A stretch of 64,000 nt of DNA from a bacterium (lineage in GTDB: Bacteria > Bacillota > Clostridia > Lachnospirales > Lachnospiraceae), in NCBI GenBank assembly GCA_023664305.1, contig JAMPFT010000012.1, positions 350 through 64,349 on the forward strand, read 5' to 3'. This document shows, one piece after another, positions 1 to 64,000 of the stretch. A program made the position numbers and the translations under genes. How positions within the stretch are numbered: the first letter of the stretch is position 1; every line of letters starts with the position of its first letter. The notes under the pieces were generated by a model. It made no database searches and was not told the DNA's origin. It saw only the letters and a program-made list of their open reading frames with translations.

Positions 1-699
1 GTGAAGATGACAAACTGCAGCCTGTTCGACATGGCGAGGGCGGGGATCTGGTATGTGGACAATATTTCCGTGACCGACACGGTCATCGAAGCGCCGAAGA
101 ATTTCCGGCGCGCCAGAGGGATCGTCCTGAAGAACGTGAATATGCCGAATGCGGCGGAAACCCTTTGGAACTGTGAGGATATCGAGATGGATCAGGTAAC
201 CGCCAAGGGGGATTATTTTGCCATGAACAGCAAAAACATCCGGGCGGAGCATTTTACGCTGGTAGGAAATTACAGCTTTGACGGAGGCCGGAATATCGAG
301 ATTCACGATTCGCGTCTGCTGTCGAAGGATGCGTTCTGGAACGCGGAGAACATCACGGTATACGATTCCTTCATCTCGGGAGAATATCTGGGATGGAACT
401 CTAAAAATATCACCCTGATCAACTGCACGATTGAGAGTCTGCAGGGGATGTGCTACATTGACAATCTGATCATGAAAAACTGTCATCTGATCAATACGAC
501 GCTGGCCTTTGAGTATTCGCAGGCAGATGTAGAGATTGTCGGGCAGGTAGACAGCGTCTTTAATCCGAAGGGCGGAATCATCCGGGCGGACAGGATCGGA
601 GAGCTGATTATGGACGGGCGCAGGGTGAAGATCGACCAGACCAAAATCGAGGCGGCAGAGATCGGAAAGCGGTCCGACAGGGCAGCCTGGGAGGCGTAA
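1..699 (+). CDS. DUF3737 family protein (beta-helix-like repeats), 5' truncated by window edge
   Basis: Repetitive W/Y-x-x-x-N-I/V-x-I/L pattern (ETLWNCEDIEM, DAFWNAENITV, EYLGWNSKNITL); family typically adjacent to malY/patB. Confidence 0.75.
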   Translation: MKMTNCSLFDMARAGIWYVDNISVTDTVIEAPKNFRRARGIVLKNVNMPNAAETLWNCEDIEMDQVTAKGDYFAMNSKNIRAEHFTLVGNYSFDGGRNIEIHDSRLLSKDAFWNAENITVYDSFISGEYLGWNSKNITLINCTIESLQGMCYIDNLIMKNCHLINTTLAFEYSQADVEIVGQVDSVFNPKGGIIRADRIGELIMDGRRVKIDQTKIEAAEIGKRSDRAAWEA

Positions 700-837
700 G
701 CGGAGCGCCCGGGGCTGTTTGGAACCCGGTGCCGCCAGGGCCGAGGCAGCGATCCGAACAGGGGCACCTGCGGTTGTTTGGAACCCGGAAAAGAGTCGCA
801 GATGCAGCGCATCTTCCGGGCAGACGGAGGAAGAGGA

Positions 838-2046
838 ATGTATGATTTTGACAAACTGACGCAGAGGCGCGGAAGCGGTTCTTTGAAGTGGGATGTGCCG
901 GAGAGCGAGCTGCCCATGTGGGTGGCGGATATGGATTTCGAGACGGCGCCTGAGATCAGGGAGGCTGTCGAGAGACGGGCGGCGCATGGGATATTCGGGT
1001 ATCATGTGGTGACGCCGGAGTGGTACGCGGCCTATCAGAGCTGGTGGAGCCGCAGACATCATGTGACGTTTGAAAAGGATTGGCTGATTTTCTGTACGGG
1101 CGTGGTGCCCGCGATTTCCAGCGCGGTGCGGAAGCTGACCACCGTGGGGGAAAACGTGCTGATCCAGACGCCGGTGTACAATATCTTTTTTAACTCGATC
1201 CGAAACAACGGGCGGAATGTGCTGGAGAGTCCGCTCCGCTATGAAAACGGAGAATATTCGGTTGACTTTGAGGATCTGGAGAGGAAGCTGTCCGATCCGC
1301 AGACGACGATGATGCTTTTGTGTAATCCGCACAATCCGGTGGGGAAAATCTGGGAAAGGGAGACGCTGGCAAGGATCGGGGAGCTTTGCGCAAAGCATCA
1401 TGTGGTTGTGATTTCGGATGAGATTCACTGCGACCTAACGGATCCGGGGTATGAATATGTGCCTTTTGCGTCGGTCTCCGAGATCTGCCGCAATAACAGT
1501 GTGACCTGTATCGCGCCCACGAAGGCGTTCAGTATTCCGGGGATCCAGACGGCGGCCGTCGCCGTGCCGGACCCTGTGCTCCGCCATAAAATGAACCGGG
1601 GGCTGAATACGGACGAGGTGGCGGAGCCAAACTGTTTTGCGGTGGACGCGGCGGTGGCGGCCTTTGAAAAGGGAGAGGCCTGGCTGGAGGAGGCAAGGCA
1701 GTATCTGGCGGACAATAAGCAGTATGTGAGAGATTTTATCCAAAGCAGGCTGCCGCAGATTCGGGTGGTTCCCTCCCGTGCCACCTATCTTTTGTGGCTG
1801 GACTGCAGCGCGCTGACGGAGGACGCCGCCCTGTTGACGGAGTTTATCCGGCGGCACACCGGTCTGTACCTGACCGAGGGTGAGGAGTACGGAGCCCCCG
1901 GGAAGTGGTTTATCCGTCTGAATGCCGCCTGCGCCAGGGCACGGCTGCAGGAGGGGATGGAGCGGCTGCGGGTCGGCGTGGAGAAGTGGCGCGAGGAGAA
2001 AGAACCAGACGGAGAAGATGTAGGTTGGAGCAGGGACATGCTGTGA
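838..2046 (+). CDS. malY: MalY/PatB family PLP-dependent cystathionine beta-lyase/aminotransferase
   Basis: LPMWVADMDF, LCNPHNPVG, SDEIH, APTKAF (PLP lysine), ATYLLWLD motifs; start moved to ATG 838 after GGAAGAGGA. Confidence 0.9.
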   Translation: MYDFDKLTQRRGSGSLKWDVPESELPMWVADMDFETAPEIREAVERRAAHGIFGYHVVTPEWYAAYQSWWSRRHHVTFEKDWLIFCTGVVPAISSAVRKLTTVGENVLIQTPVYNIFFNSIRNNGRNVLESPLRYENGEYSVDFEDLERKLSDPQTTMMLLCNPHNPVGKIWERETLARIGELCAKHHVVVISDEIHCDLTDPGYEYVPFASVSEICRNNSVTCIAPTKAFSIPGIQTAAVAVPDPVLRHKMNRGLNTDEVAEPNCFAVDAAVAAFEKGEAWLEEARQYLADNKQYVRDFIQSRLPQIRVVPSRATYLLWLDCSALTEDAALLTEFIRRHTGLYLTEGEEYGAPGKWFIRLNAACARARLQEGMERLRVGVEKWREEKEPDGEDVGWSRDML

Positions 2047-2168
2047 GGAGAGGCAGGAGCACAGAGAAGTGGCGCGAGGAGAAAGGACCGGGAGAAGCTG
2101 CAGGCTGGAGCAGGGATGTGCTGTGAGGAGAGGCAGGAGCAGAGAAGTGGCGCGAAAAGAAGGAACCG
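1981..2168 (+). repeat. ~80-bp tandem repeat, about 2.3 copies, spanning the malY stop codon
   Basis: gagaagtggcgcga at 1981, 2064, 2142; ctgtgaggagaggcaggagc at 2041 and 2121. Confidence 0.9.
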
Positions 2169-2239
2169 CGCTCCGGCGGCCCGGGAGCTTTCAAATGTGA
2201 ATGAAACCTTTACGAAAAGCCGTGAGGAACTCCGGAGGC

Positions 2240-5200
2240 TTAGGAGCCGTCCGGGGCGTAAAGAGCTTTTAGGCGCTTCAGATAGCGGTAGCGTTCCTTT
2301 GCATGGCGCGCGGCCTCCTGAAACAGCCGCTGCGCCTGCTCGGGACGGTACTGGCGCAGGGAGTCGTAGCGAACCTCCCCGTCCAGGAAATCCTGATACT
2401 CAAGCGTGGGTTCCTTACTGTCGAGAATAAAAGGATTTTTTCCCTGCTTTTTTAAAAGCGGATTGAAGCGGAACAGATGAAAGTATCCGGCGTCAACCGC
2501 TTTTTTCATTTCATGGGCGGAGGAGCCCAGTCCTGCCCTGACGCCGTGGGCGATACAGGTGGCGTAGGCGATGACCAGCGAAGGGCCGTCGTAGGCGGCG
2601 GCCTCCGAGAGAGCTTTGACGGTCTGGTTATAGTCCGCGCCGAAGGCGATCTGCGCCACATAGACGTTGCCGTAGGTCATTGCCATGGAGGCAAGATCCT
2701 TTTTGCGGCTCTCCTTGCCGCCGGTGAGGAATTTGGCGGTGGAGCCCATGGGGGTAGCCTTGGACACCTGGCCGCCCGTGTTGGAATAAACCTCTGTGTC
2801 GAGAACCAACAGATTGATGTTTTTCCCGGTGGAGAGCACATGATCCAGTCCCCCGAAGCCGATGTCGTAGCCCCAGCCGTCGCCGCCGATGACCCAGTAA
2901 GTCATCGGGGAGCGGAGGGCTTCTCCGGCCAGCAGCATCCCCAGACCGAACTCGGCGGCGTCCTCAAAAAGGGAATTGGACCAGGCGGGACCATGGCCCT
3001 TCCCGTCCAGACAGTATGCGCAGGAGGGGGAGGAATTGGCCCAGATGGAGCTGCAGCCCGTGGCGTTTGCGATATACATATGAGGACCGAACAGTTGAGT
3101 CAACAGTTTGACATAGGGCGTTTCCCCGCAGCCCGCGCATGCGCCGGAAAATTCCAGATAGGGGCGGAGAAACTGGCTTCCCTTGACGGTGGACGGGCCG
3201 AAGCGCTGCGCCGCCTCCCGGTTTGGCAGGAGGGGCTTTGCAAAGTCAAAGCATTGCTGGGCGGCGGTGTCATGCGTGATTCCGGCGGCAGGCGTATTCC
3301 CTTGCGCCGGTCTCATTATGAGCGCCTTTTTTCCCTGTCTGCCGGGACAGTTGGCGGCGCAGGAGCCGCATCCCGTGCAGTCCGTCGGAGAGATGACGAT
3401 GGAGAAAAAGCGGTTGTCCAGTCCGGTCATGGGAAGACTTTTCATGCCATCGGGAGCGAGGGCGAGCTGTTCCGGATCCGTGACGGCGGGGCGGATCACG
3501 GCGTGGGGGCAGACAAAGGAGCAGCGGTTGCACTGAATACAGTTTTCCGGAATCCACTCCGGCAGCTCCGTGGCCACATTCCGCCGTTCGTGGGCGCAGC
3601 TCCCCGGCGGAGTATAACCGTCCGCGTAGGGGAGAAAGGCGGAGACAGGCAGCCGGTCGCCGCGCCGGTCGGTGACGGGCTGTTGGATTTTGCGGACATA
3701 ATTTAGCAGCTCGGGGCGGTCCGGCAGAGGGGTGTTATCCAGGGAATCGCGCAGAGGCGCCTTGCTATCCTGCGGAAGGCTTTGGCCGCGAGGGAAAGAA
3801 TGTGAGGTGCTCTCTGAAATGCTTTGAAAATTTTCCCTGTCCGGGAGAAAACAGGCCGTGTCCTGCGAAGGATTTCCCCGGGACAGGCCGACCGGAAGCT
3901 CCTGCACCTCCGAAAATCCGCGCTCGATGGCTTCTTCATTCATGCGGATTATTTTTTCGCCGTTTTTGCCATAGCTTTTTCGGGCGGCTGCCTTCATCAG
4001 CTCCTGTACCTGATCTGCGGGGAGAAGCCCGGATACCGCGAAGAACGCCGCCTGGAGGACGGTGCTGATTTTATTGTTCAGGCCGGTTTCCTTGCCGATC
4101 TTTAAGGCGTCGATCACAAAGAAGCGGATGTGATGAGACGCCGCATAGTTTAAGGCTGCCGCGGGCAGATAGTCTTCGGCGTTATCGCCGCGGTAAGGGC
4201 TGTTCAGAAGAAAGGTGCCGTTGTCCTTCAATTCCTGCACCATCTCATATTTGTGGAGATAAACCGGATTGTGACAGGCGACCAAGTCTGCACGGTAAAT
4301 CAGGTAGGCGCTGCGGATCGGGCTTTTTCCGAAACGCAGGTGGGAGACGGTCAGCCCTCTGGATTTTTTGGAATCGTACTCAAAATATCCCTGTGTGTTC
4401 AGGTCGGTCTGTGTACCGATGATTTTGAGGGCGTTTTTCGTGGCGCTGACGGTGCCGTCGCCGCCCAGTCCCCAGAATTTGCACGCGACGATGTCTTCCG
4501 GAGCGGTCTGAACCGGTTCCGTCTCAGGCAGGGACAGACAGGTGACGTCGTCGGTGATTCCCAGGGTGAAGAAAGGCTTCTCACAGTTTTCGTAAACCGC
4601 GGCGATCTGGGCGGGGGTGGTATCCTTGGAGCCGAGACCGTACCGCCCGGAGAAGACCTGTACCGCCGGAAGCGAGGGTCGGCCGGGCTGATCCTGCGCC
4701 TTAATCCAATCTGCGGACTGGGGCAGCCCGTCCCGGGATTTGTCCTGCGCTTTGCTCCGATCTGCGGACTGGGGCAGTCCGTTCCGGGATTTGTCCTGTG
4801 CCTTGGTCCGGTCTGTGGACTGGGACAGCCCGGCCTGAGATTTGTCCTGTGCTTTGCTCCGAGCTGCGGATTGGGGCAGCCAGTCCCGGGATTTGTCCTG
4901 CGCTTTGCTCCGGTCTGCGGACTGCGGCAGTTCGTCCCGGGATTTGTCCTGTGCCTCGATCTGATCTGCGGGATGCGGCTGCAGCAATCCTCCCTGTCCC
5001 AGAGCGGACACCACGTCCAGATAAAGCGGCTCTCCGGGCGCGCCCGGCTCCCCGGTGCGGTCCAGCACGGTAATCGTACGCACAGAGCCGGGAAGCTTTT
5101 TTAGAAAGTGTTTTACGCTGAAAGGGCGGTACAGATGAACGGCCAGAAGACCGTATTTTTTGTCCTGCGCGTATGCCAGATATTCGCGGACGGTCTCGCA

Positions 5201-6043
5201 GACGCTGCCCATGGCTACAATGACATGTTCGGCGTCCGGCGCGCCGCAGTAATCGAAAAGGCCGTATTGTGTGCCGGACAGAGCGTTGATCCGGTCAAGC
5301 GTTTCCTCCACGATTCCGGGGAGCCGGAGATAGACGGGGTTGGAGGCTTCCCGGTTCTGGAAGAAAATGTCGGGATTTTGCGCGGAGCCGTAGACTCTGC
5401 CGTGGTGGGGATGGAGAGAGCGGCGGCGGAAGGCCTCCAGCGCCTCAGGATCCAGGAGAGAGCGGAGGCTTTCGTCGTCCCATACCTGTATTTTCTGCAG
5501 TTCGTGGGAGGTGCGGAAGCCGTCAAAGAAGCTGAGAAAGGGAACGCTGCCCTTCAGGGCGGCCAGATGGGAGACCGGCGACAGATCCATTACCTCCTGC
5601 ACGCTTCCGCAGGCAAAGATGGCGGCCCCTGTCTGGCGGCAGGCGTAGATATCGGAATGATCGCCGAAGATGGAAAGCGCGTGAGTCGCCACTGCCCGCG
5701 CCGCCACATGGATGACGCAGGGCAGCAGCTCTCCCGCCATCCGGTAGAGGTTGGGTATCATAAGCAGCAGGCCCTGAGAGGAAGTAAAGGTTACGGCCAG
5801 CGCGCCGGACAGCGCCGCGCCGTGTATTGTGCCGGCCGCGCCTGCCTCGGACTGCATCTGGATGACCTTCATGGGCCTGCCGTACAGATTTTCCTTTCCT
5901 TCAGCTGCCCACTGCCCGCACAGCTCCGCCATGGGGGAGGACGGGGTGATCGGATAGATGGCCGCGGCCTCGCTGAAGGCGTAGGCGATATGTGCGGCGG
6001 CAGCGTTGCCGTCCATGATTTGGGTAATGCGTTTTTTCTGCAT
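2240..6043 (-). CDS. nifJ: pyruvate:ferredoxin (flavodoxin) oxidoreductase
   Basis: YPITPSSPM, SEAGAAG, DGFRTSHE, FWGLGGDGTV, two CxxCxxCxxxCP motifs, GACAGCGETPY, GGDGWGYDIG; ATG 6043 with GGAGG RBS. Confidence 0.95.
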   Translation of the reverse strand: MQKKRITQIMDGNAAAAHIAYAFSEAAAIYPITPSSPMAELCGQWAAEGKENLYGRPMKVIQMQSEAGAAGTIHGAALSGALAVTFTSSQGLLLMIPNLYRMAGELLPCVIHVAARAVATHALSIFGDHSDIYACRQTGAAIFACGSVQEVMDLSPVSHLAALKGSVPFLSFFDGFRTSHELQKIQVWDDESLRSLLDPEALEAFRRRSLHPHHGRVYGSAQNPDIFFQNREASNPVYLRLPGIVEETLDRINALSGTQYGLFDYCGAPDAEHVIVAMGSVCETVREYLAYAQDKKYGLLAVHLYRPFSVKHFLKKLPGSVRTITVLDRTGEPGAPGEPLYLDVVSALGQGGLLQPHPADQIEAQDKSRDELPQSADRSKAQDKSRDWLPQSAARSKAQDKSQAGLSQSTDRTKAQDKSRNGLPQSADRSKAQDKSRDGLPQSADWIKAQDQPGRPSLPAVQVFSGRYGLGSKDTTPAQIAAVYENCEKPFFTLGITDDVTCLSLPETEPVQTAPEDIVACKFWGLGGDGTVSATKNALKIIGTQTDLNTQGYFEYDSKKSRGLTVSHLRFGKSPIRSAYLIYRADLVACHNPVYLHKYEMVQELKDNGTFLLNSPYRGDNAEDYLPAAALNYAASHHIRFFVIDALKIGKETGLNNKISTVLQAAFFAVSGLLPADQVQELMKAAARKSYGKNGEKIIRMNEEAIERGFSEVQELPVGLSRGNPSQDTACFLPDRENFQSISESTSHSFPRGQSLPQDSKAPLRDSLDNTPLPDRPELLNYVRKIQQPVTDRRGDRLPVSAFLPYADGYTPPGSCAHERRNVATELPEWIPENCIQCNRCSFVCPHAVIRPAVTDPEQLALAPDGMKSLPMTGLDNRFFSIVISPTDCTGCGSCAANCPGRQGKKALIMRPAQGNTPAAGITHDTAAQQCFDFAKPLLPNREAAQRFGPSTVKGSQFLRPYLEFSGACAGCGETPYVKLLTQLFGPHMYIANATGCSSIWANSSPSCAYCLDGKGHGPAWSNSLFEDAAEFGLGMLLAGEALRSPMTYWVIGGDGWGYDIGFGGLDHVLSTGKNINLLVLDTEVYSNTGGQVSKATPMGSTAKFLTGGKESRKKDLASMAMTYGNVYVAQIAFGADYNQTVKALSEAAAYDGPSLVIAYATCIAHGVRAGLGSSAHEMKKAVDAGYFHLFRFNPLLKKQGKNPFILDSKEPTLEYQDFLDGEVRYDSLRQYRPEQAQRLFQEAARHAKERYRYLKRLKALYAPDGS
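4692..4970 (-). repeat. 51-bp (17-aa) in-frame tandem repeat, ~5.5 copies, inside nifJ
   Basis: Units start 4692, 4743, 4794, 4845, 4896; encode PQSADRSKAQDKSRDxL variants. Confidence 0.95.
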
Positions 6044-6112
6044 AAAAACACCTCCGGGGTCAAACAAGTATTGAATACCAGTTTTCCGCGGAGGGGCTTT
6101 TTTTATACGAGC

Positions 6113-6266
6113 ATTACATCATCTTAACTCGCAAACCTGCGCTTTCAGCGCTTTATCGCCTGCTTCGCAGGCTGTTTGCTCACTATATGACATAGGGAAA
6201 TCTTTGATTTCCCTGAAAAATCAAATGTCTGCTTCGCAGCCGCTTGATTTTCCTCTGCGTTCATTA
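6113..6266 (-). repeat. dispersed intergenic repeat element (long form); short form at 41867-41950
   Basis: Ends match 41867-41950; internal 11-bp direct repeat ctgcttcgcag at 6160 and 6229; palindrome agggaaatc-ttt-gatttccct. Confidence 0.85.
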
Positions 6267-7181
6267 TTTCAGGAAACCGTTGACAATCTGCGCCTCGGCC
6301 TCCTCCTCGGTGAGTCCCAGGGTCATGAGCTTCGTGATCTGCTCGCCTGCGATCTTGCCGATGGCGGCCTCGTGGATCAGCTCCGCGTCCAGATCGTTGG
6401 CGGTGATTTCCGGGATGGCGCTGATTTTGGCGCGGTCCATGATAATCCCGTCGCATTCGGAGTGGCCCGCGCAGCGGTTATTGCCGTTGATGCGGGATAA
6501 AAACAGCTGGGTGGAATCGTCCCTTGCCACAGAGCGGGAGATAATGTTTGCGCTGGAGCCTGCGCCGTCCAGGTCTACCTGGAAGGAGGTCTCCGCTCGC
6601 TGGGAGCCGTGGGTCATGAGCTTTTCCGTCACGATGATTTTGGCGCCGTCCGCAAGCTTTGCCCGGGTGGAGCGTTTGGTGGAATCGACGCCCCTGATCT
6701 GGACGGTTTCCATCTCCAGAAAGCTGTTTTCCCCCAGCTCTACGACGGTCTGAGGGTTCATGATCCGGCTGCCCTTGCCGTCTCCGCTGCCGTAATGCTT
6801 TTCCACATATCTGACATGAGAGTTTCTGCCTATGTAGAAGGTATGGATCCCGTCGTGCCTGCTGTCCGCGTCTCCGCCGTTGTGGATGCCGCAGCCCGCG
6901 ACGATGGTGACATCACAGTCGTCGCCCACATAAAAATCGTTATAGACCATTTCGGTCAATCCGCTCTGGCTTAAGACCACCGGGATGTGTACGCTTTCCT
7001 TTTTTGTGCCGGGCTTTATGACGATGTCGATGCCCTGCCTGTCGTTCTTTGTGACAATGTCGATGTGAGCGGTGGTGGAGCGGTCCACACTCTGACCGTT
7101 GGCGCGGATGTTATAGGCTCCGGCAGGCATTTCATGCAGGCCCGCCACCTGCTCCAGCAGATTTTTCTGTATTGCGTCCAT
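6264..7181 (-). CDS. SufB/SufD family Fe-S cluster assembly protein
   Basis: IVAGCGIHN, SRSVARD, GHSECDGIIMD, ELIHEAAIGKIAGEQITKLMTLGL; start MDAIQK at 7181 with GGAG RBS. Confidence 0.85.
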   Translation of the reverse strand: MDAIQKNLLEQVAGLHEMPAGAYNIRANGQSVDRSTTAHIDIVTKNDRQGIDIVIKPGTKKESVHIPVVLSQSGLTEMVYNDFYVGDDCDVTIVAGCGIHNGGDADSRHDGIHTFYIGRNSHVRYVEKHYGSGDGKGSRIMNPQTVVELGENSFLEMETVQIRGVDSTKRSTRAKLADGAKIIVTEKLMTHGSQRAETSFQVDLDGAGSSANIISRSVARDDSTQLFLSRINGNNRCAGHSECDGIIMDRAKISAIPEITANDLDAELIHEAAIGKIAGEQITKLMTLGLTEEEAEAQIVNGFLK

Positions 7182-7305
7182 AGGAATCTCCGTTCTGCCG
7201 CCTTCATAGGACGGCCTGAAAGTATGAAAGTAACCTTTCATGCTATTGAATTTGAGCCTGCCACCGGCAGGCATGGGTATCAGTGTGTAAAAAATTCCAG
7301 GCGGC

Positions 7306-7376
7306 CAAGAGGGTGCGTAGCACACCTCGCAAGAGGGGGTGTAGCCCACCTCGCAAGAGGGGGTGTAGCCCACCTC
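7306..7376. repeat. 24-bp tandem repeat (2 full copies plus flanking partials)
   Basis: cacctcgcaagagggggtgtagcc at 7323 and 7347, cacctc at 7371, degenerate copy at 7306. Confidence 0.9.
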
Positions 7377-7548
7377 TTTAGTACGCCCGCCAGGAATTTC
7401 CAAGTTACACAAGTTGCTAAAGCGATTCTTCTCGGAATCGATAGATTCCGTAGAACCGAATGGTTCCGTGGGATTGTCGGGTCAAAACGGTCGGCATTCT
7501 TCCGGAAGGGCAGAACCCTCTGCCTGAAAAACGCGGATATTCCGTATA

Positions 7549-8274
7549 TCAGGACTGCCGGTAATAGCGGCAGCCCTCCGTGCCCTTTAAAAGCTCGGGA
7601 AGAATATCCTCCTTGCGCCCCTTCGCCTGGACGCTTCCGTCCGCGATTACAACGATCTCGTCCGCGATATTGAGGATGCGTTCCTGATGGGAGATGATGA
7701 TCAGGGAATTTTCGCCGGATTCATGCATTTCCTCAAATACTCTGATCAGATTGTTGAAGCTCCAGAGATCGATTCCCGCTTCCGGCTCGTCAAAGACGGA
7801 CAGGGGAGTATTCCGGGCTATCACCGTGGCGATTTCGATTCTTTTCAGCTCTCCGCCGGACAGGCTCGCGTCCACGTCCCGGTTGATATAGTCTCTGGCG
7901 CACAGACCTACTTTGGAGAGATAATCGCAGACATTGGGCAGCTTTACCTGGCTGCCGGCCGCCAGCGTGATCAGATCCTTCACCTTGATCCCCTTGAAGC
8001 GGACCGGCTGCTGGAAGGCGAAGCTGATACCGGCTGCGGCCCGTTCGGTGATATTTTTATCCGTGATGTCTGTTCCGTTGAACAGTATTTTTCCCGCTGT
8101 GGGCCGCTCAATCCCCATGATCAGCTTTGCCAGCGTAGACTTGCCTCCTCCGTTGGGACCGGTGATGGCGATAAAGGTGTGATCTTCAAAGGTAAGATTC
8201 AGATCCCGGATGATCTCCTTTGAACCCTTGGAATCATCTGATACCTGAAAGGAGAGGTTCTGTAGTTCAAGCAT
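7549..8274 (-). CDS. ABC ATP-binding protein, SufC-like
   Basis: GPNGGGKS, LSGGELKR, VFDEPEAGIDL, IIISHQER; upstream of SufBD-like gene. Confidence 0.85.
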   Translation of the reverse strand: MLELQNLSFQVSDDSKGSKEIIRDLNLTFEDHTFIAITGPNGGGKSTLAKLIMGIERPTAGKILFNGTDITDKNITERAAAGISFAFQQPVRFKGIKVKDLITLAAGSQVKLPNVCDYLSKVGLCARDYINRDVDASLSGGELKRIEIATVIARNTPLSVFDEPEAGIDLWSFNNLIRVFEEMHESGENSLIIISHQERILNIADEIVVIADGSVQAKGRKEDILPELLKGTEGCRYYRQS

Positions 8275-8559
8275 AGGTTTCCTCCTGAAGCTGCCATGCT
8301 AAAAAGGCAGATAATATGTAGGTTTCCGGAGAAGGATGCAAGTATCCTTCTAAGCGTCACAAAAAGACGCTTTCTACAGTATAACATAAAATGAGCAAAA
8401 TCCATACTCATTTTCGCCGGGTTTGCAAAATTTTCCGAAGCTTTTCCGCCGAAAAATTTTCCAAAAGCCGAAGTGAAAAGTTAACTTCCACTTCTAAGGC
8501 CCCCGACAGAAAAGTTGCAGTTACTGTTACAGCGAATTTTCCAAAATTAAAAAAATGGC

Positions 8560-8588
8560 TTGACTTTTTAAGAAAAAACGGGTATCAT
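8560..8588 (+). promoter_or_regulatory. SigA promoter of tRNA-Arg
   Basis: TTGACT-17bp-TATCAT. Confidence 0.8.
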
Positions 8589-8625
8589 ATTTTGTGTTGC
8601 AGGAAATGCTGTGACAAGACAGGAT

Positions 8626-8699
8626 GTGTGTTTAGCTCAGCTGGATAGAGCGTTTGGCTACGGACCAAAAGGTCGGGGGTTCGAATCCTCTAACACACG
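8626..8699 (+). tRNA. tRNA-Arg(ACG)
   Basis: Acceptor gtgtgtt/aacacac, anticodon arm ttggctACGgaccaa, TTCGAAT T-loop. Confidence 0.97.
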
Positions 8700-8830
8700 T
8701 TGCGTTTAGGACGGCGGGAAGCCTTTAAGGTAGGCATTCCCGCCATTTCTTTTGTCTCTTTTCTTCATGGCTTTTACAAACGGACGGCAGAGGAAAAACT
8801 GTAACTTTGCTATGGCAGTCAGTTTGCGAA
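8695..8830 (+). repeat. direct repeat copy 1 (tRNA 3' end, terminator and downstream sequence)
   Basis: Near-identical to 9838-9974; period 1143 bp. Confidence 0.92.
8713..8760 (+). terminator. intrinsic terminator after tRNA-Arg
   Basis: ggcgggaa...ttcccgcc stem followed by atttcttttgtctctttt. Confidence 0.75.
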
Positions 8831-8903
8831 ATTTAAGATAGGTATGGTAAAACGACAGAAAAAATGATATACTGAGTGTGGAGAGGCAGGAAAGGAAGTG
8901 TTT

Positions 8904-9782
8904 ATGGAGGATACCAGAATACAATGGCATTCCGGCTTTGTGTCGGCCATGGATCTGGAGCTGAGGCAGTATAGGGATTCCCTGATATTTGAGCGGGAGT
9001 ATAATCTGAATACAAAACCGTTGGAGATAGATTTGCTGGTGATCAAAAAGAAGCCGTCTACTCAGATTTCCAATGAGATCGGAAGGTTTTTCAGGGGACA
9101 TAATGTCATGGAGTACAAGTCGCCGGAGGATCGCCTGGATATAGACACGTTCTACAAGGTTGGGGCATACGCCAGCCTTTACAAGGCGTATGGCAGGACG
9201 GTAGATGCGGTAAAGGCCGATGATGTGACGGTGTCTATCCTCCGGGAGACAAAGCCGGAGGCGCTTTTCGGATATTTTAAGTCACACGGCTTTACGGTGA
9301 CGAACCCGTTCCGCGGGATATATTATGTGCAAAGCGGAGTCCTGTTTCCGACCCAGATTGTGGTCACGAGGGAGCTGGATAAAGCGGGACACAGTTGGCT
9401 GAGGTTTCTGTCGAACCGCCTGGAGAAGCAGGATGTAGTAGAGATGCTGGAAAACATCGGGCGACTGTCGGAGAAGAGAGACCAGGAGCTTGCGGATTCT
9501 GTCCTGAAGGTAAGCGCGGAAGCGAACAGGCAGGTTGTGAATGAATTGATAGGAGGCAATACTATGTATGAAGCGTTATTGGAGTTTATGGAGCCGCAAA
9601 AAAAGTTGTGGAAAAAGGAAGGGTTAGATGAGGGGATTCAGGGAGCCGTTGATACGCTGAGAGATTTCGGCCATGAAGAGGAAGAAATCAAGACGGCAAT
9701 TATGAAGAGATATGATTTATCCGAGGAGGAAGCGGAAAACTATCTGGGGGTAAGGGGTTCCGGGCAAAAGGTTACAGTATGA
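8904..9782 (+). CDS. PD-(D/E)XK nuclease-like protein (Rpn/PDDEXK_2-like)
   Basis: EIDLLVIKK...NVMEYKS motif; Rpn-like C-terminus EGLDEGIQGAVDTL...YDLSEEEAENYL; alternative GTG start 8898; extended -10 TGaTATACT at 8865-8873. Confidence 0.7.
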   Translation: MEDTRIQWHSGFVSAMDLELRQYRDSLIFEREYNLNTKPLEIDLLVIKKKPSTQISNEIGRFFRGHNVMEYKSPEDRLDIDTFYKVGAYASLYKAYGRTVDAVKADDVTVSILRETKPEALFGYFKSHGFTVTNPFRGIYYVQSGVLFPTQIVVTRELDKAGHSWLRFLSNRLEKQDVVEMLENIGRLSEKRDQELADSVLKVSAEANRQVVNELIGGNTMYEALLEFMEPQKKLWKKEGLDEGIQGAVDTLRDFGHEEEEIKTAIMKRYDLSEEEAENYLGVRGSGQKVTV

Positions 9783-9837
9783 ACGATTGCAGGTAACAAA
9801 TGGTTATCAGTGTGTGGGAAACGCTTTAAGCAGAGTT

Positions 9838-9974
9838 ACACGTTGTTTTATGAGTGGCGGGAAAGCCTTTAAGATAGGAGTTCCCGCCATTTCTTTTGTC
9901 TCTTTTCTTCATGGCTTTTATAAACGGACGGCAGAGGAAAAACTGTAACTTTGCTATGGCGGTTAATTTGCGAA
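9838..9974 (+). repeat. direct repeat copy 2
   Basis: acacgttg...ggcgggaaagcctttaag...ttcccgccatttcttttgtctcttttcttcatggctttta...aactgtaactttgctatggc matches 8695-8830. Confidence 0.92.
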
Positions 9975-9991
9975 CCTCTTTTTGATGAATA

Positions 9992-10020
9992 TTGACTTTG
10001 CCGGACAAAGCCAGTATAAT
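9992..10020 (+). promoter_or_regulatory. SigA promoter, probably giving a leaderless transcript
   Basis: TTGACT-17bp-TATAAT, ATG 8 nt downstream, no SD. Confidence 0.8.
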
Positions 10021-10027
10021 GAGTCTC

Positions 10028-10309
10028 ATGGAACAGAAGAGTGAAAATCTGCGTTTTTGCAGGAAGTGTCTGACAAGGGAACTGGCGGACGGCGGGGAGA
10101 CCTATCAATCGCTGCGAGCGTATATCGACAATCTGGATCCGGATATAAAAGCGTCGGAGCAGCTGTACCGGGAGCGGCTTTCGGCCTGTAAGGAGTGCGA
10201 CCTTCTGTTGGCGGGGATGTGCCGCAGCTGCGGGTGCTATGTGGAACTGCGGGCGGCGATGGCGAAAAACAGGTGTCCTGAAAAAAAATGGCAGGCTGAC
10301 GGGAAGTAG
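10028..10309 (+). CDS. small Cys-rich protein (DUF6171-like)
   Basis: CRKC, CKEC, CRSCGCYV, RCP cysteine pattern. Confidence 0.7.
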   Translation: MEQKSENLRFCRKCLTRELADGGETYQSLRAYIDNLDPDIKASEQLYRERLSACKECDLLLAGMCRSCGCYVELRAAMAKNRCPEKKWQADGK

Positions 10310-10324
10310 GATAAAGGTATCGAA

Positions 10325-10747
10325 ATGGAGAAACAGGAATTTCTTGAAAAGCTTCGCATGGCGTTGAACGGCAGGCTTGCGTCGGATGTGGTTTCCGACA
10401 CGGTCAGCTATTATGAGGATTATATCAACACCGAGGTGCGCATGGGCCGGGAAGAGGAGGAGGTCATGAACTCTCTCGGCGATCCCAGACTGATCGCGCG
10501 GACGATCGTCGAGACTAAGGGACGGCAGAGCGCCAGCGATGTATATTCGGAACAGGAATCGGAGGACAGAGAGATCAAAAGGCGGTATCCCCCCGTGTCT
10601 GTGTTGGTCTGGCTTGCGCTGATTTTTCTTGCGGCAGTGTTGATAATGGTTAGGATGTTCCAGATGATACGGGTTCTCTGGCCTTTTCTCATTGTGATAG
10701 TTGTAGCGGTGTTTTTTGTAAGAATGTTTCGGGACTGGTTCTTTTAG
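10325..10747 (+). CDS. DUF1700 domain membrane protein
   Basis: MEKQEFLEKLR...YYEDYI...GREEEEVMNSLGDPRLIARTI plus C-terminal hydrophobic helices. Confidence 0.8.
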   Translation: MEKQEFLEKLRMALNGRLASDVVSDTVSYYEDYINTEVRMGREEEEVMNSLGDPRLIARTIVETKGRQSASDVYSEQESEDREIKRRYPPVSVLVWLALIFLAAVLIMVRMFQMIRVLWPFLIVIVVAVFFVRMFRDWFF

Positions 10748-10853
10748 CCTGTCGTCGGATCCGTTTTTATGAAATGAAAATTTTTTTGTATAATTTCTTT
10801 TGTTTTTTGCAATACTACTTCCTGTAACCGATAACCAACAGGAGGTATGAATC

Positions 10854-11015
10854 ATGGACAACAATAAGTACAATAACGCAAACAATTCCGAGAACTGCAA
10901 GAACAGCAGCCAGAACAACAGTCAGAACCAGAACAACAACCAGAAGAACAATCAGAACAATAACCAGAGCCAGAACAGCAGCCAGAACAACAACCAGAAG
11001 AATAACAACTACTAA
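10854..11015 (+). CDS. 53-aa Asn/Gln-rich small protein (absent from ORF track)
   Basis: AGGAGGT at 10840-10846, ATG 10854, TAA 11013-11015; MDNNKYNNANNSENCKNSSQNNSQNQNNNQKNNQNNNQSQNSSQNNNQKNNNY; followed by terminator-like hairpin. Confidence 0.8.
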   Translation: MDNNKYNNANNSENCKNSSQNNSQNQNNNQKNNQNNNQSQNSSQNNNQKNNNY

Positions 11016-11030
11016 TACGGCTGCAGTCGG

Positions 11031-11057
11031 TAGGGACGCCTGAGGGTGTCCCTATTT
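11031..11057 (+). terminator. terminator-like hairpin after small N/Q ORF
   Basis: tagggacgcc-tga-gggtgtcccta then ttt. Confidence 0.6.
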
Positions 11058-11078
11058 ACATAATATGTGAGGAGAGCC

Positions 11079-12239
11079 ATGCGCAGATTTGAATTGATCG
11101 CCCCCTGTCATTTTGGAATGGAATCCGTATTGAAGAGAGAGATTACGGATCTCGGATATGATATTACGGAAGTTGCGGACGGACGGGTGACCTTTTTCGG
11201 AGACGAGGAGGCGCTGTGCCGGGCCAATATTTTTCTGAGGACGGCAGAGAGGATCCTGATTAAGATCGGAAGCTTCCGCGCGGAAAGCTTTGAGGAGCTT
11301 TTTCAGGGAACGCGCTCTCTGCCCTGGGAGGAATACATACCGGAGAACGGGAAGTTCTGGGTTGCCAAGGCTGCCAGCGTCAAATCCAGGCTTTTCAGCC
11401 CCTCGGACATTCAGTCGGTCATGAAGAAGGCCATGGTGGAGCGGCTGAAACTAAAATATGGTAAGGAGTGGTTCGCTGAGGACGGGGAGAGTTTTCCGGT
11501 CAGGGTATTTTTGATGAAGGACGAAGTAACGGCGGGCTTAGACAGTACAGGGGTGTCTCTGCACAAGCGGGGCTACCGTAAGCTTACGGCAAAGGCTCCC
11601 ATCGCGGAGAATCTTGCGGCGGCGCTGATTATGTTGACGCCCTGGAATCGGGACAGGATATTGGTGGATCCTTTTTGCGGCAGCGGTACTTTTCCCATCG
11701 AGGCGGCTATGATGGCCGCGGGGATGGCGCCGGGCGCAAACAGAAGCTTTACCGCCGAAGCGTGGCCCCATATTGTGGATAGGAAGCGCTGGTACGATAC
11801 GCTGGACGAGGCTGCCGAGGGAGTGGATTTGACCGTGGATACGGACATCCAGGGGTATGATATTGACGATCACATGGTCAGCATTGCCAGAGAGAACGCA
11901 AGGCTGGCGGGGGTGGACAAGCTGATTCATTTTCAGAGGCGGAGCGTTGCGGAGTTGAGCCATCCGAAAAAATACGGCTTCCTGATCACAAACCCGCCTT
12001 ACGGGGAGAGGCTTCAGGAGAAGCAGGAGCTGCCGGCGCTGTACCGGCTGATCGGAGAGAGATACAGGGCGCTGGATTCCTGGAGTATGTATCTGATCAC
12101 GGCGTATGAAGATGCGGAAAAGGATATCGGCAGACAGGCGGACAGGAACCGGAAGATTTATAACGGGATGATGAAGACCTATTATTATCAGTTTCTGGGG
12201 CCCAGACCGCCGAAAGCGGGGAAGGTGCGGGAGCAATGA
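11079..12239 (+). CDS. THUMP-domain class I SAM-dependent RNA methyltransferase (RlmL/YpsC-like)
   Basis: SLHKRGYR, APIAENLAAA, DPFCGSGT, ITNPPYGER. Confidence 0.9.
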   Translation: MRRFELIAPCHFGMESVLKREITDLGYDITEVADGRVTFFGDEEALCRANIFLRTAERILIKIGSFRAESFEELFQGTRSLPWEEYIPENGKFWVAKAASVKSRLFSPSDIQSVMKKAMVERLKLKYGKEWFAEDGESFPVRVFLMKDEVTAGLDSTGVSLHKRGYRKLTAKAPIAENLAAALIMLTPWNRDRILVDPFCGSGTFPIEAAMMAAGMAPGANRSFTAEAWPHIVDRKRWYDTLDEAAEGVDLTVDTDIQGYDIDDHMVSIARENARLAGVDKLIHFQRRSVAELSHPKKYGFLITNPPYGERLQEKQELPALYRLIGERYRALDSWSMYLITAYEDAEKDIGRQADRNRKIYNGMMKTYYYQFLGPRPPKAGKVREQ

Positions 12240-13318
12240 GAGGCGGCAGAAGACGGAGAAAGGAAAACGGCAAGGCAGTCTGCGCGGCGTGGACGTTTTT
12301 GCTGACAGGCTGTATGGCGGTCATGCTATACTTCGCGTCGGGAAAGGCCGTCGTGATCGCAGATGCGTCCCGGGATCAGACCGGGCTTCCGGTCAGCCCG
12401 GCCCTGCCGGAAGGCGGGACTTTGACGGTACAGCTTCGGCTGGAGGAAGCCTCTGATGCGGCGGGAAGCCTGTATATTCCGCTGCCCAGGGGAATCAGGG
12501 CAGAAAATATTGTGATGGAGAACCGATATACGGCAAAAGAAATCTGGCTGTATATGCAGGGTGTGGAAGGGACGTTTTACGAGGAAAATCCCGTGACCGG
12601 CGATCTTTCCCATGCGCTGGGGGGAAGCGGGGAAAAGCAGGAGGACGGGGTTCTTCTGAAAATCCGGATGGACCGTGTGCTGGAGTACAAAAGTACCCTG
12701 GAGGGCGAAAGCCTGCACATCGTCTGGTATGAGCCCCATGAGCTTTACGATTACGTTTGCGTACTGGATCCCGCCTGGGGAGGCGGCGAAGAGGGAATCG
12801 GGGACAGGGAGCTTTCCGGAAAGGATGTAACGCTGCAGACGGCTTTACAGGTGCAGAAAGGCTTTTCTTTGGAGAATGTGCGGCTTTATCTCACCCGGAC
12901 AGAGGATACGGAGACCTCCCCGGATCAAAGGGCGTCGTTTGCAAAAGAGGTAAAAGCGGATCTTTACTTAAGGCTTGGCGTGTCCCGGGCGGATACGGAG
13001 GAGGATTACGGCATCCGCGGCATTTACAATACGGAATATTTTATCCCGGGCTTCGGCAATGCGCAGCTGGCGGATCTGGTCACGAGAAAGGTAACCGTCG
13101 CGGCCAGCAACCGGGCTCTGGGATTGGAAACGGCCGGAGAGGAGAGTATACTCAAAGGCTTAAGTATACCGGCGGCGGAGATTTCCCTGGGGTATCTGTC
13201 AAACCCGCAGGAGGAGTATCTGCTGGGACAGGAAACCTACCGGGAAAAGCTGGCCGAGGGGATTTTGGAAGCCCTGCAGGAGGCCGTGGGGATGCTGGAA
13301 CAGGAAAAGCTCCAATAG
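12236..13318 (+). CDS. membrane-anchored Amidase_3-fold protein, catalytic residues substituted
   Basis: N-terminal TM helix; VLDPAWGG, GKDVTL, YLTRTED, ADLYLRLG, AEISLGYLSN align to the Amidase_3 pattern. Confidence 0.75.
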   Translation: MRGGRRRRKENGKAVCAAWTFLLTGCMAVMLYFASGKAVVIADASRDQTGLPVSPALPEGGTLTVQLRLEEASDAAGSLYIPLPRGIRAENIVMENRYTAKEIWLYMQGVEGTFYEENPVTGDLSHALGGSGEKQEDGVLLKIRMDRVLEYKSTLEGESLHIVWYEPHELYDYVCVLDPAWGGGEEGIGDRELSGKDVTLQTALQVQKGFSLENVRLYLTRTEDTETSPDQRASFAKEVKADLYLRLGVSRADTEEDYGIRGIYNTEYFIPGFGNAQLADLVTRKVTVAASNRALGLETAGEESILKGLSIPAAEISLGYLSNPQEEYLLGQETYREKLAEGILEALQEAVGMLEQEKLQ

Positions 13319-13335
13319 GAAGCGAGGATACGGAA

Positions 13336-13944
13336 GTGGAAAAAATCATATTTGCAACGGGAAACGCAGGCAAAATGAGAGAGATCAGAATGATTCTGTC
13401 GGATCTGGGCGCGGAGGTGCTTTCCATGAAGGAGGCGGGCATCTTTTGCGATATCGAGGAGAACGGGACGACCTACGAGGAAAACGCGCTGATTAAGGCA
13501 AGGGCGGTTGCGGCCTGCACGGACGCGGCGGTTCTGGCGGACGATTCCGGGCTGGAGATCGACGCTTTAGACGGCGAGCCGGGCGTTTTTTCCGCGAGGT
13601 ATCTGGGAGAGGATACCCCTTACCGCGTCAAGAACGCGAATCTGATCGAAAGACTGCAGGGAGTGCCGGATGAAAAGCGCACCGCCCGGTTTGTCTGCGC
13701 CATCGCCGCGGTGCTGCCGGACGGACGGGAGATAACGACCCGCGCCGCCGTTGAGGGAAGGATCGGCTATGAAGAAAAAGGAGAAGGCGGCTTCGGGTAC
13801 GATCCCGTTTTTTATGTGCCGGAACTGAAAAAGACGACGGCGGAGCTTACGGAGGAGGAAAAAAATCTTGTGAGCCACCGGGGAAAAGCGCTCAGGCTGA
13901 TGAAAGAGGAATTGAAAAAGTATGAAAATATTGATTGTCAGTGA
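13336..13944 (+). CDS. rdgB: non-canonical purine NTP pyrophosphatase (RdgB/HAM1)
   Basis: FATGNAGK, ENALIKA, ADDSGLEIDAL, PGVFSARY, GFGYDPVF, SHRGKA; GTG start 13336. Confidence 0.93.
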   Translation: MEKIIFATGNAGKMREIRMILSDLGAEVLSMKEAGIFCDIEENGTTYEENALIKARAVAACTDAAVLADDSGLEIDALDGEPGVFSARYLGEDTPYRVKNANLIERLQGVPDEKRTARFVCAIAAVLPDGREITTRAAVEGRIGYEEKGEGGFGYDPVFYVPELKKTTAELTEEEKNLVSHRGKALRLMKEELKKYENIDCQ

Positions 13945-14398
13945 TACGCACAGAAGGGACGACAATTATTTCCGCGCGCTGGAGCGGGAAAAGCCGGATA
14001 TGGTGATCCACTGCGGCGACACGGAGGGAAGCGAGTACGCGCTGACTGCGGCGGCGGACTGTCCGGTACATATTGTCTTGGGGAACAATGACTTCTTTTC
14101 CGATCTGCCCCGGGAGATTATTCTGGAGATAGGCCCCTACAGGGCATGGGTGGTTCACGGCCACAATTATTATGTGTCGATGGGGAACGAATCCCTGAAG
14201 CGGGAGGCTGCCGCGAGGGGGATGGATATCGTTTTTTACGGGCATACCCACAGACCGTCGGTGGATACGGAGGGCGACGTGATTGCTGTGAACCCCGGAA
14301 GCCTTTCCTATCCGAGGCAGGAGGGCAGACGCCCTTCCTATATTGTCATGGAACTGGACGAGGAGGACGAGCTGCATTTCAGGGTGGAATATCTGTAG
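13922..14398 (+). CDS. YfcE/YsnB family metallophosphoesterase
   Basis: VSDTH, IHCGD, GNND, VHGH, YGHTH, NPGS motifs. Confidence 0.92.
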   Translation: MKILIVSDTHRRDDNYFRALEREKPDMVIHCGDTEGSEYALTAAADCPVHIVLGNNDFFSDLPREIILEIGPYRAWVVHGHNYYVSMGNESLKREAAARGMDIVFYGHTHRPSVDTEGDVIAVNPGSLSYPRQEGRRPSYIVMELDEEDELHFRVEYL

Positions 14399-14427
14399 CG
14401 GGCGGCACGGCTTACCTGGCGCGGAAG

Positions 14428-14477
14428 TCGCTTGAAAAAGTTTTATGCTTTGGCAAAAACTCGCTTGAAAAAGTTTT
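14428..14477 (+). repeat. 17-bp direct repeat upstream of the AAA gene
   Basis: tcgcttgaaaaagtttt at 14428 and 14461. Confidence 0.85.
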
Positions 14478-14559
14478 CTGTTTTTATAAAATGTTCTTTA
14501 AAAAAATTGTTTAACCGTGTATCATGTACTTAAAAACAGAAAAAAGGAGCGGATGTAAT

Positions 14560-15879
14560 ATGTTGAAGCGAAAAATTGAGCAGCGTTTCGTCGAATGGAA
14601 AAACACCCAAAACCGTAAGCCTCTGATTGTAAAGGGCTGCCGCCAGTGCGGGAAGACCTTTTCCGCGTTGGATTTTGCAAAGAGGAACTACAAAAATGTG
14701 GTATATCTCAATTTCTTTGAAAACCCGAATTATGCCTCTGTGTTTTCCGGGTCTTTGGAGGTTGACAATATTGTTATGTTACTCTCCGCATTGCTGGGGA
14801 GTCAGGCCGTGTTTGAGCCCGGACAAACTGTTTTGATCCTGGACGAGATCCAGGATTGTCCTGATGCAAGAACTGCCTTGAAATTTTTTCACAAAGATGG
14901 CAGGTATGATGTGATCGGAACAGGCTCCCTGCTGGGTGTGAAGGGCTATGGAAAAGAACCGAAGTCTATTCCTGTAGGTTCAGAGACAGTTGTCGATATG
15001 TATCCGTTGGACTTTGAGGAATTTCTCTGGGCCAATAACATTGGTGAACCTGTTATTGACGTGCTGAAAAAGAATTTGAAGACTGAATCACCTGTCCCTG
15101 ATGCCCTGCACAGTCTCATGAGACAGCTTCTCCTGCAATACACGGTCGTTGGCGGCATGCCGGATGCAGTTCAAACTTTTGTAGACACGAAACGGATGGA
15201 TGAGGTATTGCGCATCCAGCGGGACATTGTCCGTTCTTATGAGGATGACATGGTAAAGTATGCCGACAGGAAGGATAAATCCCATATCAGAGAATGCTTC
15301 CAATCCATTCCCAAGCAGCTTAGTAAGGAGAACAAAAAATTCCAATATTCCGTTGTGAAAAAAGGTTCCACCGCATCGAAATATGCAGGCAGTCTGCAAT
15401 GGATCGAAGATGCCGGTATTATCGCAAGATGCTACAATCTCTCCACAACAGAGTTACCTTTAGACGGTAATGCGGAGAAAGATGTTTTTAAGGTTTATAT
15501 GCAGGACTGCGGTCTCTTTGTCAGCATGCTGGAGGACGGTACGCAATATGACATTTTGCAGGGAAATCTCCATGGTTATAAAGGCGCTGTTTTTGAAAAC
15601 CTGATTGCGGATATTTTCACGAAAATGGGGCGTAAGCTCTACTATTATCACAAGGACAGCGGATTAGAAGTGGATTTTGTGACCAGATACAGCGGTGAGT
15701 GTACTCTTGTTGAAGTAAAAGCCGCTACCGGTAATGTAAAAAGTACGAAGACAATTTTGAACCATCCTGAAAAGTATCATGTATTTCATGCCATCAAATT
15801 GGGGGATTACAATGTGGGCAGATCCGGACAAATTCTTACCCTTCCCCTGTATATGGCTTTCCTGTTACGAATATTTTAA
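14560..15879 (+). CDS. AAA_14 ATPase with DUF4143 C-terminal domain
   Basis: GCRQCGKT, ILDEIQ, GTGSLLG, VGGMP, EVDFV...LVEVKA; visibly more AT-rich than neighbours. Confidence 0.9.
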   Translation: MLKRKIEQRFVEWKNTQNRKPLIVKGCRQCGKTFSALDFAKRNYKNVVYLNFFENPNYASVFSGSLEVDNIVMLLSALLGSQAVFEPGQTVLILDEIQDCPDARTALKFFHKDGRYDVIGTGSLLGVKGYGKEPKSIPVGSETVVDMYPLDFEEFLWANNIGEPVIDVLKKNLKTESPVPDALHSLMRQLLLQYTVVGGMPDAVQTFVDTKRMDEVLRIQRDIVRSYEDDMVKYADRKDKSHIRECFQSIPKQLSKENKKFQYSVVKKGSTASKYAGSLQWIEDAGIIARCYNLSTTELPLDGNAEKDVFKVYMQDCGLFVSMLEDGTQYDILQGNLHGYKGAVFENLIADIFTKMGRKLYYYHKDSGLEVDFVTRYSGECTLVEVKAATGNVKSTKTILNHPEKYHVFHAIKLGDYNVGRSGQILTLPLYMAFLLRIF

Positions 15880-15978
15880 TGTTGTGCAGGATTGCTTCTT
15901 ACAATCGCGAGAGCTAATCCTGCCGTATGGGTAAGTGTATAGCGCTTACCCTTCAAAGCTGAAGAGCGAGAAATTTCC

Positions 15979-16008
15979 TTGACAGTTTGCGCGGGGAAGG
16001 CATATAAT
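15979..16008 (+). promoter_or_regulatory. SigA promoter of tRNA-Pro
   Basis: TTGACA-18bp-TATAAT. Confidence 0.8.
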
Positions 16009-16020
16009 GAGCAGGTATCG

Positions 16021-16095
16021 CGGGGTGTGGCTCAGCTTGGCTAGAGCGCCTGGTTTGGGACCAGGAGGCCGCAGGTTCGAATCCTGTCACCCCGA
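16021..16095 (+). tRNA. tRNA-Pro(TGG)
   Basis: cggggtg/caccccg acceptor, cctggttTGGgaccagg anticodon arm. Confidence 0.97.
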
Positions 16096-16104
16096 CGACC
16101 TGAG

Positions 16105-16126
16105 AGCCTGTTTGTCAGGCTTTTTT
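16105..16126 (+). terminator. intrinsic terminator after tRNA-Pro
   Basis: agcctg-tttgt-caggct followed by T run. Confidence 0.75.
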
Positions 16127-16299
16127 GTTAACATAAGTGCGGTTCGCGAGGCGTGCTGCCTTTGCTTTCTCTTGCAGGAGTTTCCGGCGGATTTACGGGG
16201 AACTGTCCGAAGAAGCTGAACGGAGTATGCTTCACGCAGATGCAGGCGCAGTACCTGGCGCGGCGTCCGGGGAATATAGAGAAGACGGAGGGTTTATGT

Positions 16300-18327
16300 A
16301 TGAGATTTGAAAATGAAAACGGGGCGCTTGTCTGCCGCCACAACGGTGAGACGCTTCGCATTGAGGCATGGGGAAAGGATTCGCTGCGCGTGAGGTCGTC
16401 TATGTCGCCTGCTTTTACCGGAAACGACTGGGCGCTGACGGAAGAGCCAGCTGCCTGCCGTGTACAGGTTCAGATTGCGGAAGAGGACCATTGGGTGGGC
16501 AATGGGGATATCGATAAGCGCGGGATTGCGTCCGTGACAAACGGACGGATCAGGGCGGTCGTTAATTTTGCGGGAGTGATTTCTTTTTACAGAGATCAGC
16601 AGCTGCTTCTGCGGGAGTATTACAGGAGCTACGACGGTACGCTTTCGAAGGAAAGCCGCTGTCTGAAGCTAATCAACCGCGAGTGGAAGGGGATCATCGG
16701 CGGCAGCGAATATTCCCTGAATCTGAAATTTGAGAGCAATAAGGGCGAGAAGCTGTTCGGCATGGGTCAGTACCAGCAGGACTGCATGGATTTAAAGGGC
16801 TGCGTTTTGGAGCTGGCGCAGCGAAATTCCCAGATTTCCGTTCCTTTTGCGGTCTCCTCCCTGGGCTACGGTTTTTTGTGGAACAATCCCGCGGTGGGCC
16901 GCGTGACCTTCGGCAAAAATTATTATGAGTGGATTGCGCGTTCCACAAAAGAAATGGATTACTGGATTACCGCCGCGGATACGCCGAAGCAGATTCTTGA
17001 AAATTACACTGCCGTCACGGGCCGCGCGGAAATGTTTCCCGAGAATCTGATGGGGCTGTGGCAGTGCAAGCTGCGCTACCGGACGCAGGACGAAGTGCTG
17101 ACCGTGGCGAGACAGTATCAGAAGGAAGGCATCAAAATTGATCAGATCGTCATCGACTTTTTCCACTGGACGGTACAGGGAGACTGGAAATTTGACAGGA
17201 AATACTGGCCGGATCCCAAGGCGATGGTAGACGAGCTTCATTCCATGGGGATCAGGGTTATCGTGTCCGTATGGCCTTCCGTTGACCGCAAAAGCGAGAA
17301 TTTCTATCCCATGGCGGAGAGGGGGCTGCTGATCCGGACCGAGCGCGGCGCGGCGCAGACCTACGATTATCAGGGAGACTGCGTGGAGATCGACGTGTTC
17401 AATCCGGAAGCAAGAAAGTATGTCTGGGACGTCTGCAGGAAGAATTACTATGATTACGGGATCGATGCGTTCTGGCTGGATAATTCCGAACCGGATTACG
17501 GGGTGTACGATTTTGACCATTACCGCTATTATGCCGGGCCCGCCCTTTCCGTCAGCAATCTTTATCCGCAGCTGTACAGCCGCGCCTTTTATGACGGAAT
17601 GAAGGAAGCCGGGGCGGATACGGTTGTGAACCTTTTGCGCTGTGCGTGGGCGGGTTCCCAGAAATACGGCAATGTCGTCTGGTCCGGCGACGTGCCCAGC
17701 ACCTTTGAGGCGTTTGCGGATCAGCTCCAGTGCGGCCTGAACATGGGGCTTGCGGGCATTCCCTGGTGGACCACGGATATCGGCGGGTTTATGACGGACG
17801 ATGTGAACGACGAAGACTTCCGCCAGCTTTTAATCCGCTGGTATCAGTTTGCCGTGTACTCTCCCGTGCTGCGGATGCATGGGGACCGCGGGCCGTACAA
17901 TATTCCGTCTCTGGATGACAGGGACTGGGGCGGCGGTTATCTGCACACCGGCCAGCCCAACGAGCTTTGGAGCTACGGCGAGGACAATTATGCCATCATG
18001 AAAAAGTATTACGACATCCGTATCGCCATGCATGATTATATCAGAGACCTGTATGAGGAAGCGCATACCGACGGTTCCCCGCTCCTTCGCGCCATGTTCT
18101 ATGAATTTCCGGAGGACGCAGGGTGCTGGGAGCTTCAGGATCAATATATGTTTGGCGGCAGATATCTCGTGGCGCCGATTCTTCACTTGAACCAGTGGAA
18201 GCGCGAGGTCTATCTTCCCGACGGCAAATGGAAGCTGACCTCCACGGGAGAGATTTACGGAGGCGGGCAGAGCGTCAGCGTGGATGCGCCCATCGATTAT
18301 ATGCCGGTGTTTGAGCGGGTGGGCTGA
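16300..18327 (+). CDS. glycoside hydrolase family 31 (alpha-xylosidase/alpha-glucosidase-like)
   Basis: GFLWNNP, WQCKLRY, IVIDFFHW, FWLDNSEP (nucleophile), WSGD, WTTDIGGF, RWYQFA. Confidence 0.9.
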   Translation: MRFENENGALVCRHNGETLRIEAWGKDSLRVRSSMSPAFTGNDWALTEEPAACRVQVQIAEEDHWVGNGDIDKRGIASVTNGRIRAVVNFAGVISFYRDQQLLLREYYRSYDGTLSKESRCLKLINREWKGIIGGSEYSLNLKFESNKGEKLFGMGQYQQDCMDLKGCVLELAQRNSQISVPFAVSSLGYGFLWNNPAVGRVTFGKNYYEWIARSTKEMDYWITAADTPKQILENYTAVTGRAEMFPENLMGLWQCKLRYRTQDEVLTVARQYQKEGIKIDQIVIDFFHWTVQGDWKFDRKYWPDPKAMVDELHSMGIRVIVSVWPSVDRKSENFYPMAERGLLIRTERGAAQTYDYQGDCVEIDVFNPEARKYVWDVCRKNYYDYGIDAFWLDNSEPDYGVYDFDHYRYYAGPALSVSNLYPQLYSRAFYDGMKEAGADTVVNLLRCAWAGSQKYGNVVWSGDVPSTFEAFADQLQCGLNMGLAGIPWWTTDIGGFMTDDVNDEDFRQLLIRWYQFAVYSPVLRMHGDRGPYNIPSLDDRDWGGGYLHTGQPNELWSYGEDNYAIMKKYYDIRIAMHDYIRDLYEEAHTDGSPLLRAMFYEFPEDAGCWELQDQYMFGGRYLVAPILHLNQWKREVYLPDGKWKLTSTGEIYGGGQSVSVDAPIDYMPVFERVG

Positions 18328-18526
18328 TCCGGGCCGTGAGCGACGACAGGGTGTTCCTTTCGGAGCCGTAATAGTTTTTTGCGACGAAAGTTTCGTTTTG
18401 TTCTTCTATAGGAAACTTCGTGACGCTTTTTTCCGGCTTGACAGGGGCCGCCCGCGTCTGTAGATTTGAGCTGTCGCGGCAGAACGGGAGATTTATTGAT
18501 TGTGGGGTGAAGTCATGGAGGAAGGA

Positions 18527-19111
18527 ATGAAGATAACCGGGAAGAAAAACAGAATGGCAGGCCTGCTGCTCGGCGGGGTCCTGATGCTGACGCTGTTTGC
18601 AGGATGCGGCAGCGAGGAGACGGGCGGCCCTGACACGACGTCGCTGGAACAGTGCAGTCTGGCGTCCTTTACCGCGCAGACCATGGACGGCGGCGCCTAC
18701 ACGCAGGATGATATACAAAGCAAGGATGTGACGATTATCAATTTCTGGGGAACCACCTGCGGTCCCTGTATCGCGGAGATGCCTGATCTGGCGGAATATG
18801 AAAAGACGCTGCCGGACAATGTTGCGCTTGTCACCGTCTGTCTGGACTGGAGCAGGAAGGGAGACGTGGCGGCGGAAATCATGGAAGAGGCAGGATACGA
18901 GGGGATCACGCTGTTTGGCGGCGACGGCGATTACGGGAAAATCTGCAGCGTGGTGCGCTGGATGCCCACGACAATCTTTGTAGACAGCGAGGGGAACCAG
19001 GTCGGGGAAGCGATCATCGGCGGACAGACGGAGCTGGCGGCGGTATATACGGAGAGAGTAAACCAGGTGCTGAAGGAAGCGGGAAAGGCGGAGATTGAGC
19101 TTGAAAAGTAG
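18527..19111 (+). CDS. TlpA-family thioredoxin-like lipoprotein
   Basis: Lipobox FAGC; INFWGTTCGPCIAEMPDL; WMPTTIFVD; promoter TTGACA-17-TAGATT at 18438-18466. Confidence 0.88.
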   Translation: MKITGKKNRMAGLLLGGVLMLTLFAGCGSEETGGPDTTSLEQCSLASFTAQTMDGGAYTQDDIQSKDVTIINFWGTTCGPCIAEMPDLAEYEKTLPDNVALVTVCLDWSRKGDVAAEIMEEAGYEGITLFGGDGDYGKICSVVRWMPTTIFVDSEGNQVGEAIIGGQTELAAVYTERVNQVLKEAGKAEIELEK

Positions 19112-19247
19112 AACAGTGTGGGCGGGACGGCTTTGTCTGCTGGCCGCGGCGGCAGGCTTCATCGGCGTCGGTCTGATGCGCGGAGAGCATCTGGACGTTT
19201 TGGAGAAGGCGGTGAGAATATGTCTGGAATGCATCGGGATCGGATGA
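19101..19247 (+). CDS. 48-aa membrane peptide with C-terminal CxxCIGIG (CD1871A-like); absent from ORF track
   Basis: TTG start; MKSRTVWAGRLCLLAAAAGFIGVGLMRGEHLDVLEKAVRICLECIGIG; stop overlaps next ATG (ATGA). Confidence 0.85.
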   Translation: MKSRTVWAGRLCLLAAAAGFIGVGLMRGEHLDVLEKAVRICLECIGIG

Positions 19248-20128
19248 CAGGGAAGACAAAAAGAAAGCTGCCGTTTCAGCGGTGCATGCAGCTTGCCGCC
19301 CTTGTTTTGCTGAACGGATACGCCGCGGGATTTCAGGGCGGAAAAATCTTCACCGGAGGCAGCAAGGCTTTCTGCGTGCCGGTGTTAAACTGTTATTCCT
19401 GTCCGGGAGCGCTGGGAGCCTGTCCCATCGGTTCGCTGCAGTCGGCGCTGGGCGGTGTGAGACGTCAGTTCCCCTTCTATGTGCTGGGGACGTTGATGCT
19501 TTTCGGGGTTATACTGGGCAGAGCGGTCTGCGGACTGCTTTGCCCTTTCGGTCTGGTACAGGATCTGCTGCATAAAATTCCGACGCCGAAGCTCAGGCTG
19601 CCCCGGCGGGCGGATCGGGCCGCCCGGTATCTGAAATACGCGGTGCTGCTGGTACTGGTGATTTTGATTCCTGCATTTGCCGTTACGGAGACCGGTATCG
19701 TCCCGCCTTATTTTTGTAAATATATCTGCCCTGCGGGGACGCTGGGAGGCGGTATCCCGCTGCTTTTGGCAAACGCGCAGCTGCGGAGTGTGGCGGGAGC
19801 GTTGTTTGGGTGGAAGTTATTGGTGCTGGCTGTGATTCTGGCGGCGTCCGCCGTGATCCATCGGCCTTTTTGCAAGTATCTGTGTCCGCTGGGGGCATTT
19901 TACGGCCTGTTCCACCGATTCAGCTTTTATCAGGTGAGGCTGGATCAGAGCAAGTGTACAGGCTGCGGAAAATGTGAGCGGGTCTGCCCGATGGATGTAG
20001 AGCTTACAAAGAGTCCGGACAGCCCGGAGTGCATCCGGTGCGGCAGATGTAAAGCAGCCTGTCCGACGGGCGCACTTTCCGTCGGCTTTGGCTGCGGCGT
20101 AAAAAGGGAGAATATGCCGCGCCTGTGA
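19244..20128 (+). CDS. membrane 4Fe-4S binding protein (polyferredoxin, NapH-like)
   Basis: LNCYSCP, CPIG, CGLLCPFG, CKYICPAG, FCKYLCPLG, CTGCGKCERVCP, CIRCGRCKAACP. Confidence 0.88.
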   Translation: MTGKTKRKLPFQRCMQLAALVLLNGYAAGFQGGKIFTGGSKAFCVPVLNCYSCPGALGACPIGSLQSALGGVRRQFPFYVLGTLMLFGVILGRAVCGLLCPFGLVQDLLHKIPTPKLRLPRRADRAARYLKYAVLLVLVILIPAFAVTETGIVPPYFCKYICPAGTLGGGIPLLLANAQLRSVAGALFGWKLLVLAVILAASAVIHRPFCKYLCPLGAFYGLFHRFSFYQVRLDQSKCTGCGKCERVCPMDVELTKSPDSPECIRCGRCKAACPTGALSVGFGCGVKRENMPRL

Positions 20129-20201
20129 CCGTTGGAGGGAAAACGGTCTTAATGTAGTCGAAATATTGAATTGATGTCAAAGAGGGCAGAGGGGTATAAG
20201 C

Positions 20202-21164
20202 ATGGATTATGTGAGAGGAATGAATTTTGCGCCGTTTGCGCCGCGGGGAGTGCTCGGCAGTAAGGCGGCTGAACAGAGCTTAAGGCAGATGGCGGAGAGG
20301 ACGGGAACCGATTTTGTGATCCTTTGTCCCGCGGCCGTACAGGCCACCGCCCAGTCGGTAGAAATCGATTACCGGTCGGAGCGGACGACGGGCGACGGAG
20401 AGCTGAAGGACATGATCGCCATGATACACGGGATGGGATTGAGATGCGCGCTGAAACCGACGGTGAACTGCAAAAACGGAACCTGGCGGGCGCATATTAA
20501 TTTCTTTGACGAGGATGTGCCCTGCGAGCCGAAATGGTCGGAATGGTTTGCTTCCTACGGGGAGTTTCAGCACCATTTTGCCGAAATTGCGGAAGAATGC
20601 GGGTGCGAGATGTTTATCACCGGCTGCGAGATGGTGCAGACGCAGAGACGGGAAAAGGAATGGAGAGCGCTGATCGCGGACGTTAAGTCCGTTTACGGCG
20701 GCCCGGTTTCCTATAATACCGATAAATATCAGGAGCACAACGTCAGCTGGTGGGACGCGGTGGATGTGATTTCCTCCAGCGGGTATTATCCCATTGACGA
20801 TTGGGAAAGACAGCTTGACAGAATCGAAAAGGTGGTGGAGAAATTCGGAAAGCCCTTCTTTTTCGCGGAATGCGGCTGTATGTCTACGAAGGGCTCCTGC
20901 AACAGACCCAACGATTGGAGCGTTAAGGGCCCGCAGGATTTGGAGGAGCAGGCCGGGTGGTATCGCAGGATGTTTGAGGCCTGTGCAAAGCGAAGCTGGG
21001 TCGGCGGCTTCGCGCTTTGGAGCTGGGACGCCGATCCGGGCCGAACGGACCGGGACGGGCTGGGATACGGTATCTGCGGGAAACCGGCGGAGCAGGCGGT
21101 GAAGGAATTTTACGAAAAACGTTTCAGTGAAAAACACGCTGAAGTGAAAAACACGCTGAAGTGA
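20202..21164 (+). CDS. glycoside hydrolase family 113 (beta-mannanase/mannosidase-like), no signal peptide
   Basis: LKPTVN, WRAHINF, TGCEM and FAECGC glutamates, ISSSGYYP. Confidence 0.8.
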   Translation: MDYVRGMNFAPFAPRGVLGSKAAEQSLRQMAERTGTDFVILCPAAVQATAQSVEIDYRSERTTGDGELKDMIAMIHGMGLRCALKPTVNCKNGTWRAHINFFDEDVPCEPKWSEWFASYGEFQHHFAEIAEECGCEMFITGCEMVQTQRREKEWRALIADVKSVYGGPVSYNTDKYQEHNVSWWDAVDVISSSGYYPIDDWERQLDRIEKVVEKFGKPFFFAECGCMSTKGSCNRPNDWSVKGPQDLEEQAGWYRRMFEACAKRSWVGGFALWSWDADPGRTDRDGLGYGICGKPAEQAVKEFYEKRFSEKHAEVKNTLK

Positions 21165-21209
21165 AAAACACGCTGAAGTGAAAAACACGCTGAAGTGAAA
21201 AACACTGAA
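21127..21209 (+). repeat. 17-bp VNTR (4 perfect copies plus 1 variant) over the GH113 stop
   Basis: gtgaaaaacacgctgaa at 21127, 21144, 21161, 21178; variant at 21195. Confidence 0.95.
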
Positions 21210-21227
21210 TCATCTTGCAAATAACAC

Positions 21228-21280
21228 TTGACAAACGGTACTACACGTTGTAGTCTATATACAGACTACAACGTGTAGTA
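21228..21280 (+). promoter_or_regulatory. blaI-like promoter with double TACA-N3-TGTA operator
   Basis: TTGACA 21228, TAGTCT 21251; perfect 18-bp inverted repeat 21239-21256 / 21263-21280. Confidence 0.8.
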
Positions 21281-21433
21281 TTTGTGTTATAAAAGTGCCC
21301 CTGCGTGGCACTTAGAAGAATGCTCCGCATTCTTCCCTTGCCGTGACGAAGTTTCCTATAGAGTAAAAAAGCGTCCCTTTGCAACGCTTTTACGGCGAAA
21401 TTTCCTATAAGATAAAAAGAGGGGGATATAAAG

Positions 21434-21790
21434 ATGGCGGAAATACAGCTGGGCGTCATTGAGGCGCGCTTTGCGGATATGATCTGGGAGAGGGAGCCGG
21501 TGACCTCGTCGGAGCTGGTAAAGCTGGCGGCGGAAGTCTTTACCTGGAAGAGGACGACGACGCATACCGTTTTAAAGCGGCTCTGCGATAAGGGCCTGTT
21601 TCGGAATGATAACGGGACGGTGAGCAGCCTGATTTCACGGGAGCAGTTTTACTCGCTGCAGAGCAGAAGCTTTGTCAACGATACCTTTGCGGGCTCTCTT
21701 CCTGCCTTTATTGCGGCGTTTACGGCAGGAGGCCGGCTGACGCCGGAGGAAGCGGAGCAGATCCGCAGGATGATCGACGACGCGGTGTGA
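21434..21790 (+). CDS. BlaI/MecI/CopY family repressor
   Basis: LGVIEARFADMIW, WKRTTTHTVLKRLCDKG, FAGSLPAFIAAF. Confidence 0.92.
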   Translation: MAEIQLGVIEARFADMIWEREPVTSSELVKLAAEVFTWKRTTTHTVLKRLCDKGLFRNDNGTVSSLISREQFYSLQSRSFVNDTFAGSLPAFIAAFTAGGRLTPEEAEQIRRMIDDAV

Positions 21791-21910
21791 GGAGAAAGCC
21801 GGTGTGAGGAAAAGTCGGTGTAAGGAAAACTGGTGTGAGGAAAGCCGATGTGAAGAAAGGTCGGTGTAAGGAAAAACCGGTGTAAGGAAAGAATCGGTGT
21901 GAAGAGAAAA
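21783..21910 (+). repeat. imperfect 15-17-bp tandem repeat, 8 copies, starting at the blaI stop
   Basis: (c)ggtgt(g/a)a(g/a)gaaa units at 21784, 21801, 21817, 21832, 21847, 21863, 21879, 21896. Confidence 0.85.
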
Positions 21911-21952
21911 ACAGACCGCGGAAAGGGTCCCGATTAAACAGGAGGTATAAAA

Positions 21953-23251
21953 ATGGATTTGATTTTTGTGAATCTGCTGAACAGGAGCATTGCGGCAGGA
22001 TGGCTGATCCTGGCTGTGATCGTGCTGCGCCTGCTTTTGCGGAACGCGCCGAAACGGCTGTGCTGTGTACTCTGGGGGATCGTGGCGCTGCGGCTGATCT
22101 GTCCCTTTTCTTTGGAGAGCGCGTTCAGCCTGATTCCCAGCGCCGAGGTGATAAGCCCTGCCGCAGTGCGGTATGCCGATAAGCCTGTTATCGACAGCGG
22201 CGTTTCCCTGATCGACAGTGCGCTGAATCCCGCGGCGGGTCTGCTTGCGCCGGAGCCGGGAGCCAGCGTCAACCCGCTGGCTGTCCGGATGGAGCTGGCA
22301 GGCATTTTGTGGGGAATCGGTCTGGTTTGTATGCTTTTGTATGCGACAGTCAGCTTCGGGCGGCTGAAAAAGAGAGTGCGGGAGGCTGTGCCGTCCGGGG
22401 ATAATATATGGATCTGCGATGCGGTAGAGTCGCCGTTTATTCTGGGGATCGTCAGGCCGCGGATCTATCTGCCCTCCTCTCTGGCGGCGGGGCAGACGGA
22501 ATATGTGCTTGCCCACGAATACGCGCACATAAAGAGAAAGGATCCCTGGTGGAAGCTTCTGGGATATCTTCTGCTCTGCGTCTATTGGTTTCATCCGCTT
22601 GTCTGGGCGGCCTATTTTCTGCTGTGCCGGGACATTGAGCTTGCCTGCGACGAAAAAGTGGTCAGAAAGATGGGACTTGCCGAAAAGAAGGCTTACTCCA
22701 CCGCCCTTGTGGACCTTAGCGCCGCAAAAAGCGGGATGTCGGTCTGCCCCCTGGCCTTCGGAGAGGTGGGCGTGAAGGAGCGTGTCCGGGCAGTCCTGCG
22801 CTATAAAAAGCCTGCTTTCTGGGTGACCGCGGCCGCCGCCCTGGCCGTTATCGCGGTGGCGGTATGCTTTCTGACCAATCCGAAAAGAGATACCTTTGAG
22901 ATCAGAATCGTGATCCCCGCGGGGTGCGAGATGCAGATCTGCTATTCCGACACGGAGGTTTCGCCTCTTCGAAACAGGATTACTCTGTCCTCCGGCGAAG
23001 GGCTGGGGGACACGGAGGCGGTTCTTGTGCTGGCGGAAAGCCTGGACGGGACGCCGTATGCGTCGTCTTACATGACGCCGGGGATGCCGGTGAAGCTGAA
23101 GGCGGAGAAAGGTGCATGGTTCCGGGTCGGCATCACGGCAAGCAATCCCTCTGACGAGGACATTTCGGTCTATGTACGGGTAAAAGGAGTGACGGTCAGG
23201 ATCGCGTCGTCGGCTGCGGAGGAAGATTCGTTCCTGCATTTCAGATTCTGA
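21953..23251 (+). CDS. BlaR1/MecR1-like M56 metallopeptidase sensor with non-PBP C-terminal domain
   Basis: SPFILGIVRPRIYLP, LAHEYAHIKR, YWFHPLVW, ELACDE, VKERV. Confidence 0.9.
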   Translation: MDLIFVNLLNRSIAAGWLILAVIVLRLLLRNAPKRLCCVLWGIVALRLICPFSLESAFSLIPSAEVISPAAVRYADKPVIDSGVSLIDSALNPAAGLLAPEPGASVNPLAVRMELAGILWGIGLVCMLLYATVSFGRLKKRVREAVPSGDNIWICDAVESPFILGIVRPRIYLPSSLAAGQTEYVLAHEYAHIKRKDPWWKLLGYLLLCVYWFHPLVWAAYFLLCRDIELACDEKVVRKMGLAEKKAYSTALVDLSAAKSGMSVCPLAFGEVGVKERVRAVLRYKKPAFWVTAAAALAVIAVAVCFLTNPKRDTFEIRIVIPAGCEMQICYSDTEVSPLRNRITLSSGEGLGDTEAVLVLAESLDGTPYASSYMTPGMPVKLKAEKGAWFRVGITASNPSDEDISVYVRVKGVTVRIASSAAEEDSFLHFRF

Positions 23252-23567
23252 CACGGGGGGAACCGTCTCCGGCCGCGTGGAGGAAGAATCTTTAAAAGTA
23301 AATTTCCGGATATTGATTATGATGCCCGCTAAAGCAGGCAGACAAATGCCGCAAAGCTCTGAATGACAAAAGAGCTCTGCGGCATTTTTGTATTCTGCTG
23401 CCTGGCTTGCAGGAGGTTCTGCCACAGCCGAAATATGAAGAAGTATTTTTCGGGAGTGCCGCAGGGAATGCCTAAGTATAGTTACAAAATACCGCACTTT
23501 GTTTGTCGGTTATTACTAAAAACGGTTTGCAAATATTGGGAATAAGCACGAAAATACAAAAACCGCA

Positions 23568-23620
23568 TTGACATTGGCAGAAGATGTGTTACTATGGAAA
23601 TACAAATTGTAAAGTTACAA
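23568..23620 (+). promoter_or_regulatory. promoter and LacI-type operator of the carbohydrate operon
   Basis: TTGACA 23568, TACTAT 23590; palindrome TTGTAA-AG-TTACAA at 23607-23620. Confidence 0.65.
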
Positions 23621-23649
23621 AACAAGAGAGCGGAAACAGGAGGAGCAAA

Positions 23650-24987
23650 GTGAAGACGAAGTGTACGGGAAACAAAGCATTCACGGGCATGGGGATGCTC
23701 AGGATGAGAAGACGGATCGGTCTGTGCCTGGCGGCAGTGATGATTATGCTGTCTCTGACCGGCTGCGGAGAAGAGAGCAAGGATAAAAACACTTTTACCT
23801 TTGCAACCTGGGCGGCGGGTACGGAGTTGGAGGAGTTTCAGGCAATCATTGACCGGGTGAACGAGGAAGCGGCAGGGGCGTACCGGATCGAGGTGCTGAG
23901 TATTCCCTCCGACTATTATGTGAAGATATCGACCAAGATCGCGGCGAAGACGTGTCCCGATTTCTTCTGGCTGACGCAGGAGCTGATTTCCAAATACGCG
24001 CAGATGGGAGCGCTGGCGGATCTCACGGAGCAGTTTAAGAGCAGCGAAAGCCTGACGCCGGACATGTATTATGAAGGAGTCCTTTCCTCCGCGACGTACA
24101 ACGGTTCCTATTGGGGGCTTCCCTGGATCGCCAATCCGATGATCGTGTACTACAACAAGGATATGTTCGACGCCTTTGAGGTGCCGTATCCGGAGCCGGA
24201 CGACGACTGGACCTGGGAGGAATTTTTAGAGGTGTGCAGGAAGTTCAGCGGCAAAGAATACAGAGGCAATACGGTGTACGGGACTGTGGTTGACGGCTGG
24301 CCCAACATAGAGACCTTTATCTGGGCGGGCGGCGGAGATATCATCGCGGCGGACGGAGAAACCATCATCTTAAATTCCGACGCGGCGAAGAAGGGTATGG
24401 ATTACCTTCGTACCATCGTGGCGGAAGGCTTAAGCCCCAGATATGCGGAGGTGGCGAGCCTCGGCGACAATAATGTCTGGTACGAAAAGCAGCGCGTCGC
24501 CATGTATTTCGGCGGTATGCAGGACAACTTTGAGAAAAAGGTCGAGGCAATGGCGGAGGACGAAAAATTTGAGATCGGCTATGCGCCCATGCCCGTCTGC
24601 GACGACGGCGGCGCGTGGAGCTTCGACTGGACGGCATCCACGGTGATGGCAAAGTCGCTGGAGGGGAACGAACTGGCATATAGGGCGCTGGAGGATGTGA
24701 CCCGGGCGTTCTTCGAGTGGAAGATCGCGCCTCCGGTAAAAAATTCGCTGGATAATGTGGTAAAGATCAATCCTCAGAAGGCGGACGCGATGGAAACCAT
24801 CTCCTATACCATGGAGTACGCACGCTCCGCGTACTATATCCCCGAGTGGTCCGATATCAACGATAAGCTCTGGTATAACCTGTATGTGTCCCTGTTAAAC
24901 GACGCGGAGTTCGATTATAAGGGGAAAATGGATGAAATCCAGGAGTATTCCGAGGGGTTGGTGCGGGATCGCAAGCCGGCCCAATAG
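23650..24987 (+). CDS. sugar ABC transporter substrate-binding lipoprotein
   Basis: Lipobox LTGC; YGLP-like YWGLPW, YYNKDMF, DWTWEEF; start uncertain (GTG 23650 or ATG 23704). Confidence 0.88.
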   Translation: MKTKCTGNKAFTGMGMLRMRRRIGLCLAAVMIMLSLTGCGEESKDKNTFTFATWAAGTELEEFQAIIDRVNEEAAGAYRIEVLSIPSDYYVKISTKIAAKTCPDFFWLTQELISKYAQMGALADLTEQFKSSESLTPDMYYEGVLSSATYNGSYWGLPWIANPMIVYYNKDMFDAFEVPYPEPDDDWTWEEFLEVCRKFSGKEYRGNTVYGTVVDGWPNIETFIWAGGGDIIAADGETIILNSDAAKKGMDYLRTIVAEGLSPRYAEVASLGDNNVWYEKQRVAMYFGGMQDNFEKKVEAMAEDEKFEIGYAPMPVCDDGGAWSFDWTASTVMAKSLEGNELAYRALEDVTRAFFEWKIAPPVKNSLDNVVKINPQKADAMETISYTMEYARSAYYIPEWSDINDKLWYNLYVSLLNDAEFDYKGKMDEIQEYSEGLVRDRKPAQ

Positions 24988-25008
24988 AGCGGGAAGAAAG
25001 GAAGTCTC

Positions 25009-25869
25009 ATGAACGAAAAACGACAAAGAGCAGGATTTTTGTTTGTGCTGCCGTGGCTGATCGGACTGTGCCTGTTTACGGCGCTTCCCATGCTCGCCGC
25101 CGTATATATCGGTATGACGGACTGGGATATCGTGGGAAACGCGTCCTTTGTGGGCCTGAAGAATTATGTGAAGCTGTTTCAGGCGGAGGAATTTGCCAGA
25201 AGCCTCTGGGTGACGGTGCGCTACGCGGTGATCGCGGTGCCGTTAATCATTGCCACATCGCTGACGATCGCGGTGCTGGTATCGAAAAACCGCAAGGGGG
25301 TAGGAATTTTCCGGGTGATCTATTATATGCCGGCTATTGTCTCGGGCGTGGCCGTAGCTATCGTGTTCAAGTGGATCCTGGACCCGAGCTACGGACTGAT
25401 CAACGGCGTGCTGTCCTTTTTGCACATCCAAGGGCCGGACTGGCTGTATGATCCCGACTGGGTGCTGCCCTCTTATCTGATTATGGCGATATGGGGAGCA
25501 GGCGGCAGTCTTCTGACGTACCTGGCGGCGCTGAAGGATATCCCGGAGGATCTCTACGGGGCGGCGATGATCGACGGGGCCAACGCCTTTCAGAAGGTGA
25601 GGTATATCACGGTTCCCTTGATGACGCCGATTATCTTTTACAATCTGGTGCTGGGAATCATCGGGGCCTTCCGGAAGTTTACGGACGCCTATGTGCTGGG
25701 AGGCGCGGGTAAGGAAGGAAATTTCTACATGGTGTATCTTTATGAGGAAGCCTTCGGGCATTACCGCATGGGATATGCGACGGCGCTGGCCTGGGTACTG
25801 TTTGTGATCATCCTGCTTCTGACCTTTGTGGTGAACTGGACGAAGAAGTACTGGGTGTACAGCGAATAG
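25009..25869 (+). CDS. sugar ABC transporter permease
   Basis: EAA-like LYGAAMIDGA, ITVPLMTP, MGYATALAW. Confidence 0.92.
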   Translation: MNEKRQRAGFLFVLPWLIGLCLFTALPMLAAVYIGMTDWDIVGNASFVGLKNYVKLFQAEEFARSLWVTVRYAVIAVPLIIATSLTIAVLVSKNRKGVGIFRVIYYMPAIVSGVAVAIVFKWILDPSYGLINGVLSFLHIQGPDWLYDPDWVLPSYLIMAIWGAGGSLLTYLAALKDIPEDLYGAAMIDGANAFQKVRYITVPLMTPIIFYNLVLGIIGAFRKFTDAYVLGGAGKEGNFYMVYLYEEAFGHYRMGYATALAWVLFVIILLLTFVVNWTKKYWVYSE

Positions 25870-25891
25870 GCCGGGAGAAAGAGACAGGAGA

Positions 25892-26761
25892 GTGGAAGAT
25901 ATGAGTGCAGGGAAAGTCAAAGCTTCCGGAACCCACGCGGGGAAGGTAAAGACAGCGTTATGGTATATCGTGGCTGTGGCAGGCTCGTTTATCATGCTGC
26001 TGCCCTTTGTGTGGATGATCAGTACAAGCTTTAAGACGGAAAACGAAATCTTTACGGTGCCGATCAGGTGGCTGCCCACCGTCTTTACCGTGGATAATTA
26101 CATCCGGGCGCTTCAGGTGGTGCCGATCCTGAAATGTATGCTGAATACGGTGCTCATCGCCGTACCCAAGATATTGGGAGAGGTATTTGTGTCCGCGCTG
26201 GTGGCCTTCGGCTTTGCCAGATTTCAGTTTAAGGGACGCAATACCATGTTTATGATTATGCTGGCCACCATGATGCTGCCCTATGAGGTGACGATGATCC
26301 CGACCTTTATGGCATGGTCGGCCCTGGGATTTGCGGACAGCTATGTGCCGCTGGTGCTTCCGGCCTTCTGCGGGTCGGCGTCCTTTATCTTCTTTCTCCG
26401 CATGTATTTTGAGACGGTGCCGCGGGATTACGAGGAGGCGGCCTGGATCGACGGAGCTACGAATATGAAGGTGTTTGGCACGGTATTTCTGCCGTTGGCA
26501 AAGCCGGCGCTTATCACCATCTGCCTGTGGTCGTTCATGGGAACCTGGAACGATCTGCTGGGGCAGCTGATCTACATCGACTCGCAGGGGAAATACACGA
26601 TACAGCTGGCGCTGGCGTCCTTCAGCTCCATGACCGGCGAAACCCTGTGGGGGCCGCTGATGGCGGCATCATTCATGGCGTTAATCCCTGTGCTTGTTCT
26701 GCTTCTTTACGCGCAGAAATACTTTATGGAGGGCGTAAAGATGGGCGGCATCAAGGGATAA
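25892..26761 (+). CDS. carbohydrate ABC transporter permease
   Basis: WMISTSFK, YEEAAWIDGA, LPLAKPAL, WNDLLG. Confidence 0.92.
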   Translation: MEDMSAGKVKASGTHAGKVKTALWYIVAVAGSFIMLLPFVWMISTSFKTENEIFTVPIRWLPTVFTVDNYIRALQVVPILKCMLNTVLIAVPKILGEVFVSALVAFGFARFQFKGRNTMFMIMLATMMLPYEVTMIPTFMAWSALGFADSYVPLVLPAFCGSASFIFFLRMYFETVPRDYEEAAWIDGATNMKVFGTVFLPLAKPALITICLWSFMGTWNDLLGQLIYIDSQGKYTIQLALASFSSMTGETLWGPLMAASFMALIPVLVLLLYAQKYFMEGVKMGGIKG

Positions 26762-26805
26762 GCAAAATAAAACCAATCAACTCAATCAAATGGAGGGCAT
26801 GAAAA

Positions 26806-27381
26806 ATGAAAAAGAAATTACTGGCAATTGGCTTGGCGGCAGTTCTGGCAGCAGGATGTCTGACGGGATGCGGAAACGGTTCCGGCTCCGCATCAAACGG
26901 CGGTTGGACGGAGGCGCAGCATTTCACCTATAAGGATATTTCCACCTGGGGAACGATGCAGACTCCTTCCGAGGGCAGCGGCTCGGGCAGCGTCATTGCA
27001 ACCAACGACGCCGACGGATATACGACGATTCAGGCGGCGGCTGACGGTTGGGGCGGCGTGGAATCCGGATACTTTGAGATCGACCTGGCGAAGGAGCCCA
27101 TGATACTGGCAAAGATTTTCGAGAATCCCGACGGCTATAAGTGGGGCATGAAGATCGTTCCGGAGAACCCGATCGCGGATCACGAGTGGGGCTGCTACAT
27201 CATTGACGACAATAATCTGAAATGGAACAAGTATGCCGGCATCGACTTGAGAGAAACCCTTGGAGACGACTTTATCAGCATCTACGGCGAGCAGTGCAAG
27301 ATCAAGCTGTGGATTTATCCCACCGGCGGACCTGAGGCTGTCGTTTCCGTGTCCGAGATTCTGATAATGAACACAAAATAG
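26806..27381 (+). CDS. uncharacterised lipoprotein, predicted beta-rich and aromatic-rich (CBM-like)
   Basis: Lipobox LTGC, G/S linker, several Trp/Tyr; inside the sugar operon. Confidence 0.7.
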   Translation: MKKKLLAIGLAAVLAAGCLTGCGNGSGSASNGGWTEAQHFTYKDISTWGTMQTPSEGSGSGSVIATNDADGYTTIQAAADGWGGVESGYFEIDLAKEPMILAKIFENPDGYKWGMKIVPENPIADHEWGCYIIDDNNLKWNKYAGIDLRETLGDDFISIYGEQCKIKLWIYPTGGPEAVVSVSEILIMNTK

Positions 27382-27438
27382 TCCGCAGTCATGAATAGGG
27401 TGGAAGGGAACTTTCACCCTATTCATATAGGAGTTATC

Positions 27439-29382
27439 ATGAGAAGAATATTAGCGTGTTTTCTGATAATGGCGCTGGCAGCGGCTCTTGTTTCCTGCGG
27501 CTCCGGCGCGCCGGAGGAAGGCGGGGCGGCGACAGGGCAAAAGGAAGTGCCGCGGATCGCGCGGTATGAAAAGAAGCTTCCCGACGGATACAAACAGTTT
27601 GATTACAGGGCTGCTGCCCTTTCCTATGACAGTCTTGTATTCGGCGGACGGTCTGAGGGAGCGTATCTCCCGCTTTTGTGGGAGGATAAAACGCACGATA
27701 CCTTTGGATTTGCAGCCTATGTGGGAGACGGACGGACAGGGACGGACGGGGCGCAGGAGGCGGTTGCCGCGGTTGCGGCGGTTTTGAGCGCTTCCCTTTT
27801 GGGAGAGGATAAGAGTAATCAAAACGGCGTCGATTATGTGGCGCAGCTCCACGGATATTTTTCCGAGCGGGAAAAGGTGGTGTTAAACAATCCGGGCGGT
27901 AGCAGCGAGGGCGCTTCCATGTGGTATATGCTGTATCCGACGGTCCTTTTTACGCATGTTTCGATTCTGTATCCGGAGGAGGAACTGATCAGGAAGGACA
28001 CGCTTGACGTGGTGGAGAGCTGGTACAAGGCTTACCTGGTGATGCGGGAGGAGAATAACTTTGCGCATACCGGCTTTGACTTTCAAAGGATGCAGCCCTA
28101 CGACAACGGTATCTGGGAGGAACCGGACTGTGCGGCGGGAATCGCGGTGCTGATGCAGGCAGGGTACGAGCTGACGGGCCGGGAAGAGTATCGGGAGGCG
28201 GTGTACGGCTGTCTGGATTATCTGGGAGACTTTTTCGGAAGTCCGCTGTACGAGGTGCTTCTGTACTTTGCGCCGTCGCTTGCGGCGAGAATGAACGCGC
28301 AGCAGGGAACGAACTACGACATGGACGATCTGCTGGCGGACGTATTTAACGGCAGCTCCATTCCCAGGGGAGGCTGGGGCTCCATCGTTGGCATCTGGGG
28401 AGATTACTGTATGAACGGGCTGTTCGGCAGCACGACGGACGGCGGAGGATATGCCTTTTCCATGAATACCTTTGCGGGGGGCTACGCTCTGTCCGGAGTG
28501 GCAAAATATGACACCAGATACGCCGCCGCCATGGGGGTCTGGTATCTGAACGCGGCCGGCGCGGCGCGCTACTTTTTCCCGGGCGAGACGGCGGAGGAGA
28601 ATCAGTCCGGGGCGGAGAACGGCAGGCTTGCGGAATTTATAGAGCTGTCGAATCACGGGGTTCCCTACGAGGGAATCAGGATGAGCAGTAATTCCCGGAC
28701 GCCCTGGGTAGGCGGAGACCCTACGGTGTACGGCTGGGCGGAGACGGATCTGTCCCTTTACAGCGGCGCGCACACGGGAATGTTTGCCGCCGCGGCGGAG
28801 CCGACGGATGTGGAGGGGATTCTGAAGATTGACTGTAACGCGGCAGAGCCGGGAACGGATCACTGCGGAACCTATCTTCTGTATAATCCGTATGAGGAAG
28901 CAAAGCGTGTGACCTATGAGCTGCCGGAGGGCAGGTGGGATCTGTTTGACAGCGTGCCGAAGCGTCTGACGGCGGAGGACGCGGAAGGCAGTGTACAGCT
29001 TACGCTGCAGCCGGGAGAGGCGGCGGTGATCGTCGAGGTGCCCGCGGGAACCGAAATCGTCCACAGGGACGGCAGATACACCGCGGGCGGAGTGTGGATC
29101 GCCTCCGACACGGTGACGGCGGCAATCGTGGGACTTGAGAATAACGAATCCGTGCGGGGAAAGGTGAAGCTGGACGTCAGAGTGATCTGTACGGACGAAG
29201 AAAACGCTCCGAAGGAGATTGTGCTTGAGATCGACGGAAAGGAAACGGTTTTCGGGGCAAAGGACGCGATAAGCTTCCGGACGGGAGATTATTCCGCCGG
29301 CAGCAAGACGGTGACCGTCACCGTGCGGATGGAGGACGGGAAGACGGATCAGGCAAGTATCAGACTGAACTTTAAGGAATAG
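27439..29382 (+). CDS. uncharacterised lipoprotein, putative glycoside hydrolase with C-terminal Ig-like domain
   Basis: Lipobox LVSC; acidic/aromatic helical core (EEPDCAAG, YEVLLY, GSTTDGGGYAF); C-terminal GLENNESVRGKV...YSAGSKTVTV Ig-like segment. Confidence 0.6.
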   Translation: MRRILACFLIMALAAALVSCGSGAPEEGGAATGQKEVPRIARYEKKLPDGYKQFDYRAAALSYDSLVFGGRSEGAYLPLLWEDKTHDTFGFAAYVGDGRTGTDGAQEAVAAVAAVLSASLLGEDKSNQNGVDYVAQLHGYFSEREKVVLNNPGGSSEGASMWYMLYPTVLFTHVSILYPEEELIRKDTLDVVESWYKAYLVMREENNFAHTGFDFQRMQPYDNGIWEEPDCAAGIAVLMQAGYELTGREEYREAVYGCLDYLGDFFGSPLYEVLLYFAPSLAARMNAQQGTNYDMDDLLADVFNGSSIPRGGWGSIVGIWGDYCMNGLFGSTTDGGGYAFSMNTFAGGYALSGVAKYDTRYAAAMGVWYLNAAGAARYFFPGETAEENQSGAENGRLAEFIELSNHGVPYEGIRMSSNSRTPWVGGDPTVYGWAETDLSLYSGAHTGMFAAAAEPTDVEGILKIDCNAAEPGTDHCGTYLLYNPYEEAKRVTYELPEGRWDLFDSVPKRLTAEDAEGSVQLTLQPGEAAVIVEVPAGTEIVHRDGRYTAGGVWIASDTVTAAIVGLENNESVRGKVKLDVRVICTDEENAPKEIVLEIDGKETVFGAKDAISFRTGDYSAGSKTVTVTVRMEDGKTDQASIRLNFKE

Positions 29383-29394
29383 GTGGAGACAAAT

Positions 29395-30474
29395 ATGACG
29401 AGAGAACTCGCAAACCCTGTGCTTACCGCAGCGGCTGTGAGACCGTCTCAGGATTTCCTCAAGGTGGACGGGATCTTCAACTGCGGGGCTGCGAAGCTGG
29501 GAGAAGAATATATTCTCCTGTGCAGAGTGGCGGAATCGTGTATCGAAAAGGAGGAGGGCAGCATCTGCGTTCCGGTATATGACGACAGAGAGGACTGCAT
29601 AAAGAAGGTAACCGTCAAAAAGGAAGAGATCGGGCAAAACCGCTATGACACCAGCGACTCTCGGATGATCTTCAGGCGCAATGAGAGCGGCATCAAAAAA
29701 ATAAAGTACCTGACTTCCCTGTCCCATCTGCGGATTGCCCGCAGCAGGGACGGCGTTCACTTTACCGTGGATCCCGGTCCTGCGCTTTCCTTGCAGGGAA
29801 GGTATGAAAGGTGGGGCATGGAGGATCCGAGGATCACTTACCTGGAGGACGAGGGAAGGTATTGTATCACTTATACCGCGGTTTCCGATCTGGGAGCCAT
29901 GCCTGCCCTGCTGATTACGGGAGATTTTGCGGAATTTGAACGGGTAGGGGCCATTTTCCCTCCGGAAAATAAGGATGTGGTCATTTTCCCGAAAAAGATA
30001 GGCGGATTGTATTATGCCTGCCACAGACCGGTGCCCTATGAGATCGGGACGCCGGATATCTGGATTTCTTCTTCTCCGGATCTGATCCATTGGGGCCGTC
30101 ACAGGCATGTGTGCGGCGTCTGCGAAAAGGGCTGGGAAAACGGGCGCGTCGGAAGCGGTGTGCCGCCGATTGCCACGCCGAAGGGCTGGCTTCATATTTA
30201 CCACGGAGCGGACGCAGATAACCGATACTGTCTGGGCCTGATGCTGACAGATTTAAACCGCCCCTGGGAGATTCTGGCGAAGGCGGAGAAGCCCGTGCTG
30301 GAGCCTGAGGCAGACTATGAAAAGGAAGGCTTTTTCGGCGGCGTGGTGTTTGCCTGCGGATGCGTGCGGGAGGATTCTCTGCTGAAGCTTTACTATGGGG
30401 CGGCGGACGATAAGATTGCCCGGGCGGACATCTCGCTGGAGGAGGTTTATCGGTTCTTAGGGGTAGAACAGTAG
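29395..30474 (+). CDS. GH130 phosphorylase, beta-1,2-mannobiose phosphorylase-like
   Basis: IFNCG, YLTSLSHLRIARSRDG, GMEDPRIT, PENKDVVIFP, HRP, YHGAD, VVFACG, YYGAAD, as recalled for Lin0857/Teth514_1789-type enzymes. Confidence 0.85.
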   Translation: MTRELANPVLTAAAVRPSQDFLKVDGIFNCGAAKLGEEYILLCRVAESCIEKEEGSICVPVYDDREDCIKKVTVKKEEIGQNRYDTSDSRMIFRRNESGIKKIKYLTSLSHLRIARSRDGVHFTVDPGPALSLQGRYERWGMEDPRITYLEDEGRYCITYTAVSDLGAMPALLITGDFAEFERVGAIFPPENKDVVIFPKKIGGLYYACHRPVPYEIGTPDIWISSSPDLIHWGRHRHVCGVCEKGWENGRVGSGVPPIATPKGWLHIYHGADADNRYCLGLMLTDLNRPWEILAKAEKPVLEPEADYEKEGFFGGVVFACGCVREDSLLKLYYGAADDKIARADISLEEVYRFLGVEQ

Positions 30475-30539
30475 ACGGACTGTCGCTGATTCATTGGTAC
30501 AGCATCGCAGAAAAAGCCTGCGATATGGGAGGTATAAAA

Positions 30540-31451
30540 GTGAAATCAATATGGGAATTACTGGAGGAACACAGGGCGCAGGCCGGAGAAAAAAGGGCCG
30601 CGCGGCTGACGTTTCAGGGCGTGGAAGGCTTTGACGTGTACAATCCGACGGCTCCCTTCTTCTATCAGGGGAAGCGGATTCTGTGCGCGCGGGTGGAAAA
30701 GCGGGACAGCGAAGCGTCTCAGGCGGTCTTTTTTGAAGAGACCGGAGAAAATATCTACCGCGTGCTGGAGGGCTGGAGGCGGTATGAACTGCAGGACCCC
30801 AGCATCGCCAGGGTGTGCGGACGCTATGTGCTGGGAGGGACGGAGGTGTTTGAACGTCCCGGTGAGCCCGGACGACTCTGCTGGCACACATCCTTTTATT
30901 ACGGCGGGGATTTGGAGCATCTGGAAAAGCTGGCGGACGGCCCCGACGGCATGAAGGATGTGAGACTGGTGGAGCTTGCGGACAAAAGAATCGGTATCTT
31001 TACGAGACCGCAGGGCGAAAAAGGCGGCAGGGGTAAAATAGGTTTTACGGCGGTGGAGGATTTTTCACAGGTAACTGCCGCAAAAATGGAGGAAGCCCCT
31101 CTTTTGGAGCTGTTTGGCGCGGAGGAGTGGGGAGGCGTAAACGAAGCCGTTTTACTGCAGGACGGACGGATCGGAGTACTGGGGCATATCGCCTGCTTTG
31201 AGCCGGAAAATGTGAGGCACTATTTCCCGATGGCCTTTTTGTTTGACCCGGCGGACAGGACATATTCAGGCCTCAAAATTCTGGCCGAGAGAAAAGAATT
31301 TCTGCCCGGCCCCAGCAAGAGGCCGGATCTGGAGGACGTTCTGTTCAGCGGAGGACTTCTGCGGGACGGGGACAAATCTCTCTTATATGTGGGAGTCTCC
31401 GACTGTGAAGTGCAAAATATTGTTGTCTCCGATCCGTTTGAGGGTGTATAA
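30540..31451 (+). CDS. DUF1861 family, 1,2-beta-oligomannan phosphorylase-like
   Basis: FDVYNPTAPF, LQDP, GPDGMKDVRLVEL, FTRPQG, WGGVNE, LGHIA, DVLFSGG; GTG start after GGAGGT. Confidence 0.85.
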   Translation: MKSIWELLEEHRAQAGEKRAARLTFQGVEGFDVYNPTAPFFYQGKRILCARVEKRDSEASQAVFFEETGENIYRVLEGWRRYELQDPSIARVCGRYVLGGTEVFERPGEPGRLCWHTSFYYGGDLEHLEKLADGPDGMKDVRLVELADKRIGIFTRPQGEKGGRGKIGFTAVEDFSQVTAAKMEEAPLLELFGAEEWGGVNEAVLLQDGRIGVLGHIACFEPENVRHYFPMAFLFDPADRTYSGLKILAERKEFLPGPSKRPDLEDVLFSGGLLRDGDKSLLYVGVSDCEVQNIVVSDPFEGV

Positions 31452-31454
31452 TAA

Positions 31455-32936
31455 ATGAATAAAGCAAAATGGTATGAAGGTACTGTGTTTTATGAGATAT
31501 ATGTACCGTCTTTCTGCGACGGAAACGGCGACGGGAAGGGAGACCTTAAGGGTGTGATCTCCAGGCTTGCCTACCTGAAGGATCTGGGCGTCGGCGGAAT
31601 ATGGCTGACGCCGTTTTACCCGTCCCCGGGAGCGGATAACGGGTATGATATCAGCAACTATCGGAAGGTACATCCGGAGTACGGCAGCCTGGAGGATTTT
31701 GACGAGCTGCTGTGCCGGGCGCATGAAGCGGGGATCCGGGTGATCATCGATATGGTGCTGAACCATACGTCCGACCGGCATCCCTGGTTTCAGGAGAGCA
31801 GAAAGGCCGCAGATAATTCGTACCGGGATTATTATCTGTGGGAAAGAGAGATTCCCAACAACTGGGAATCTTTTTTTGACGGAAGCGCGTGGCAGTACGA
31901 CGGGGAGGCCGGGGCTTACTATTACCATGCGTTCTCGAAGGAGCAGGTCTGCCTGAACTGGTCGAACGGCCGTGTGCGGCAGGAGTGCCGGGATATCCTG
32001 CGGTTCTGGCTGGACCGGGGAGTAGACGGCTTCCGGCTGGACGTCATCAACTTTCTCAAGACAGACCGGGCGGCATTTGCGAAGGACAATCCGCTGAAAG
32101 AGGGAAAGCTGCTCCACCTGTATGACAAAAATCAAAACGGGATCTACGGGGCGGTCCGGGAGCTCTCGGAGCTGGTTCACAGCTATCCGGACAAGTATCT
32201 GCTGGGAGAGATCGGAGAGGACGATCCGGAGCTGATCCGTTCCTATGTGGGTCCGGGGCTTCTGGATTCCGCCTTTCAGTTTAATCTCGGCAGCATGGAG
32301 AAGCTGGACGCGGTATACATGGCGGAGCAGATCCTTGTGATGGAGCGGGAAGATGTATTCCCGACGCTTTTTTTCAGTTCCCACGATATGAAACGCCATT
32401 TTAACCGTCTCTGCGGCAGGGATACGGTGAAGGCGCATCTTCTGGCAGTGTTTCTGCTCACGGCGCGGGGGATTCCCTTTCTGTATCAGGGGGAGGAAAT
32501 CCCGGCGGAGGATGTGAAGGTGGAAGAGCCGGCGGATCTGCGGGATGTACAGGGCAGATACGCTTACGAAAAAAAGCTGCGGGAGGGAGCGGGGGAGGAA
32601 GAGGCCTTTCTCTATGCCAGACAGCGCTCCAGAGACTATTCCCGTGGTATGATAGACTGGCGGTTTGCACAGGGGAAAGAGGACGCGCCCCTTTTATCCG
32701 CCTATCGGCAGCTGACGCGGCTTCGGAAAAGCTGTCCGGCTTTGGAAAGCGGACGGTATGAGGAGGTTTCCGCGGCGGACGGCAGACTGTATTACCGGCG
32801 GGCCGGGGAAGGCCGAAGGATAGGGGTAGTCTTAAACTTTCAGGGTGCGGAGCCTGAAAGCTCCGACCGGGCCGCGGCGCTTTATGAGGTGCGGGACGCC
32901 GCCGGACGGCTTAGAGGACAGGTAAGGTACGAGTAA
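31455..32936 (+). CDS. GH13 alpha-glucosidase (oligo-1,6-glucosidase/trehalose-6-P hydrolase-like)
   Basis: DNGYDISNY, DMVLNHTS, GFRLDVIN, GE, SHD, LYQGEEI. Confidence 0.88.
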   Translation: MNKAKWYEGTVFYEIYVPSFCDGNGDGKGDLKGVISRLAYLKDLGVGGIWLTPFYPSPGADNGYDISNYRKVHPEYGSLEDFDELLCRAHEAGIRVIIDMVLNHTSDRHPWFQESRKAADNSYRDYYLWEREIPNNWESFFDGSAWQYDGEAGAYYYHAFSKEQVCLNWSNGRVRQECRDILRFWLDRGVDGFRLDVINFLKTDRAAFAKDNPLKEGKLLHLYDKNQNGIYGAVRELSELVHSYPDKYLLGEIGEDDPELIRSYVGPGLLDSAFQFNLGSMEKLDAVYMAEQILVMEREDVFPTLFFSSHDMKRHFNRLCGRDTVKAHLLAVFLLTARGIPFLYQGEEIPAEDVKVEEPADLRDVQGRYAYEKKLREGAGEEEAFLYARQRSRDYSRGMIDWRFAQGKEDAPLLSAYRQLTRLRKSCPALESGRYEEVSAADGRLYYRRAGEGRRIGVVLNFQGAEPESSDRAAALYEVRDAAGRLRGQVRYE

Positions 32937-32957
32937 ATGAGGTAGGAGGAAGGTTCA

Positions 32958-33944
32958 TTGAAGAAGGTTTCTATGCAGGATATCGCGACGCAGCTCGGGA
33001 TCTCCAAGATGACGGTTTCAAAATGCTTCAAGAACAGCGAGGATATTTCGGAGGATACCAAGCAGACCATTCTCAGGACAGCCAGGGAGATGGGCTACGA
33101 ATATAAAAGACGGATCAAATACCGGATTGCCGTGCTGTTTTCGGAAGTATATTTTGAGCCGAACGAGAAATTTTACAATGGACTGTATAAGCGGCTTCAG
33201 GAGCTGGAATGGGTCAACAGCATGAAGCTTTCCCTGTTTTATGTGAGCAGAGAGGACGAGAGGAATCATGTGATGAACAAAGGCGTGGAGGACAATGACG
33301 CCATCATGCTGATGGGACAGTTCTCCAAAAAATATGTCCTGTACCTGCTGGGCAAGGGGAAGCCTGTGGTCTGTCTTGATTTCGGATACCGCGGCGTGGA
33401 GGCCGATTCGGTGATCTCCGACAGCTTTCAGGCCAGCTATAACCTGACTTCCCATATGATCGAGATGGGACACCGGAAAATTGCCTTCGTGGGGAACCTG
33501 AACTATACAAACAGCGTGAATGACCGATATCTGGGGTATTATAAGGCGCTGCTGGAGGAAGGAATCGACATGACGCCCCGGTATCGGATCGACGACAGGG
33601 ACGAACGCGGGATTCTGGATCGCTTTGAACTGCCGGAGGATATGCCCACGGCCTTTGTGTGCAATAACGATCATGCCGCCTATCTGCTGATACGACAGTT
33701 GAAAAAAGAGGGCTTCCGGGTGCCGGAGGAGGTCAGCGTGGCCGGGTTTGACGATGTGCTGTACTCTGAGATTTCCGACCCGCCCATCACGTCGGTTCAT
33801 GTGCAGAGGAGATTTATGGCGGAACAGGCCGTGCTGCTTATGAAGCGGAGGTTCCAGCAGCCTGACGCCAGACCCAGGACGATAACGATCGACTGCTCCA
33901 TCAGATACAGGGAATCTATATTCCCTATTGACAAAAGCAATTAG
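32958..33944 (+). CDS. LacI family transcriptional regulator
   Basis: VSMQDIATQLGISKMTVS HTH; GHRKIAFVG, FVCNND, VSVAGFDD. Confidence 0.92.
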   Translation: MKKVSMQDIATQLGISKMTVSKCFKNSEDISEDTKQTILRTAREMGYEYKRRIKYRIAVLFSEVYFEPNEKFYNGLYKRLQELEWVNSMKLSLFYVSREDERNHVMNKGVEDNDAIMLMGQFSKKYVLYLLGKGKPVVCLDFGYRGVEADSVISDSFQASYNLTSHMIEMGHRKIAFVGNLNYTNSVNDRYLGYYKALLEEGIDMTPRYRIDDRDERGILDRFELPEDMPTAFVCNNDHAAYLLIRQLKKEGFRVPEEVSVAGFDDVLYSEISDPPITSVHVQRRFMAEQAVLLMKRRFQQPDARPRTITIDCSIRYRESIFPIDKSN

Positions 33945-34027
33945 GAAAGCTATACTTTACATTAAGTTAGCGGCTACTAACGACAGGTAGCCGCTTTTCC
34001 AGAATATAGGGTTAGTAAAAACTAACC
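33928..34027 (+). promoter_or_regulatory. SigA promoter, hairpin and two GTTAG-N6-CTAAC boxes upstream of the HMA gene
   Basis: TTGACA 33928-17bp-TATACT 33951; boxes at 33966-33981 and 34011-34026; hairpin 33969-33995. Confidence 0.75.
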
Positions 34028-34049
34028 AGCACAGAGCGGAGGTACTCCT

Positions 34050-34307
34050 ATGGTTAAGATTGTAATGGGCGTGGAAGGAATGGCATGCGGTATGTGTGAG
34101 GCACACATCAATGAAGCGGTGAGGAACGCATTCCGGGTGAAAAAGGTGACAAGCTCGCATACGAAGAAGCAGACCGTCATTCTTGCGGAGCAGGATATCC
34201 CGGAGCAGGAGCTGAAGGATACGGTGGCGAAAGCAGGCTATGACGTCGTATCGGTAAGCAGCGAGGCTTATGAGAAAAGGGGTTTTTTGTCTGTATTCGG
34301 GAAATGA
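34050..34307 (+). CDS. heavy-metal-associated (HMA) domain protein, CopZ-like
   Basis: VEGMACGMCEAHI. Confidence 0.9.
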   Translation: MVKIVMGVEGMACGMCEAHINEAVRNAFRVKKVTSSHTKKQTVILAEQDIPEQELKDTVAKAGYDVVSVSSEAYEKRGFLSVFGK

Positions 34308-34450
34308 CAGAGACGTAAGACTTGCGGGATGAAAACAGTTTTTGCTAACCGAAGGGTCGTGCTGAGAAAGGGTTGAAGCCGGCGATAGAAACAAACCGGC
34401 AGCGAATGGCAGCTGTAAAGTCCCACTGCCTAAAAGGAGCGGATAAAGCC

Positions 34451-35197
34451 ATGACAATACACGAATTTGGAAAAGAAAATGCGGAGAGTATCCTTCTGAT
34501 TCATCCGTCTGCCGTAAGATGGGATTACTTTGAGTCTGTGATCCCGCTTCTGGAGAAGAAATACCATTTGATCGTACCGGCGCTGCCGGGTTACGACCTG
34601 GAGGATGAGGGTGATTTTACAAGCGTGGAGCAGATAGCGGCTGAACTGAACGCATGGCTTCAAAAAAACGGATATGAGAGGCTGTATGCGGTTTACGGAT
34701 GCTCTATGGGAGGCTCCGTTGCGTTGATGGTCGCTCTTGGGAACGCGGTTCGGATTGACCGTTGCATCATGGATGGCGGCATCACGCCATATCAGCTCCC
34801 GTGGATTGTTACCAGACTGATTGCAGTCAGGGATTTTACCATGGTGATGCTTGGAAGATGGGGAGGCGTGAAGCTCCTGAAGAAAGTATTTTCCACGGAT
34901 GATTATTCGGAAGAAGAGATCAGGTATGTGGCGGATGTCCTGAAGCACAGCAGCAGGAAAACCTTATGGCGGACATTTGATTCCTGCAATAATTATAAGG
35001 TTCCAAATCCGATTCCGAGGATATCCGCAAAAATCCATTACTGGTATGCGGACGGGGAAGAAAAGGAAAGGGCATGGGACATCAGATACATGAGGGAGAG
35101 GTTTCCGGATACAGAGTTTCGGATTTTGCCGAAGCTGGGTCACGCGGGGCTGGCTTTGCGGAAACCGGAGCTGTTTGCGGATATGATGGAGGCGTGA
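34451..35197 (+). CDS. alpha/beta hydrolase
   Basis: YGCSMGG nucleophile elbow, LGHAG. Confidence 0.85.
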   Translation: MTIHEFGKENAESILLIHPSAVRWDYFESVIPLLEKKYHLIVPALPGYDLEDEGDFTSVEQIAAELNAWLQKNGYERLYAVYGCSMGGSVALMVALGNAVRIDRCIMDGGITPYQLPWIVTRLIAVRDFTMVMLGRWGGVKLLKKVFSTDDYSEEEIRYVADVLKHSSRKTLWRTFDSCNNYKVPNPIPRISAKIHYWYADGEEKERAWDIRYMRERFPDTEFRILPKLGHAGLALRKPELFADMMEA

Positions 35198-35944
35198 ATG
35201 GAAATAAAAAAGTTTGGCAATCCGGAGGGGAAAACGGTGATGCTCCTGCACGGAAACTTGATGTGCTGGAGGCAGTTTGAAGATGTGATTCCGCTTTTGG
35301 AAAAGGAATACCTTGTTTTTGCGGTCAGCTTTGACGGGTTTGACGGTACGGGAAAAACGACATACACAACCGCCGGGAACCAAGCGGAGCAGCTGGCAGA
35401 ATACATATCCGAAAACTGTGGCGGCAGGCTGGATATGCTGTTTGCGGAATCCCTTGGATGCGGGCCTGCCGTACTGCTGAGCGCGATAGACAGGGTGGAT
35501 ATTTGCCATATGATTTTAAGCGGCCCTGAGTACCTGGACTATGGCGTATTCAACGGACTGTTGCTGAAAGTTATGCCCCAAAAGCAATATAAGACGGCAA
35601 AGGAGAAGACCATGCCGGCATGGGCGATGAAGTTCATGGGGCAGACGGAAGAGGGGTTTAAGCTGATGATGAGCAGGATTCCCGACAACATCAGCCTGGA
35701 ATCCATACATGCGACATGGGAAGTAGGATTAAACCTGTATAGAACCGAGATTCCCGTCAGACCGGAAGCAAAGGTGGCATGCTGGTATGGTGAAAAGGAA
35801 GGTCATATGAAAAAAGCGATTGAAAAGCTGAAAGCGGCGTATCCCCGGCTGACCGTCCGATGCTTTCAGGGATACGGACATGGAGATATTATAAATCATC
35901 CGCAACAGCTTGCGGATGAAATGGTTCGTCTTATGAATCAGTAA
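35198..35944 (+). CDS. alpha/beta hydrolase
   Basis: LLHG, FAESLGC, YGHGD. Confidence 0.85.
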   Translation: MEIKKFGNPEGKTVMLLHGNLMCWRQFEDVIPLLEKEYLVFAVSFDGFDGTGKTTYTTAGNQAEQLAEYISENCGGRLDMLFAESLGCGPAVLLSAIDRVDICHMILSGPEYLDYGVFNGLLLKVMPQKQYKTAKEKTMPAWAMKFMGQTEEGFKLMMSRIPDNISLESIHATWEVGLNLYRTEIPVRPEAKVACWYGEKEGHMKKAIEKLKAAYPRLTVRCFQGYGHGDIINHPQQLADEMVRLMNQ

Positions 35945-35980
35945 AGAAACGCAACCATGGCGCTGCTGTTAAAGAGGAGG

Positions 35981-36046
35981 ATGAATACGGTTGTCTATAT
36001 TCCCGTGGCGGCGGTCATTGCAAAGCTTGCGGTTATGATCTGAAAA
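35981..36046 (+). pseudogene. relic of the 3' end of the 44088-44567 membrane gene
   Basis: 35987-36046 matches 44511-44570 at 57/60 nt. Confidence 0.85.
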
Positions 36047-36072
36047 ACAGAGGAGAAAGAGGAGCAGATATT

Positions 36073-36720
36073 ATGACGAGTGAGGAATACAAAAAGCTGT
36101 CGCTGAAGGAATTTGACCGGGCAGCGGCTAAATTTGATGACAATGACCCAAGCGTTTACAATTTGTGCCGCAAAGATTATCCGGATGTAGTGGCGGAAGT
36201 GGCGAAGGAGCCGTTTTTGGATCTGCTGGATGCCGGCTGCGGAACAGGGGCGATGCTGTGCATGTTTCAGAAAGATTATCCGGATAAAAATTACACCGGC
36301 GTGGATCTGTCGGAAAAAATGATAGAGGTGGCAAGGGCAAAGCATAGGAAGGAAATACGTTTTGTTGCGGGGGACTGCGAGAATCTGCCTTTCCCGGACA
36401 ACAGCTTTGATGTGGTCACCTGTTCCATGAGTTTCCATCATTACCCGAATCCGGAGCAGTTCTTCAGAAGCCTGCGGCGGGTGCTGCGCCCGGGAGGAAG
36501 GCTGATTCTTCGGGATATGGCCGCAAACAGCAGCCTGGTGATGTGGCTTGTCAATCATATTGAGATGCCGGTGCTCAATAAAATCCTGCGCAAAGGGGAT
36601 GTTCATGCTTACACAAGAACGGATATACAGAGGCTTTGCGATGCAAGCGGCCTGAAGCTGGAACGGTATGAGGTAAGAAAAGGCTTCCGCCTGCACTGCG
36701 TAGTCAGGAAGCCGGGCTGA
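36073..36720 (+). CDS. class I SAM-dependent methyltransferase
   Basis: LLDAGCGTG, GVDLS, GDCENLPF, SFHHYP, LRPGG. Confidence 0.9.
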   Translation: MTSEEYKKLSLKEFDRAAAKFDDNDPSVYNLCRKDYPDVVAEVAKEPFLDLLDAGCGTGAMLCMFQKDYPDKNYTGVDLSEKMIEVARAKHRKEIRFVAGDCENLPFPDNSFDVVTCSMSFHHYPNPEQFFRSLRRVLRPGGRLILRDMAANSSLVMWLVNHIEMPVLNKILRKGDVHAYTRTDIQRLCDASGLKLERYEVRKGFRLHCVVRKPG

Positions 36721-36779
36721 GTTTTGCGCAGATTAAATGGGAAAAGGAAAGAAAGCACAGCGGAGGAGGTAAAACGGAT

Positions 36780-37271
36780 ATGAAGGTGACTTTGATTTTA
36801 TCATTGACGCTCATGGCATTGTTCTTTCTCCTGCTATGGGCGGCGGTTGCGCTGGTGCAGTCAAAAAAGCTTTTCGGCACTGCGCCAAAGGATATACAGG
36901 CGGCTGTTCTGGAGCATGAGGAACGCTTTCCGGGAGCAAGGCTGCTGGGGTGGGCGATCCTGATTATGGATGTGCTTGCGTTCCTGTTTGTATTTGTTTA
37001 CGCAGGATGGGACGGTATCAGGAGCGGTTACGGTCTTTGGCAGTTTGCGGCAAGATTCCTTATCATGCTGTATCTGTTGAAAGCGTTTGATATCATTTTC
37101 TTTGACTGGTTCCTGCTCACAAAGTCCCGTTTCTTCCAGCATTATTATCCCGAGACGGAAGGGTGCGCGGGGTACCGGCAGTTTGGATTTAACCGGAAGG
37201 AACAGCTTACGAAGATCATACTGTTTCCGTTTGTGGCTTTGCTGCTGGCCTGGATCTGCACGCTTTTGTAA
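36780..37271 (+). CDS. uncharacterised multi-pass membrane protein (paralog of 37367 and 44088)
   Basis: Four hydrophobic segments; APKDIQ, FDIIFFDW, PETEG. Confidence 0.75.
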   Translation: MKVTLILSLTLMALFFLLLWAAVALVQSKKLFGTAPKDIQAAVLEHEERFPGARLLGWAILIMDVLAFLFVFVYAGWDGIRSGYGLWQFAARFLIMLYLLKAFDIIFFDWFLLTKSRFFQHYYPETEGCAGYRQFGFNRKEQLTKIILFPFVALLLAWICTLL

Positions 37272-37366
37272 CGGTTCAGGACAGATCGGAGCGTTTGGTG
37301 CGGAGAACGTAAGAATAGGATTCGATAGTACAGGCTTTGAAAAACAGGGAAATTGAGGTGGAGCAG

Positions 37367-37867
37367 ATGAGCATGGGTATTATCATTGCGGAAGCGGTGA
37401 TATTCAGTATTTTATTCACGGTTATGGGTTTTGTGACAACCGGGAAGAAATCCAAACTGCAGGTACATAACTATCCGCCTGAAATACAGGAAGAATATTT
37501 TAAGACGCATGAGCGGATAGCGGTACAGCCGTTAAGCGGCAGGGTAATTGCCCTAAAATCAGTGGGGATTCTGATTTTCACGGGAATCCTTGCGGTATGC
37601 GCCTATGTGGCAGGCGCGGAGACGTTCGCGGAAGGTTTCGGTCTCGCGTTCGGGTTGATGGCCTGGATCGGCGCGTATGACACGTTCTTTTTGGACTGGG
37701 TGCTTTTTGCCAATATGAAACGCTTCCGGCTGGAGGGGACGGAACACATGGATCAGGAATACCGGCAAAAGTGGTTCCATGTGAAAGGGATGCTGTTTCC
37801 TGGCATTGTTTTTGCTCTGATCCCGGCTGTATTGGTTGGAGCTATTGTTTCATTTTTGCCAAAGTAG
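37367..37867 (+). CDS. uncharacterised multi-pass membrane protein (paralog)
   Basis: NYPPEIQ, YDTFFLDW, LEGTE. Confidence 0.75.
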   Translation: MSMGIIIAEAVIFSILFTVMGFVTTGKKSKLQVHNYPPEIQEEYFKTHERIAVQPLSGRVIALKSVGILIFTGILAVCAYVAGAETFAEGFGLAFGLMAWIGAYDTFFLDWVLFANMKRFRLEGTEHMDQEYRQKWFHVKGMLFPGIVFALIPAVLVGAIVSFLPK

Positions 37868-37895
37868 AAACACGGCAATGGAACATTGCTGTTTC

Positions 37896-37941
37896 GGGGC
37901 AGGCAAAGCGGTTATTGTGATTATGGGCGGGGAGAAAAGCA
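37896..37941 (+). pseudogene. relic of the 5' region of the 44714 hydrolase gene
   Basis: Matches 44780-44825 at 44/46 nt. Confidence 0.85.
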
Positions 37942-38009
37942 CCGGATCTGGTATAGGTTCCGGTAGATTTTGAGGAGAGGGCAGGCAGGAGAAGGGAGTG
38001 CAGGAAAGC

Positions 38010-38926
38010 ATGGAAACAAAAGAACATCAGCATCTTAAGGGCGATGAATCAGCCTGCCGGTTTTCGGAGGAATTAAGCAAATTTCAAAACGCGCATCCAT
38101 ACAAAAATACAAAAGTGGACGGCGTATCGGTAGACTATTTATTATGCGGCAATGAATGCAGCCGTGTCACGCTAATATATCTTGTGGGCGGGACGGGATT
38201 TTCCGTTGTGTGGTTCAACCATATGAAACGCATGGAGAAGGACTATCGGATATTGACCTTTGATTATCCCATGGAAATAAACGATATGGAACAGCTGGCG
38301 GATTTTTGCGTGAAGCTGATCGGTCATCTGAAATCAGAAATCCCGTCTTTCTGGGCGCGTCGTTGGGCGGAATATTGGCGCAGCTTATTATGAGGAAATA
38401 CCCCGATCAGGGATCAGGCTTTGGCCTTTATTCTACCTGCAGCCTGGCGGAGAAGAGCCTGAAGGGATTAAAAAAACAGTATTCCTCATACAACGTCCTG
38501 CTTGCGCTGATGAAGGTTCTGCCGTACAGCTGGATCCGTAAAACGCTGATTGCCACGTCAAAGAAAATGGTCGGATTGGAGAACGAAGCGCAGGAAGACC
38601 GAAAATACATGGAGGACTTTTTTACATGGGTATATGAAAACTATACGAAGGAGCTTGACATTCATATGACTTCGCTTATGGTGAGCCTTGCGGGGATAAA
38701 TCCGATTACAGGCGAGGAATATCGGAGGATGGACAAAAACGCGCTGCTTGTCCTTCCCACTGACGATAAGGCTTTTCCGGAGGAAGCGCAAAGGGAACTG
38801 ATCCGTTGTCTGCCGAATGGGATGATTGCGAGAGTGAGTGGAGGGCATACCGCCGTGCTGTATAAAGTGGATAGCTTTGTGGAGAGTACACGGAGATTTC
38901 TTGAAACGGTCAGCGGCTTATCTTAA
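38010..38926 (+). pseudogene. alpha/beta hydrolase split by a -1 frameshift
   Basis: ORFs 37998-38393 and 38306-38926 join as HLKIRNPVFLGASLGG if one A is added at aaa 38331-38333. Confidence 0.8.
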
Positions 38927-38998
38927 GGGTGAGGATTAGCCGCTTTTAGCGGAAAGAGATGCCGTAAGCATGGGAAAGAGGAAACGAGGAGGATTTAC

Positions 38999-39727
38999 AT
39001 GAATATTTTAGAAATCAGCAATCTGAAGAAAAGCTATCATGATCTCACTGCCGTGAACGGCATAAATCTTGCTGTCGGGGCCGGAGAAATTCACGGGATT
39101 CTGGGGCCGAACGGCGCCGGTAAATCGACCACGATGAACTGCATCTTGGGGCTTCTTCCCTATGAAGGTAAAATTACCTTTGCCGGCGGTAAAAGCATTA
39201 AGGAATGGAATAAAAATGTAGGTTATGTCCCGCAGGATCTGGCAATTTACCCTGAGCTCACGCCAACGGAAAACATTCGGTTCTTTTGCGCTCTTTACGG
39301 GTTCAAGGGCGGGGAGCTGAAAGAAAGAGTTGCAAAGGCTTTGGATTTTGTAGGGCTTACCGATGTGAAGGACAAAAAAGCGGGTGAGTTTTCGGGCGGT
39401 ATGAAACGCAGGCTTAATATGGCGTGCGGAATCGCACACTCGCCAAAGCTTATTATCATGGACGAGCCGACTGTCGGTATTGACCCGCAGTCCCGCAACC
39501 GCATTATGGAAAATGTCAGGGAGCTGAACCGTCAGGGTGCGACTGTCCTTTACACGACGCATTATATGCCGGAGGTAGAGGAAATTTGCTCCAGAATCAC
39601 GGTCATAGATCACGGGAGCATCGTTGCGGAAGGAACAAAAGACGAAATCATGCATAAGGCTGGCATGAGCGATGCCTCTATGGAGCAGATTTTCTTACAG
39701 CTTACAGGCACGGAGCTCAGAGACTAA
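38999..39727 (+). CDS. ABC-2 type exporter ATP-binding protein
   Basis: GPNGAGKST, FSGGMKRR, MDEPTVGIDP, YTTHYM. Confidence 0.92.
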   Translation: MNILEISNLKKSYHDLTAVNGINLAVGAGEIHGILGPNGAGKSTTMNCILGLLPYEGKITFAGGKSIKEWNKNVGYVPQDLAIYPELTPTENIRFFCALYGFKGGELKERVAKALDFVGLTDVKDKKAGEFSGGMKRRLNMACGIAHSPKLIIMDEPTVGIDPQSRNRIMENVRELNRQGATVLYTTHYMPEVEEICSRITVIDHGSIVAEGTKDEIMHKAGMSDASMEQIFLQLTGTELRD

Positions 39728-39737
39728 GGAGGACAAT

Positions 39738-40814
39738 ATGGGTGTAATTCTATGCAAAGAGCTGAAAAAATATTTCAGCAATAAAGTAAATATCCTTTTT
39801 CTTTTTCTGCTGCCGGTTCTTTTTGTCACCTTTTTCTCTTTTGCTCTGGAGAATTACATAGACAGCGATTATGACACCTTTGAGGATGGAAAAATATTTT
39901 ATTACACGGAAGATGCCGATGCCGGACATCTGGAAAAATTCGCAGAGATATCAGAGAAAATTACTTCTTCCACGGGAGTTGCTTTTGAGGAAGTAAGCGA
40001 CTTTGAAGCTGCAAAAAAGGATGTTGAACAGAGCAAGGCGTTTGCCGTGATCCGTATCACGGCGGGCGGCTTTGACTATTTCCGTTCGGAATTTAATGAG
40101 CCTGTCGGCGGGGAAATTATCCGCAGTATGTTTCTGCGGTTATCCGACAGCTATGAAAATCCATCAGATGAAGTTATCATAATGGAAAACAATAGGAACC
40201 TCAAAAAGACCACCTCAAAGATTTACTATACCTTTGCGGCGGCTGCCTTTCTCATCCTGTTTATGGCATTCCTCACCTCGATGAGCCTCATTGAAGAAAA
40301 GGAGCTTGGGACCGATATCCGTATCCGTATTTCCAAGATTGGCAGCGGCGGCGTCCTGCTTGCAAAAGCGTTTGTATCAATCTGCGGAGGAATAGCGGAA
40401 ATTATCATTATCTATCTGTACTCCCACTTTGTGATCGGCGTGGAATGGGGCGGAAATCTTCCGCTGATTTTCCTGGTTTTACTGCTTTTGATCGTATTTT
40501 CAACCTCCTTAGGGATCATGATCGGAACCTTCTGTAAAAGCAAAACCGTCGCACAGGAAACCTCGCTGGTGGCGGGGTTGATGTGCGGTTATCTCGGCGG
40601 TTCCATTACGCCGGCTTATCTGATGGAAAATATGCCGGTTCTGTGTCATGTGATAAAGCTGAGTCCGCTTTACTGGACAAATAAAGCGCTGATCAGCCTG
40701 TATAATGACATTGTTGACAAGAACACGGCATACAGCGCCGCCGTGCTTGTGGCGCTGTCAGTGATATGCATCGCAGCTACGCTGAAAAAGAACAGGGAGG
40801 TGCGTCATGCTTAA
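39738..40814 (+). CDS. ABC-2 type exporter permease
   Basis: N-terminal TM, large extracellular loop, EEKELGT, LSPLYW. Confidence 0.85.
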   Translation: MGVILCKELKKYFSNKVNILFLFLLPVLFVTFFSFALENYIDSDYDTFEDGKIFYYTEDADAGHLEKFAEISEKITSSTGVAFEEVSDFEAAKKDVEQSKAFAVIRITAGGFDYFRSEFNEPVGGEIIRSMFLRLSDSYENPSDEVIIMENNRNLKKTTSKIYYTFAAAAFLILFMAFLTSMSLIEEKELGTDIRIRISKIGSGGVLLAKAFVSICGGIAEIIIIYLYSHFVIGVEWGGNLPLIFLVLLLLIVFSTSLGIMIGTFCKSKTVAQETSLVAGLMCGYLGGSITPAYLMENMPVLCHVIKLSPLYWTNKALISLYNDIVDKNTAYSAAVLVALSVICIAATLKKNREVRHA

Positions 40815-41817
40815 TATTTTCAGGAATACGTCAATCTATCTGCTGCGTGACAAGGAGTTTGTAAAGTTTATCACAATCATGCCGACCGTACTGTTTCTTT
40901 TGATGACGGTGCTTCTGCCCTATTCTGACGAACACAATATCGGCGTTGTGAACAGGCTCGGCGGGGAAGGAGAAAAGTATCTTTCCGCGCTCCGCGCGGT
41001 GGAGGGCTATCAGGTTTTTGAATATGAGGAGGATGAAATTCAGTCAAAGCTTGTAGGCGGCAATGTTGAAATGGCGGTTATTCTGGATGAGGCAATTCTT
41101 ATCACAACGCTTTCCGAGAGCGAAATATACGGCTCGGTGGAGCTGCTGCTACAAAACGTGGGGGAAGACAGCCCTGCGTCGGAGGTCAGCATCAACGAAG
41201 TTCCGAAGAAAACGCTCTCGGTGAAAAACATACTTCCCTTTATGCTGTTTAAGACGCTGACAGCCTCCTCGCTGGTAGGGGCGCTGCTCATTAACGAAAA
41301 GAAGAACCGCATCCGTGACAGAATCCTTTTAAGCGGCGTCGGAACAGGGAAATATATCCTCGGGGTTTCAGGCGCGTATCTGTTTTTTTCCTGCCTTGGT
41401 TCAACCATATTCTTTTTCATTGCACAGATTGCGCGTTTTGATTTCGGACTGAAAAATGACTTTGGGTTTCTGTTGATGCTGTTTTTCACAAATCTTCTCA
41501 GTGTCAGTATCATGGTGTTTGCATCCTCCATGCTCAAAGAAGAGGAAAGCCTGTGGATTGTGGGAAGCGCGGTTCTTATGCCGATGGGACTTTTGTCCGG
41601 CGTTTTGTTCCCGTACGACACAATGCCTAAAGCCATGAAAATAGCTGCAGATTTCTGCCCGCAGCGCTGGATTGCGGCAGGCATAGAACGGATGCAGCAG
41701 ACGGGAAGCATTCTGTCCGCCTATCCCCAAATGCTGACGGTAACAGGCTTGGCGGTAATCTTCATGGCCTGCGGTATTTTGATTTCCGGGCGAAAGTCTG
41801 GGAAGGGATATGCTTAA
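40807..41817 (+). CDS. ABC-2 type exporter permease
   Basis: INEKKNRIRDRI, SGVLFP, FCPQRW. Confidence 0.85.
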   Translation: MLNIFRNTSIYLLRDKEFVKFITIMPTVLFLLMTVLLPYSDEHNIGVVNRLGGEGEKYLSALRAVEGYQVFEYEEDEIQSKLVGGNVEMAVILDEAILITTLSESEIYGSVELLLQNVGEDSPASEVSINEVPKKTLSVKNILPFMLFKTLTASSLVGALLINEKKNRIRDRILLSGVGTGKYILGVSGAYLFFSCLGSTIFFFIAQIARFDFGLKNDFGFLLMLFFTNLLSVSIMVFASSMLKEEESLWIVGSAVLMPMGLLSGVLFPYDTMPKAMKIAADFCPQRWIAAGIERMQQTGSILSAYPQMLTVTGLAVIFMACGILISGRKSGKGYA

Positions 41818-41866
41818 AAGCGCGCCCGTCGTTATCCCGGACATGATCTGCTTATGACAGGTGATG

Positions 41867-41951
41867 TAATGAGCGCAGAGGAAAATGAAGCGGCTGCGAA
41901 GCAGGCGGTAAAGCGATGAAGGCGCGGGTTTGCGAGTTAAGATGATATAAT
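41867..41951 (+). repeat. dispersed repeat element (short form) ending in an extended -10
   Basis: Matches reverse complement of 6113-6266 minus 69 internal nt; TGaTATAAT at 41943-41951. Confidence 0.85.
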
Positions 41952-41976
41952 AAAAGGGGAGTAGGAGGATTATGGG

Positions 41977-42693
41977 ATGAGATCAGGAAGAAAGGAAAGG
42001 CATGAAAAAATCAGGAACGCCTATAAGAGCCTCGGCGGCGAGGCAACCTTTTATGACGGGATGATCACCTGTTCCACGCTGCCGGGGAAAGCCATCTGCA
42101 GGCTGGTGTGGAACATGGATAAGAAGAAAAATGACCGTTATCTGCAGATGGCGCTCTCCGGCATCCCGGAGGGCTTTTCCGGCCGGATGCTGGAGGTGCC
42201 GGTGGGGACAGGCGTGCTGACCATGCCGGTGTATGAGACGCTTGGCGGCGCGGACATCACCTGTTTAGACTACTCTGCGGACATGATGGAGCGGGCAGAG
42301 CGGCAGGCTCAAAAGAGGGGGCTTAAGAATGTCCGTTTCTTACAGGGAGATATCGGGAAGCTGCCCTTTGAAGACGGCAGTTTTGACCTTGTGCTGTCCC
42401 TGAACGGGTTTCACGCTTTTCCTGATAAAGAGGCGGCGTACAGCGAGGTATTCCGCGTCCTGAAGCCGGGCGGGATCTTCTGCGGCTGCTTTTATGTGAA
42501 AGGCGAGAACCGGCGGACGGACTGGTTCATTGAGAAATTATATACGCCAAAAGGATTCTTTACGCCGCCATACGAGACCGTGGAGAGTCTGAAAGGGCGT
42601 CTGAAATCTATGTACCGGAAAGCGGAAGTTAAATCCGTGGAGGGCATGGCGGTTTTCCGGTGCAGAAAGGGAAAGGCGGATGTTTCCGGTTGA
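41977..42693 (+). CDS. class I SAM-dependent methyltransferase
   Basis: LEVPVGTG, LDYSADM, GDIGKLPF, VLKPGG. Confidence 0.9.
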   Translation: MRSGRKERHEKIRNAYKSLGGEATFYDGMITCSTLPGKAICRLVWNMDKKKNDRYLQMALSGIPEGFSGRMLEVPVGTGVLTMPVYETLGGADITCLDYSADMMERAERQAQKRGLKNVRFLQGDIGKLPFEDGSFDLVLSLNGFHAFPDKEAAYSEVFRVLKPGGIFCGCFYVKGENRRTDWFIEKLYTPKGFFTPPYETVESLKGRLKSMYRKAEVKSVEGMAVFRCRKGKADVSG

Positions 42694-42747
42694 AAATAAA
42701 TCGGAAGAAGAAATTGCGGAAATCGGCAGGAAGAGGAGAAGCAGCTT

Positions 42748-43233
42748 ATGGAAAAGAAGAAACACCTTCCGATGATGGGAGTGGGGCCGGTTTATGTTGC
42801 AGTGATTATTGCCGTCACTGTAATCGCGGTGATCGTGGGAAGAAGTGCGGCATTTGAAAAAGGCAGGGTTCCATCCCTGAAAATCCCGCTGCTCATCATG
42901 GGGATTCTGCTGATCCTGTTGGGAGTGTATCTATGGGCGGGGGCGATGTTCCGGTCAAAGATAGACAGTCATATTGCGGAGAACAGGCTGGCAACCACCG
43001 GTGTTTATGAACTGGTGAGAAATCCGATCTATTCGGCTTTCCTGTTTTTGTGTACGGGTGCGCTTATGATTGCGGGGAACGTGTTTTTTCTGCCTTTGTT
43101 CTTCTTTTATTGGATATTTATGACGGTATTGATGAAATGCACGGAGGAGCGGTGGCTTAAGAATCTGTATGGCAGGGAATATGAGGAATACTGTAATAAG
43201 GTGAACCGGTGTATCCCATGGCCATTGAAATAA
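42748..43233 (+). CDS. isoprenylcysteine carboxylmethyltransferase / PEMT family membrane protein
   Basis: LATTGVYELVRNPIYS, TEERWL, YGREYEEY. Confidence 0.88.
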   Translation: MEKKKHLPMMGVGPVYVAVIIAVTVIAVIVGRSAAFEKGRVPSLKIPLLIMGILLILLGVYLWAGAMFRSKIDSHIAENRLATTGVYELVRNPIYSAFLFLCTGALMIAGNVFFLPLFFFYWIFMTVLMKCTEERWLKNLYGREYEEYCNKVNRCIPWPLK

Positions 43234-43256
43234 TCAGGTAATTTTGGAGGACAGCT

Positions 43257-44072
43257 ATGAAATTTTTTGAATTTGGGAAAGAACACGAGAAGCTCATGGT
43301 AATGCTGCATGGCGGCGGAGTAAGCTACCTTGGGGCGGTTCCGGTAGCTGAATGCGTGGCGAAAAAATTCCACGTTGTGCTGGTGGCTTACGACGGATTT
43401 AACCCGTCCGAGCCGGAGAAGGAATTTACTTCCGTTATGGATGAGGCGGAGCAGATTGCAGAGTATGTCCTGAAAAATTATGATGGGAAGATTGATGTGC
43501 TTTACGGGGTATCCTACGGCTGCCGCGTCCTCAATGAAGTGCTGCGGGATAAACGGCTGACAATCACCACAACGATTGCGGACGGTTTCTCCACGCACGA
43601 GTATCCGGACATCAAAAGCGAGTGGGGAAAAGATCTGTACTGCTTTTTCTTTACGGGATTTTTTTATGCTGTCATGGGGCGCGCGGGGAAACGGCGCAAG
43701 AAATTTATTGCTAAAATTACCGGAAGGACTTACGAGGAAGCCGAGCGGATCATCTATACCAAAGCCACATGGAACAGCTGGCGCAACCAGGACCGCTGCC
43801 TGATTGGACATAAAACGGATTATGAAGCATTCAAAAATACGGATATGTACATATGGTACGGCATCGACAGCACGGTGGAGCGCAGACTTGCAAAGAATAT
43901 AAAGCAGCTTCAGGACGCAGGGTATCAATTCACGCTCAAAATATTTAAGGATGTGGGGCATGGCGGGCTTGCGGGCGAGCAGCCTGACCGCTTTCTTGAA
44001 GAAGTGGAAAATGCACACGCACATTCGCTGAAAAAGGCGAAGAAAGCAGCGGAGCGCACGGATTTATGGTAA
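43257..44072 (+). CDS. alpha/beta hydrolase
   Basis: MLHGGG, YGVSYGC, VGHGG. Confidence 0.85.
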   Translation: MKFFEFGKEHEKLMVMLHGGGVSYLGAVPVAECVAKKFHVVLVAYDGFNPSEPEKEFTSVMDEAEQIAEYVLKNYDGKIDVLYGVSYGCRVLNEVLRDKRLTITTTIADGFSTHEYPDIKSEWGKDLYCFFFTGFFYAVMGRAGKRRKKFIAKITGRTYEEAERIIYTKATWNSWRNQDRCLIGHKTDYEAFKNTDMYIWYGIDSTVERRLAKNIKQLQDAGYQFTLKIFKDVGHGGLAGEQPDRFLEEVENAHAHSLKKAKKAAERTDLW

Positions 44073-44087
44073 AGGAGCTAAAGTGAT

Positions 44088-44567
44088 ATGGTTTTTGCTT
44101 TGCAGCTATTCATTTATCTGGTATTTTTCACAGCCTGCATAAAGCTGCTGGTCTTAAATGATCCGGTGAGAGGAATTTTCTTTTATCCGAAGCCGGTACA
44201 GCGGCGGGTTTTTGAAATGGGACTGACAACAGAGAAGGAAGCGAAAAGACGCAAGAGGATATTTTTTACCGTGCTTGTTTTGGGGATTGTGATCCTGCCG
44301 GTGATATTGATCGGATGCTGGAGCGGCATTTCCGATTTTAGGACTGCGTTTCTCCGTGCGGTTATTTTCCTTGAGGTAATGAATTGGTATGACGGCATCG
44401 TGGTGGATGAAATATGGGTGAGGTTTGACAAATTCTGGGTAATAAAGGGCACAGAAGGGATGTCCCATGTAAAGAATCTGAAGTTTGTTTTAACGGAAAG
44501 GCTCATAATGACGGTTGTCTATCTTCCCGTGGCGGCGGTGATTGCAAAACTTGCGGTTATGATCTGA
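44088..44567 (+). CDS. uncharacterised multi-pass membrane protein (paralog)
   Basis: FYPKPVQ, WYDGIVVDEIW, IKGTEG. Confidence 0.75.
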   Translation: MVFALQLFIYLVFFTACIKLLVLNDPVRGIFFYPKPVQRRVFEMGLTTEKEAKRRKRIFFTVLVLGIVILPVILIGCWSGISDFRTAFLRAVIFLEVMNWYDGIVVDEIWVRFDKFWVIKGTEGMSHVKNLKFVLTERLIMTVVYLPVAAVIAKLAVMI

Positions 44568-44573
44568 AAATTT

Positions 44574-44679
44574 ACAAAGTCCCGTTTCTTCTGGCTTATA
44601 CCGTTTCCTTTTGTGGCGTTATAGCGGGGTGGACCTGTATGCTTTTTTAGAAAACAGGGAAATCGAGGTGGAACAGATG
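44574..44679 (+). pseudogene. collapsed relic of the 36780-37369 region
   Basis: 44574-44591 identical to 37119-37136; 44598-44649 similar to 37218-37271; 44651-44679 matches 37341-37369 at 27/29. Confidence 0.8.
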
Positions 44680-44713
44680 CGGTGTTTTTGTAATGTGATA
44701 AGGCGGGCGGAGA

Positions 44714-45664
44714 ATGAAATATACGGATTTTAGCGTGAAAACACACGGCTTTGCAGGGCATATGGCGGAACCGGAAGGCGGGGCAGACAAAGCGGTTATT
44801 GTGATCATGGGCGGGGAGAAAAGCATCCTTCCGGGAATCCGGATTGCGGAGCGTTTTGCGGAGTTTGGAATCTGCGGGCTGTCCGTATCACTGTTCGGGG
44901 CGGAGGGGCTGCCGGACGGTCCGGACCGGATCCCCCTTGAACTGTTTGAAAATGCGGTCAGATTCCTTGCGGAGAAAAAAGGCATAAAATCCGTCAGTAC
45001 CTATGGCGTGTCTATGGGTTCCCTGTTTGCGGCTCTGATCGCGGAGTACATCGGAGGGGTTGAAAATGTGATCATGGTGTCGCCGTCCCATGTGCCATTT
45101 GAGGGGACGCCGGACAAAAAGCATATGACCGGGCATTCCCTTGTGACCTGGCGTGGAAAGGAGCTGCCTTTTGTCAATGCGGATTTTACGAAATACAAAG
45201 CGATGAAATATTACCGTGACGGCCGCACGGGGTATAAAGTTACGGGGATGTGGAGGTCTTACCGGGATGCCTACGAGGATGAAGCGCGGGAAACGGCAGC
45301 GGATATCCATATAGAAAATCTGAATGCCCGGATTCTGCTTCTGGCGGGGACGGGGGACGAGATGTGGCCGTCGGACTATTCTGTCAGGTATCTTGAAAAG
45401 TCCCTGCGGGAAAATCATTACGGCAGAGAGTATAAAGCGGTACTGTATGAGGGCGCGGGCCATCTGCTCGGCATGATGCCGAGTCGTGAGCGGAATCCTG
45501 TGCTGTATAAAATGATTCCGCTGATCGGGATTTTTTACCGAAGGCTTTGGGATAACCGCCGCCTTTGTATGGAGGCACTGGGACAGTCCGAGAGGGAAAT
45601 TGTGGGATGGATCAGGGGAGGCGGCCAGGAAGGGGAAAGCCTGATGAAAAGAAGGGAGAGATAA
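44714..45664 (+). CDS. acyl-CoA thioesterase/BAAT-type alpha/beta hydrolase
   Basis: IPLELFENAVRFL, YGVSMGS, ILLLAGTGDEMWPS, YEGAGH. Confidence 0.82.
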   Translation: MKYTDFSVKTHGFAGHMAEPEGGADKAVIVIMGGEKSILPGIRIAERFAEFGICGLSVSLFGAEGLPDGPDRIPLELFENAVRFLAEKKGIKSVSTYGVSMGSLFAALIAEYIGGVENVIMVSPSHVPFEGTPDKKHMTGHSLVTWRGKELPFVNADFTKYKAMKYYRDGRTGYKVTGMWRSYRDAYEDEARETAADIHIENLNARILLLAGTGDEMWPSDYSVRYLEKSLRENHYGREYKAVLYEGAGHLLGMMPSRERNPVLYKMIPLIGIFYRRLWDNRRLCMEALGQSEREIVGWIRGGGQEGESLMKRRER

Positions 45665-45668
45665 AAAA

Positions 45669-46547
45669 GTGAGCCTGTTATATTCTTTTGCAGAGACAGC
45701 CTGTTATGGCCTGAACAGACTGCCGGGAGGCGGAGTAAAGAAGCTGATGGATCAGGGCCTTACCACGTCAACGGGAAAGGAGAAGCTCCCGGCATGGGTG
45801 AAGCGGCAGTGTAGGGTGCGGGAGGTGTCCCTGCAGGGATTTCCTGTCTACATCATCCGCCGAAGGAGTCCGGCGAAACGGACGAACCGGGCGGTATTGT
45901 TCCTGGCGGGCGGCGGGGGCATGTCCAGACCGACGTTCCTGCATTATCATGCGGCGGTGCGCATGGTGAAGGATACCGGCGCCACCGTATATTTCCCCTT
46001 TTATCCGCTTGCCCCACAGCATAATGCAAGTGAGGCGATTTCCTGGCTGGAGAAGGTGTATCGGGGGATGCTGCGGCGGTATTTGCCGGAGCAGATTCTG
46101 TTTGCAGGGGACAGCGCGGGGGCGAACCTCGCTTTAAGCCTGACGGGGCGCGTGGCAGAAAGGCCGTGTAAGCTGATCCTGATTTCCCCGGCCTTTGGGG
46201 TTCAGAACGGCGAAGCCCGGGATATCCGGCTGAAAATGGAGAAGCGGGATCCCCTTCTGTCCGTGGCCATGAACGACTGCATCTGTGAGAACTGGGCCAG
46301 GGGCATCCCTCTTGACAGCCCGGATATCAGCCCGGAGTTTGTGGATTACCGGGATTTCCCGGAGATGCTGGTCTTTTTCGGCAGCCATGAGCTGTTTTAC
46401 CCCGGCGTGAAAAAGGGATTGGAGAAGATTGCGGAGGAGGGCGTGAAGCTTTACACCGTGGAGAAGCCCATGTGCCATGACTGGGCGCTGTGCTTTTTCT
46501 TTCGGGAAGGGCGGGAGGCGCTTTCAAAAATGTGCGATTTTATATGA
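45669..46547 (+). CDS. alpha/beta hydrolase, HSL/Abhydrolase_3-type esterase
   Basis: FLAGGGG, YPLAP, AGDSAGAN, MCHDW. Confidence 0.85.
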   Translation: MSLLYSFAETACYGLNRLPGGGVKKLMDQGLTTSTGKEKLPAWVKRQCRVREVSLQGFPVYIIRRRSPAKRTNRAVLFLAGGGGMSRPTFLHYHAAVRMVKDTGATVYFPFYPLAPQHNASEAISWLEKVYRGMLRRYLPEQILFAGDSAGANLALSLTGRVAERPCKLILISPAFGVQNGEARDIRLKMEKRDPLLSVAMNDCICENWARGIPLDSPDISPEFVDYRDFPEMLVFFGSHELFYPGVKKGLEKIAEEGVKLYTVEKPMCHDWALCFFFREGREALSKMCDFI

Positions 46548-46558
46548 GGAGGCGTGAT

Positions 46559-47221
46559 ATGACTTACACTTATTGTGAAACCCTGATGTGGCATGCGCTG
46601 GCTCCCACGGCGTTCCGCTATCTGGCAGAGCAGGAGCCGGGTCTGGACATGGCGGCACTGAAGCGGCGTTCCAGGCGGATTTACCGGGAGATGACCGCCC
46701 GCACCCCGGACATCGGCTCCCTGACGGAGAATCCCCTGCGCATCTGCTTGAGCGGCGGGATGCTGTGGTTGTCCGTGTATGAGGCCATGGAGGGGCGGAT
46801 GAGCGAGGAACGCTTTGCCGGGATGGTGGAGGCAAGCATGCAGGCGCCGCTGGTGACGGCATCCTTCCGGGGCAAGGCGAAGACGGCCTTTACGCTGAAA
46901 GCCCAGCAGAAGCGGGCAGATGTCCTTGCGCGGACGGCGGACTCCGACATCCCCTTCCAATGGAAGGGAGAGGTGATCCTGGGCCGGGACACGGAGGAAT
47001 ACACCATTATTTACCGCCAGTGCGGACTGTGTGCGCTGGGACGTCAGGAGAAGCTGCATAGGTTGGTTCCTTATATGTGTACATTGGATATCATGTCCGT
47101 TGACTGGATGGGCGGCAGGCTCTACCGCACGAAGACTTTGGCTTCCGGCGGTGACTGCTGCGATTTTTACATCTGCAAGAAGGATTCCAAATGGGATGCG
47201 GAGCGTCAGGCGGCGGAGTAA
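46559..47221 (+). CDS. L-2-amino-thiazoline-4-carboxylic acid hydrolase family protein
   Basis: YRQCGLCAL, LVPYMCTLD, LYRTKTLASGGDCCDF. Confidence 0.8.
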   Translation: MTYTYCETLMWHALAPTAFRYLAEQEPGLDMAALKRRSRRIYREMTARTPDIGSLTENPLRICLSGGMLWLSVYEAMEGRMSEERFAGMVEASMQAPLVTASFRGKAKTAFTLKAQQKRADVLARTADSDIPFQWKGEVILGRDTEEYTIIYRQCGLCALGRQEKLHRLVPYMCTLDIMSVDWMGGRLYRTKTLASGGDCCDFYICKKDSKWDAERQAAE

Positions 47222-47233
47222 GGAAATGTCTCA

Positions 47234-47308
47234 AAATAACTTGCGCAGGTGTCCGCAGTTTTTAAGCGTATATCAAGACTTTATGTAAGGAAAGTGCGCA
47301 AGTTATTT
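47234..47308. repeat. 14-bp perfect inverted repeats around a 47-bp core (MITE-like)
   Basis: aaataacttgcgca 47234-47247 and tgcgcaagttattt 47295-47308. Confidence 0.7.
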
Positions 47309-47341
47309 CTCGGCAGTTCCTAAGAAAAGAAAGTAGGGGAT

Positions 47342-48145
47342 ATGGGAATGGAAAAAGTGCAGATACAGGGCGTGCCGGAGACCATGCTTCAGACACTGTA
47401 TGCGAGGGCGGCGTATTCCGGGCAGAAAAATGCCAAATTCCGTGACAAAAAAGCCATGGAGATGGTATCCCGCCTGGATTACGATTTTTCGTCCGCCCAA
47501 AAGGATGTCATGATGTCCAAAGGGGTCATTGCCAGGACGATACTGCTTGACCGCATGGTGGGCAGTTTTCTTGGGGAAAATCCAAACGGGACAGTGGTCA
47601 ATATCGCCTGCGGGCTTGACACAAGGGTGTATCGCTTAAACGCCGGTCCTTCTGTCCGCTGGTATAACCTTGACCTTCCGGAGACCATAGAAGTCCGCCG
47701 CCTTTTCCTGCAGGAGGAAGGGCATATTTCCATGATTGCGAAGTCGGCGATGGATGAGAGCTGGGCGGAGGGGATAGAAGAGCCGAAGGGCAGGGTGTTG
47801 GTCGTCATAGAGGGGCTGACCATGTACCTGTCGGAACAGGACGTCAAGAAGATACTTTCCATCATCAGCAGGCGGTTTGCCTCTGCGGAGGTCATTATGG
47901 AGGTCATGAGTCCGTGGATGGTAAAGCATGTAAAAGAAAAATCCATTGAGAAGACGAAGGCGAAGTTTATCTGGGGCATAAAATCGGGGAAAGAGCTGCA
48001 GCGTATCGCTCCGGAATATATGTGGGTACGCGACGTGAGCCTGGTGGAGGGGATGAAAATCCTTGTGCCTGTGTACCGGCTGTTCGGATGGATCCCCATG
48101 ATAAAAAATATTTCCAATAAACTGGTTGTGCTGAGGGAGGGATAG
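47342..48145 (+). CDS. class I SAM-dependent O-methyltransferase (LCM/TcmP-like)
   Basis: VPETMLQTLYARA, VVNIACGLDTR, WYNLDLPE, IEGLTMYL. Confidence 0.88.
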   Translation: MGMEKVQIQGVPETMLQTLYARAAYSGQKNAKFRDKKAMEMVSRLDYDFSSAQKDVMMSKGVIARTILLDRMVGSFLGENPNGTVVNIACGLDTRVYRLNAGPSVRWYNLDLPETIEVRRLFLQEEGHISMIAKSAMDESWAEGIEEPKGRVLVVIEGLTMYLSEQDVKKILSIISRRFASAEVIMEVMSPWMVKHVKEKSIEKTKAKFIWGIKSGKELQRIAPEYMWVRDVSLVEGMKILVPVYRLFGWIPMIKNISNKLVVLREG

Positions 48146-48361
48146 AACTAATTTACGCACACAGGCAAAATCTCTGCTTCCAGCCCCGCAGACGCGCGAC
48201 GCATGAAGCTGGCGAAATGGCTGCCTGACCATCACTGCGGGGGATCATCGACGCGATGTTCGGCAGGCTGGCAAGGAAGGACAAGATGATCAATAGATAA
48301 AAAAATGTCCAATCGGTGCAATTTGGGCGAAGCGGGGAGCCGCTTTTTTTAAACAACTGAG

Positions 48362-48377
48362 GTTAGTTTTTTCTAAC
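48362..48377. promoter_or_regulatory. GTTAG-N6-CTAAC box upstream of the first ABC heterodimer
   Basis: gttag-tttttt-ctaac, 35 nt before ATG 48413. Confidence 0.7.
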
Positions 48378-48412
48378 TAATATATTTTTCACTAATTTAA
48401 GGAGGTCATTCG

Positions 48413-50239
48413 ATGAAACAAGAGAAAAAGAACGATGTGGCTGTCCTGCTAAAATATGCGGGAAGCTACAGGGGCCTGACATTTTTAGGGCTGGCCCTGT
48501 CTGCAGTGTCCATGCTCCTTAGCATGGCTCCCTACATTTGCATCTGGCTGGCGGCCCGTGATCTGATTAAGGCCGCTCCGGAGTGGACACAGGCACAGAA
48601 CGTTTCCGGATATGGCTGGATAGCCTTCGGGTTCGCAGTAGGCGGTATTATCCTGTATTTTGCGGGCCTGATGTGTACCCATCTGGCTGCTTTCCGCACA
48701 GCCTCCAACATACGAAAACAAGGGGTCGCCCATGTGATGAAGGCTCCGCTGGGATTTTTTGATTCCAACGCCTCCGGCCTGATCCGCGGGCGGCTGGATG
48801 CGGCGGCAGCCGACACCGAAACGCTGCTGGCGCATAATCTGGCTGACATCGTAGGTACTGTCGTGCTGTTTTTGTCGATGCTTGTCATGATGTTTCTTTT
48901 TGACTGGCGGATGGGAGCGGCATGCCTGTTGGCGGCGGTCATTTCGATCATCGCCATGTTTTCCATGATGGGAGGCAAAAATGCCAGGATTATGGCACAG
49001 TACCAGGAGGCTCAGGACCGCATGGCGAAGGCGGGAACGGAATATGTGAGGGGGATTCCCGTCGTGAAAATATTCCAGCAGACGGTCTATTCCTTCAAGG
49101 CGTTTCAGGAGGCCATCGAGGATTACAGCAGCAAGGCCGAACACTATCAGGTGGATGTATGCCGCACTGCCCAGTCTGTCAATTTGACCTTTACCGAAGG
49201 GGCTTTCCTGTTTCTGGTTCCGGCGGCGCTGTTCCTTGCCCCGGGGGCGCTGGCAAACGGCAGTTTTGCCGGGTTTGTTACGGATTTCGCTTTTTATGCC
49301 GTGTTTTCGGCTATTATTTCTACCGCGCTTGCAAAAATAATGTTTGCCGCCTCCGGTATGATGCTGGCCGATACCGCTTTGGGACGCATCAATCAGGTGA
49401 TGGAAGCGCCTGCTCTGAAAGCGCCCGACAATCCGCAGACGCCCTGCGGCAATAAGGTGGAATTTAAGGATGTGAGCTTTACCTACGACGGAGCGGAGAG
49501 CCCGGCGCTCTCCCATGTGTCTTTCACGGCGCAGCCGGGACAGACCGTAGCTTTAGTGGGGCCGTCCGGCGGCGGAAAGACAACGGCAGCCAGCCTGATC
49601 CCGCGTTTTTGGGATGTGACGTCCGGTGCGGTGGAGGTCGGCGGAGTAAATGTTGCGCAAATCGATCCGCATATCCTTATGGATCAGGTGGCTTTCGTGT
49701 TCCAGAATAGCCGTCTGTTCAAGGCATCTATCCTGGAAAATGTCCGGGCTGCCCGCCCGGAAGCGACCAGGGAACAGGTGATGGCTGCCCTGATGGCCGC
49801 CCAGTGCAAGGACATTCTTGATAAACTGCCGAATGGCCTTGACACACAGATCGGCGCCGAGGGAACTTATCTTTCCGGCGGGGAACAGCAGCGTATTGCG
49901 TTGGCCAGAGCCATTTTGAAGGACGCTCCCATTGTGGTGCTGGACGAGGCTACCGCTTTCGCCGATCCTGAGAATGAAGTGTTGATCCAGAAGGCCTTTG
50001 CCGCTCTGACGAAAGGCCGCACCGTTATTATGATCGCCCACCGTCTTTCCACCGTTGTGGATGCGGATAAGATTATCGTCCTGGAGGAAGGGCGCATTGC
50101 CGAGCATGGGACTCATGAGGAGCTTGCTGCTTCCGGAGGCCTGTATGCCCGGATGTGGAATGACTATAACAAGGCGGTCCAATGGAAGATTTCCCGGGAA
50201 ATTTCCAGGGAAAATACCGGCGAAAAGGAGGCGGAGTAA
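48413..50239 (+). CDS. ABC transporter fused permease/ATPase (IrtAB/YbtPQ-like subunit 1)
   Basis: TM region, GPSGGGKT, LSGGEQQR, LDEATA. Confidence 0.9.
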   Translation: MKQEKKNDVAVLLKYAGSYRGLTFLGLALSAVSMLLSMAPYICIWLAARDLIKAAPEWTQAQNVSGYGWIAFGFAVGGIILYFAGLMCTHLAAFRTASNIRKQGVAHVMKAPLGFFDSNASGLIRGRLDAAAADTETLLAHNLADIVGTVVLFLSMLVMMFLFDWRMGAACLLAAVISIIAMFSMMGGKNARIMAQYQEAQDRMAKAGTEYVRGIPVVKIFQQTVYSFKAFQEAIEDYSSKAEHYQVDVCRTAQSVNLTFTEGAFLFLVPAALFLAPGALANGSFAGFVTDFAFYAVFSAIISTALAKIMFAASGMMLADTALGRINQVMEAPALKAPDNPQTPCGNKVEFKDVSFTYDGAESPALSHVSFTAQPGQTVALVGPSGGGKTTAASLIPRFWDVTSGAVEVGGVNVAQIDPHILMDQVAFVFQNSRLFKASILENVRAARPEATREQVMAALMAAQCKDILDKLPNGLDTQIGAEGTYLSGGEQQRIALARAILKDAPIVVLDEATAFADPENEVLIQKAFAALTKGRTVIMIAHRLSTVVDADKIIVLEEGRIAEHGTHEELAASGGLYARMWNDYNKAVQWKISREISRENTGEKEAE

Positions 50240-51988
50240 ATGTTTGGAGAAAAATTTCAGCGTAAATATGCCCTGACCGATCAGGGCGTCCGGAATACCA
50301 GAAAAGGCACATTTTGGACGGTTATCGTGAATCTGGTTGTCATGGGCGGCGCCGGCATCCTGTATCTGGTAATGGCTGGCTTCATGGGAACCCTGACAGA
50401 AGGAGAGCCGCTGGCCGGTCCGGCGCCTGTCATCGGGCTGTCGGTTCTCTTTGCCCTCCTGTCCTTTGTGACCCATCTGCAGCAATACAAAGCAACCTAC
50501 GGGCTGGTATATAATGAGGTCAAAAACACACGTCTCAGTCTGGCGGAACGGCTCCGCAAACTGCCGCTGGGGTATTTTGGCAGGCGGGATCTGGCGGACT
50601 TGACCGAGACCCTTATGGGGGACGTGAATCGGATGGAGCATGTCTGGTCTCATGTGCTGGGGTATCTGTACGGCGCTTACATCTCTACGGCAGTCATCGC
50701 CGTGTGCCTGTTTGTTTACGACTGGCGGCTGGCGATTGCCTGCCTGTGGGGCGTACCTGTAGCCTTTGGCCTGCTGTTTGGCAGCCGTAAGCTTGCCGCC
50801 CGGAGCGCCGAGCGGACAAAAAAGGCAGCCCTCCGGGTATCGGACGGTATTCAGGAAGCATTGGAAAACGTCAGGGAGATCCGCGCCACAAATCAGGAGG
50901 AACGGTATCTGAAGGGACTGAACCGGAAAATTGACGAGCAGGAACGGGTTACGGTCCGGGGTGAACTGGGAACCGGCCTCTTTGTCAATGCCGCCAGCGT
51001 TATCATGCGGCTGGGCGTGGCGACGACCATTCTGACTGGCGCGGATCTGATCCTGTCCGGCAGCATCGATTTTATGCTTTTGTTCCTGTTTCTGCTTGTC
51101 ATTACCCGCGTCTATGCGCCGTTCGACCAAAGCCTGGCGATCATTGCGGAAATGTTTGTCTCCCAGGTGTCGGCTGACCGTATGAACGAAATTTATGACA
51201 CGCCTGTAGCGGAGGGCACAGAAAAATTTGAGCCAAAGGGGCATACTATTATCTTTGAGCATGTGGGCTTTTCTTACGATGAAAAGGAAGTCCTGCATGA
51301 TGTGAGCTTTACCGCGAAAGAGGGCGAAGTCACGGCGTTAGTAGGCCCTTCCGGCTCCGGTAAAAGCACCTGTGCCCGGCTTGCCGCAAGGCTGTGGGAC
51401 ATTTCAAAAGGGGTAATCCGTGTGGGCGGCGTGGATATTTCCACCGTAGACCCGGAGGTGCTGCTGCGGGATTATTCCATGGTGTTTCAGGATGTGGTGC
51501 TGTTCGATGATACCGTGATGGAAAACATCCGTCTCGGCAGGCGCGGCGCGGCGGATGAAGAAGTGATAGCTGCGGCCAAAGCGGCAAACTGCGACGAGTT
51601 TGTCCGCAGGCTCCCCCAGGGCTACAACACCCCCATCGGAGAGAACGGCGCGAAGCTTTCCGGCGGGGAACGGCAGCGGATCTCGATTGCAAGAGCTTTG
51701 CTTAAAGATGCGCCCATCGTCCTCCTTGACGAGGCGACCGCCAGTCTGGATGTGGAAAACGAGACAAAGATTCAAGAGGCGCTCTCCCGCCTGCTGGCCG
51801 GAAAGACCGTATTGGTGATCGCCCACCGGATGCGCACTGTGGAGGCGGCCGATAAAATTGTCGTTCTGAAAGACGGCCGGGTGGCAGAAGAGGGGACGCC
51901 GGAAGAGCTGACGGACAACAAAAACGGTCTTTTCCGCCGCATGGTGGAGCTGCAGCGGCAAAGCGCCGGATGGCGGTTGAACTCGTAA
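50240..51988 (+). CDS. ABC transporter fused permease/ATPase (subunit 2)
   Basis: TM region, GPSGSGKST, LSGGERQR, LDEATAS. Confidence 0.9.
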   Translation: MFGEKFQRKYALTDQGVRNTRKGTFWTVIVNLVVMGGAGILYLVMAGFMGTLTEGEPLAGPAPVIGLSVLFALLSFVTHLQQYKATYGLVYNEVKNTRLSLAERLRKLPLGYFGRRDLADLTETLMGDVNRMEHVWSHVLGYLYGAYISTAVIAVCLFVYDWRLAIACLWGVPVAFGLLFGSRKLAARSAERTKKAALRVSDGIQEALENVREIRATNQEERYLKGLNRKIDEQERVTVRGELGTGLFVNAASVIMRLGVATTILTGADLILSGSIDFMLLFLFLLVITRVYAPFDQSLAIIAEMFVSQVSADRMNEIYDTPVAEGTEKFEPKGHTIIFEHVGFSYDEKEVLHDVSFTAKEGEVTALVGPSGSGKSTCARLAARLWDISKGVIRVGGVDISTVDPEVLLRDYSMVFQDVVLFDDTVMENIRLGRRGAADEEVIAAAKAANCDEFVRRLPQGYNTPIGENGAKLSGGERQRISIARALLKDAPIVLLDEATASLDVENETKIQEALSRLLAGKTVLVIAHRMRTVEAADKIVVLKDGRVAEEGTPEELTDNKNGLFRRMVELQRQSAGWRLNS

Positions 51989-52015
51989 ACGCATCGCATT
52001 TTTCATCTTCCCATA

Positions 52016-52068
52016 TTGACAGTGTAACGGAGTTATGCTATACTACCAATGATTAGTAATAACTAACC
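52016..52068 (+). promoter_or_regulatory. SigA promoter with (G/A)TTAG-N6-CTAAC box at the transcription start
   Basis: TTGACA 52016-17bp-TATACT 52039 with TG extension; attag-taataa-ctaac 52052-52067. Confidence 0.78.
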
Positions 52069-52298
52069 GGTAAATCATGCAGGGCGGAAGGCAGTTTTCT
52101 GTTAAAAAGAGTACGATAATTTGCTATAAGAATAGAGCAGCGGTTCATGCGGAATATCCGGCATGGGCCGCTGTTCATGAGTATCTCGGCACGGGCTTGA
52201 CGGGGCTTTGTCTGAGGCGGCCGGAAATTAAACGCCGACTGAAAATACGGGGATGGGATTCCGGGGCTGTAAAATTATTTTGAGGAGGATGAAATCCT

Positions 52299-54035
52299 AT
52301 GATGATCAACAAACGGCTGATCGGTACGGTCAGCGAAAGCAAAAAGTACATAGCGGGAAACGTGATTCTGCAGTGGTGTTCCCTGGCGGCAAATATCGCC
52401 ATGATGACGGGCATCACCTGTCTGCTGCAGGATCTGTTCTACGAAACGGCGGACAAAAAGAATATCCTGACGACGGCGGCGATTGCACTGGCTGCCGTTG
52501 TGATCCGCTTTGCGTGTACGGCGGGCGCTTCCCGCATGGGATATCTTTCTTCCAGGGCGGTGAAGAAAACCCTGCGGGAGAAGATTTATTCGAAGCTGTT
52601 GAGGCTGGGGGCCTCCTACAACGAACAGGTGAAAACCTCCGAGATCGTACAGGTTGCCGTGGAGGGCGTGGATCAGCTGGAAACTTACTTCGGCGCATAT
52701 CTGCCCCAGTTTTTCTACGCCATGCTTGCGCCGTTTACGCTGTTTATTTATCTCTGTTTTGTCAGCGTTCCCGCGGCGGCCGTGCTGCTGGTATGTGTGC
52801 CGCTTATTCCCGTCGCCATTGCCGCGGTGCAGACCTGGGCCAAAAAGCTGCTGTCGAAATACTGGAATCAGTATACGGCGCTGGGCGATACCTTTCTGGA
52901 AAATCTGCAGGGGCTGACCACGCTGAAAATCTATCAGGCGGACGGGTTCAAGCACCGCGAGATGAACGCCGAGGCGGAGAAGTTCCGCAAAATCACCATG
53001 AAGGTGCTGACCATGCAGCTTAATTCCATTACCATCATGGACCTGATCGCTTATGGCGGGGCGGCGCTGGGCGTGATCCTGGCGGCGACGCAGTACGAAA
53101 AGGGCCGTGTGTCTCTCGCGGGGTGTCTTTTGATCATCCTGCTGGCGGCGGATTTCTTCATCCCCATGCGCCAGCTCGGCTCCTTTTTTCATATCGCCAT
53201 GAACGGCATGGCGGCCAGCGACAAAATCTTTGCTCTGCTCGATCTGCCGGAGGCGGAAGAAAAAACGGGAACTGTCCCGGAGGACTGCTCCGTCGTCTGC
53301 TCCGAGCTGCGCTTTTCCTACGATGCGGACAGGGAGATCCTGCACGGCGTAACGATGCGGTTTCCGAGAGGTTCGTTTACCTCCGTCGTGGGGGAATCGG
53401 GCTGCGGGAAGTCCACCGTGGCGGCGATCCTTATGGGCCGGAACAAGGGATATTCGGGCTCTGTCTCTGTGGGCGGCACGGAGCTTTCGGAAATCGGCGA
53501 GGCAAGCCTGATGCAAAGCTTTACCTACATCAGTCACCAGAGCTATCTGTTTAAGGGCACGGTGCGCGAGAATCTGCTGATGGGAAAGCCGGACGCCTCC
53601 GACAGCGAGCTGTGGGAGGTGTTGAATCGGGTCAGGCTCGCGGACTTTCTGAGAGCGGAAAACGGGCTCGACACGCTTCTTGCCGAAAAGGCAGGCAATC
53701 TCTCTGGAGGGCAGTGTCAGCGCCTCGCGCTGGCAAGGGCGCTGCTTCATGACAGCCCCGTGTATCTCTTCGATGAAGCCACGTCAAATATCGACGTAGA
53801 GAGCGAAAACGATATTATGCGGGAAATTCACTCGCTTGCGGAAACCAAAACGGTAATACTCATTTCCCACAGGCTCGCCAATGTGACCGCTTCCGACAAC
53901 ATTTATGTGATGGAAAACGGCGCGGTCACGGAGAGCGGCACGCATGACGAGCTGCTTGCGAAAGGCGGCGGTTACGCCCGGCTGTGGAACGCGCAGCAAA
54001 GCCTTGAGAATTATGCGGGAGGTGCAAATGTATGA
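52299..54035 (+). CDS. CydD-like ABC transporter permease/ATPase
   Basis: EGVDQLETYFGAYLPQ, LADFFIPMRQLG-type motif, GESGCGKS, LSGGQCQR. Confidence 0.85.
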   Translation: MMINKRLIGTVSESKKYIAGNVILQWCSLAANIAMMTGITCLLQDLFYETADKKNILTTAAIALAAVVIRFACTAGASRMGYLSSRAVKKTLREKIYSKLLRLGASYNEQVKTSEIVQVAVEGVDQLETYFGAYLPQFFYAMLAPFTLFIYLCFVSVPAAAVLLVCVPLIPVAIAAVQTWAKKLLSKYWNQYTALGDTFLENLQGLTTLKIYQADGFKHREMNAEAEKFRKITMKVLTMQLNSITIMDLIAYGGAALGVILAATQYEKGRVSLAGCLLIILLAADFFIPMRQLGSFFHIAMNGMAASDKIFALLDLPEAEEKTGTVPEDCSVVCSELRFSYDADREILHGVTMRFPRGSFTSVVGESGCGKSTVAAILMGRNKGYSGSVSVGGTELSEIGEASLMQSFTYISHQSYLFKGTVRENLLMGKPDASDSELWEVLNRVRLADFLRAENGLDTLLAEKAGNLSGGQCQRLALARALLHDSPVYLFDEATSNIDVESENDIMREIHSLAETKTVILISHRLANVTASDNIYVMENGAVTESGTHDELLAKGGGYARLWNAQQSLENYAGGANV

Positions 54036-55690
54036 AAAAAAGAAGCGGATTTACTGTCATGATGCGGCTGATCGGCCTGGTAAAGCCTCTTACGGGGTTT
54101 ATGGCGCTGGCGATTCTCATGGGACTGACCGGCCATTTGTGCGCTGCGTTTATCACGGTATTCGGCGGCTATGCCGTGCTCGAGCTTCTGCACTTTGAGA
54201 CGCCCTTTGGCCTTACCGCGCTGTTTTGCTCTGTGGGCCTGTTCGCCCTTGTGCGCGGCATCCTGCGCTATGCGGAGCAGGGCTGCAACCATTTTATCGC
54301 ATTCAAGCTGCTGGCGCTGATTCGGGACAAGGTGTTTGCGGCGCTCCGCAGGCTCTGTCCCGCCAAGCTGGAGGGAAGGGACAAGGGAGATCTGATCTCG
54401 GTCATTACGTCTGACATCGAGCTGCTGGAGGTGTTTTATGCCCACACCATTTCCCCCGTGGCGATTGCGCTGCTGTTTACGGTGATCCTGTGCCTGTTTA
54501 TCGGAAGCTTCCACTGGATTTTCGGTATCCTGGCTTTTGCCGCCTATGGGACGGTGGGAGTGATCATCCCGATCATTACCTCCCGGCTCAGCGGAGGCGA
54601 CGGGCTGAAATTCCGCACCAAATCGGGAGATTTGAGCGGCTTTGTGCTCGACAGCCTGCGGGGACTTTCCGAAACCGTGCAGTACGGGCAGGGTGAAAAG
54701 CGGCTTTGCGAGATGAACGCAAAGACGGACGGGTTGTTGCAGGAGGAGGCGCGTATGAAACGCACCGCAGGCCGCAATATGGCGGTCACCAACACAGTCA
54801 TTCTCCTCTTTGATCTGACCATGCTGTTTGTATCGGCGGTGATGTATCAGAACGGAACGGTGGATTTTTCGGGCGTGCTGATCCCGACCGTGGCGCTGAT
54901 GAGCTCCTTCGGACCCTGTGTGGCGCTGGCAAATCTCGGCAGTACGCTGCAGAACACCTTTGCCGCAGGCAACCGCGTGCTGGATATTCTCGACGAAACG
55001 CCTGTGGCGGATGAGATAAGCGGCAAAGCGGATGTCGCGTTCGACGGCGCTGCCGCGGAGCATGTGACATTCTCCTACGGCGCGGAGACGATCCTTGACG
55101 ATGTCTCCCTGCAGATTCCGGAGGGCTCCGTCGTCGGTATCGTCGGCCGCAGCGGAAGCGGGAAATCCACGCTGCTCAAGCTCTTCATGCGGTTCTGGGA
55201 GGTGCAGAAGGGCGCGGTTAAGGTCTCCGGCAGAAACGTATCCGACGTCAACACCGCCAATCTGAGGGATATGGAGAGCTTTGTCACGCAGGAGACGCAC
55301 CTGTTCCATGACAGCATCCGGAACAATCTGCGGATCGCCGGTCTTAATGCGACGGATCAGGAGATCGAGGCCGCCTGTAAAAAAGCGTCGGTACACGATT
55401 TTATCATGAGCCTGCCCGCCGGGTATGACACACCCGTAGGCGAACTGGGCGACACGCTGTCCGGCGGTGAGCGTCAGCGGATCGGCCTGGCAAGGGCATT
55501 TTTGCATAACGCTCCGTTTCTGCTTTTAGACGAGCCTACCAGCAATCTCGACAGCCTGAACGAAGCGGTCATTTTGAAATCTCTCCGCGAAGAACGGGAG
55601 GACAAAACGGTGGTGCTTGTTTCCCACCGCCGGTCCACCATGCGCATTGCAGATACCGTTTATTCCGTGGAGCACGGGAGGATGAGCTGA
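54032..55690 (+). CDS. CydC-like ABC transporter permease/ATPase
   Basis: LRYAEQGCNH, DIELLEVFYAHTISP, GRSGSGKST, LSGGERQR, LDEPTSNLD. Confidence 0.85.
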   Translation: MKKRSGFTVMMRLIGLVKPLTGFMALAILMGLTGHLCAAFITVFGGYAVLELLHFETPFGLTALFCSVGLFALVRGILRYAEQGCNHFIAFKLLALIRDKVFAALRRLCPAKLEGRDKGDLISVITSDIELLEVFYAHTISPVAIALLFTVILCLFIGSFHWIFGILAFAAYGTVGVIIPIITSRLSGGDGLKFRTKSGDLSGFVLDSLRGLSETVQYGQGEKRLCEMNAKTDGLLQEEARMKRTAGRNMAVTNTVILLFDLTMLFVSAVMYQNGTVDFSGVLIPTVALMSSFGPCVALANLGSTLQNTFAAGNRVLDILDETPVADEISGKADVAFDGAAAEHVTFSYGAETILDDVSLQIPEGSVVGIVGRSGSGKSTLLKLFMRFWEVQKGAVKVSGRNVSDVNTANLRDMESFVTQETHLFHDSIRNNLRIAGLNATDQEIEAACKKASVHDFIMSLPAGYDTPVGELGDTLSGGERQRIGLARAFLHNAPFLLLDEPTSNLDSLNEAVILKSLREEREDKTVVLVSHRRSTMRIADTVYSVEHGRMS

Positions 55691-55844
55691 TGAAGAAGGA
55701 TATCGAGACAAAGCGTGAGCGGGAAAAGATCCGCGCGGTCATGCGTTTTCCGGCCCGCGGATGATCTTTCGCTGTCCCGTTACGGCGATGCGCCATGTGA
55801 TTGAAACGAAGAAGGAAAAGAGGAAATTGGAGGCAGCTTCATGA
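55690..55844 (+). pseudogene. internally deleted and frameshifted 'nitrous oxide-stimulated promoter' (YgbA-like) family gene
   Basis: N-terminal MKKDIETKRE fused to C-terminal REKIRAVMRF(S)GPRMIF...HVIETKKEKRK; Cys-rich core missing; one T missing near 55746-55749. Confidence 0.65.
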
Positions 55845-55982
55845 GAATTTTATAAAAATTTTGTTGCATCAGCCGGGGCAGGATAATAAAATATAGTCAG
55901 GGAAGTATGCGCAGATAAGGGAAACGGCATACTATGACAACAGGCAGGACTTTAGCCGCATGAAAAAGAGGAGGTGTATCTT

Positions 55983-56177
55983 ATGGCAACTTCAAGCATC
56001 ACAAAGAATTTTGTCATTTCCGGCAGGGAACAGGTAGAGATGTTCGTCAATGCGCTTGAGGAATCCGCCAAAAACCGTCCTGAATATACCCCGGTAGCAG
56101 CAAAGTTTGCCCGGAGCGAGGCGGAACTGATAGAATTTTTAGAAAAAAAGGAGAAAGCGGATGCAGAAAGACGATAA
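55983..56177 (+). CDS. small putative antitoxin upstream of a GNAT gene
   Basis: GAGGAGGT RBS; MATSSITKNFVI; overlaps the GNAT start. Confidence 0.6.
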   Translation: MATSSITKNFVISGREQVEMFVNALEESAKNRPEYTPVAAKFARSEAELIEFLEKKEKADAERR

Positions 56178-56774
56178 ATTTTTTGTTACCAACATCTGCC
56201 GTTATCTAAACAGTGACAACCCGAAACTCGGAGAGGACAAACTTATTCATGAAATCTCCGGGTTTTCCTGTCCGAGGAACCCGGATGTTGAACTGTTTTT
56301 GAAGAAAAATGCCATAGACTTTACAAAAAGAGCCAGTCGGTTACATACCTTGTGTTCTCTTTAGACACCATGAATTTAGTAGGTTATTTTACAATAGCCC
56401 TGAAGCCTCTGACGGTCCGGGGAGAAACGGTAAGCAATACCACGAAAAGAAAGCTGCTGCGCGTCAGTGAGCATGACGAAAATTCGGATACCTATACAAT
56501 GTCCGCCTACCTGATCGCCCAGCTTGGCAAGAACTATACGGATGGCCGGGATCGGGAGATCACGGGAAAGGAACTGATCGGGCTGGCGTGGGCAGTGATC
56601 GGAGAAATACAGTACATGGGCGGGGGTATGGTGACATTTCTGGAGGCGGAAAACGAGGAGAAGCTGTTGTCCTTTTACCGGGAAAACCGTTTCTCGCAGT
56701 TTGATACCAGGCAGGCTGCCGCATCAGGCACAGACGGATCCCATGAGCTGGTGCAGCTTTTACGGCTGCTATAA
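56161..56774 (+). pseudogene. GNAT acetyltransferase (toxin-like) split by a -1 frameshift
   Basis: FSCPRNPDVELFLKKNAI then, with one A added at A5 56325-56329, KSQSVTYLVFS...VGYFTIA...YLIAQLGKN. Confidence 0.75.
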
Positions 56775-56806
56775 TGTGTTTATATTTGCGACAGGGGGAT
56801 AAGCAT

Positions 56807-57352
56807 ATGGTGTACTACGAGGACGGCAGGATATTGATTCGGGATATGCAGCAGAGCGACGCCCGGACGATTGCCGACGGGGAAGCGGCCCAGGGGTGGA
56901 ACGCGGATGTGTGGAAATATGAAATGCGGCTTCGGCATCAGGCGGAGGGCAAGTCTGTCTCTCTGACGGCGGAATACGACGGTAACGTCGCGGGCTATAT
57001 CAATGTGTACCCCAATGCGACGAGCGGCGCTTTCGGCGGGCAGGGATATCCGGAAATCGTGGATTTCGGCGTGTTGGAGAAGTACAGAAGGCAGGGCGTG
57101 GGCAGCAGGCTGATGGACGTCGCGGAAGAAATCGCGGCCAAATACGCCGACACGGTTTACCTCGGCGTCGGAATGCACAGCGGCTACGGAAGTGCCCAGC
57201 GGATGTATGTAAAACGGGGATACATCCCGGACGGCTCCGGAGTCTGGTATCGGGACAAGGTCTGCGGGTATTACGAGGACTGCCGTAACGACGACGATCT
57301 GGTTCTTTATCTGTCAAAGAAGCTTAAAGAAACGCAGGAAAGCGGCGTGTGA
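56807..57352 (+). CDS. GNAT family N-acetyltransferase
   Basis: DFGVLEKYRRQGVGSRLM, GYGSAQRMYVKRGY. Confidence 0.9.
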   Translation: MVYYEDGRILIRDMQQSDARTIADGEAAQGWNADVWKYEMRLRHQAEGKSVSLTAEYDGNVAGYINVYPNATSGAFGGQGYPEIVDFGVLEKYRRQGVGSRLMDVAEEIAAKYADTVYLGVGMHSGYGSAQRMYVKRGYIPDGSGVWYRDKVCGYYEDCRNDDDLVLYLSKKLKETQESGV

Positions 57353-57477
57353 CAGAAGCTAAGGGAATTATGGCGGGAGGTGTTCTGCGGCGCGGCGCGC
57401 CAAAGAGCCTCATGGGACGTCGATTGAAAGCTGCTCGGAGAGAAACGGGCAGCTTTTTTCAATTTTTTTCAATCATC

Positions 57478-57506
57478 TGCAACCGCAGCTTACTTTTTTT
57501 CGAGTA
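57478..57506 (+). promoter_or_regulatory. putative ECF-type autoregulatory promoter
   Basis: TGCAAC-17bp-CGAGTA upstream of the ECF sigma gene. Confidence 0.5.
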
Positions 57507-57548
57507 GACAGGTAAGAGAGTTCACCGGACAAAGGAGGAGAGAGGAAT

Positions 57549-58106
57549 ATGGAGGACAGCCGGATCGTAGAATTGTACTGGGCGCGCTCCGAGAACGCGA
57601 TACGGGAAACTTCCGCAAAGTACGGGAGATATTGCCGCGCGATTGCCTACAATATTTTAGCCAGCGAGGAAGACGCGGACGAGAGCGTGAACGATACTTA
57701 TCTTGACGCATGGAATACGATCCCGCCCCATCGGCCGGAGATCCTTTCCGCTTTTCTGGGAAAGATCACGCGGCGGATCGCGATCGACAGGTGGCGCGGG
57801 TACACTGCGAAAAAGCGCGGCGGAGGGCAGACGCCTCTGGCGCTGGACGAGCTGGAGGAATGCACGGCGTCGGGGCAGGATGTGGAGCGGGAGGTTTTGG
57901 CGCACGAGTTGGCAAGCGCGTTGAACGCCTTTTTAGCGGGGCTTTCCGCGGAGGAGAGGGACGTTTTTGTCTGCCGCTATTTTTTCCTTTTGCCGGTCGC
58001 GGAAATCTGCGGTAAATTCGGCTGCTCCGGCAGCAAAATAAAATCCATGCTGTTTCGAACCAGAAACAAGCTGGCGGTTTATCTAAAAAAGGAGGGGCTG
58101 ATTTGA
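57549..58106 (+). CDS. ECF RNA polymerase sigma-70 factor
   Basis: DADESVNDTYLDAW, FLGKITRRIAIDRW, KIKSMLFRTRNKL. Confidence 0.92.
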   Translation: MEDSRIVELYWARSENAIRETSAKYGRYCRAIAYNILASEEDADESVNDTYLDAWNTIPPHRPEILSAFLGKITRRIAIDRWRGYTAKKRGGGQTPLALDELEECTASGQDVEREVLAHELASALNAFLAGLSAEERDVFVCRYFFLLPVAEICGKFGCSGSKIKSMLFRTRNKLAVYLKKEGLI

Positions 58107-59548
58107 AAAGTGAGATGCTTCTTGACGCAATGGGAAAAATAGACGATACCTATATTGCCGCCGCGCTGAAGAGACTTTCGGAGGGCGGAAAGGAACACGG
58201 ACACATCTTCCTGCGAAAGGTGCTTCCGGCGGCCGCGGCGATTCTGATTCTGCTGGTTTCCTCCTTTGGTGTGGCGATGGCGGCCAACGAGGATTTCCGT
58301 GACAGTGTGCTTCGCTTTTTCCGGCTGTCCCAGGCGGACGTCGTGCTGCCGACGGAGGACGAGCCGGAGCAGTCCGAGCCTGTGGAGGAGATCGGCAGCA
58401 CGAATACCGGCGGAGCCGTGGAAGCGGAATACGTCAGAATCGACGGCCCGTTTGACTATAATGACGGAATTATCTACAGGTACGGGGACTGGGAAGGGTA
58501 CGGCGAAAGCGACGCGCAGCCGGCATATGCCCTTGCCGCGTACGAGGTGAAGGGCGGAGAGTTGCTTTTGCTGGAGCCGCAATACGCGCAGTTTCGCTAT
58601 GCCTGGGAAGAGGATCTGTACGAAATTGCTTTCGACTGGTATGAGAAGGACGGGATGGTTTACAGCAATGCGAAGGATTATGCTCCGGAGACCGCGCTGG
58701 CGTGGAGCATACTGACTGCAAAGGAGCCCTCGGAGTATGTGGCAGTGCTGCTGCAGCGGGGATGGCAGATCGACCACGAGGTAAGGCCGCTGCTTTACAA
58801 TCTGAGGACCGGAGAGCTGTCGGAGCCTCTGGACGGATGCGGCGTGCCGGAGGACAGGCAGATCAAAGATGTCAGCTTCTCGCCTGACTTGACGGGACTT
58901 TTGATCGTGGACGACACGGATGCGACCTGGTACTGTAATTCCGCGTCGCATACGCTGCGGAATGTGTGCGAGATGAGCGGGCTGGATGTGTGGAACGCGG
59001 GCTTTATTGACAAGGATACGGTTTACTGTGTGGCCTACGGTGAAAACGGGGGCTGGGTCTGCAGGACGGTATCACTTTCCGACGGAGACCCTTCCGGTGA
59101 TTTGGCGAAGCTACCCGAATGGAGCTGGCCGTCGTCCGATAACGTCTGGTTTACGGGCGGCCGCTATGTGTTGTCCGCGGGAAACGGAGGAGAGGTGACG
59201 GTCTGCGACCTGAAGACGGGGGAGCAGGCGGCGATAGAGGATTTCCGGTGCTCTTCCATGGAGGACTTTATATCGGCCAACAGAGCGGGAAATAAGATAC
59301 TGTATGCGCAGGCGGACTCTGACGCGGCAGGTCTTGCGGTATCCCGGATCGGCGTCCTGGATTTGGAAAAGAAGGCGTTTATCCTCTTTGACAGGGAGGA
59401 ATACGAGACCAGGTACGAAACGTCCCTCGGCTGGTTTGACGACGACAGAGTGGCCATCCGGGCTCAGGGGGAAGAATACGGTTATCTTTACCTTCTTACG
59501 GTGCGGGAACCGGAGGAAGGAGAGCTGAAAGAGGGGGCGCAGAATTAA
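58103..59548 (+). CDS. putative anti-sigma factor with large extracytoplasmic domain
   Basis: Overlaps sigma stop; LLDAMGKIDDTYI N-terminus, single TM, beta-rich acidic C-terminal domain. Confidence 0.7.
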   Translation: MKSEMLLDAMGKIDDTYIAAALKRLSEGGKEHGHIFLRKVLPAAAAILILLVSSFGVAMAANEDFRDSVLRFFRLSQADVVLPTEDEPEQSEPVEEIGSTNTGGAVEAEYVRIDGPFDYNDGIIYRYGDWEGYGESDAQPAYALAAYEVKGGELLLLEPQYAQFRYAWEEDLYEIAFDWYEKDGMVYSNAKDYAPETALAWSILTAKEPSEYVAVLLQRGWQIDHEVRPLLYNLRTGELSEPLDGCGVPEDRQIKDVSFSPDLTGLLIVDDTDATWYCNSASHTLRNVCEMSGLDVWNAGFIDKDTVYCVAYGENGGWVCRTVSLSDGDPSGDLAKLPEWSWPSSDNVWFTGGRYVLSAGNGGEVTVCDLKTGEQAAIEDFRCSSMEDFISANRAGNKILYAQADSDAAGLAVSRIGVLDLEKKAFILFDREEYETRYETSLGWFDDDRVAIRAQGEEYGYLYLLTVREPEEGELKEGAQN

Positions 59549-59557
59549 AAAAATGAG

Positions 59558-59586
59558 TTGACAATGCCGGGATAATGGGATAAAAT
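59558..59586 (+). promoter_or_regulatory. SigA promoter of the tRNA cluster
   Basis: TTGACA-17bp-TAAAAT. Confidence 0.8.
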
Positions 59587-59617
59587 ATACGTTGTCGGTT
59601 TGATGACGTGTATCCTT

Positions 59618-59691
<74 letters not shown>

Positions 59692-59741
59692 TTTGGACAT
59701 GTCTTTTGAGCGCTGACGGTTCAGGAGGATGTCCTATATAT

Positions 59742-59816
59742 GGTGGGTATAGCGCAGTTGGTTAGCGCGCCAGATTGTGGCTCTGGAGGCCAAGGGTTCG
59801 AATCCCTTTATCCACC
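59742..59816 (+). tRNA. tRNA-His(GTG)
   Basis: Encoded G-1; ccagattGTGgctctgg. Confidence 0.96.
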
Positions 59817-59862
59817 CTCATCGCCGCAGGGTCGATGCGGCGGTATGCCTAATGTCAGATAT

Positions 59863-59934
59863 AGGGCTATCGCCAAGCGGTAAGGCACAGCACTTTGACT
59901 GCTGCAGACGCTGGTTCGAATCCAGCTAGCCCTG
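59863..59934 (+). tRNA. tRNA-Gln(TTG)
   Basis: agggcta/tagccct acceptor; cagcactTTGactgctg. Confidence 0.95.
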
Positions 59935-59946
59935 TTATTTTATTGT

Positions 59947-60019
59947 GGGATATTAGCTCAGTAGGTAGAGCACTTGACTTTTAATCAAGGTGTCGGGGGT
60001 TCGAATCCCCCATGTCTCA
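59947..60019 (+). tRNA. tRNA-Lys(TTT)
   Basis: gggatat/atgtctc acceptor; cttgactTTTaatcaag. Confidence 0.95.
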
Positions 60020-60147
60020 TTTCCCTTGTCTGCTGCAAGGGATTTTTTGTTTCCGCGGGCAATAAGCCAGGGGCCGTGAAGAGGACATTGGCGAATGCCG
60101 CGAGGGTCAAATGCGCCGTTGTCCGCAGCGGGTTGTTGATCCTGCAG

Positions 60148-60229
60148 GCGAGATTGATGGAATTGGCAGACATGCAAGATTTAGGTTCTTGTGAGGTAGC
60201 TCGTATGGGTTCGAGTCCCATATCTCGCA
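60148..60229 (+). tRNA. tRNA-Leu(TAG)
   Basis: gcgagat/atctcgc acceptor; caagattTAGgttcttg; long variable arm. Confidence 0.95.
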
Positions 60230-60423
60230 CGGCAAAACGTCGGTTTCCGGCGTTTTTTAATAAATTATTGGGGCTGCACGCCACACGGTGTGCTTTTTTG
60301 TCTGCTTTTTGTACAATATGCGCAATTGACAAACCGTGAGAAGACAGATAAAATAAACACTAAATATTGACTTTGGAGGATCCGGGGGACTTTTGCCCCT
60401 GAACCCTGAAGAAGGTGAGGAAA

Positions 60424-61794
60424 ATGGGTGGCAGCCCGAAACACATGACGGACAGACTCGCAGTGTGTTTTATTGCAGTTTGCCTCTTTCTGACCCTGTT
60501 TATCCTGACCTGGGTAGGTGTGGGAGATACGACCATTGTCAGTATGCTGGGACTTCTGCTCTGTGCGGTGGGCTTCGCCCAGGGAAATGCGCGGGTGGAT
60601 TTATGGGTCCTGGTTCCGCTGATTCTCTTTAATTTACTCAGCATGGCTTCCTCTTACGCGTCTTACGGGAACGTCACGGAAGGCTATGCGTCCACACAAA
60701 TGATTTACCCGGTCATTTATCTGATCCTGTCATACGCCGACGAAAAGCAGATGTACGCATTGCGCCGTCTGTGTACCCTCTGGGCAGCCGCGGCGGCGGC
60801 AGCAGGTCTGGGTCAATTTACTTACGAAGCAATCATAAGGGGCGGGGCGGGCCGTCTCGACGGTTTTCTGGGCAATCCGAATGCCATGGGAATTTTCCTG
60901 GTGTTGGGATATTTTGTGCTGTCCGGCTGTATGGAGGAGCAGGAGAAGGACCGTCTGGGAGCCTTCCTCTTCTGCATGGAGCCTGTTTTGCTGGCGGCGC
61001 TGGCGCTGACCCTGTCTATGGGCAGCTTTCTGGCGCTGGCGGTGGGGATGGTTCTGCTTTTTGCGGAAAAAATGCGCCGGGCCGGTTTTTCGGAGATGAT
61101 TTCCTATGCCAGGTGCGTTCTGGCGAAAGCCGTCCTCGGCGTGGGGACGGGTCTGCTTTTGTACCTTGGAGGGACACGGACCCGGGGAGCCTGGGTATGT
61201 CTGATCTTATTGCTGTATCTGGCGGCGCTGGCGGTCTGTTGGAGGCGGCTGGACGCCTTTTTAAAGGAATACGGCGGGATGGCCGCGGGAATTGCCCTGT
61301 CCGGGGTGCTGGTGGCCGCCGCGGTAATTGTGATCCGGCCGAGCTCCTACGCCACCTTTGCGGAGCGCCTGGAGATGATGGGCAGCGGGCTGCATTATAT
61401 TACGGTGAAGCCCCTTCTGGGGGTTGGCCCGTACCGGTGGCGCATGCTGGATATGAACGACGGGGGCACTTATTTTAATACCTGGCATATCCACAATGTG
61501 CTGATTCATGTGGGCGTCGAGCTGGGACTGCCTGCCATGGTGTTGCTGGCTGCTGTGGCCGTGAGGTTTGTGTGCAAAAAGAAAAGCGCGGCGCAGAAAG
61601 CCGGGTTCGCCGCGTTTTTTGCCCATAATATGATGGATACCGGCTTTTTTTATCTGGGGATTACCTGTCTGGCTCTGCTGGCGGGAGGAGAACCCCGCGA
61701 AAGAGGTAAGACGGTGCAGGGGGGCGTTATGCGGGCGCTGTTCGGGGGCTTTGCCGTCTTCTTTGCGTATAATTTATACGATACGGTCCGGTAG
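60424..61794 (+). CDS. O-antigen ligase (Wzy_C)-like polytopic membrane protein
   Basis: GRLDGFLGNPNAMG, LTLSMGS, RLEMMG, PLLGVG, HIHNVLIHVGVELG. Confidence 0.8.
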   Translation: MGGSPKHMTDRLAVCFIAVCLFLTLFILTWVGVGDTTIVSMLGLLLCAVGFAQGNARVDLWVLVPLILFNLLSMASSYASYGNVTEGYASTQMIYPVIYLILSYADEKQMYALRRLCTLWAAAAAAAGLGQFTYEAIIRGGAGRLDGFLGNPNAMGIFLVLGYFVLSGCMEEQEKDRLGAFLFCMEPVLLAALALTLSMGSFLALAVGMVLLFAEKMRRAGFSEMISYARCVLAKAVLGVGTGLLLYLGGTRTRGAWVCLILLLYLAALAVCWRRLDAFLKEYGGMAAGIALSGVLVAAAVIVIRPSSYATFAERLEMMGSGLHYITVKPLLGVGPYRWRMLDMNDGGTYFNTWHIHNVLIHVGVELGLPAMVLLAAVAVRFVCKKKSAAQKAGFAAFFAHNMMDTGFFYLGITCLALLAGGEPRERGKTVQGGVMRALFGGFAVFFAYNLYDTVR

Positions 61795-61883
61795 AAATGA
61801 TATGTGGAATCTTAAGGCGCGTCCGGTGTTGCGGCAGGGCGAGGCGCATCTGTAATATACAGTGGAACGGAGACAGGAGAAAG

Positions 61884-62582
61884 ATGATGCGGACACGTTT
61901 TATTTCTCCGGGCAGGGGGAAAAAAGAGAAATATTTCAGCATATGGCTTCTTTTGGGCGGCTTCCCGGCGCTGGCAGCGCTGGTGCTGGCACTTTGTCTG
62001 ATCTTCGACGGGGGGATGCCGGATAATGTGGGCAGGACGCTGACCGGGGAGGAAAAGGAAGAGGTGATCGGCAGGAACAGTCCCCTCACGGATTACGTTT
62101 TCCTCTCGCCCAACGCGAGCTTTCCCAGGGAGGGAAGGATAGAAAAGATCACGATCCATCATATGGCGGGGAACCTGAATCTGGAGGCGCTGGGGGAGCG
62201 TTTTTCCAACCGGGACAGACAGGTTTCCGCCAACTACGCCATTGACAGCAGCGGGCGGGTGGCGCTGTATGTGGAGGAGGCCAACCGGGCCTGGACCTCC
62301 AGCAGCAGGGATAACGACAATATGGCGGTGACCGTCGAGGTGGCGAACGATGAGATCGGCGGAGACTGGCATGTGAGCGACGAGGCATACGAGGCCTTGA
62401 TTCAGCTCTGCGCCGATATCTGCAGGCGCAACGGCATAGAGGCTTTGGAATACACGGGGGACGAACAGGGAAACCTGACCACCCACAAAATGTTTACCGG
62501 GACGGAATGCCCGGGGCCGTATCTGGAAGGGCGGCTGGAGGAAATCGCCGGGGCGGTGAACAGGCTCTTGAACGGAGATTGA
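61884..62582 (+). CDS. membrane-anchored N-acetylmuramoyl-L-alanine amidase (Amidase_2)
   Basis: N-terminal TM; ITIHHMAG, SANYAID, RAWTS, VEVAN, THK, TECPG. Confidence 0.88.
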   Translation: MMRTRFISPGRGKKEKYFSIWLLLGGFPALAALVLALCLIFDGGMPDNVGRTLTGEEKEEVIGRNSPLTDYVFLSPNASFPREGRIEKITIHHMAGNLNLEALGERFSNRDRQVSANYAIDSSGRVALYVEEANRAWTSSSRDNDNMAVTVEVANDEIGGDWHVSDEAYEALIQLCADICRRNGIEALEYTGDEQGNLTTHKMFTGTECPGPYLEGRLEEIAGAVNRLLNGD

Positions 62583-62600
62583 GGAAGGAGGAGTAACGGG

Positions 62601-64000
62601 ATGAAATTCAGAGAAAAAATGAAAAAATTCTATTATGTCGGTATTCTTCTTTTGATGAGCATGCTGGCGGTGGGAACCGTACTGGCGGAGGAGGGCGACA
62701 ATACCAGTTATTCCCTGATGATTATCAAATATATTTCTGCCTCCGGAATGAGCGACGAGGAATTGGAGGCCGTACTGAAGGGGGAATATGTATTCGAGAT
62801 TAATGCCGTCGCTTGGAAAGACGGAAAAGAGGGGGAGCCTGAGAAGCCTCAGACCGTGACCTTTGGCGGCCCGGAGTTTGAATGGGAGAAGATAGAAGAC
62901 GGGACATATCGTGCCGTGGCGGAAATAAGCTACTCTTCTGCCGTCAAAATTACGGTGGCGGAGCTTACGGACCATGTGGAGAATGCGGGTGACTGGGATA
63001 TGACCGCTACCGAATGTGAGAGCCGTATGTATGTGCCGGGAAAAAAGACGGAGATAGACATCAGTAAAGAAGGCGGCCTGATTCATATCGTAAAGCTGGG
63101 AACGGTGATCGTGGACGACGGAGAGGAAACGTGGGAAGAAGAAACGTGGGAAGAAGAAACGTGGGAAGAGACGGAGAGTGCTGAAACAGTTTATTTCAAG
63201 ATTACGGGGCCCGGCTCCGACGGCTCTGACGGCTCTCTGGCCTGGTCGGGTTCTATAACGGTAGAAGCCGCGGTATATAGTGACGGCGTATTGCTGGACG
63301 GGCTGAAGCCCGGGCATTATGAGATAGAAGAGCTGAAAGCGGATGGGTTTAAATTGCAGGCGAACCGGGAAGTTAAGGTTGCGGCGAGAGATACGGGAAC
63401 GGTGCATATCAACGGAGAATCCGGAAAGCTGACGATCGTAGCGCCGGAAGGAACTGATGACCATACGCATTATTACAGAATTGTAGGGCCGAACAAGGAC
63501 GATATCGTTCCGATTAAGCATGAAGAAGAGTATACGCTGGAGAATCTGAACAGCGGCGATTATACGGTGACGGAGTATACCTACAGCGGGCAGAGCGGAT
63601 TTACGGTTAAGACGTCAAAGACAACTGATCTGACAAGTAAAACGGTTACGAAGACATGGTCAAATTTTGAAGACGGTACTTTGAAACTGATAACGGCTCC
63701 TTCTGGCGGAGATGCGCTCAGGATCGTAGTCAGTGATATAGTCGGACCGTCGCAGGGAGCAACGTTCAGAGTAATGGTTAAGGCTCAGTGGGAAGGCACT
63801 GCCGAGCGGACACAGAAGACTTATGCTATCAGTAATTTCAAGAGTACATCATCATGTATACCGTCTGACCGTGCTATTCCCGGAACACAGGTCAGCGTAG
63901 GATTTAAAGGATCCTCAGGTACGGAAAGTTCTAATGTTACGGGAGCAACGGTGAAATATATTCTGGAACGGTACGGAACATATAGCTATACCAGCGACGG
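62601..64000 (+). CDS. large secreted/surface protein with SpaA/Cna-B-like repeats, truncated at window end
   Basis: AGGAGGAG RBS, signal peptide, LDGLKPGHYEIEEL and LENLNSGDYTVTE motifs; open to end of window. Confidence 0.75.
   Translation, partial: MKFREKMKKFYYVGILLLMSMLAVGTVLAEEGDNTSYSLMIIKYISASGMSDEELEAVLKGEYVFEINAVAWKDGKEGEPEKPQTVTFGGPEFEWEKIEDGTYRAVAEISYSSAVKITVAELTDHVENAGDWDMTATECESRMYVPGKKTEIDISKEGGLIHIVKLGTVIVDDGEETWEEETWEEETWEETESAETVYFKITGPGSDGSDGSLAWSGSITVEAAVYSDGVLLDGLKPGHYEIEELKADGFKLQANREVKVAARDTGTVHINGESGKLTIVAPEGTDDHTHYYRIVGPNKDDIVPIKHEEEYTLENLNSGDYTVTEYTYSGQSGFTVKTSKTTDLTSKTVTKTWSNFEDGTLKLITAPSGGDALRIVVSDIVGPSQGATFRVMVKAQWEGTAERTQKTYAISNFKSTSSCIPSDRAIPGTQVSVGFKGSSGTESSNVTGATVKYILERYGTYSYTSD
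63126..63169 (+). repeat. 15-bp in-frame repeat x3 (ETWEE) in the surface protein
   Basis: gaaacgtgggaagaa at 63126, 63141, 63156. Confidence 0.9.

Follow-up and report, generated by a model that had tools for sequence, protein, structure and literature searches.

A conserved internal start site in a PD-(D/E)XK-like nuclease gene family of Lachnospiraceae suggests an Rpn-type gene-within-gene design

We analysed a stretch of 64,000 nucleotides of bacterial DNA (hereafter, the window) and found that a gene for a 292-aa PD-(D/E)XK-like protein contains, within its own reading frame, a Shine-Dalgarno (SD) sequence and a start codon that are conserved in all homologous genes compared. The internal start would yield a second, small protein (S) that is identical to the C-terminus of the full-length protein (L), and the C-terminal region of L is, by profile comparison, detectably homologous to the C-termini of Rpn proteins. 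On this sequence evidence, the window gene is a well-supported addition to the known Rpn-type gene-within-gene design.

The internal start site in the window gene and in its homologues

The open reading frame (8898/8904..9782) has two candidate starts, GTG 8898 and ATG 8904. We took ATG 8904 as the start of L because the homologues begin with M[KENS][DE]TK[IV]QWH. The features of the locus are as follows, with the evidence for each in brackets.

8693..8835, plus strand: upstream copy of a bracketing direct repeat, comprising a tRNA-Arg 3' end and a terminator hairpin (repeat search, alignment)
8865..8873, plus strand: possible extended -10 element TGaTATACT for the full-length mRNA (read from the sequence, inferred)
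8890..8898, plus strand: SD of the L start, GAAAGGAAG (anti-SD duplex of -8.5 kcal/mol)
8904..9782, plus strand: L, a 292-aa PD-(D/E)XK-like nuclease with the C-terminal S module (ORF list, homologue starts)
9030..9119, plus strand: predicted catalytic core, D43 (9030-9032), E70 (9111-9113) and K72 (9117-9119) (alignments, AF2 model)
9551..9556, plus strand: internal SD, AGGAGG (sequence, conservation, anti-SD pairing)
9564..9566, plus strand: internal start codon (codon conservation in homologues)
9564..9782, plus strand: S, candidate intragenic antitoxin (ORF, AF2 model, database ORFs)
9615..9644, plus strand: zone of 4-aa repeats, KEGL-DEGI-QG (about 2 units), falling within the first, long helix of S (homologue comparison)
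9678..9746, plus strand: helices 2-3 of S, helix-turn-helix (HTH)-like, EEEIKTAIMKRYDLSEEEAENY (AF2 models, hhalign)
9838..9980, plus strand: downstream counterpart of the direct repeat at 8693..8835 (repeat search, alignment)
9992-10020, plus strand: promoter of the next gene, TTGACT-17-TATAAT (promoter scan)

An earlier note on this DNA had described an AGGAGG (9551-9556) that precedes an in-frame ATG (9564) by 7 nt, and these coordinates proved exact. The AGGAGG occupies the codons Ile216-Gly217-Gly218 of L on the plus strand, with an anti-SD duplex energy of -10.2 kcal/mol in the window gene, and is separated by the 7-nt spacer caatact from the ATG at 9564-9566. This ATG shares the frame of L (9564-8904 = 660 = 3 x 220), and Met221 of L is thus Met1 of S. 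Translation of 9564-9782 gives the acidic 72-aa product, equal to the C-terminal domain, that the note had described (MYEALLEFMEPQKK...EEEAENYLGVRGSGQKVTV); its predicted mass is 8.3 kDa and its predicted pI 4.63, with 17 D+E against 10 K+R. The family motifs that it had named were all found in the window protein, QWH at residues 7-9, EIDLLVIK at 41-48 and EYKS at 70-73. The arrangement AGGAGG-N5-9-ATG occurs 17 times in the 64-kb window, against 3.9 +/- 1.9 expected by chance; because about four chance sites are expected, a single intragenic SD with an ATG proves nothing alone.

We therefore rely on conservation, which the earlier note had itself proposed as a check. The genome set consisted of 80 fetched loci, which gave 69 distinct coding sequences (CDS) including the window gene, the homologues being 53-66% identical to the window protein. 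From the 80 loci of the metagenome set, DNA was extracted for 32 CDS of distant homologues. The cluster set comprised 78 representatives at 50% clustering, 31-58% identical to the window protein, and alignment A6 comprised 41 distant sequences with about 35% identity to the reference of that set. Of the 69 genome CDS, 65 had ATG and 4 had GTG as the internal start codon, and it was ATG in 32/32 of the distant metagenome CDS, in which SD pairing ranged from -8 to -12 kcal/mol. The start codon with its preceding SD was thus present in 69/69 genome and 32/32 metagenome CDS, that is, in 101/101 homologous genes. At the protein level, the internal-start column held Met in 71/78 and Val in 3/78 of the cluster representatives, and in alignment A6 the internal Met was one of 13 invariant columns, together with M1, H10, E33, D44, N68, E71 and K73.

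The pairing of the upstream 15 nt with the 16S anti-SD was compared over all codon columns of the genome CDS, and the internal-start column ranked first of 276. Its mean was -8.9 kcal/mol and its worst value -7.3 kcal/mol, whereas the mean of all columns was -3.4 kcal/mol (sd 1.7). Other conserved Met columns (16, 226 and 229) were without a comparable anti-SD signal; at the Met columns 5 and 8 codons downstream of the internal start, pairing was -2.5 and -4.2 kcal/mol, with no SD. The internal SD also paired better than the SD of the main start in 68 of 102 genes (-9.5 versus -8.1 kcal/mol). Judged from these alignments, the conservation of the internal site cannot be due to chance.

Codon choice around the internal SD was strongly biased. 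The codon for Gly217 was GGA in 64/68 genes, compared with an overall usage of 43% and with 12-56% in five further columns of conserved Gly, and the codon for Ile216 was ATA in 21/21 against a background of 41%. The residue preceding Gly217 was I, M, R or K, with a purine as the third base throughout, and at codons 215-218 the third positions were fixed or restricted to purines to 93-97%, compared with 35-70% in the vicinity. This bias shows that the constraint does not lie on the protein. Across the 101 homologues, the internal SD was seen as GGAGA or GGAGG by way of differing amino-acid codings, as listed here by subfamily.

Ile-Gly-Gly: ataGGAGGc
x-Gly-Asp: GGAGAt
Lys-Glu-Asp: aAGGAGGat
Val-Arg-Arg-Thr: gtAAGGAGGact
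Ile-Arg-Arg-Asp: atcAGGAGGgat
Asn-Gly-Gly-Thr: aatGGAGGgaca (aatGGAGGg)

Since subfamilies differ in the amino acids that spell out the SD, selection acts on the RNA. An RNA motif that outlives the peptide it encodes is, in our judgement, the strongest in silico evidence for a ribosome-binding site, and we consider it highly probable that the internal start is used.

As to transcription, the promoter scan gave no report of the element at 8865..8873 because its -35 is poor. The element lies within the diverged end of the upstream repeat copy, where it aligns with the TATAAT that serves the next gene. In 37-40 of the 69 genes, a TAYTAT motif resembling a -10 element recurs about 245 nt (-245/-243) upstream of the internal ATG. 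We did not count it as evidence for an internal promoter, as it is encoded by a conserved Gly-Ile-Tyr-Tyr without a clear codon bias, and Tyr140 has no preference for TAT. Apart from this motif, no recurrent candidate for an internal promoter was found in the 69 genes. The window gene was not found in any RNA run searched. Metatranscriptome runs with a homologue (L049) gave contigs of flat depth, and these runs probably contain DNA.

The small product S and its relation to Rpn C-termini

The AF2 model of S alone (pLDDT 75) consisted of three helices, a long first one and two short ones, H3-34, H39-50 and H54-61, and the C-terminal helices in the model of L (pLDDT 76) were H223-254, H259-270 and H274-281. 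These models match RpnAS of E. coli, which is described as a three-helix bundle that dimerises via its long first helix (Zhong et al. 2023, PMC10400941). In a Foldseek search with the S model, the best matches were HTH domains with non-significant E-values, and RpnAS (7th0) was absent among the 50 matches listed.

In family members, 4-aa repeats start about 18 residues past the internal Met. The units are EGRK, EGIK, EGLK, QGLE, QGMQ, EVTK/EVTR and others, in 0 to about 9 copies per homologue. Near-identical genes differ essentially only in the number of units (for example L099, L100, L112, L116 and L134), and the lengths of the proteins form ladders in 4-aa steps, 281/285/289/293/297/301/305 among homologues in the 90%-clustered database and 305/309/313/317/321/325/329 in the metagenome set. 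Paralogues within the same genome differ in the type or number of the repeats, and the length of S ranges from 59 to 114 aa across the family. The Rpn proteins also have repeats of 4 aa, in which one hydrophobic residue is combined with charged residues or Gly; they begin 8-20 residues past the Met and vary in number among strains (PMC10400941).

Profile comparison pointed to the same relationship. When the C-terminal profile of the family was aligned with the RpnA C-terminus by hhalign, the probability was 95.7% (E 9.6e-9, 54 columns), and whole-protein profiles gave 64.6% (E 6.2e-5) in a collinear alignment of residues 168-293 with 175-302 of RpnA. Sub-threshold matches to TIGR01784, the only named Rpn model touched by family members, were obtained in 24 of 78 members, the best having an E of 3.4e-5 and 23.8 bits against a curated cutoff of 52.1; the window protein itself gave no match. 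Three members were checked, and in these it was the C-terminal third of the model (positions 150-273 of 273) with which the match was collinear. Part of the hhalign and TIGR01784 scores is low-complexity, because the EG repeats also draw matches to FliH and Yae1_N, which are GxxxG-repeat families. The RpnA alignments nevertheless continue past the repeats into the HTH-like end, where helices 2-3 of S align with RpnA '...GVPLADIMRFTGLSEEEL'. Taken together, these comparisons indicate that the family's C-terminal region is homologous to the Rpn C-termini.

Copies of S without the nuclease were also seen. At locus L019, the full gene is followed, 1.4 kb downstream, by a 75-aa ORF that is a free-standing copy of S. 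The nucleotide homology of this copy to the full gene sets in 20 nt ahead of the internal ATG, taking in the SD, and runs as far as the stop codon; the copy has 4 fewer repeat units than the full gene. A search with the S profile returned 209 proteins; the 120 listed were 54-124 aa long, and many of them started exactly at the internal Met. Three S-only ORFs on long contigs, which adjoin toxin-antitoxin (TA) or restriction-modification genes, were 5'-truncated, with linker-coding sequence kept and the catalytic core lost. As candidate orphan antitoxins, these three are weak support, because they retain upstream linker-coding remnants and gene decay would also yield such ORFs; L019 is the clean case. 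The window protein and 36 relatives gave no match to PF14261 (DUF4351).

The N-terminal domain of L and the family

In the 90%-clustered database the family counts more than 1,323 members, mostly from Lachnospiraceae; at 50% identity it forms 3,583 clusters. All members listed are unnamed or 'hypothetical'. The window protein had zero matches in Pfam, NCBIfam or PADLOC, and single-sequence searches with L and with S against these collections gave nothing meaningful.

The residues D43, E70 and K72 were invariant in the 78-sequence alignment (31-58% identity) and in the set of 41 distant sequences. In the AF2 model of L, the core has the order helix-strand-strand-strand-helix-strand; D43 opens strand 2, and E70-x-K72 lies in strand 3 and is followed by a helix. 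Foldseek with the whole-L model gave no significant match in PDB and BFVD; it listed EndoMS (probability 0.87) and XisH, weak matches of the PD-(D/E)XK type. One family member matched PDDEXK_4 (5.9e-5). The modelled core and the invariant residues thus suggest that the N-terminal domain is PD-(D/E)XK-like, with weak support from the fold. Sequence searches of PDB with L, A1 and A7 as queries gave nothing relevant; PDB holds RpnAS (7th0) and no full-length Rpn.

The relation of this domain to the Rpn nuclease is less clear than that of the C-terminus. No match to PF04754 or PF12784 was found among the 36 or 78 relatives scanned, and hhalign of the N-domain with the RpnA N-domain gave a probability of 0.1%, which is a weak negative since the Neff of the Rpn profile is about 2. 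By eye only, the layouts of the two domains agree: a His near the N-terminus, a D, an E-x-K/Q-S-x-x-D and then an aromatic-rich helix. The active-site motif of RpnA is E82-H-Q84, and the Q84K mutant is inactive; because the family has E-x-K in place of E-x-Q, its nuclease biochemistry may differ from that of RpnA. The term 'Rpn-family' therefore fits the design and the C-terminal module, whereas no Rpn model recognises the N-terminal nuclease domain. The earlier note had claimed an Rpn-type design in a divergent family, and this claim stood up wherever sequence analysis could probe it: in the conserved SD and start, the anatomy of S, the C-terminal homology, and the S-only copies and tandem arrays.

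Current models miss the whole family, its nuclease domain being highly diverged or possibly independent. The stronger form of this idea, that the nuclease domain belongs to an independent PD-(D/E)XK lineage (E-x-K, QWH) that acquired an RpnS-type cassette, is one that we put forward only tentatively and hold to be unlikely. Such a cassette would consist of the internal SD and ATG, the dimerisation helix with its 4-aa repeats and the HTH-like end. If the idea is true, the cassette would be a portable, self-insulating 'antitoxin-in-cis' module able to tame different toxic enzymes, and searches with the cassette only could reveal further unannotated families.

Proposed mechanism, alternatives and known systems

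We propose that the window gene (8904-9782) is an Rpn-type module in which one gene gives two products. L would consist of the PD-(D/E)XK-type nuclease (D43, E70-x-K72), a helical linker and the C-terminal three-helix module, and ribosomes would also start at ATG 9564 and make the C-terminal module alone, which is S. S probably pairs with the identical C-terminus of L via the long first helix, the length of which would be set by the 4-aa repeats. Such pairing would keep the nuclease inactive, and S would act as a dominant-negative antitoxin. The type and number of the repeats may make S specific to its own L and thereby insulate the paralogues within one genome. When L is released, for example on phage infection, it would cut DNA. 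The synthesis of S, its binding to and inhibition of L, the toxicity of L and the role in phage defence are all proposed by analogy with the system of Zhong et al. 2023. By that analogy, we think it probable, although well short of certain, that L is a toxic nuclease and S its cognate inhibitor; we are somewhat less confident of a role in phage defence. Against the proposal, the window gene sits among housekeeping genes and in no defence island.

The internal start could be real and S a helper instead, namely a required subunit, a specificity or DNA-binding factor, or an HTH-type transcriptional autoregulator. The conserved SD and start bear on S being made and are silent on its function, and helices 2-3 of S resemble HTH DNA-binding domains, although the Foldseek matches are non-significant. 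There is also a precedent, Cas11d, which arises by initiation within cas10d and is cited as a complementary case (Zhong 2023, PMC10400941). Nonetheless, the homologous RpnS module is a proven inhibitor of its RpnL. The variable number of repeats and the repeats that distinguish paralogues agree with cognate pairing and with insulation, and the persistence of S-only remnants without a nuclease would make little sense for a pure cofactor. We therefore regard a helper role for S as rather improbable.

The surroundings of the gene raise the question of whether it is a mobile or recombination element, in which S would be a trans-dominant inhibitor of its own recombination, with no TA pair for defence. 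The Tn5 inhibitor has this character: initiation inside the transposase reading frame yields a truncated protein that has the oligomerisation surface in common with the full-length enzyme and poisons it. Genes of the present family occur in multiple copies, up to five of the fetched loci coming from one genome assembly, and tandem arrays were seen at L035, L046, L054 and L065. The window gene itself is bracketed beside a tRNA gene by a direct repeat of 115 nt (8716-8830 versus 9860-9974; 93% identical, spacing 1144). Alignment extends this repeat to about 140 nt (about 8693-8835 versus 9838-9980), and weaker similarity reaches the promoters. In the runs X1-X3, each of which covers many organisms, we found one short join from 8702 to 9851 and one back-join from 9921 to 8778. 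Both joins pass through the repeat and are therefore indistinguishable from assembler artefacts, so the back-join, which would suit an element, may be an assembler crossing the repeat. Similar flanking repeats were present at other loci, but at only 5 of the 92 tested and with differing ends, and no inverted repeats and no integrase were found nearby. These observations make a mobile element a poor candidate. The flanking repeats and arrays are consistent with the tandem-duplication dynamics that have been described for rpn genes (Zhong et al. 2023, PMC10400941).

That no small protein is made, the Met being kept for the helix core and the purine-rich stretch being an SD-like pause site for translation at the domain boundary or another RNA element, is very unlikely: two other Met residues (5 and 8 codons downstream) show fair conservation as well, and parts of the internal SD are predicted to be base-paired in the local fold of the window mRNA, but those downstream columns have no SD, the start codon and SD stand at optimal spacing in every gene compared, GTG is the only substitution of the start seen at the DNA level, the SD survives changes of the encoded amino acids, the duplicated unit of L019 starts ahead of the internal ATG with the SD included, and in E. 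coli rpnA the homologous site has been proven to act as a start (Zhong et al. 2023, PMC10400941).

The Rpn-type module, which remains our preferred reading, matters because Rpn L/S is the founding example of an antitoxin encoded within a toxin gene, and the generality of the design was raised as a question in Koonin's commentary (PMC10400984). The present family would add a very large group of gut Lachnospiraceae genes, often in several copies per genome. Pfam, NCBIfam and PADLOC overlook the members scanned, namely the window protein and up to 78 relatives, and inventories of defence and TA genes in gut Clostridia undercount such genes. In thousands of genes, a second product would have been overlooked by annotation. 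The family has cultured hosts, for example Lachnospiraceae bacterium A4, Parablautia intestinalis and Otoolea muris DSM 111138, and its natural repeat variants and E-x-K active sites could serve the study of how repeat number contributes to L-S specificity.

Among known systems are the Tn5 inhibitor and other dominant-negative isoforms that arise from internal starts. The Tn5 inhibitor lacks the N-terminus of the transposase and keeps the catalytic domain, whereas S would be a C-terminal tail only, and the two differ in fold and biology. The stand-alone RpnS proteins (YpaA/RpnESs, rpnCSs) have a counterpart in the free-standing S copy at L019, which likewise has a different number of repeats. 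The family differs from them in having no match to the stand-alone model DUF4351 (PF14261), and its other three S-only ORFs are 5'-truncated remnants. The Rpn proteins of Firmicutes (TIGR01784/PDDEXK_2), which include that of Clostridioides difficile, share with the family an origin in Gram-positive gut Clostridia, the 4-aa repeats and the internal start, which in C. difficile rpn yields RpnS upon expression in E. coli (Zhong et al., PMC10400941). The matches of the window family to TIGR01784, however, all fall below the cutoff and, in three members for which this was checked, cover its C-terminal part only.

A further comparison is with E. coli RpnA-E (PF04754, YhgA-like) and the plasmid-encoded RpnP2, which are L/S systems (PMC10400941; Kingston et al. 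2017, PMC5350276). The nuclease domain of the window family is undetected by PF04754 or hhalign; its active site reads E-Y-K rather than the E-H-Q of RpnA, its N-terminal motif is QWHxxF rather than PHDxxFK, and S has 59-114 aa compared with 49 aa for RpnAS. The hosts are Lachnospiraceae. In architecture, on the other hand, the two groups agree: both have proteins of about 290 aa with an N-terminal PD-(D/E)XK-type domain, a helical linker and a C-terminal three-helix module, and in both an in-frame internal SD and ATG stand directly ahead of the long helix. They also share 4-aa repeats of variable number, S-only copies, tandem arrays and several copies per genome. In E. coli rpnA, the proven internal SD (Zhong et al. 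2023), AAGGAG, is formed by the codons Lys240-Glu241, 6 nt before ATG244, and the same Lys-Glu coding of AAGGAG is found in some subfamilies of the window family.

Direct repeat around the family gene

The family gene in the window (8904-9782, + strand), which encodes a putative PD-(D/E)XK-like nuclease, lies between two copies of a roughly 140-nt direct repeat, in which a 115-nt core is 93% identical. The copies are spaced 1144 nt apart:

8693-8835 (core 8716-8830), upstream copy
9838-9980 (core 9860-9974), downstream copy

The repeat starts with the final bases of tRNA-Arg(ACG) (8625-8700), contains a terminator hairpin, and fades at its far end into the next gene's promoter region. The family gene looks as if it was either inserted into, or duplicated along with, a copy of the tRNA-Arg intergenic region. 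Of 92 further loci that were tested, five (L003, L004, L046, L133, and L159) also have flanking repeats.

Contigs from two public sequencing runs, X2 and X3, contained joins across this region. One 710-nt contig from X2 leads from the 3' part of the gene through the repeat into the 5' part, so that window position 9921 is joined back to 8778; the gene may be present in a second tandem copy or as a 1144-nt circle, or the assembler may have crossed the repeat. X3 shows another join, a short one from 8702 to 9851, which might be an empty site in another strain.

Tandem repeats elsewhere in the window

The pyruvate:ferredoxin oxidoreductase-like gene (2240-6067, - strand) carries an in-frame 51-nt tandem repeat (4705-4971; 5.2 copies, 81% matching), which inserts 17-aa units, KAQDKSRDxLPQSADRS, into the enzyme. 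A long ORF (6264-7412, - strand) has a 24-nt tandem repeat at its 5' end (7306-7376; 3 copies, 93% matching), and this repeat is probably upstream of the point where the gene truly starts. The 53-aa ORF at 10854-11015, nearly all Asn, Gln, Ser, and Lys, is located on a 12/30/42-nt tandem repeat (10898-11006).

Tandem, truncated, and free-standing copies at homologous loci

At L035, L046, L054, and L065, and also at L022 and L064, two or three family genes stand in tandem in the same orientation, some of them truncated. At three other loci, 5'-truncated copies have lost the nuclease core and retain an intact Shine-Dalgarno sequence and ORF for S, the C-terminal module and candidate antitoxin; toxin-antitoxin or restriction-modification genes adjoin them:

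L162 2501-2689, beside Gp49/HTH_37 and PHD_like
L164 2501-2722, beside C5 methylase and Vsr
L165 2501-2710, beside nucleotidyltransferase and HEPN

At L019, two genes of unknown function (242 and 176 aa; 4079-5346) separate the full-length gene from a free-standing copy of S. The second of these genes overlaps the S ORF at its end, so the two are probably co-transcribed.

Follow-up and report, generated by a model that had tools for sequence, protein, structure and literature searches.

A conserved asparagine-rich small gene with a sigma-G-like promoter upstream of rlmL in Lachnospiraceae

We analyzed a 64-kb stretch of a Lachnospiraceae genome (hereafter, "the window") in which a 53-codon open reading frame (ORF) lies upstream of rlmL (RNA methyltransferase) and of genes for an amidase, a Ham1/RdgB protein and a phosphoesterase. 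The encoded protein, MDNNKYNNANNSENCKNSSQNNSQNQNNNQKNNQNNNQSQNSSQNNNQKNNNY, contains 26 Asn and 9 Gln residues (N 49%, Q 17%, N+Q 66%), compared with an N+Q content of 6.1% for the ordinary genes of the window. When all six frames of the 64 kb are searched, it is the sole ORF of 20-150 aa with at least 30% N+Q. Its Asn codons are mostly AAC (20 of 26, versus 49% in the background; p = 0.0035), and CAG is favored as well. Charged residues account for about 11% of the protein, versus about 17% across the family described below. From the single sequence, AlphaFold2 returned a mean pLDDT of 58, a pTM of 0.17 and no secondary structure, which suggests an intrinsically disordered protein modeled as low-confidence coil. 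The original prediction had placed an AGGAGGT ribosome-binding site, an ORF that is two-thirds N/Q, a downstream hairpin and the promoter-like pair GTATA-18-AATACTA at this locus, and we find each of them exactly where it was said to be (Table 1).

Table 1. Features of the locus, with positions in the 64-kb window
Feature	Position	Strand	Basis or remark
-35 element GTATA of forespore (sigma-G class) promoter	10788..10792	+	GNATA conserved among orthologues
-10 element AATACTA	10811..10817	+	family consensus CATACTA
CTTCCTGT, 5' arm of inverted repeat complementary to ribosome-binding site	10818..10825	+	between -10 and predicted start
Conserved GTAAC, predicted transcription start zone (G10824 to A10826)	10824..10828	+	start inferred
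Shine-Dalgarno AGGAGGT	10840..10846	+	7 nt 5' of ATG
Coding sequence, 53-aa Asn/Gln-rich protein	10854..11015 (stop codon included)	+	ORF reading and orthologues
Terminator-like hairpin, 11-bp G+C-rich stem then UUUACAU	11030..11055	+	fold
TTTACA at terminator foot	11055..11060	+	in relatives, probable -35 of rlmL promoter

The gene is not confined to this genome. Of 80 related Lachnospiraceae genomes, 69 have an N/Q/S/K-rich ORF of 41-76 aa on the same strand 5' of rlmL, among them members of Acetatifactor, Waltera and Eisenbergiella, so that the synteny proposed earlier as a check is indeed present. Cultivable carriers are Acetatifactor aquisgranensis DSM 110981 (L039), Eisenbergiella tayi DSM 26961 (L054) and Waltera hominis (L010). 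The ORF mostly adjoins rlmL and lies downstream of the HAAS gene where the flank includes it; in one exception (L066), the family copy sits 3.6 kb upstream. Family members have a median length of 53 aa and consist of about 41% Asn, 14% Gln, 14% Ser and 10% Lys, with aliphatic residues nearly nil, Met at about 2.5% and Pro at 0.1%; the medians for N+Q and for polar or charged residues are 58% and 90%, respectively. The charged fraction is made up of K (10%), D (4%), E (2%) and R (1%), and the net charge is +2 to +3. Exactly one Cys is present in 47 of 58 members, and 47 of 58 end in Y or F. Serine is encoded from both of its codon sets (AGY 275, TCN 150) and glutamine almost always by CAG (480 of 485). 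The GGAGG (or GGAG) of the ribosome-binding site recurs among orthologues at the same spacing 5' of the ATG. In a metagenome scan with a 17-mer from the promoter and leader, the inspected matches with a proper -35 all precede such an ORF, and those that have no such ORF also have no -35 and look like chance matches. Dozens of species share the promoter-ORF-terminator arrangement, and this conservation makes the window ORF more than a chance occurrence: it is a genuine gene.

Outside the coding sequence, nothing at the locus is better conserved than the sigma-G-like promoter. The sigma-G consensus in the B. subtilis literature is GHATR-18-CATXHTA. It had been claimed that the window promoter matches this class, and the comparison bears this out: GTATA-18 nt-AATACTA agrees with 11 of the 12 specified positions of GHATR-17/18-CATXHTA, and GNATA stands 17-18 nt before [C>A>G]ATACTA in 59 of 60 distinct orthologous promoters. 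The window -10 element matches CATACTA at 6 of 7 positions; its first base, A, is shared by 9 of the 60 orthologues, while 45 have the consensus C, 5 have G and 1 has T. Position 3 of the -10 is T in 59 of 60 and position 5 is C in 55 of 60; A2, A4 and T6 are fixed by the anchoring pattern and are thus invariant by construction. In 60 of 61 orthologous upstream regions GNATA is found at 17-18 nt, and in at most 2 of 61 at any other offset, its variants being GCATA (24), GTATA (18), GAATA (14) and GGATA (3). In the 64-kb window a single instance of the promoter pattern was found, versus 0.07 expected from dinucleotide shuffles. Related loci totaling 1.46 Mb contain just 9 further instances of the strict motif, two of them ahead of divergent family members, and no other convincing sigma-G-type site was found there.

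The sigma-G class thus offers the best fit and, since the promoter is sigma-G-like, we infer from its sequence that the gene depends on sigma-G and is expressed in the forespore. Mapped C. difficile sigma-G promoters are consistent with the GHATR/CATXHTA form (Table S6 of PMC3789822). In the same study, sigma-G promoters are distinguished from sigma-F promoters by having no conserved G 5' of the -10 and a conserved A on its downstream side (PMC3789822). The terminal A of the -10 is present in 59 of 60 promoters, which is sigma-G-like, but the anchoring pattern allowed only A or G at that position, which makes it a weak discriminator. In 43 of 60 promoters position -2 of the -10 is G, a sigma-F-like trait, so sigma-F may recognize the promoter, or both factors may, as has been suggested for C. 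difficile spoVT. In the window, GTATA overlaps a sequence that matches the sigma-A -10 hexamer perfectly (TATAAT, 10789-10794). This hexamer was ruled out as a conserved sigma-A promoter, as only 20 of 60 orthologues reach a 5/6 match at that place and the other 40 do not.

A plain sigma-G promoter does not account for the conserved CTCCTG/GTAAC 3' of the -10 element. GTAAC is present in 40 of 40 short-leader orthologues, mostly by construction, as GTAA[CT] was part of the selection and anchoring pattern. Its position agrees with that of mapped C. difficile sigma-F/G starts, which are found 6-7 nt downstream of ..ATACTA boxes (Table S6, PMC3789822). The preceding arm, CTTCCTGT, can pair with positions 10838-10845 (ACAGGAGG) to form a helix of 8 bp (-9.2 kcal/mol) that would cover the ribosome-binding site. 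Across the 40 orthologues 86.7% of cells are paired in this anti-Shine-Dalgarno helix, versus 41-62% for slid partner positions. The helix covaries only weakly (2 compensatory cells), the energies of own versus swapped arms are mixed, and in some orthologues the pairing leaves the GGAGG core. RNAalifold predicted no consensus structure for the leader, and no Rfam covariance model matched at E ≤ 1 within 10600-11200. With a sequence complementary to the ribosome-binding site just 5' of the predicted start, the arrangement is reminiscent of IS10-type "fold-back inhibition," which acts on read-through transcripts. By this analogy, only transcripts entering from outside would carry the complementary arm, which would silence them. 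Unlike the IS10 case, the one considered here is deduced entirely from a predicted start and a weakly covarying helix, whose pairing is shifted in some orthologues.

On the 3' side, a 61-nt stretch downstream of the gene folds at -23.7 kcal/mol (z = -3.6), and none of 200 shuffles folds as well. The hairpin in this stretch has a short T-run and was therefore passed over by a simple terminator scan. Of 63 orthologues, 58 have a similar hairpin 3' of the stop codon (z < -2, median -24 kcal/mol, stem sequences differing), and this conservation makes the gene a self-contained promoter-ORF-terminator unit. In relatives L001-L004 the foot of the terminator leads into TTTACATA-N15-17-TATACT. The window has no TATACT box, and its TTTACA is only 18 nt from the rlmL ATG (11079).

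Neither Pfam nor NCBIfam describes the protein. The window protein has no Pfam match at E ≤ 0.01, and the 58 family members searched at E ≤ 10 matched no family, apart from six unrelated single matches. No SASP model of NCBIfam was matched by the window protein or the family members, and neither the window protein nor any of the 58 members matched the alpha/beta-type SASP profile (Pfam SASP, PF00269). No homology to the SspE profile (Pfam SASP_gamma / COG5853) was found, although the composition correction of HMMER could hide very weak similarity. Cleavage sites of the GPR protease are of the E-[FIYL]-[AGQ]-[SNT]-E type, and a regular expression for this motif matched 0 of 58 members. The suggestion of a gamma-SASP-like protein is therefore upheld in part: the protein is small, basic, hydrophilic and N/Q-rich like a gamma-SASP, but it shares neither homology nor the GPR motif with one. 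Broader homology searches with the peptide and with the 58-member profile returned nothing, a 53-aa N-rich query being unscorable in a huge database; because of this database size and the composition correction, the negative outcome says little.

Annotation of the gene is inconsistent. An exact look-up of 21 family members in a collection of 15 billion proteins found all of them absent. We dropped the reading that they were never annotated, since two orthologues for which NCBI records do contain a gene call (L203 and L207) are missing as well; sequences of this kind are evidently not part of the collection. All three NCBI records examined call an orthologue as a gene, with no Pfam family match, and of the public gene-call sets as a whole 9 of 23 do so; many metagenome gene calls omit the orthologues or choose an antisense ORF of 65-67 aa instead. 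The gene had been described as unannotated and easily missed, of which the former does not hold for the NCBI records and the latter does for most gene-call sets. The runs that contain the window sequence (X1, X2) or a human-gut orthologue (X8-X13) are contig sets of flat depth and probably represent DNA. The gene probably represents a new, lineage-specific family of SASP-like small proteins that stands outside the protein-family databases.

As for a connection with sporulation, no sporulation-specific protein was found among the 26 window proteins scanned, and the CwlD- and StoA-like matches in the window are weak and far under the curated cut-offs. In some lineages the gene has been neatly deleted with its flanks retained. 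It is missing in 4 of 4 rumen-derived genomes versus 7 of 76 others (Fisher p = 2e-4, kinship ignored). This pattern speaks for a spore role, given that rumen Lachnospiraceae have reportedly lost sporulation genes (PMC11170972). Counting against such a role, an Acetatifactor MAG was predicted to be non-sporulating in one study (PMC12536801).

We propose, with a probability of about one half, that the locus holds a monocistronic forespore gene whose disordered, Asn-rich product is a reserve and/or protectant of the spore core. A forespore-type promoter, best fitted by sigma-G, would transcribe the gene from the predicted start at GTAAC; the strong Shine-Dalgarno sequence would drive translation, and the intrinsic terminator would close the transcript. 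The forespore would produce the protein at a late stage; it would then be kept in the spore core, as a nitrogen-rich amino-acid reserve and/or as a water-replacing solute that promotes a glass or gel, and be broken down at germination. With the GPR motif absent, the route of degradation would have to differ from that of SASPs. By analogy with SASPs, the protein may be abundant and may have a storage or protectant function. As the original prediction stated, clostridia are reported to lack gamma-SASPs (PMC3533761; Galperin 2022 preprint), and the absence of SspE-type SASPs would leave their niche unfilled. In a more specific and distinctly unlikely form of the idea, ultra-Asn-rich (40-50% Asn), disordered forespore micro-proteins, a class new to Lachnospiraceae spores, would make up a reversible polar-zipper gel or glass in the dehydrated core, a dormancy matrix built of protein; the anti-Shine-Dalgarno sequence, from its place between the -10 and +1, would shield their synthesis from vegetative read-through.

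Several other explanations have to be weighed against a reserve or protectant. An unlikely but credible one is that the forespore protein is structural, its Asn/Gln tracts and C-terminal ..NNNY/F forming reversible polar-zipper assemblies of an amyloid- or gel-like kind that contribute to immobilizing the spore core, or a prion-like switch. An N/Q content of 66%, the conserved aromatics and the frequency of a C-terminal Y or F are in its favor, and we take the family C-terminus to resemble the GNNQQNY zipper peptide of Sup35. Prion-like domains have an N/Q-rich stretch of about 60 aa or more and few charged residues; by these thresholds the N/Q content reaches the prion-like range, but with a length of only 41-76 aa, ~11-17% charged residues and a positive net charge, aggregation would be disfavored. 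GerG, an Asn-rich, low-complexity sporulation protein of C. difficile, gels spontaneously in vitro via its Asn-rich repeats, yet these repeats are dispensable for GerG function (PMC5241399), and a clostridial Rho bears an amyloidogenic N/Q-rich domain (PMC4703818). Expression might also be assigned to the mother cell, under a sigma-E or sigma-K promoter, with the protein a GerG-like component of the coat, the exosporium or germination; here CATAC.. resembles the start of a mother-cell -10 (CATA...), ATA occurs within the -35, and Asn-rich mother-cell sporulation proteins exist in C. difficile (PMC5241399). This is quite improbable, as a conserved G opens the -35, the spacer is 17-18 nt and the -10 heptamer is CATACTA, all of which fit sigma-G, and the promoter fits neither sigma-E (spacer ~2 nt shorter, CATACAHT) nor sigma-K (AC-17-CATANNNTA). 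The T at position 6 of the -10, set by the anchoring pattern, does not discriminate here. The C. difficile mother-cell boxes are CATATTAT and CATATAAT (PMC3789822).

We give little credence to vegetative expression, from the sigma-A TATAAT or by read-through from the HAAS operon, of, for example, a stress or hydration protein. The hexamer in the window is perfect, the terminator scan found none between the HAAS gene and the ORF, and the window rlmL has no -10 box of its own, which makes read-through across the region likely in this genome. However, TATAAT has no acceptable -35, the promoter scan found nothing there, its 5/6 matches in 20 of 60 orthologues compare with 59 of 60 for the GNATA/CATACTA pair, and the conserved CTCCTG of a read-through RNA would base-pair with its ribosome-binding site. 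Very improbable is a regulatory leader peptide, in which ribosomes stalled at the 26 Asn and 9 Gln codons would regulate the terminator and, through it, expression from rlmL onward. Such a role would suit a short, codon-monotonous ORF with a terminator hairpin 14 nt later, an operon downstream and, in the window, an rlmL without a recognizable promoter of its own. Yet the fold contains the terminator and two small flanking hairpins and no alternative anti-terminator pairing; rlmL and the amidase, Ham1/RdgB and phosphoesterase genes are unconnected to Asn or Gln supply; and relatives carry a TTTACA-N17-TATACT promoter between the terminator and rlmL. Traits kept at the protein level (the single Cys, the C-terminal aromatic, the use of two Ser codon families) and a length of 41-76 codons are also at odds with a leader. 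Finally, we give next to no weight to the idea that low-complexity, AAC/CAG-rich DNA is open here by chance: about 50 of 62 orthologues have the +1 frame and an antisense frame open too, and gene callers sometimes pick the antisense ORF, but the spacing from the Shine-Dalgarno sequence to the ATG, the stop after Y or F, the promoter and the terminator are kept across genera while the repeat diverges.

Returning to the reserve or protectant reading, a close known counterpart in character is SspE of Bacillales, which is likewise small, very hydrophilic, Gln/Asn-rich and without a predicted fold, and which is likewise monocistronic with a sigma-G-type promoter and a strong ribosome-binding site. 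SspE is thought to be mainly an amino-acid reserve for outgrowth. Unlike SspE, to which it has no sequence homology, the family described here is dominated by Asn rather than Gln, lacks the GPR motif, carries one conserved Cys, ends in an aromatic residue and occurs in Lachnospiraceae, where SspE is absent. The prion domain of yeast Sup35 is also N/Q-rich and disordered, with scattered Tyr. The C. botulinum Rho prion-like domain (PMC4703818) has the same traits, which the family shares; unlike the Rho and Sup35 domains, the protein here is low-complexity over its whole length, shorter, lysine-rich and positively charged.

The minor SASPs of Bacillus (SspH-P, Tlp, CsgA) are similarly lineage-restricted, 30-80 aa long and often poorly annotated. 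They are sigma-G-dependent forespore proteins of mostly unknown function, of which clostridia are reported to have only relatives of SspH, SspI and Tlp (PMC3533761; Galperin 2022 preprint). Their sequences are unrelated to the present family, and none of them is so extreme in Asn. The likeness to gamma-type and minor SASPs is thus by analogy only. GerG, which acts on the incorporation of Csp proteases, is also lineage-specific, Asn-rich (~30%), low-complexity and predicted to be disordered, but it is far larger, with a predicted prion-like region at aa 43-270 and Met/Pro-rich GMPNNMSNNMNSNM repeats (PMC5241399). Repeats of this Met/Pro/Asn type do not occur in the family, with its low Met and Pro contents and lengths of 41-76 aa.

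Beyond this locus, the findings carry a warning: low-complexity small genes are called inconsistently (9 of 23 sets), seem to be left out of a very large protein collection and defeat homology searches with composition correction. Spore-forming Lachnospiraceae are major gut commensals that are transmitted as spores, and hardly anything is known of their spore core beyond alpha/beta-type SASPs; according to reviews, clostridia lack gamma-type and most minor SASPs. If the proposal is true, a half-asparagine forespore protein of 5-6 kDa would be the first candidate for the missing SASP class, and its gene would give a handle on nitrogen and amino-acid storage and on protein-based desiccation protection in the spores of anaerobes.

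The four elements of the original prediction, a 53-aa Asn/Gln-rich ORF, an AGGAGGT ribosome-binding site (RBS), a GTATA-18-AATACTA pair and a downstream hairpin, are all present in the window at the predicted positions. The product, MDNNKYNNANNSENCKNSSQNNSQNQNNNQKNNQNNNQSQNSSQNNNQKNNNY, contains 26 Asn and 9 Gln residues (66%); the window's ordinary genes average 6.1% N+Q, and among all window ORFs of 20-150 aa in any frame only this one reaches at least 30%. The 64-kb window contains the promoter pattern a single time (0.07 expected), and the 61-nt terminator stretch folds at -23.7 kcal/mol (z = -3.6).

Features of the small gene and its surroundings (window coordinates unless an L-numbered locus, i.e. 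a fetched related or metagenome locus, is named)
Feature	Position	Strand	Remark
DUF6171 gene	9992-10309		upstream of small ORF
HAAS-domain membrane protein gene	10325-10747		upstream of small ORF
Promoter pair GTATA / AATACTA	10788 / 10811	+	18-nt separation
5' arm CTTCCTGT	10818-10825		between -10 box and predicted start; complementary to RBS
3' arm ACAGGAGG	10838-10845		RBS, partner of CTTCCTGT
Shine-Dalgarno AGGAGGT	10840-10846	+	7 nt 5' of ATG
Small ORF, 53 codons	10854-11015	+	ATG at 10854, frame end 11015
Hairpin, 11 bp, G+C-rich	11030-11055	+	3' of small-ORF stop codon
RlmL/THUMP-type RNA methyltransferase gene	ATG 11079		downstream of small ORF
Amidase_3 gene, then further genes			after RNA methyltransferase gene
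Antisense calls replacing small gene	L202 1725-1922; L212 425-622; L214-L216 419-622

The nearest RlmL relatives (74-90% identity) come from Acetatifactor and other Lachnospiraceae, including Waltera hominis and Eisenbergiella tayi. A same-strand ORF of 41-65 aa with at least 35% N+Q lies directly upstream of rlmL in 62 of 80 fetched related loci, and looser criteria combined with inspection yielded seven further copies that are divergent, more Ser-rich or partly truncated (L016, L023, L026, L032, L059, L061, L066). This brings the count to 69 of the 80 loci. In four of the 11 loci without it (L012, L028, L047, L060), a terminator hairpin directly follows the HAAS stop codon, so promoter and ORF have been cleanly deleted there. 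The gene is absent from 4/4 rumen-derived genomes versus 7/76 others (Fisher p = 2e-4, without phylogenetic correction). Loss of many sporulation genes has been reported for Lachnospiraceae of the rumen (PMC11170972), but the association is suggestive only. Further upstream in the window, a tRNA-Arg(ACG) gene (8625-8700) precedes a direct repeat of 115 nt whose copies (8716-8830 and 9860-9974, 93% identical) flank a 294-aa ORF (8898-9782) with no Pfam or NCBIfam match; the segment 8625-9974 looks like a small insertion beside the tRNA gene.

We aligned the orthologous upstream regions on the -10 box. GNATA stands 17 or 18 nt upstream of [C/A/G/T]ATACTA in 59 of 60 distinct promoters, with GCATA (24), GTATA (18), GAATA (14) or GGATA (3) as the -35 and C (45), A (9), G (5) or T (1) as the first base of the -10 in the 60. 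GNAT[AG] is found at the 17/18-nt offsets in 60/61 upstream regions and in at most 2/61 at each of the remaining offsets between 8 and 69, which is independent evidence because the -35 was not used as an anchor. The sigma-G consensus of B. subtilis is GHATR-18-CATXHTA, and the pair fits it. It also fits experimentally mapped C. difficile sigma-F/G promoters (Table S6 of PMC3789822). By the criteria of that study, the terminal A of the -10 is sigma-G-like (anchoring allowed only A or G there) and the G found two bases 5' of the heptamer in 43/60 promoters is sigma-F-like; we therefore call the promoter forespore-class, with sigma-G as the apparent best fit.

Scanning metagenome contigs for exact matches to CATACTACTCCTGTAAC gave 120 stretches. 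Among those inspected, a family member follows each match with a proper -35, mostly adjoining HAAS and rlmL, and the matches that no family ORF follows are set in unrelated sequence and lack a -35. Outside the small gene, the strict motif occurs at nine sites in 1.46 Mb of fetched loci, two of which precede divergent family members. Metagenome loci L096, L100, L103, L145, L178, L187 and L200 carry a sub-family of 50-85 aa that is rich in Ser, Asn and Arg and has internal repeats (MKDYYKDMENSRNSSRNDSQNSS...). Its members share this promoter and leader but are separated from rlmL, which lies 1.3-1.6 kb downstream, by other DNA. An inverted repeat, AGTAC-NAAA-GTAC(T), occupies a fixed position 47-49 nt 5' of the -10 box (~20 nt 5' of the -35) in 20/62 orthologous promoters (e.g., L001, L002, L004, L005, L008) and may be a regulator binding site; the window's promoter does not carry it. 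The window's GTATA overlaps a perfect TATAAT, which we rejected as a conserved promoter: it has no acceptable -35, and the hexamer is not conserved among orthologues.

Mapped C. difficile starts lie 6-7 nt past ..ATACTA boxes (Table S6 of PMC3789822), which places the predicted start at the G/T/A of GTAAC (window 10824-10826); all short-leader orthologues have GTAAC, a motif on which that set was selected. The conserved stretch separating the -10 from GTAAC is six to eight bases long (consensus CTCCTG), and the predicted CTTCCTGT/ACAGGAGG helix has 8 bp and about -9 kcal/mol. Across 40 orthologues, 87% of the helix cells are paired, and sliding the partner lowers this to 41-62%; few changes are truly compensatory, RNAalifold gave no consensus structure, and Rfam had no match for the leader. 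The 5' arm is altered in a subgroup with TTAGGAGG, where manual reading suggests that the arm pairs just upstream of the Shine-Dalgarno in some orthologues and that others form little or no hairpin. With a start at the sigma-G-predicted site, the gene's own mRNA would not include the 5' arm; only read-through transcripts from the HAAS operon would carry it, and there it would mask the RBS. The arm may be an anti-Shine-Dalgarno insulator, or else an operator or a palindrome. Read-through transcripts of IS10 are subject to fold-back inhibition, and one idea is that RBS masking here would be alike, if the start is as predicted. In one clade (L025, L030, L033, L039, L046, L057, L063, L064, L071, L073, L076, L217; e.g., L217:330-427), an insert of 40-100 nt separates the ATG from the original CAGGAG and brings a second RBS (..GTGAGGAAAGAA-ATG) and one or two additional hairpins; at least some of these leaders (e.g., L039, L046, L064) still have the original CTCCTG...CAGGAG pair.

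Of 63 orthologues, 58 have a stable hairpin (z < -2, median -24 kcal/mol) after the stop codon, with stems that vary in sequence and usually end in CCCTATTTACATA. With its own promoter, leader and terminator, the small gene is a self-contained unit. Relatives have TTTACATA-N15-17-TATACT after the terminator, plausibly as a sigma-A promoter of rlmL. In the window (11055-11081), this stretch is shortened, with TTTACA only 18 nt from the rlmL ATG and the TATACT box missing, so rlmL probably depends on read-through there.

An open frame is no guide to coding in this family, because the +1 frame and one antisense frame are likewise open in most orthologues. The signs that point to translation are a fixed Shine-Dalgarno-ATG spacing kept across orthologues, a stop codon after a C-terminal Tyr or Phe (47/58 members), exactly one Cys (47/58), Ser codons from both sets (AGY 275, TCN 150), and strong codon bias (CAG for 480/485 Gln in the family; AAC for 20/26 Asn in the window ORF versus 49% in other genes, p = 0.0035). 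A non-coding repeat is an unlikely reading of the locus, as is an attenuation leader peptide. An opposite-strand ORF of 349 aa (window 9869-10918), almost certainly spurious, overlaps the DUF6171 and HAAS genes as well as the small gene.

At 23 places around close RlmL homologues, public gene calls include the sense ORF in nine (3/3 NCBI records among them), replace it by an antisense ORF of 65-67 aa in five and give nothing in nine. The gene had been described as unannotated, which is only partly true. Exact look-ups of 21 members in a 15-billion-protein collection were all negative, but this is no sign of non-annotation, because L203 1737-1898 (53 aa) and L207 1725-1880 (51 aa) are called in NCBI records and missing from the collection; it seems to drop short low-complexity proteins, making negative look-ups for them uninformative. 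Homology searches found no relatives by a method nearly blind to such composition. The called products have no Pfam family match, nor do 58 members searched, apart from unrelated single hits at E of at least 0.5.

Family composition is 41% N, 14% Q, 14% S and 10% K, with a net charge mostly of +2 to +3 and, in 41/58 members, no aliphatic residue after Met1. Single-sequence AlphaFold2 gave pLDDT 58, pTM 0.17 and no secondary structure, weak evidence that is consistent with disorder. The runs that contain the window sequence or an orthologue from the human gut are flat-depth contig sets with no usable RNA data, so forespore expression is read from the promoter alone; promoter use in the mother cell and vegetative expression both appear unlikely. 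The best-supported reading is a small, basic, disordered, highly soluble protein expressed in the forespore, which operationally would be a small acid-soluble protein of spores (SASP). It would be analogous to the Bacillus gamma-type or minor SASPs but is unrelated to them in sequence: the proposed gamma-SASP likeness holds for composition and promoter class, whereas no NCBIfam SASP model matched and the members examined have no GPR-type cleavage motif. The most economical functions would be a store of amino acids and nitrogen and/or protection as a water-replacing solute. A live alternative is a structural role of a gel- or amyloid-like kind; the precedent is GerG of C. difficile, with Asn-rich repeats that form gels in vitro (PMC5241399).

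The literature reports SspE, as the original prediction held, and also most minor SASPs to be absent from clostridia (PMC3533761; Galperin 2022 preprint). Small forespore-specific hydrophilic proteins are a known kind, which this one would join, but this Asn-rich family itself has not been described before; it has no database model and an extreme composition, and its clade is one from which such proteins are said to be missing.
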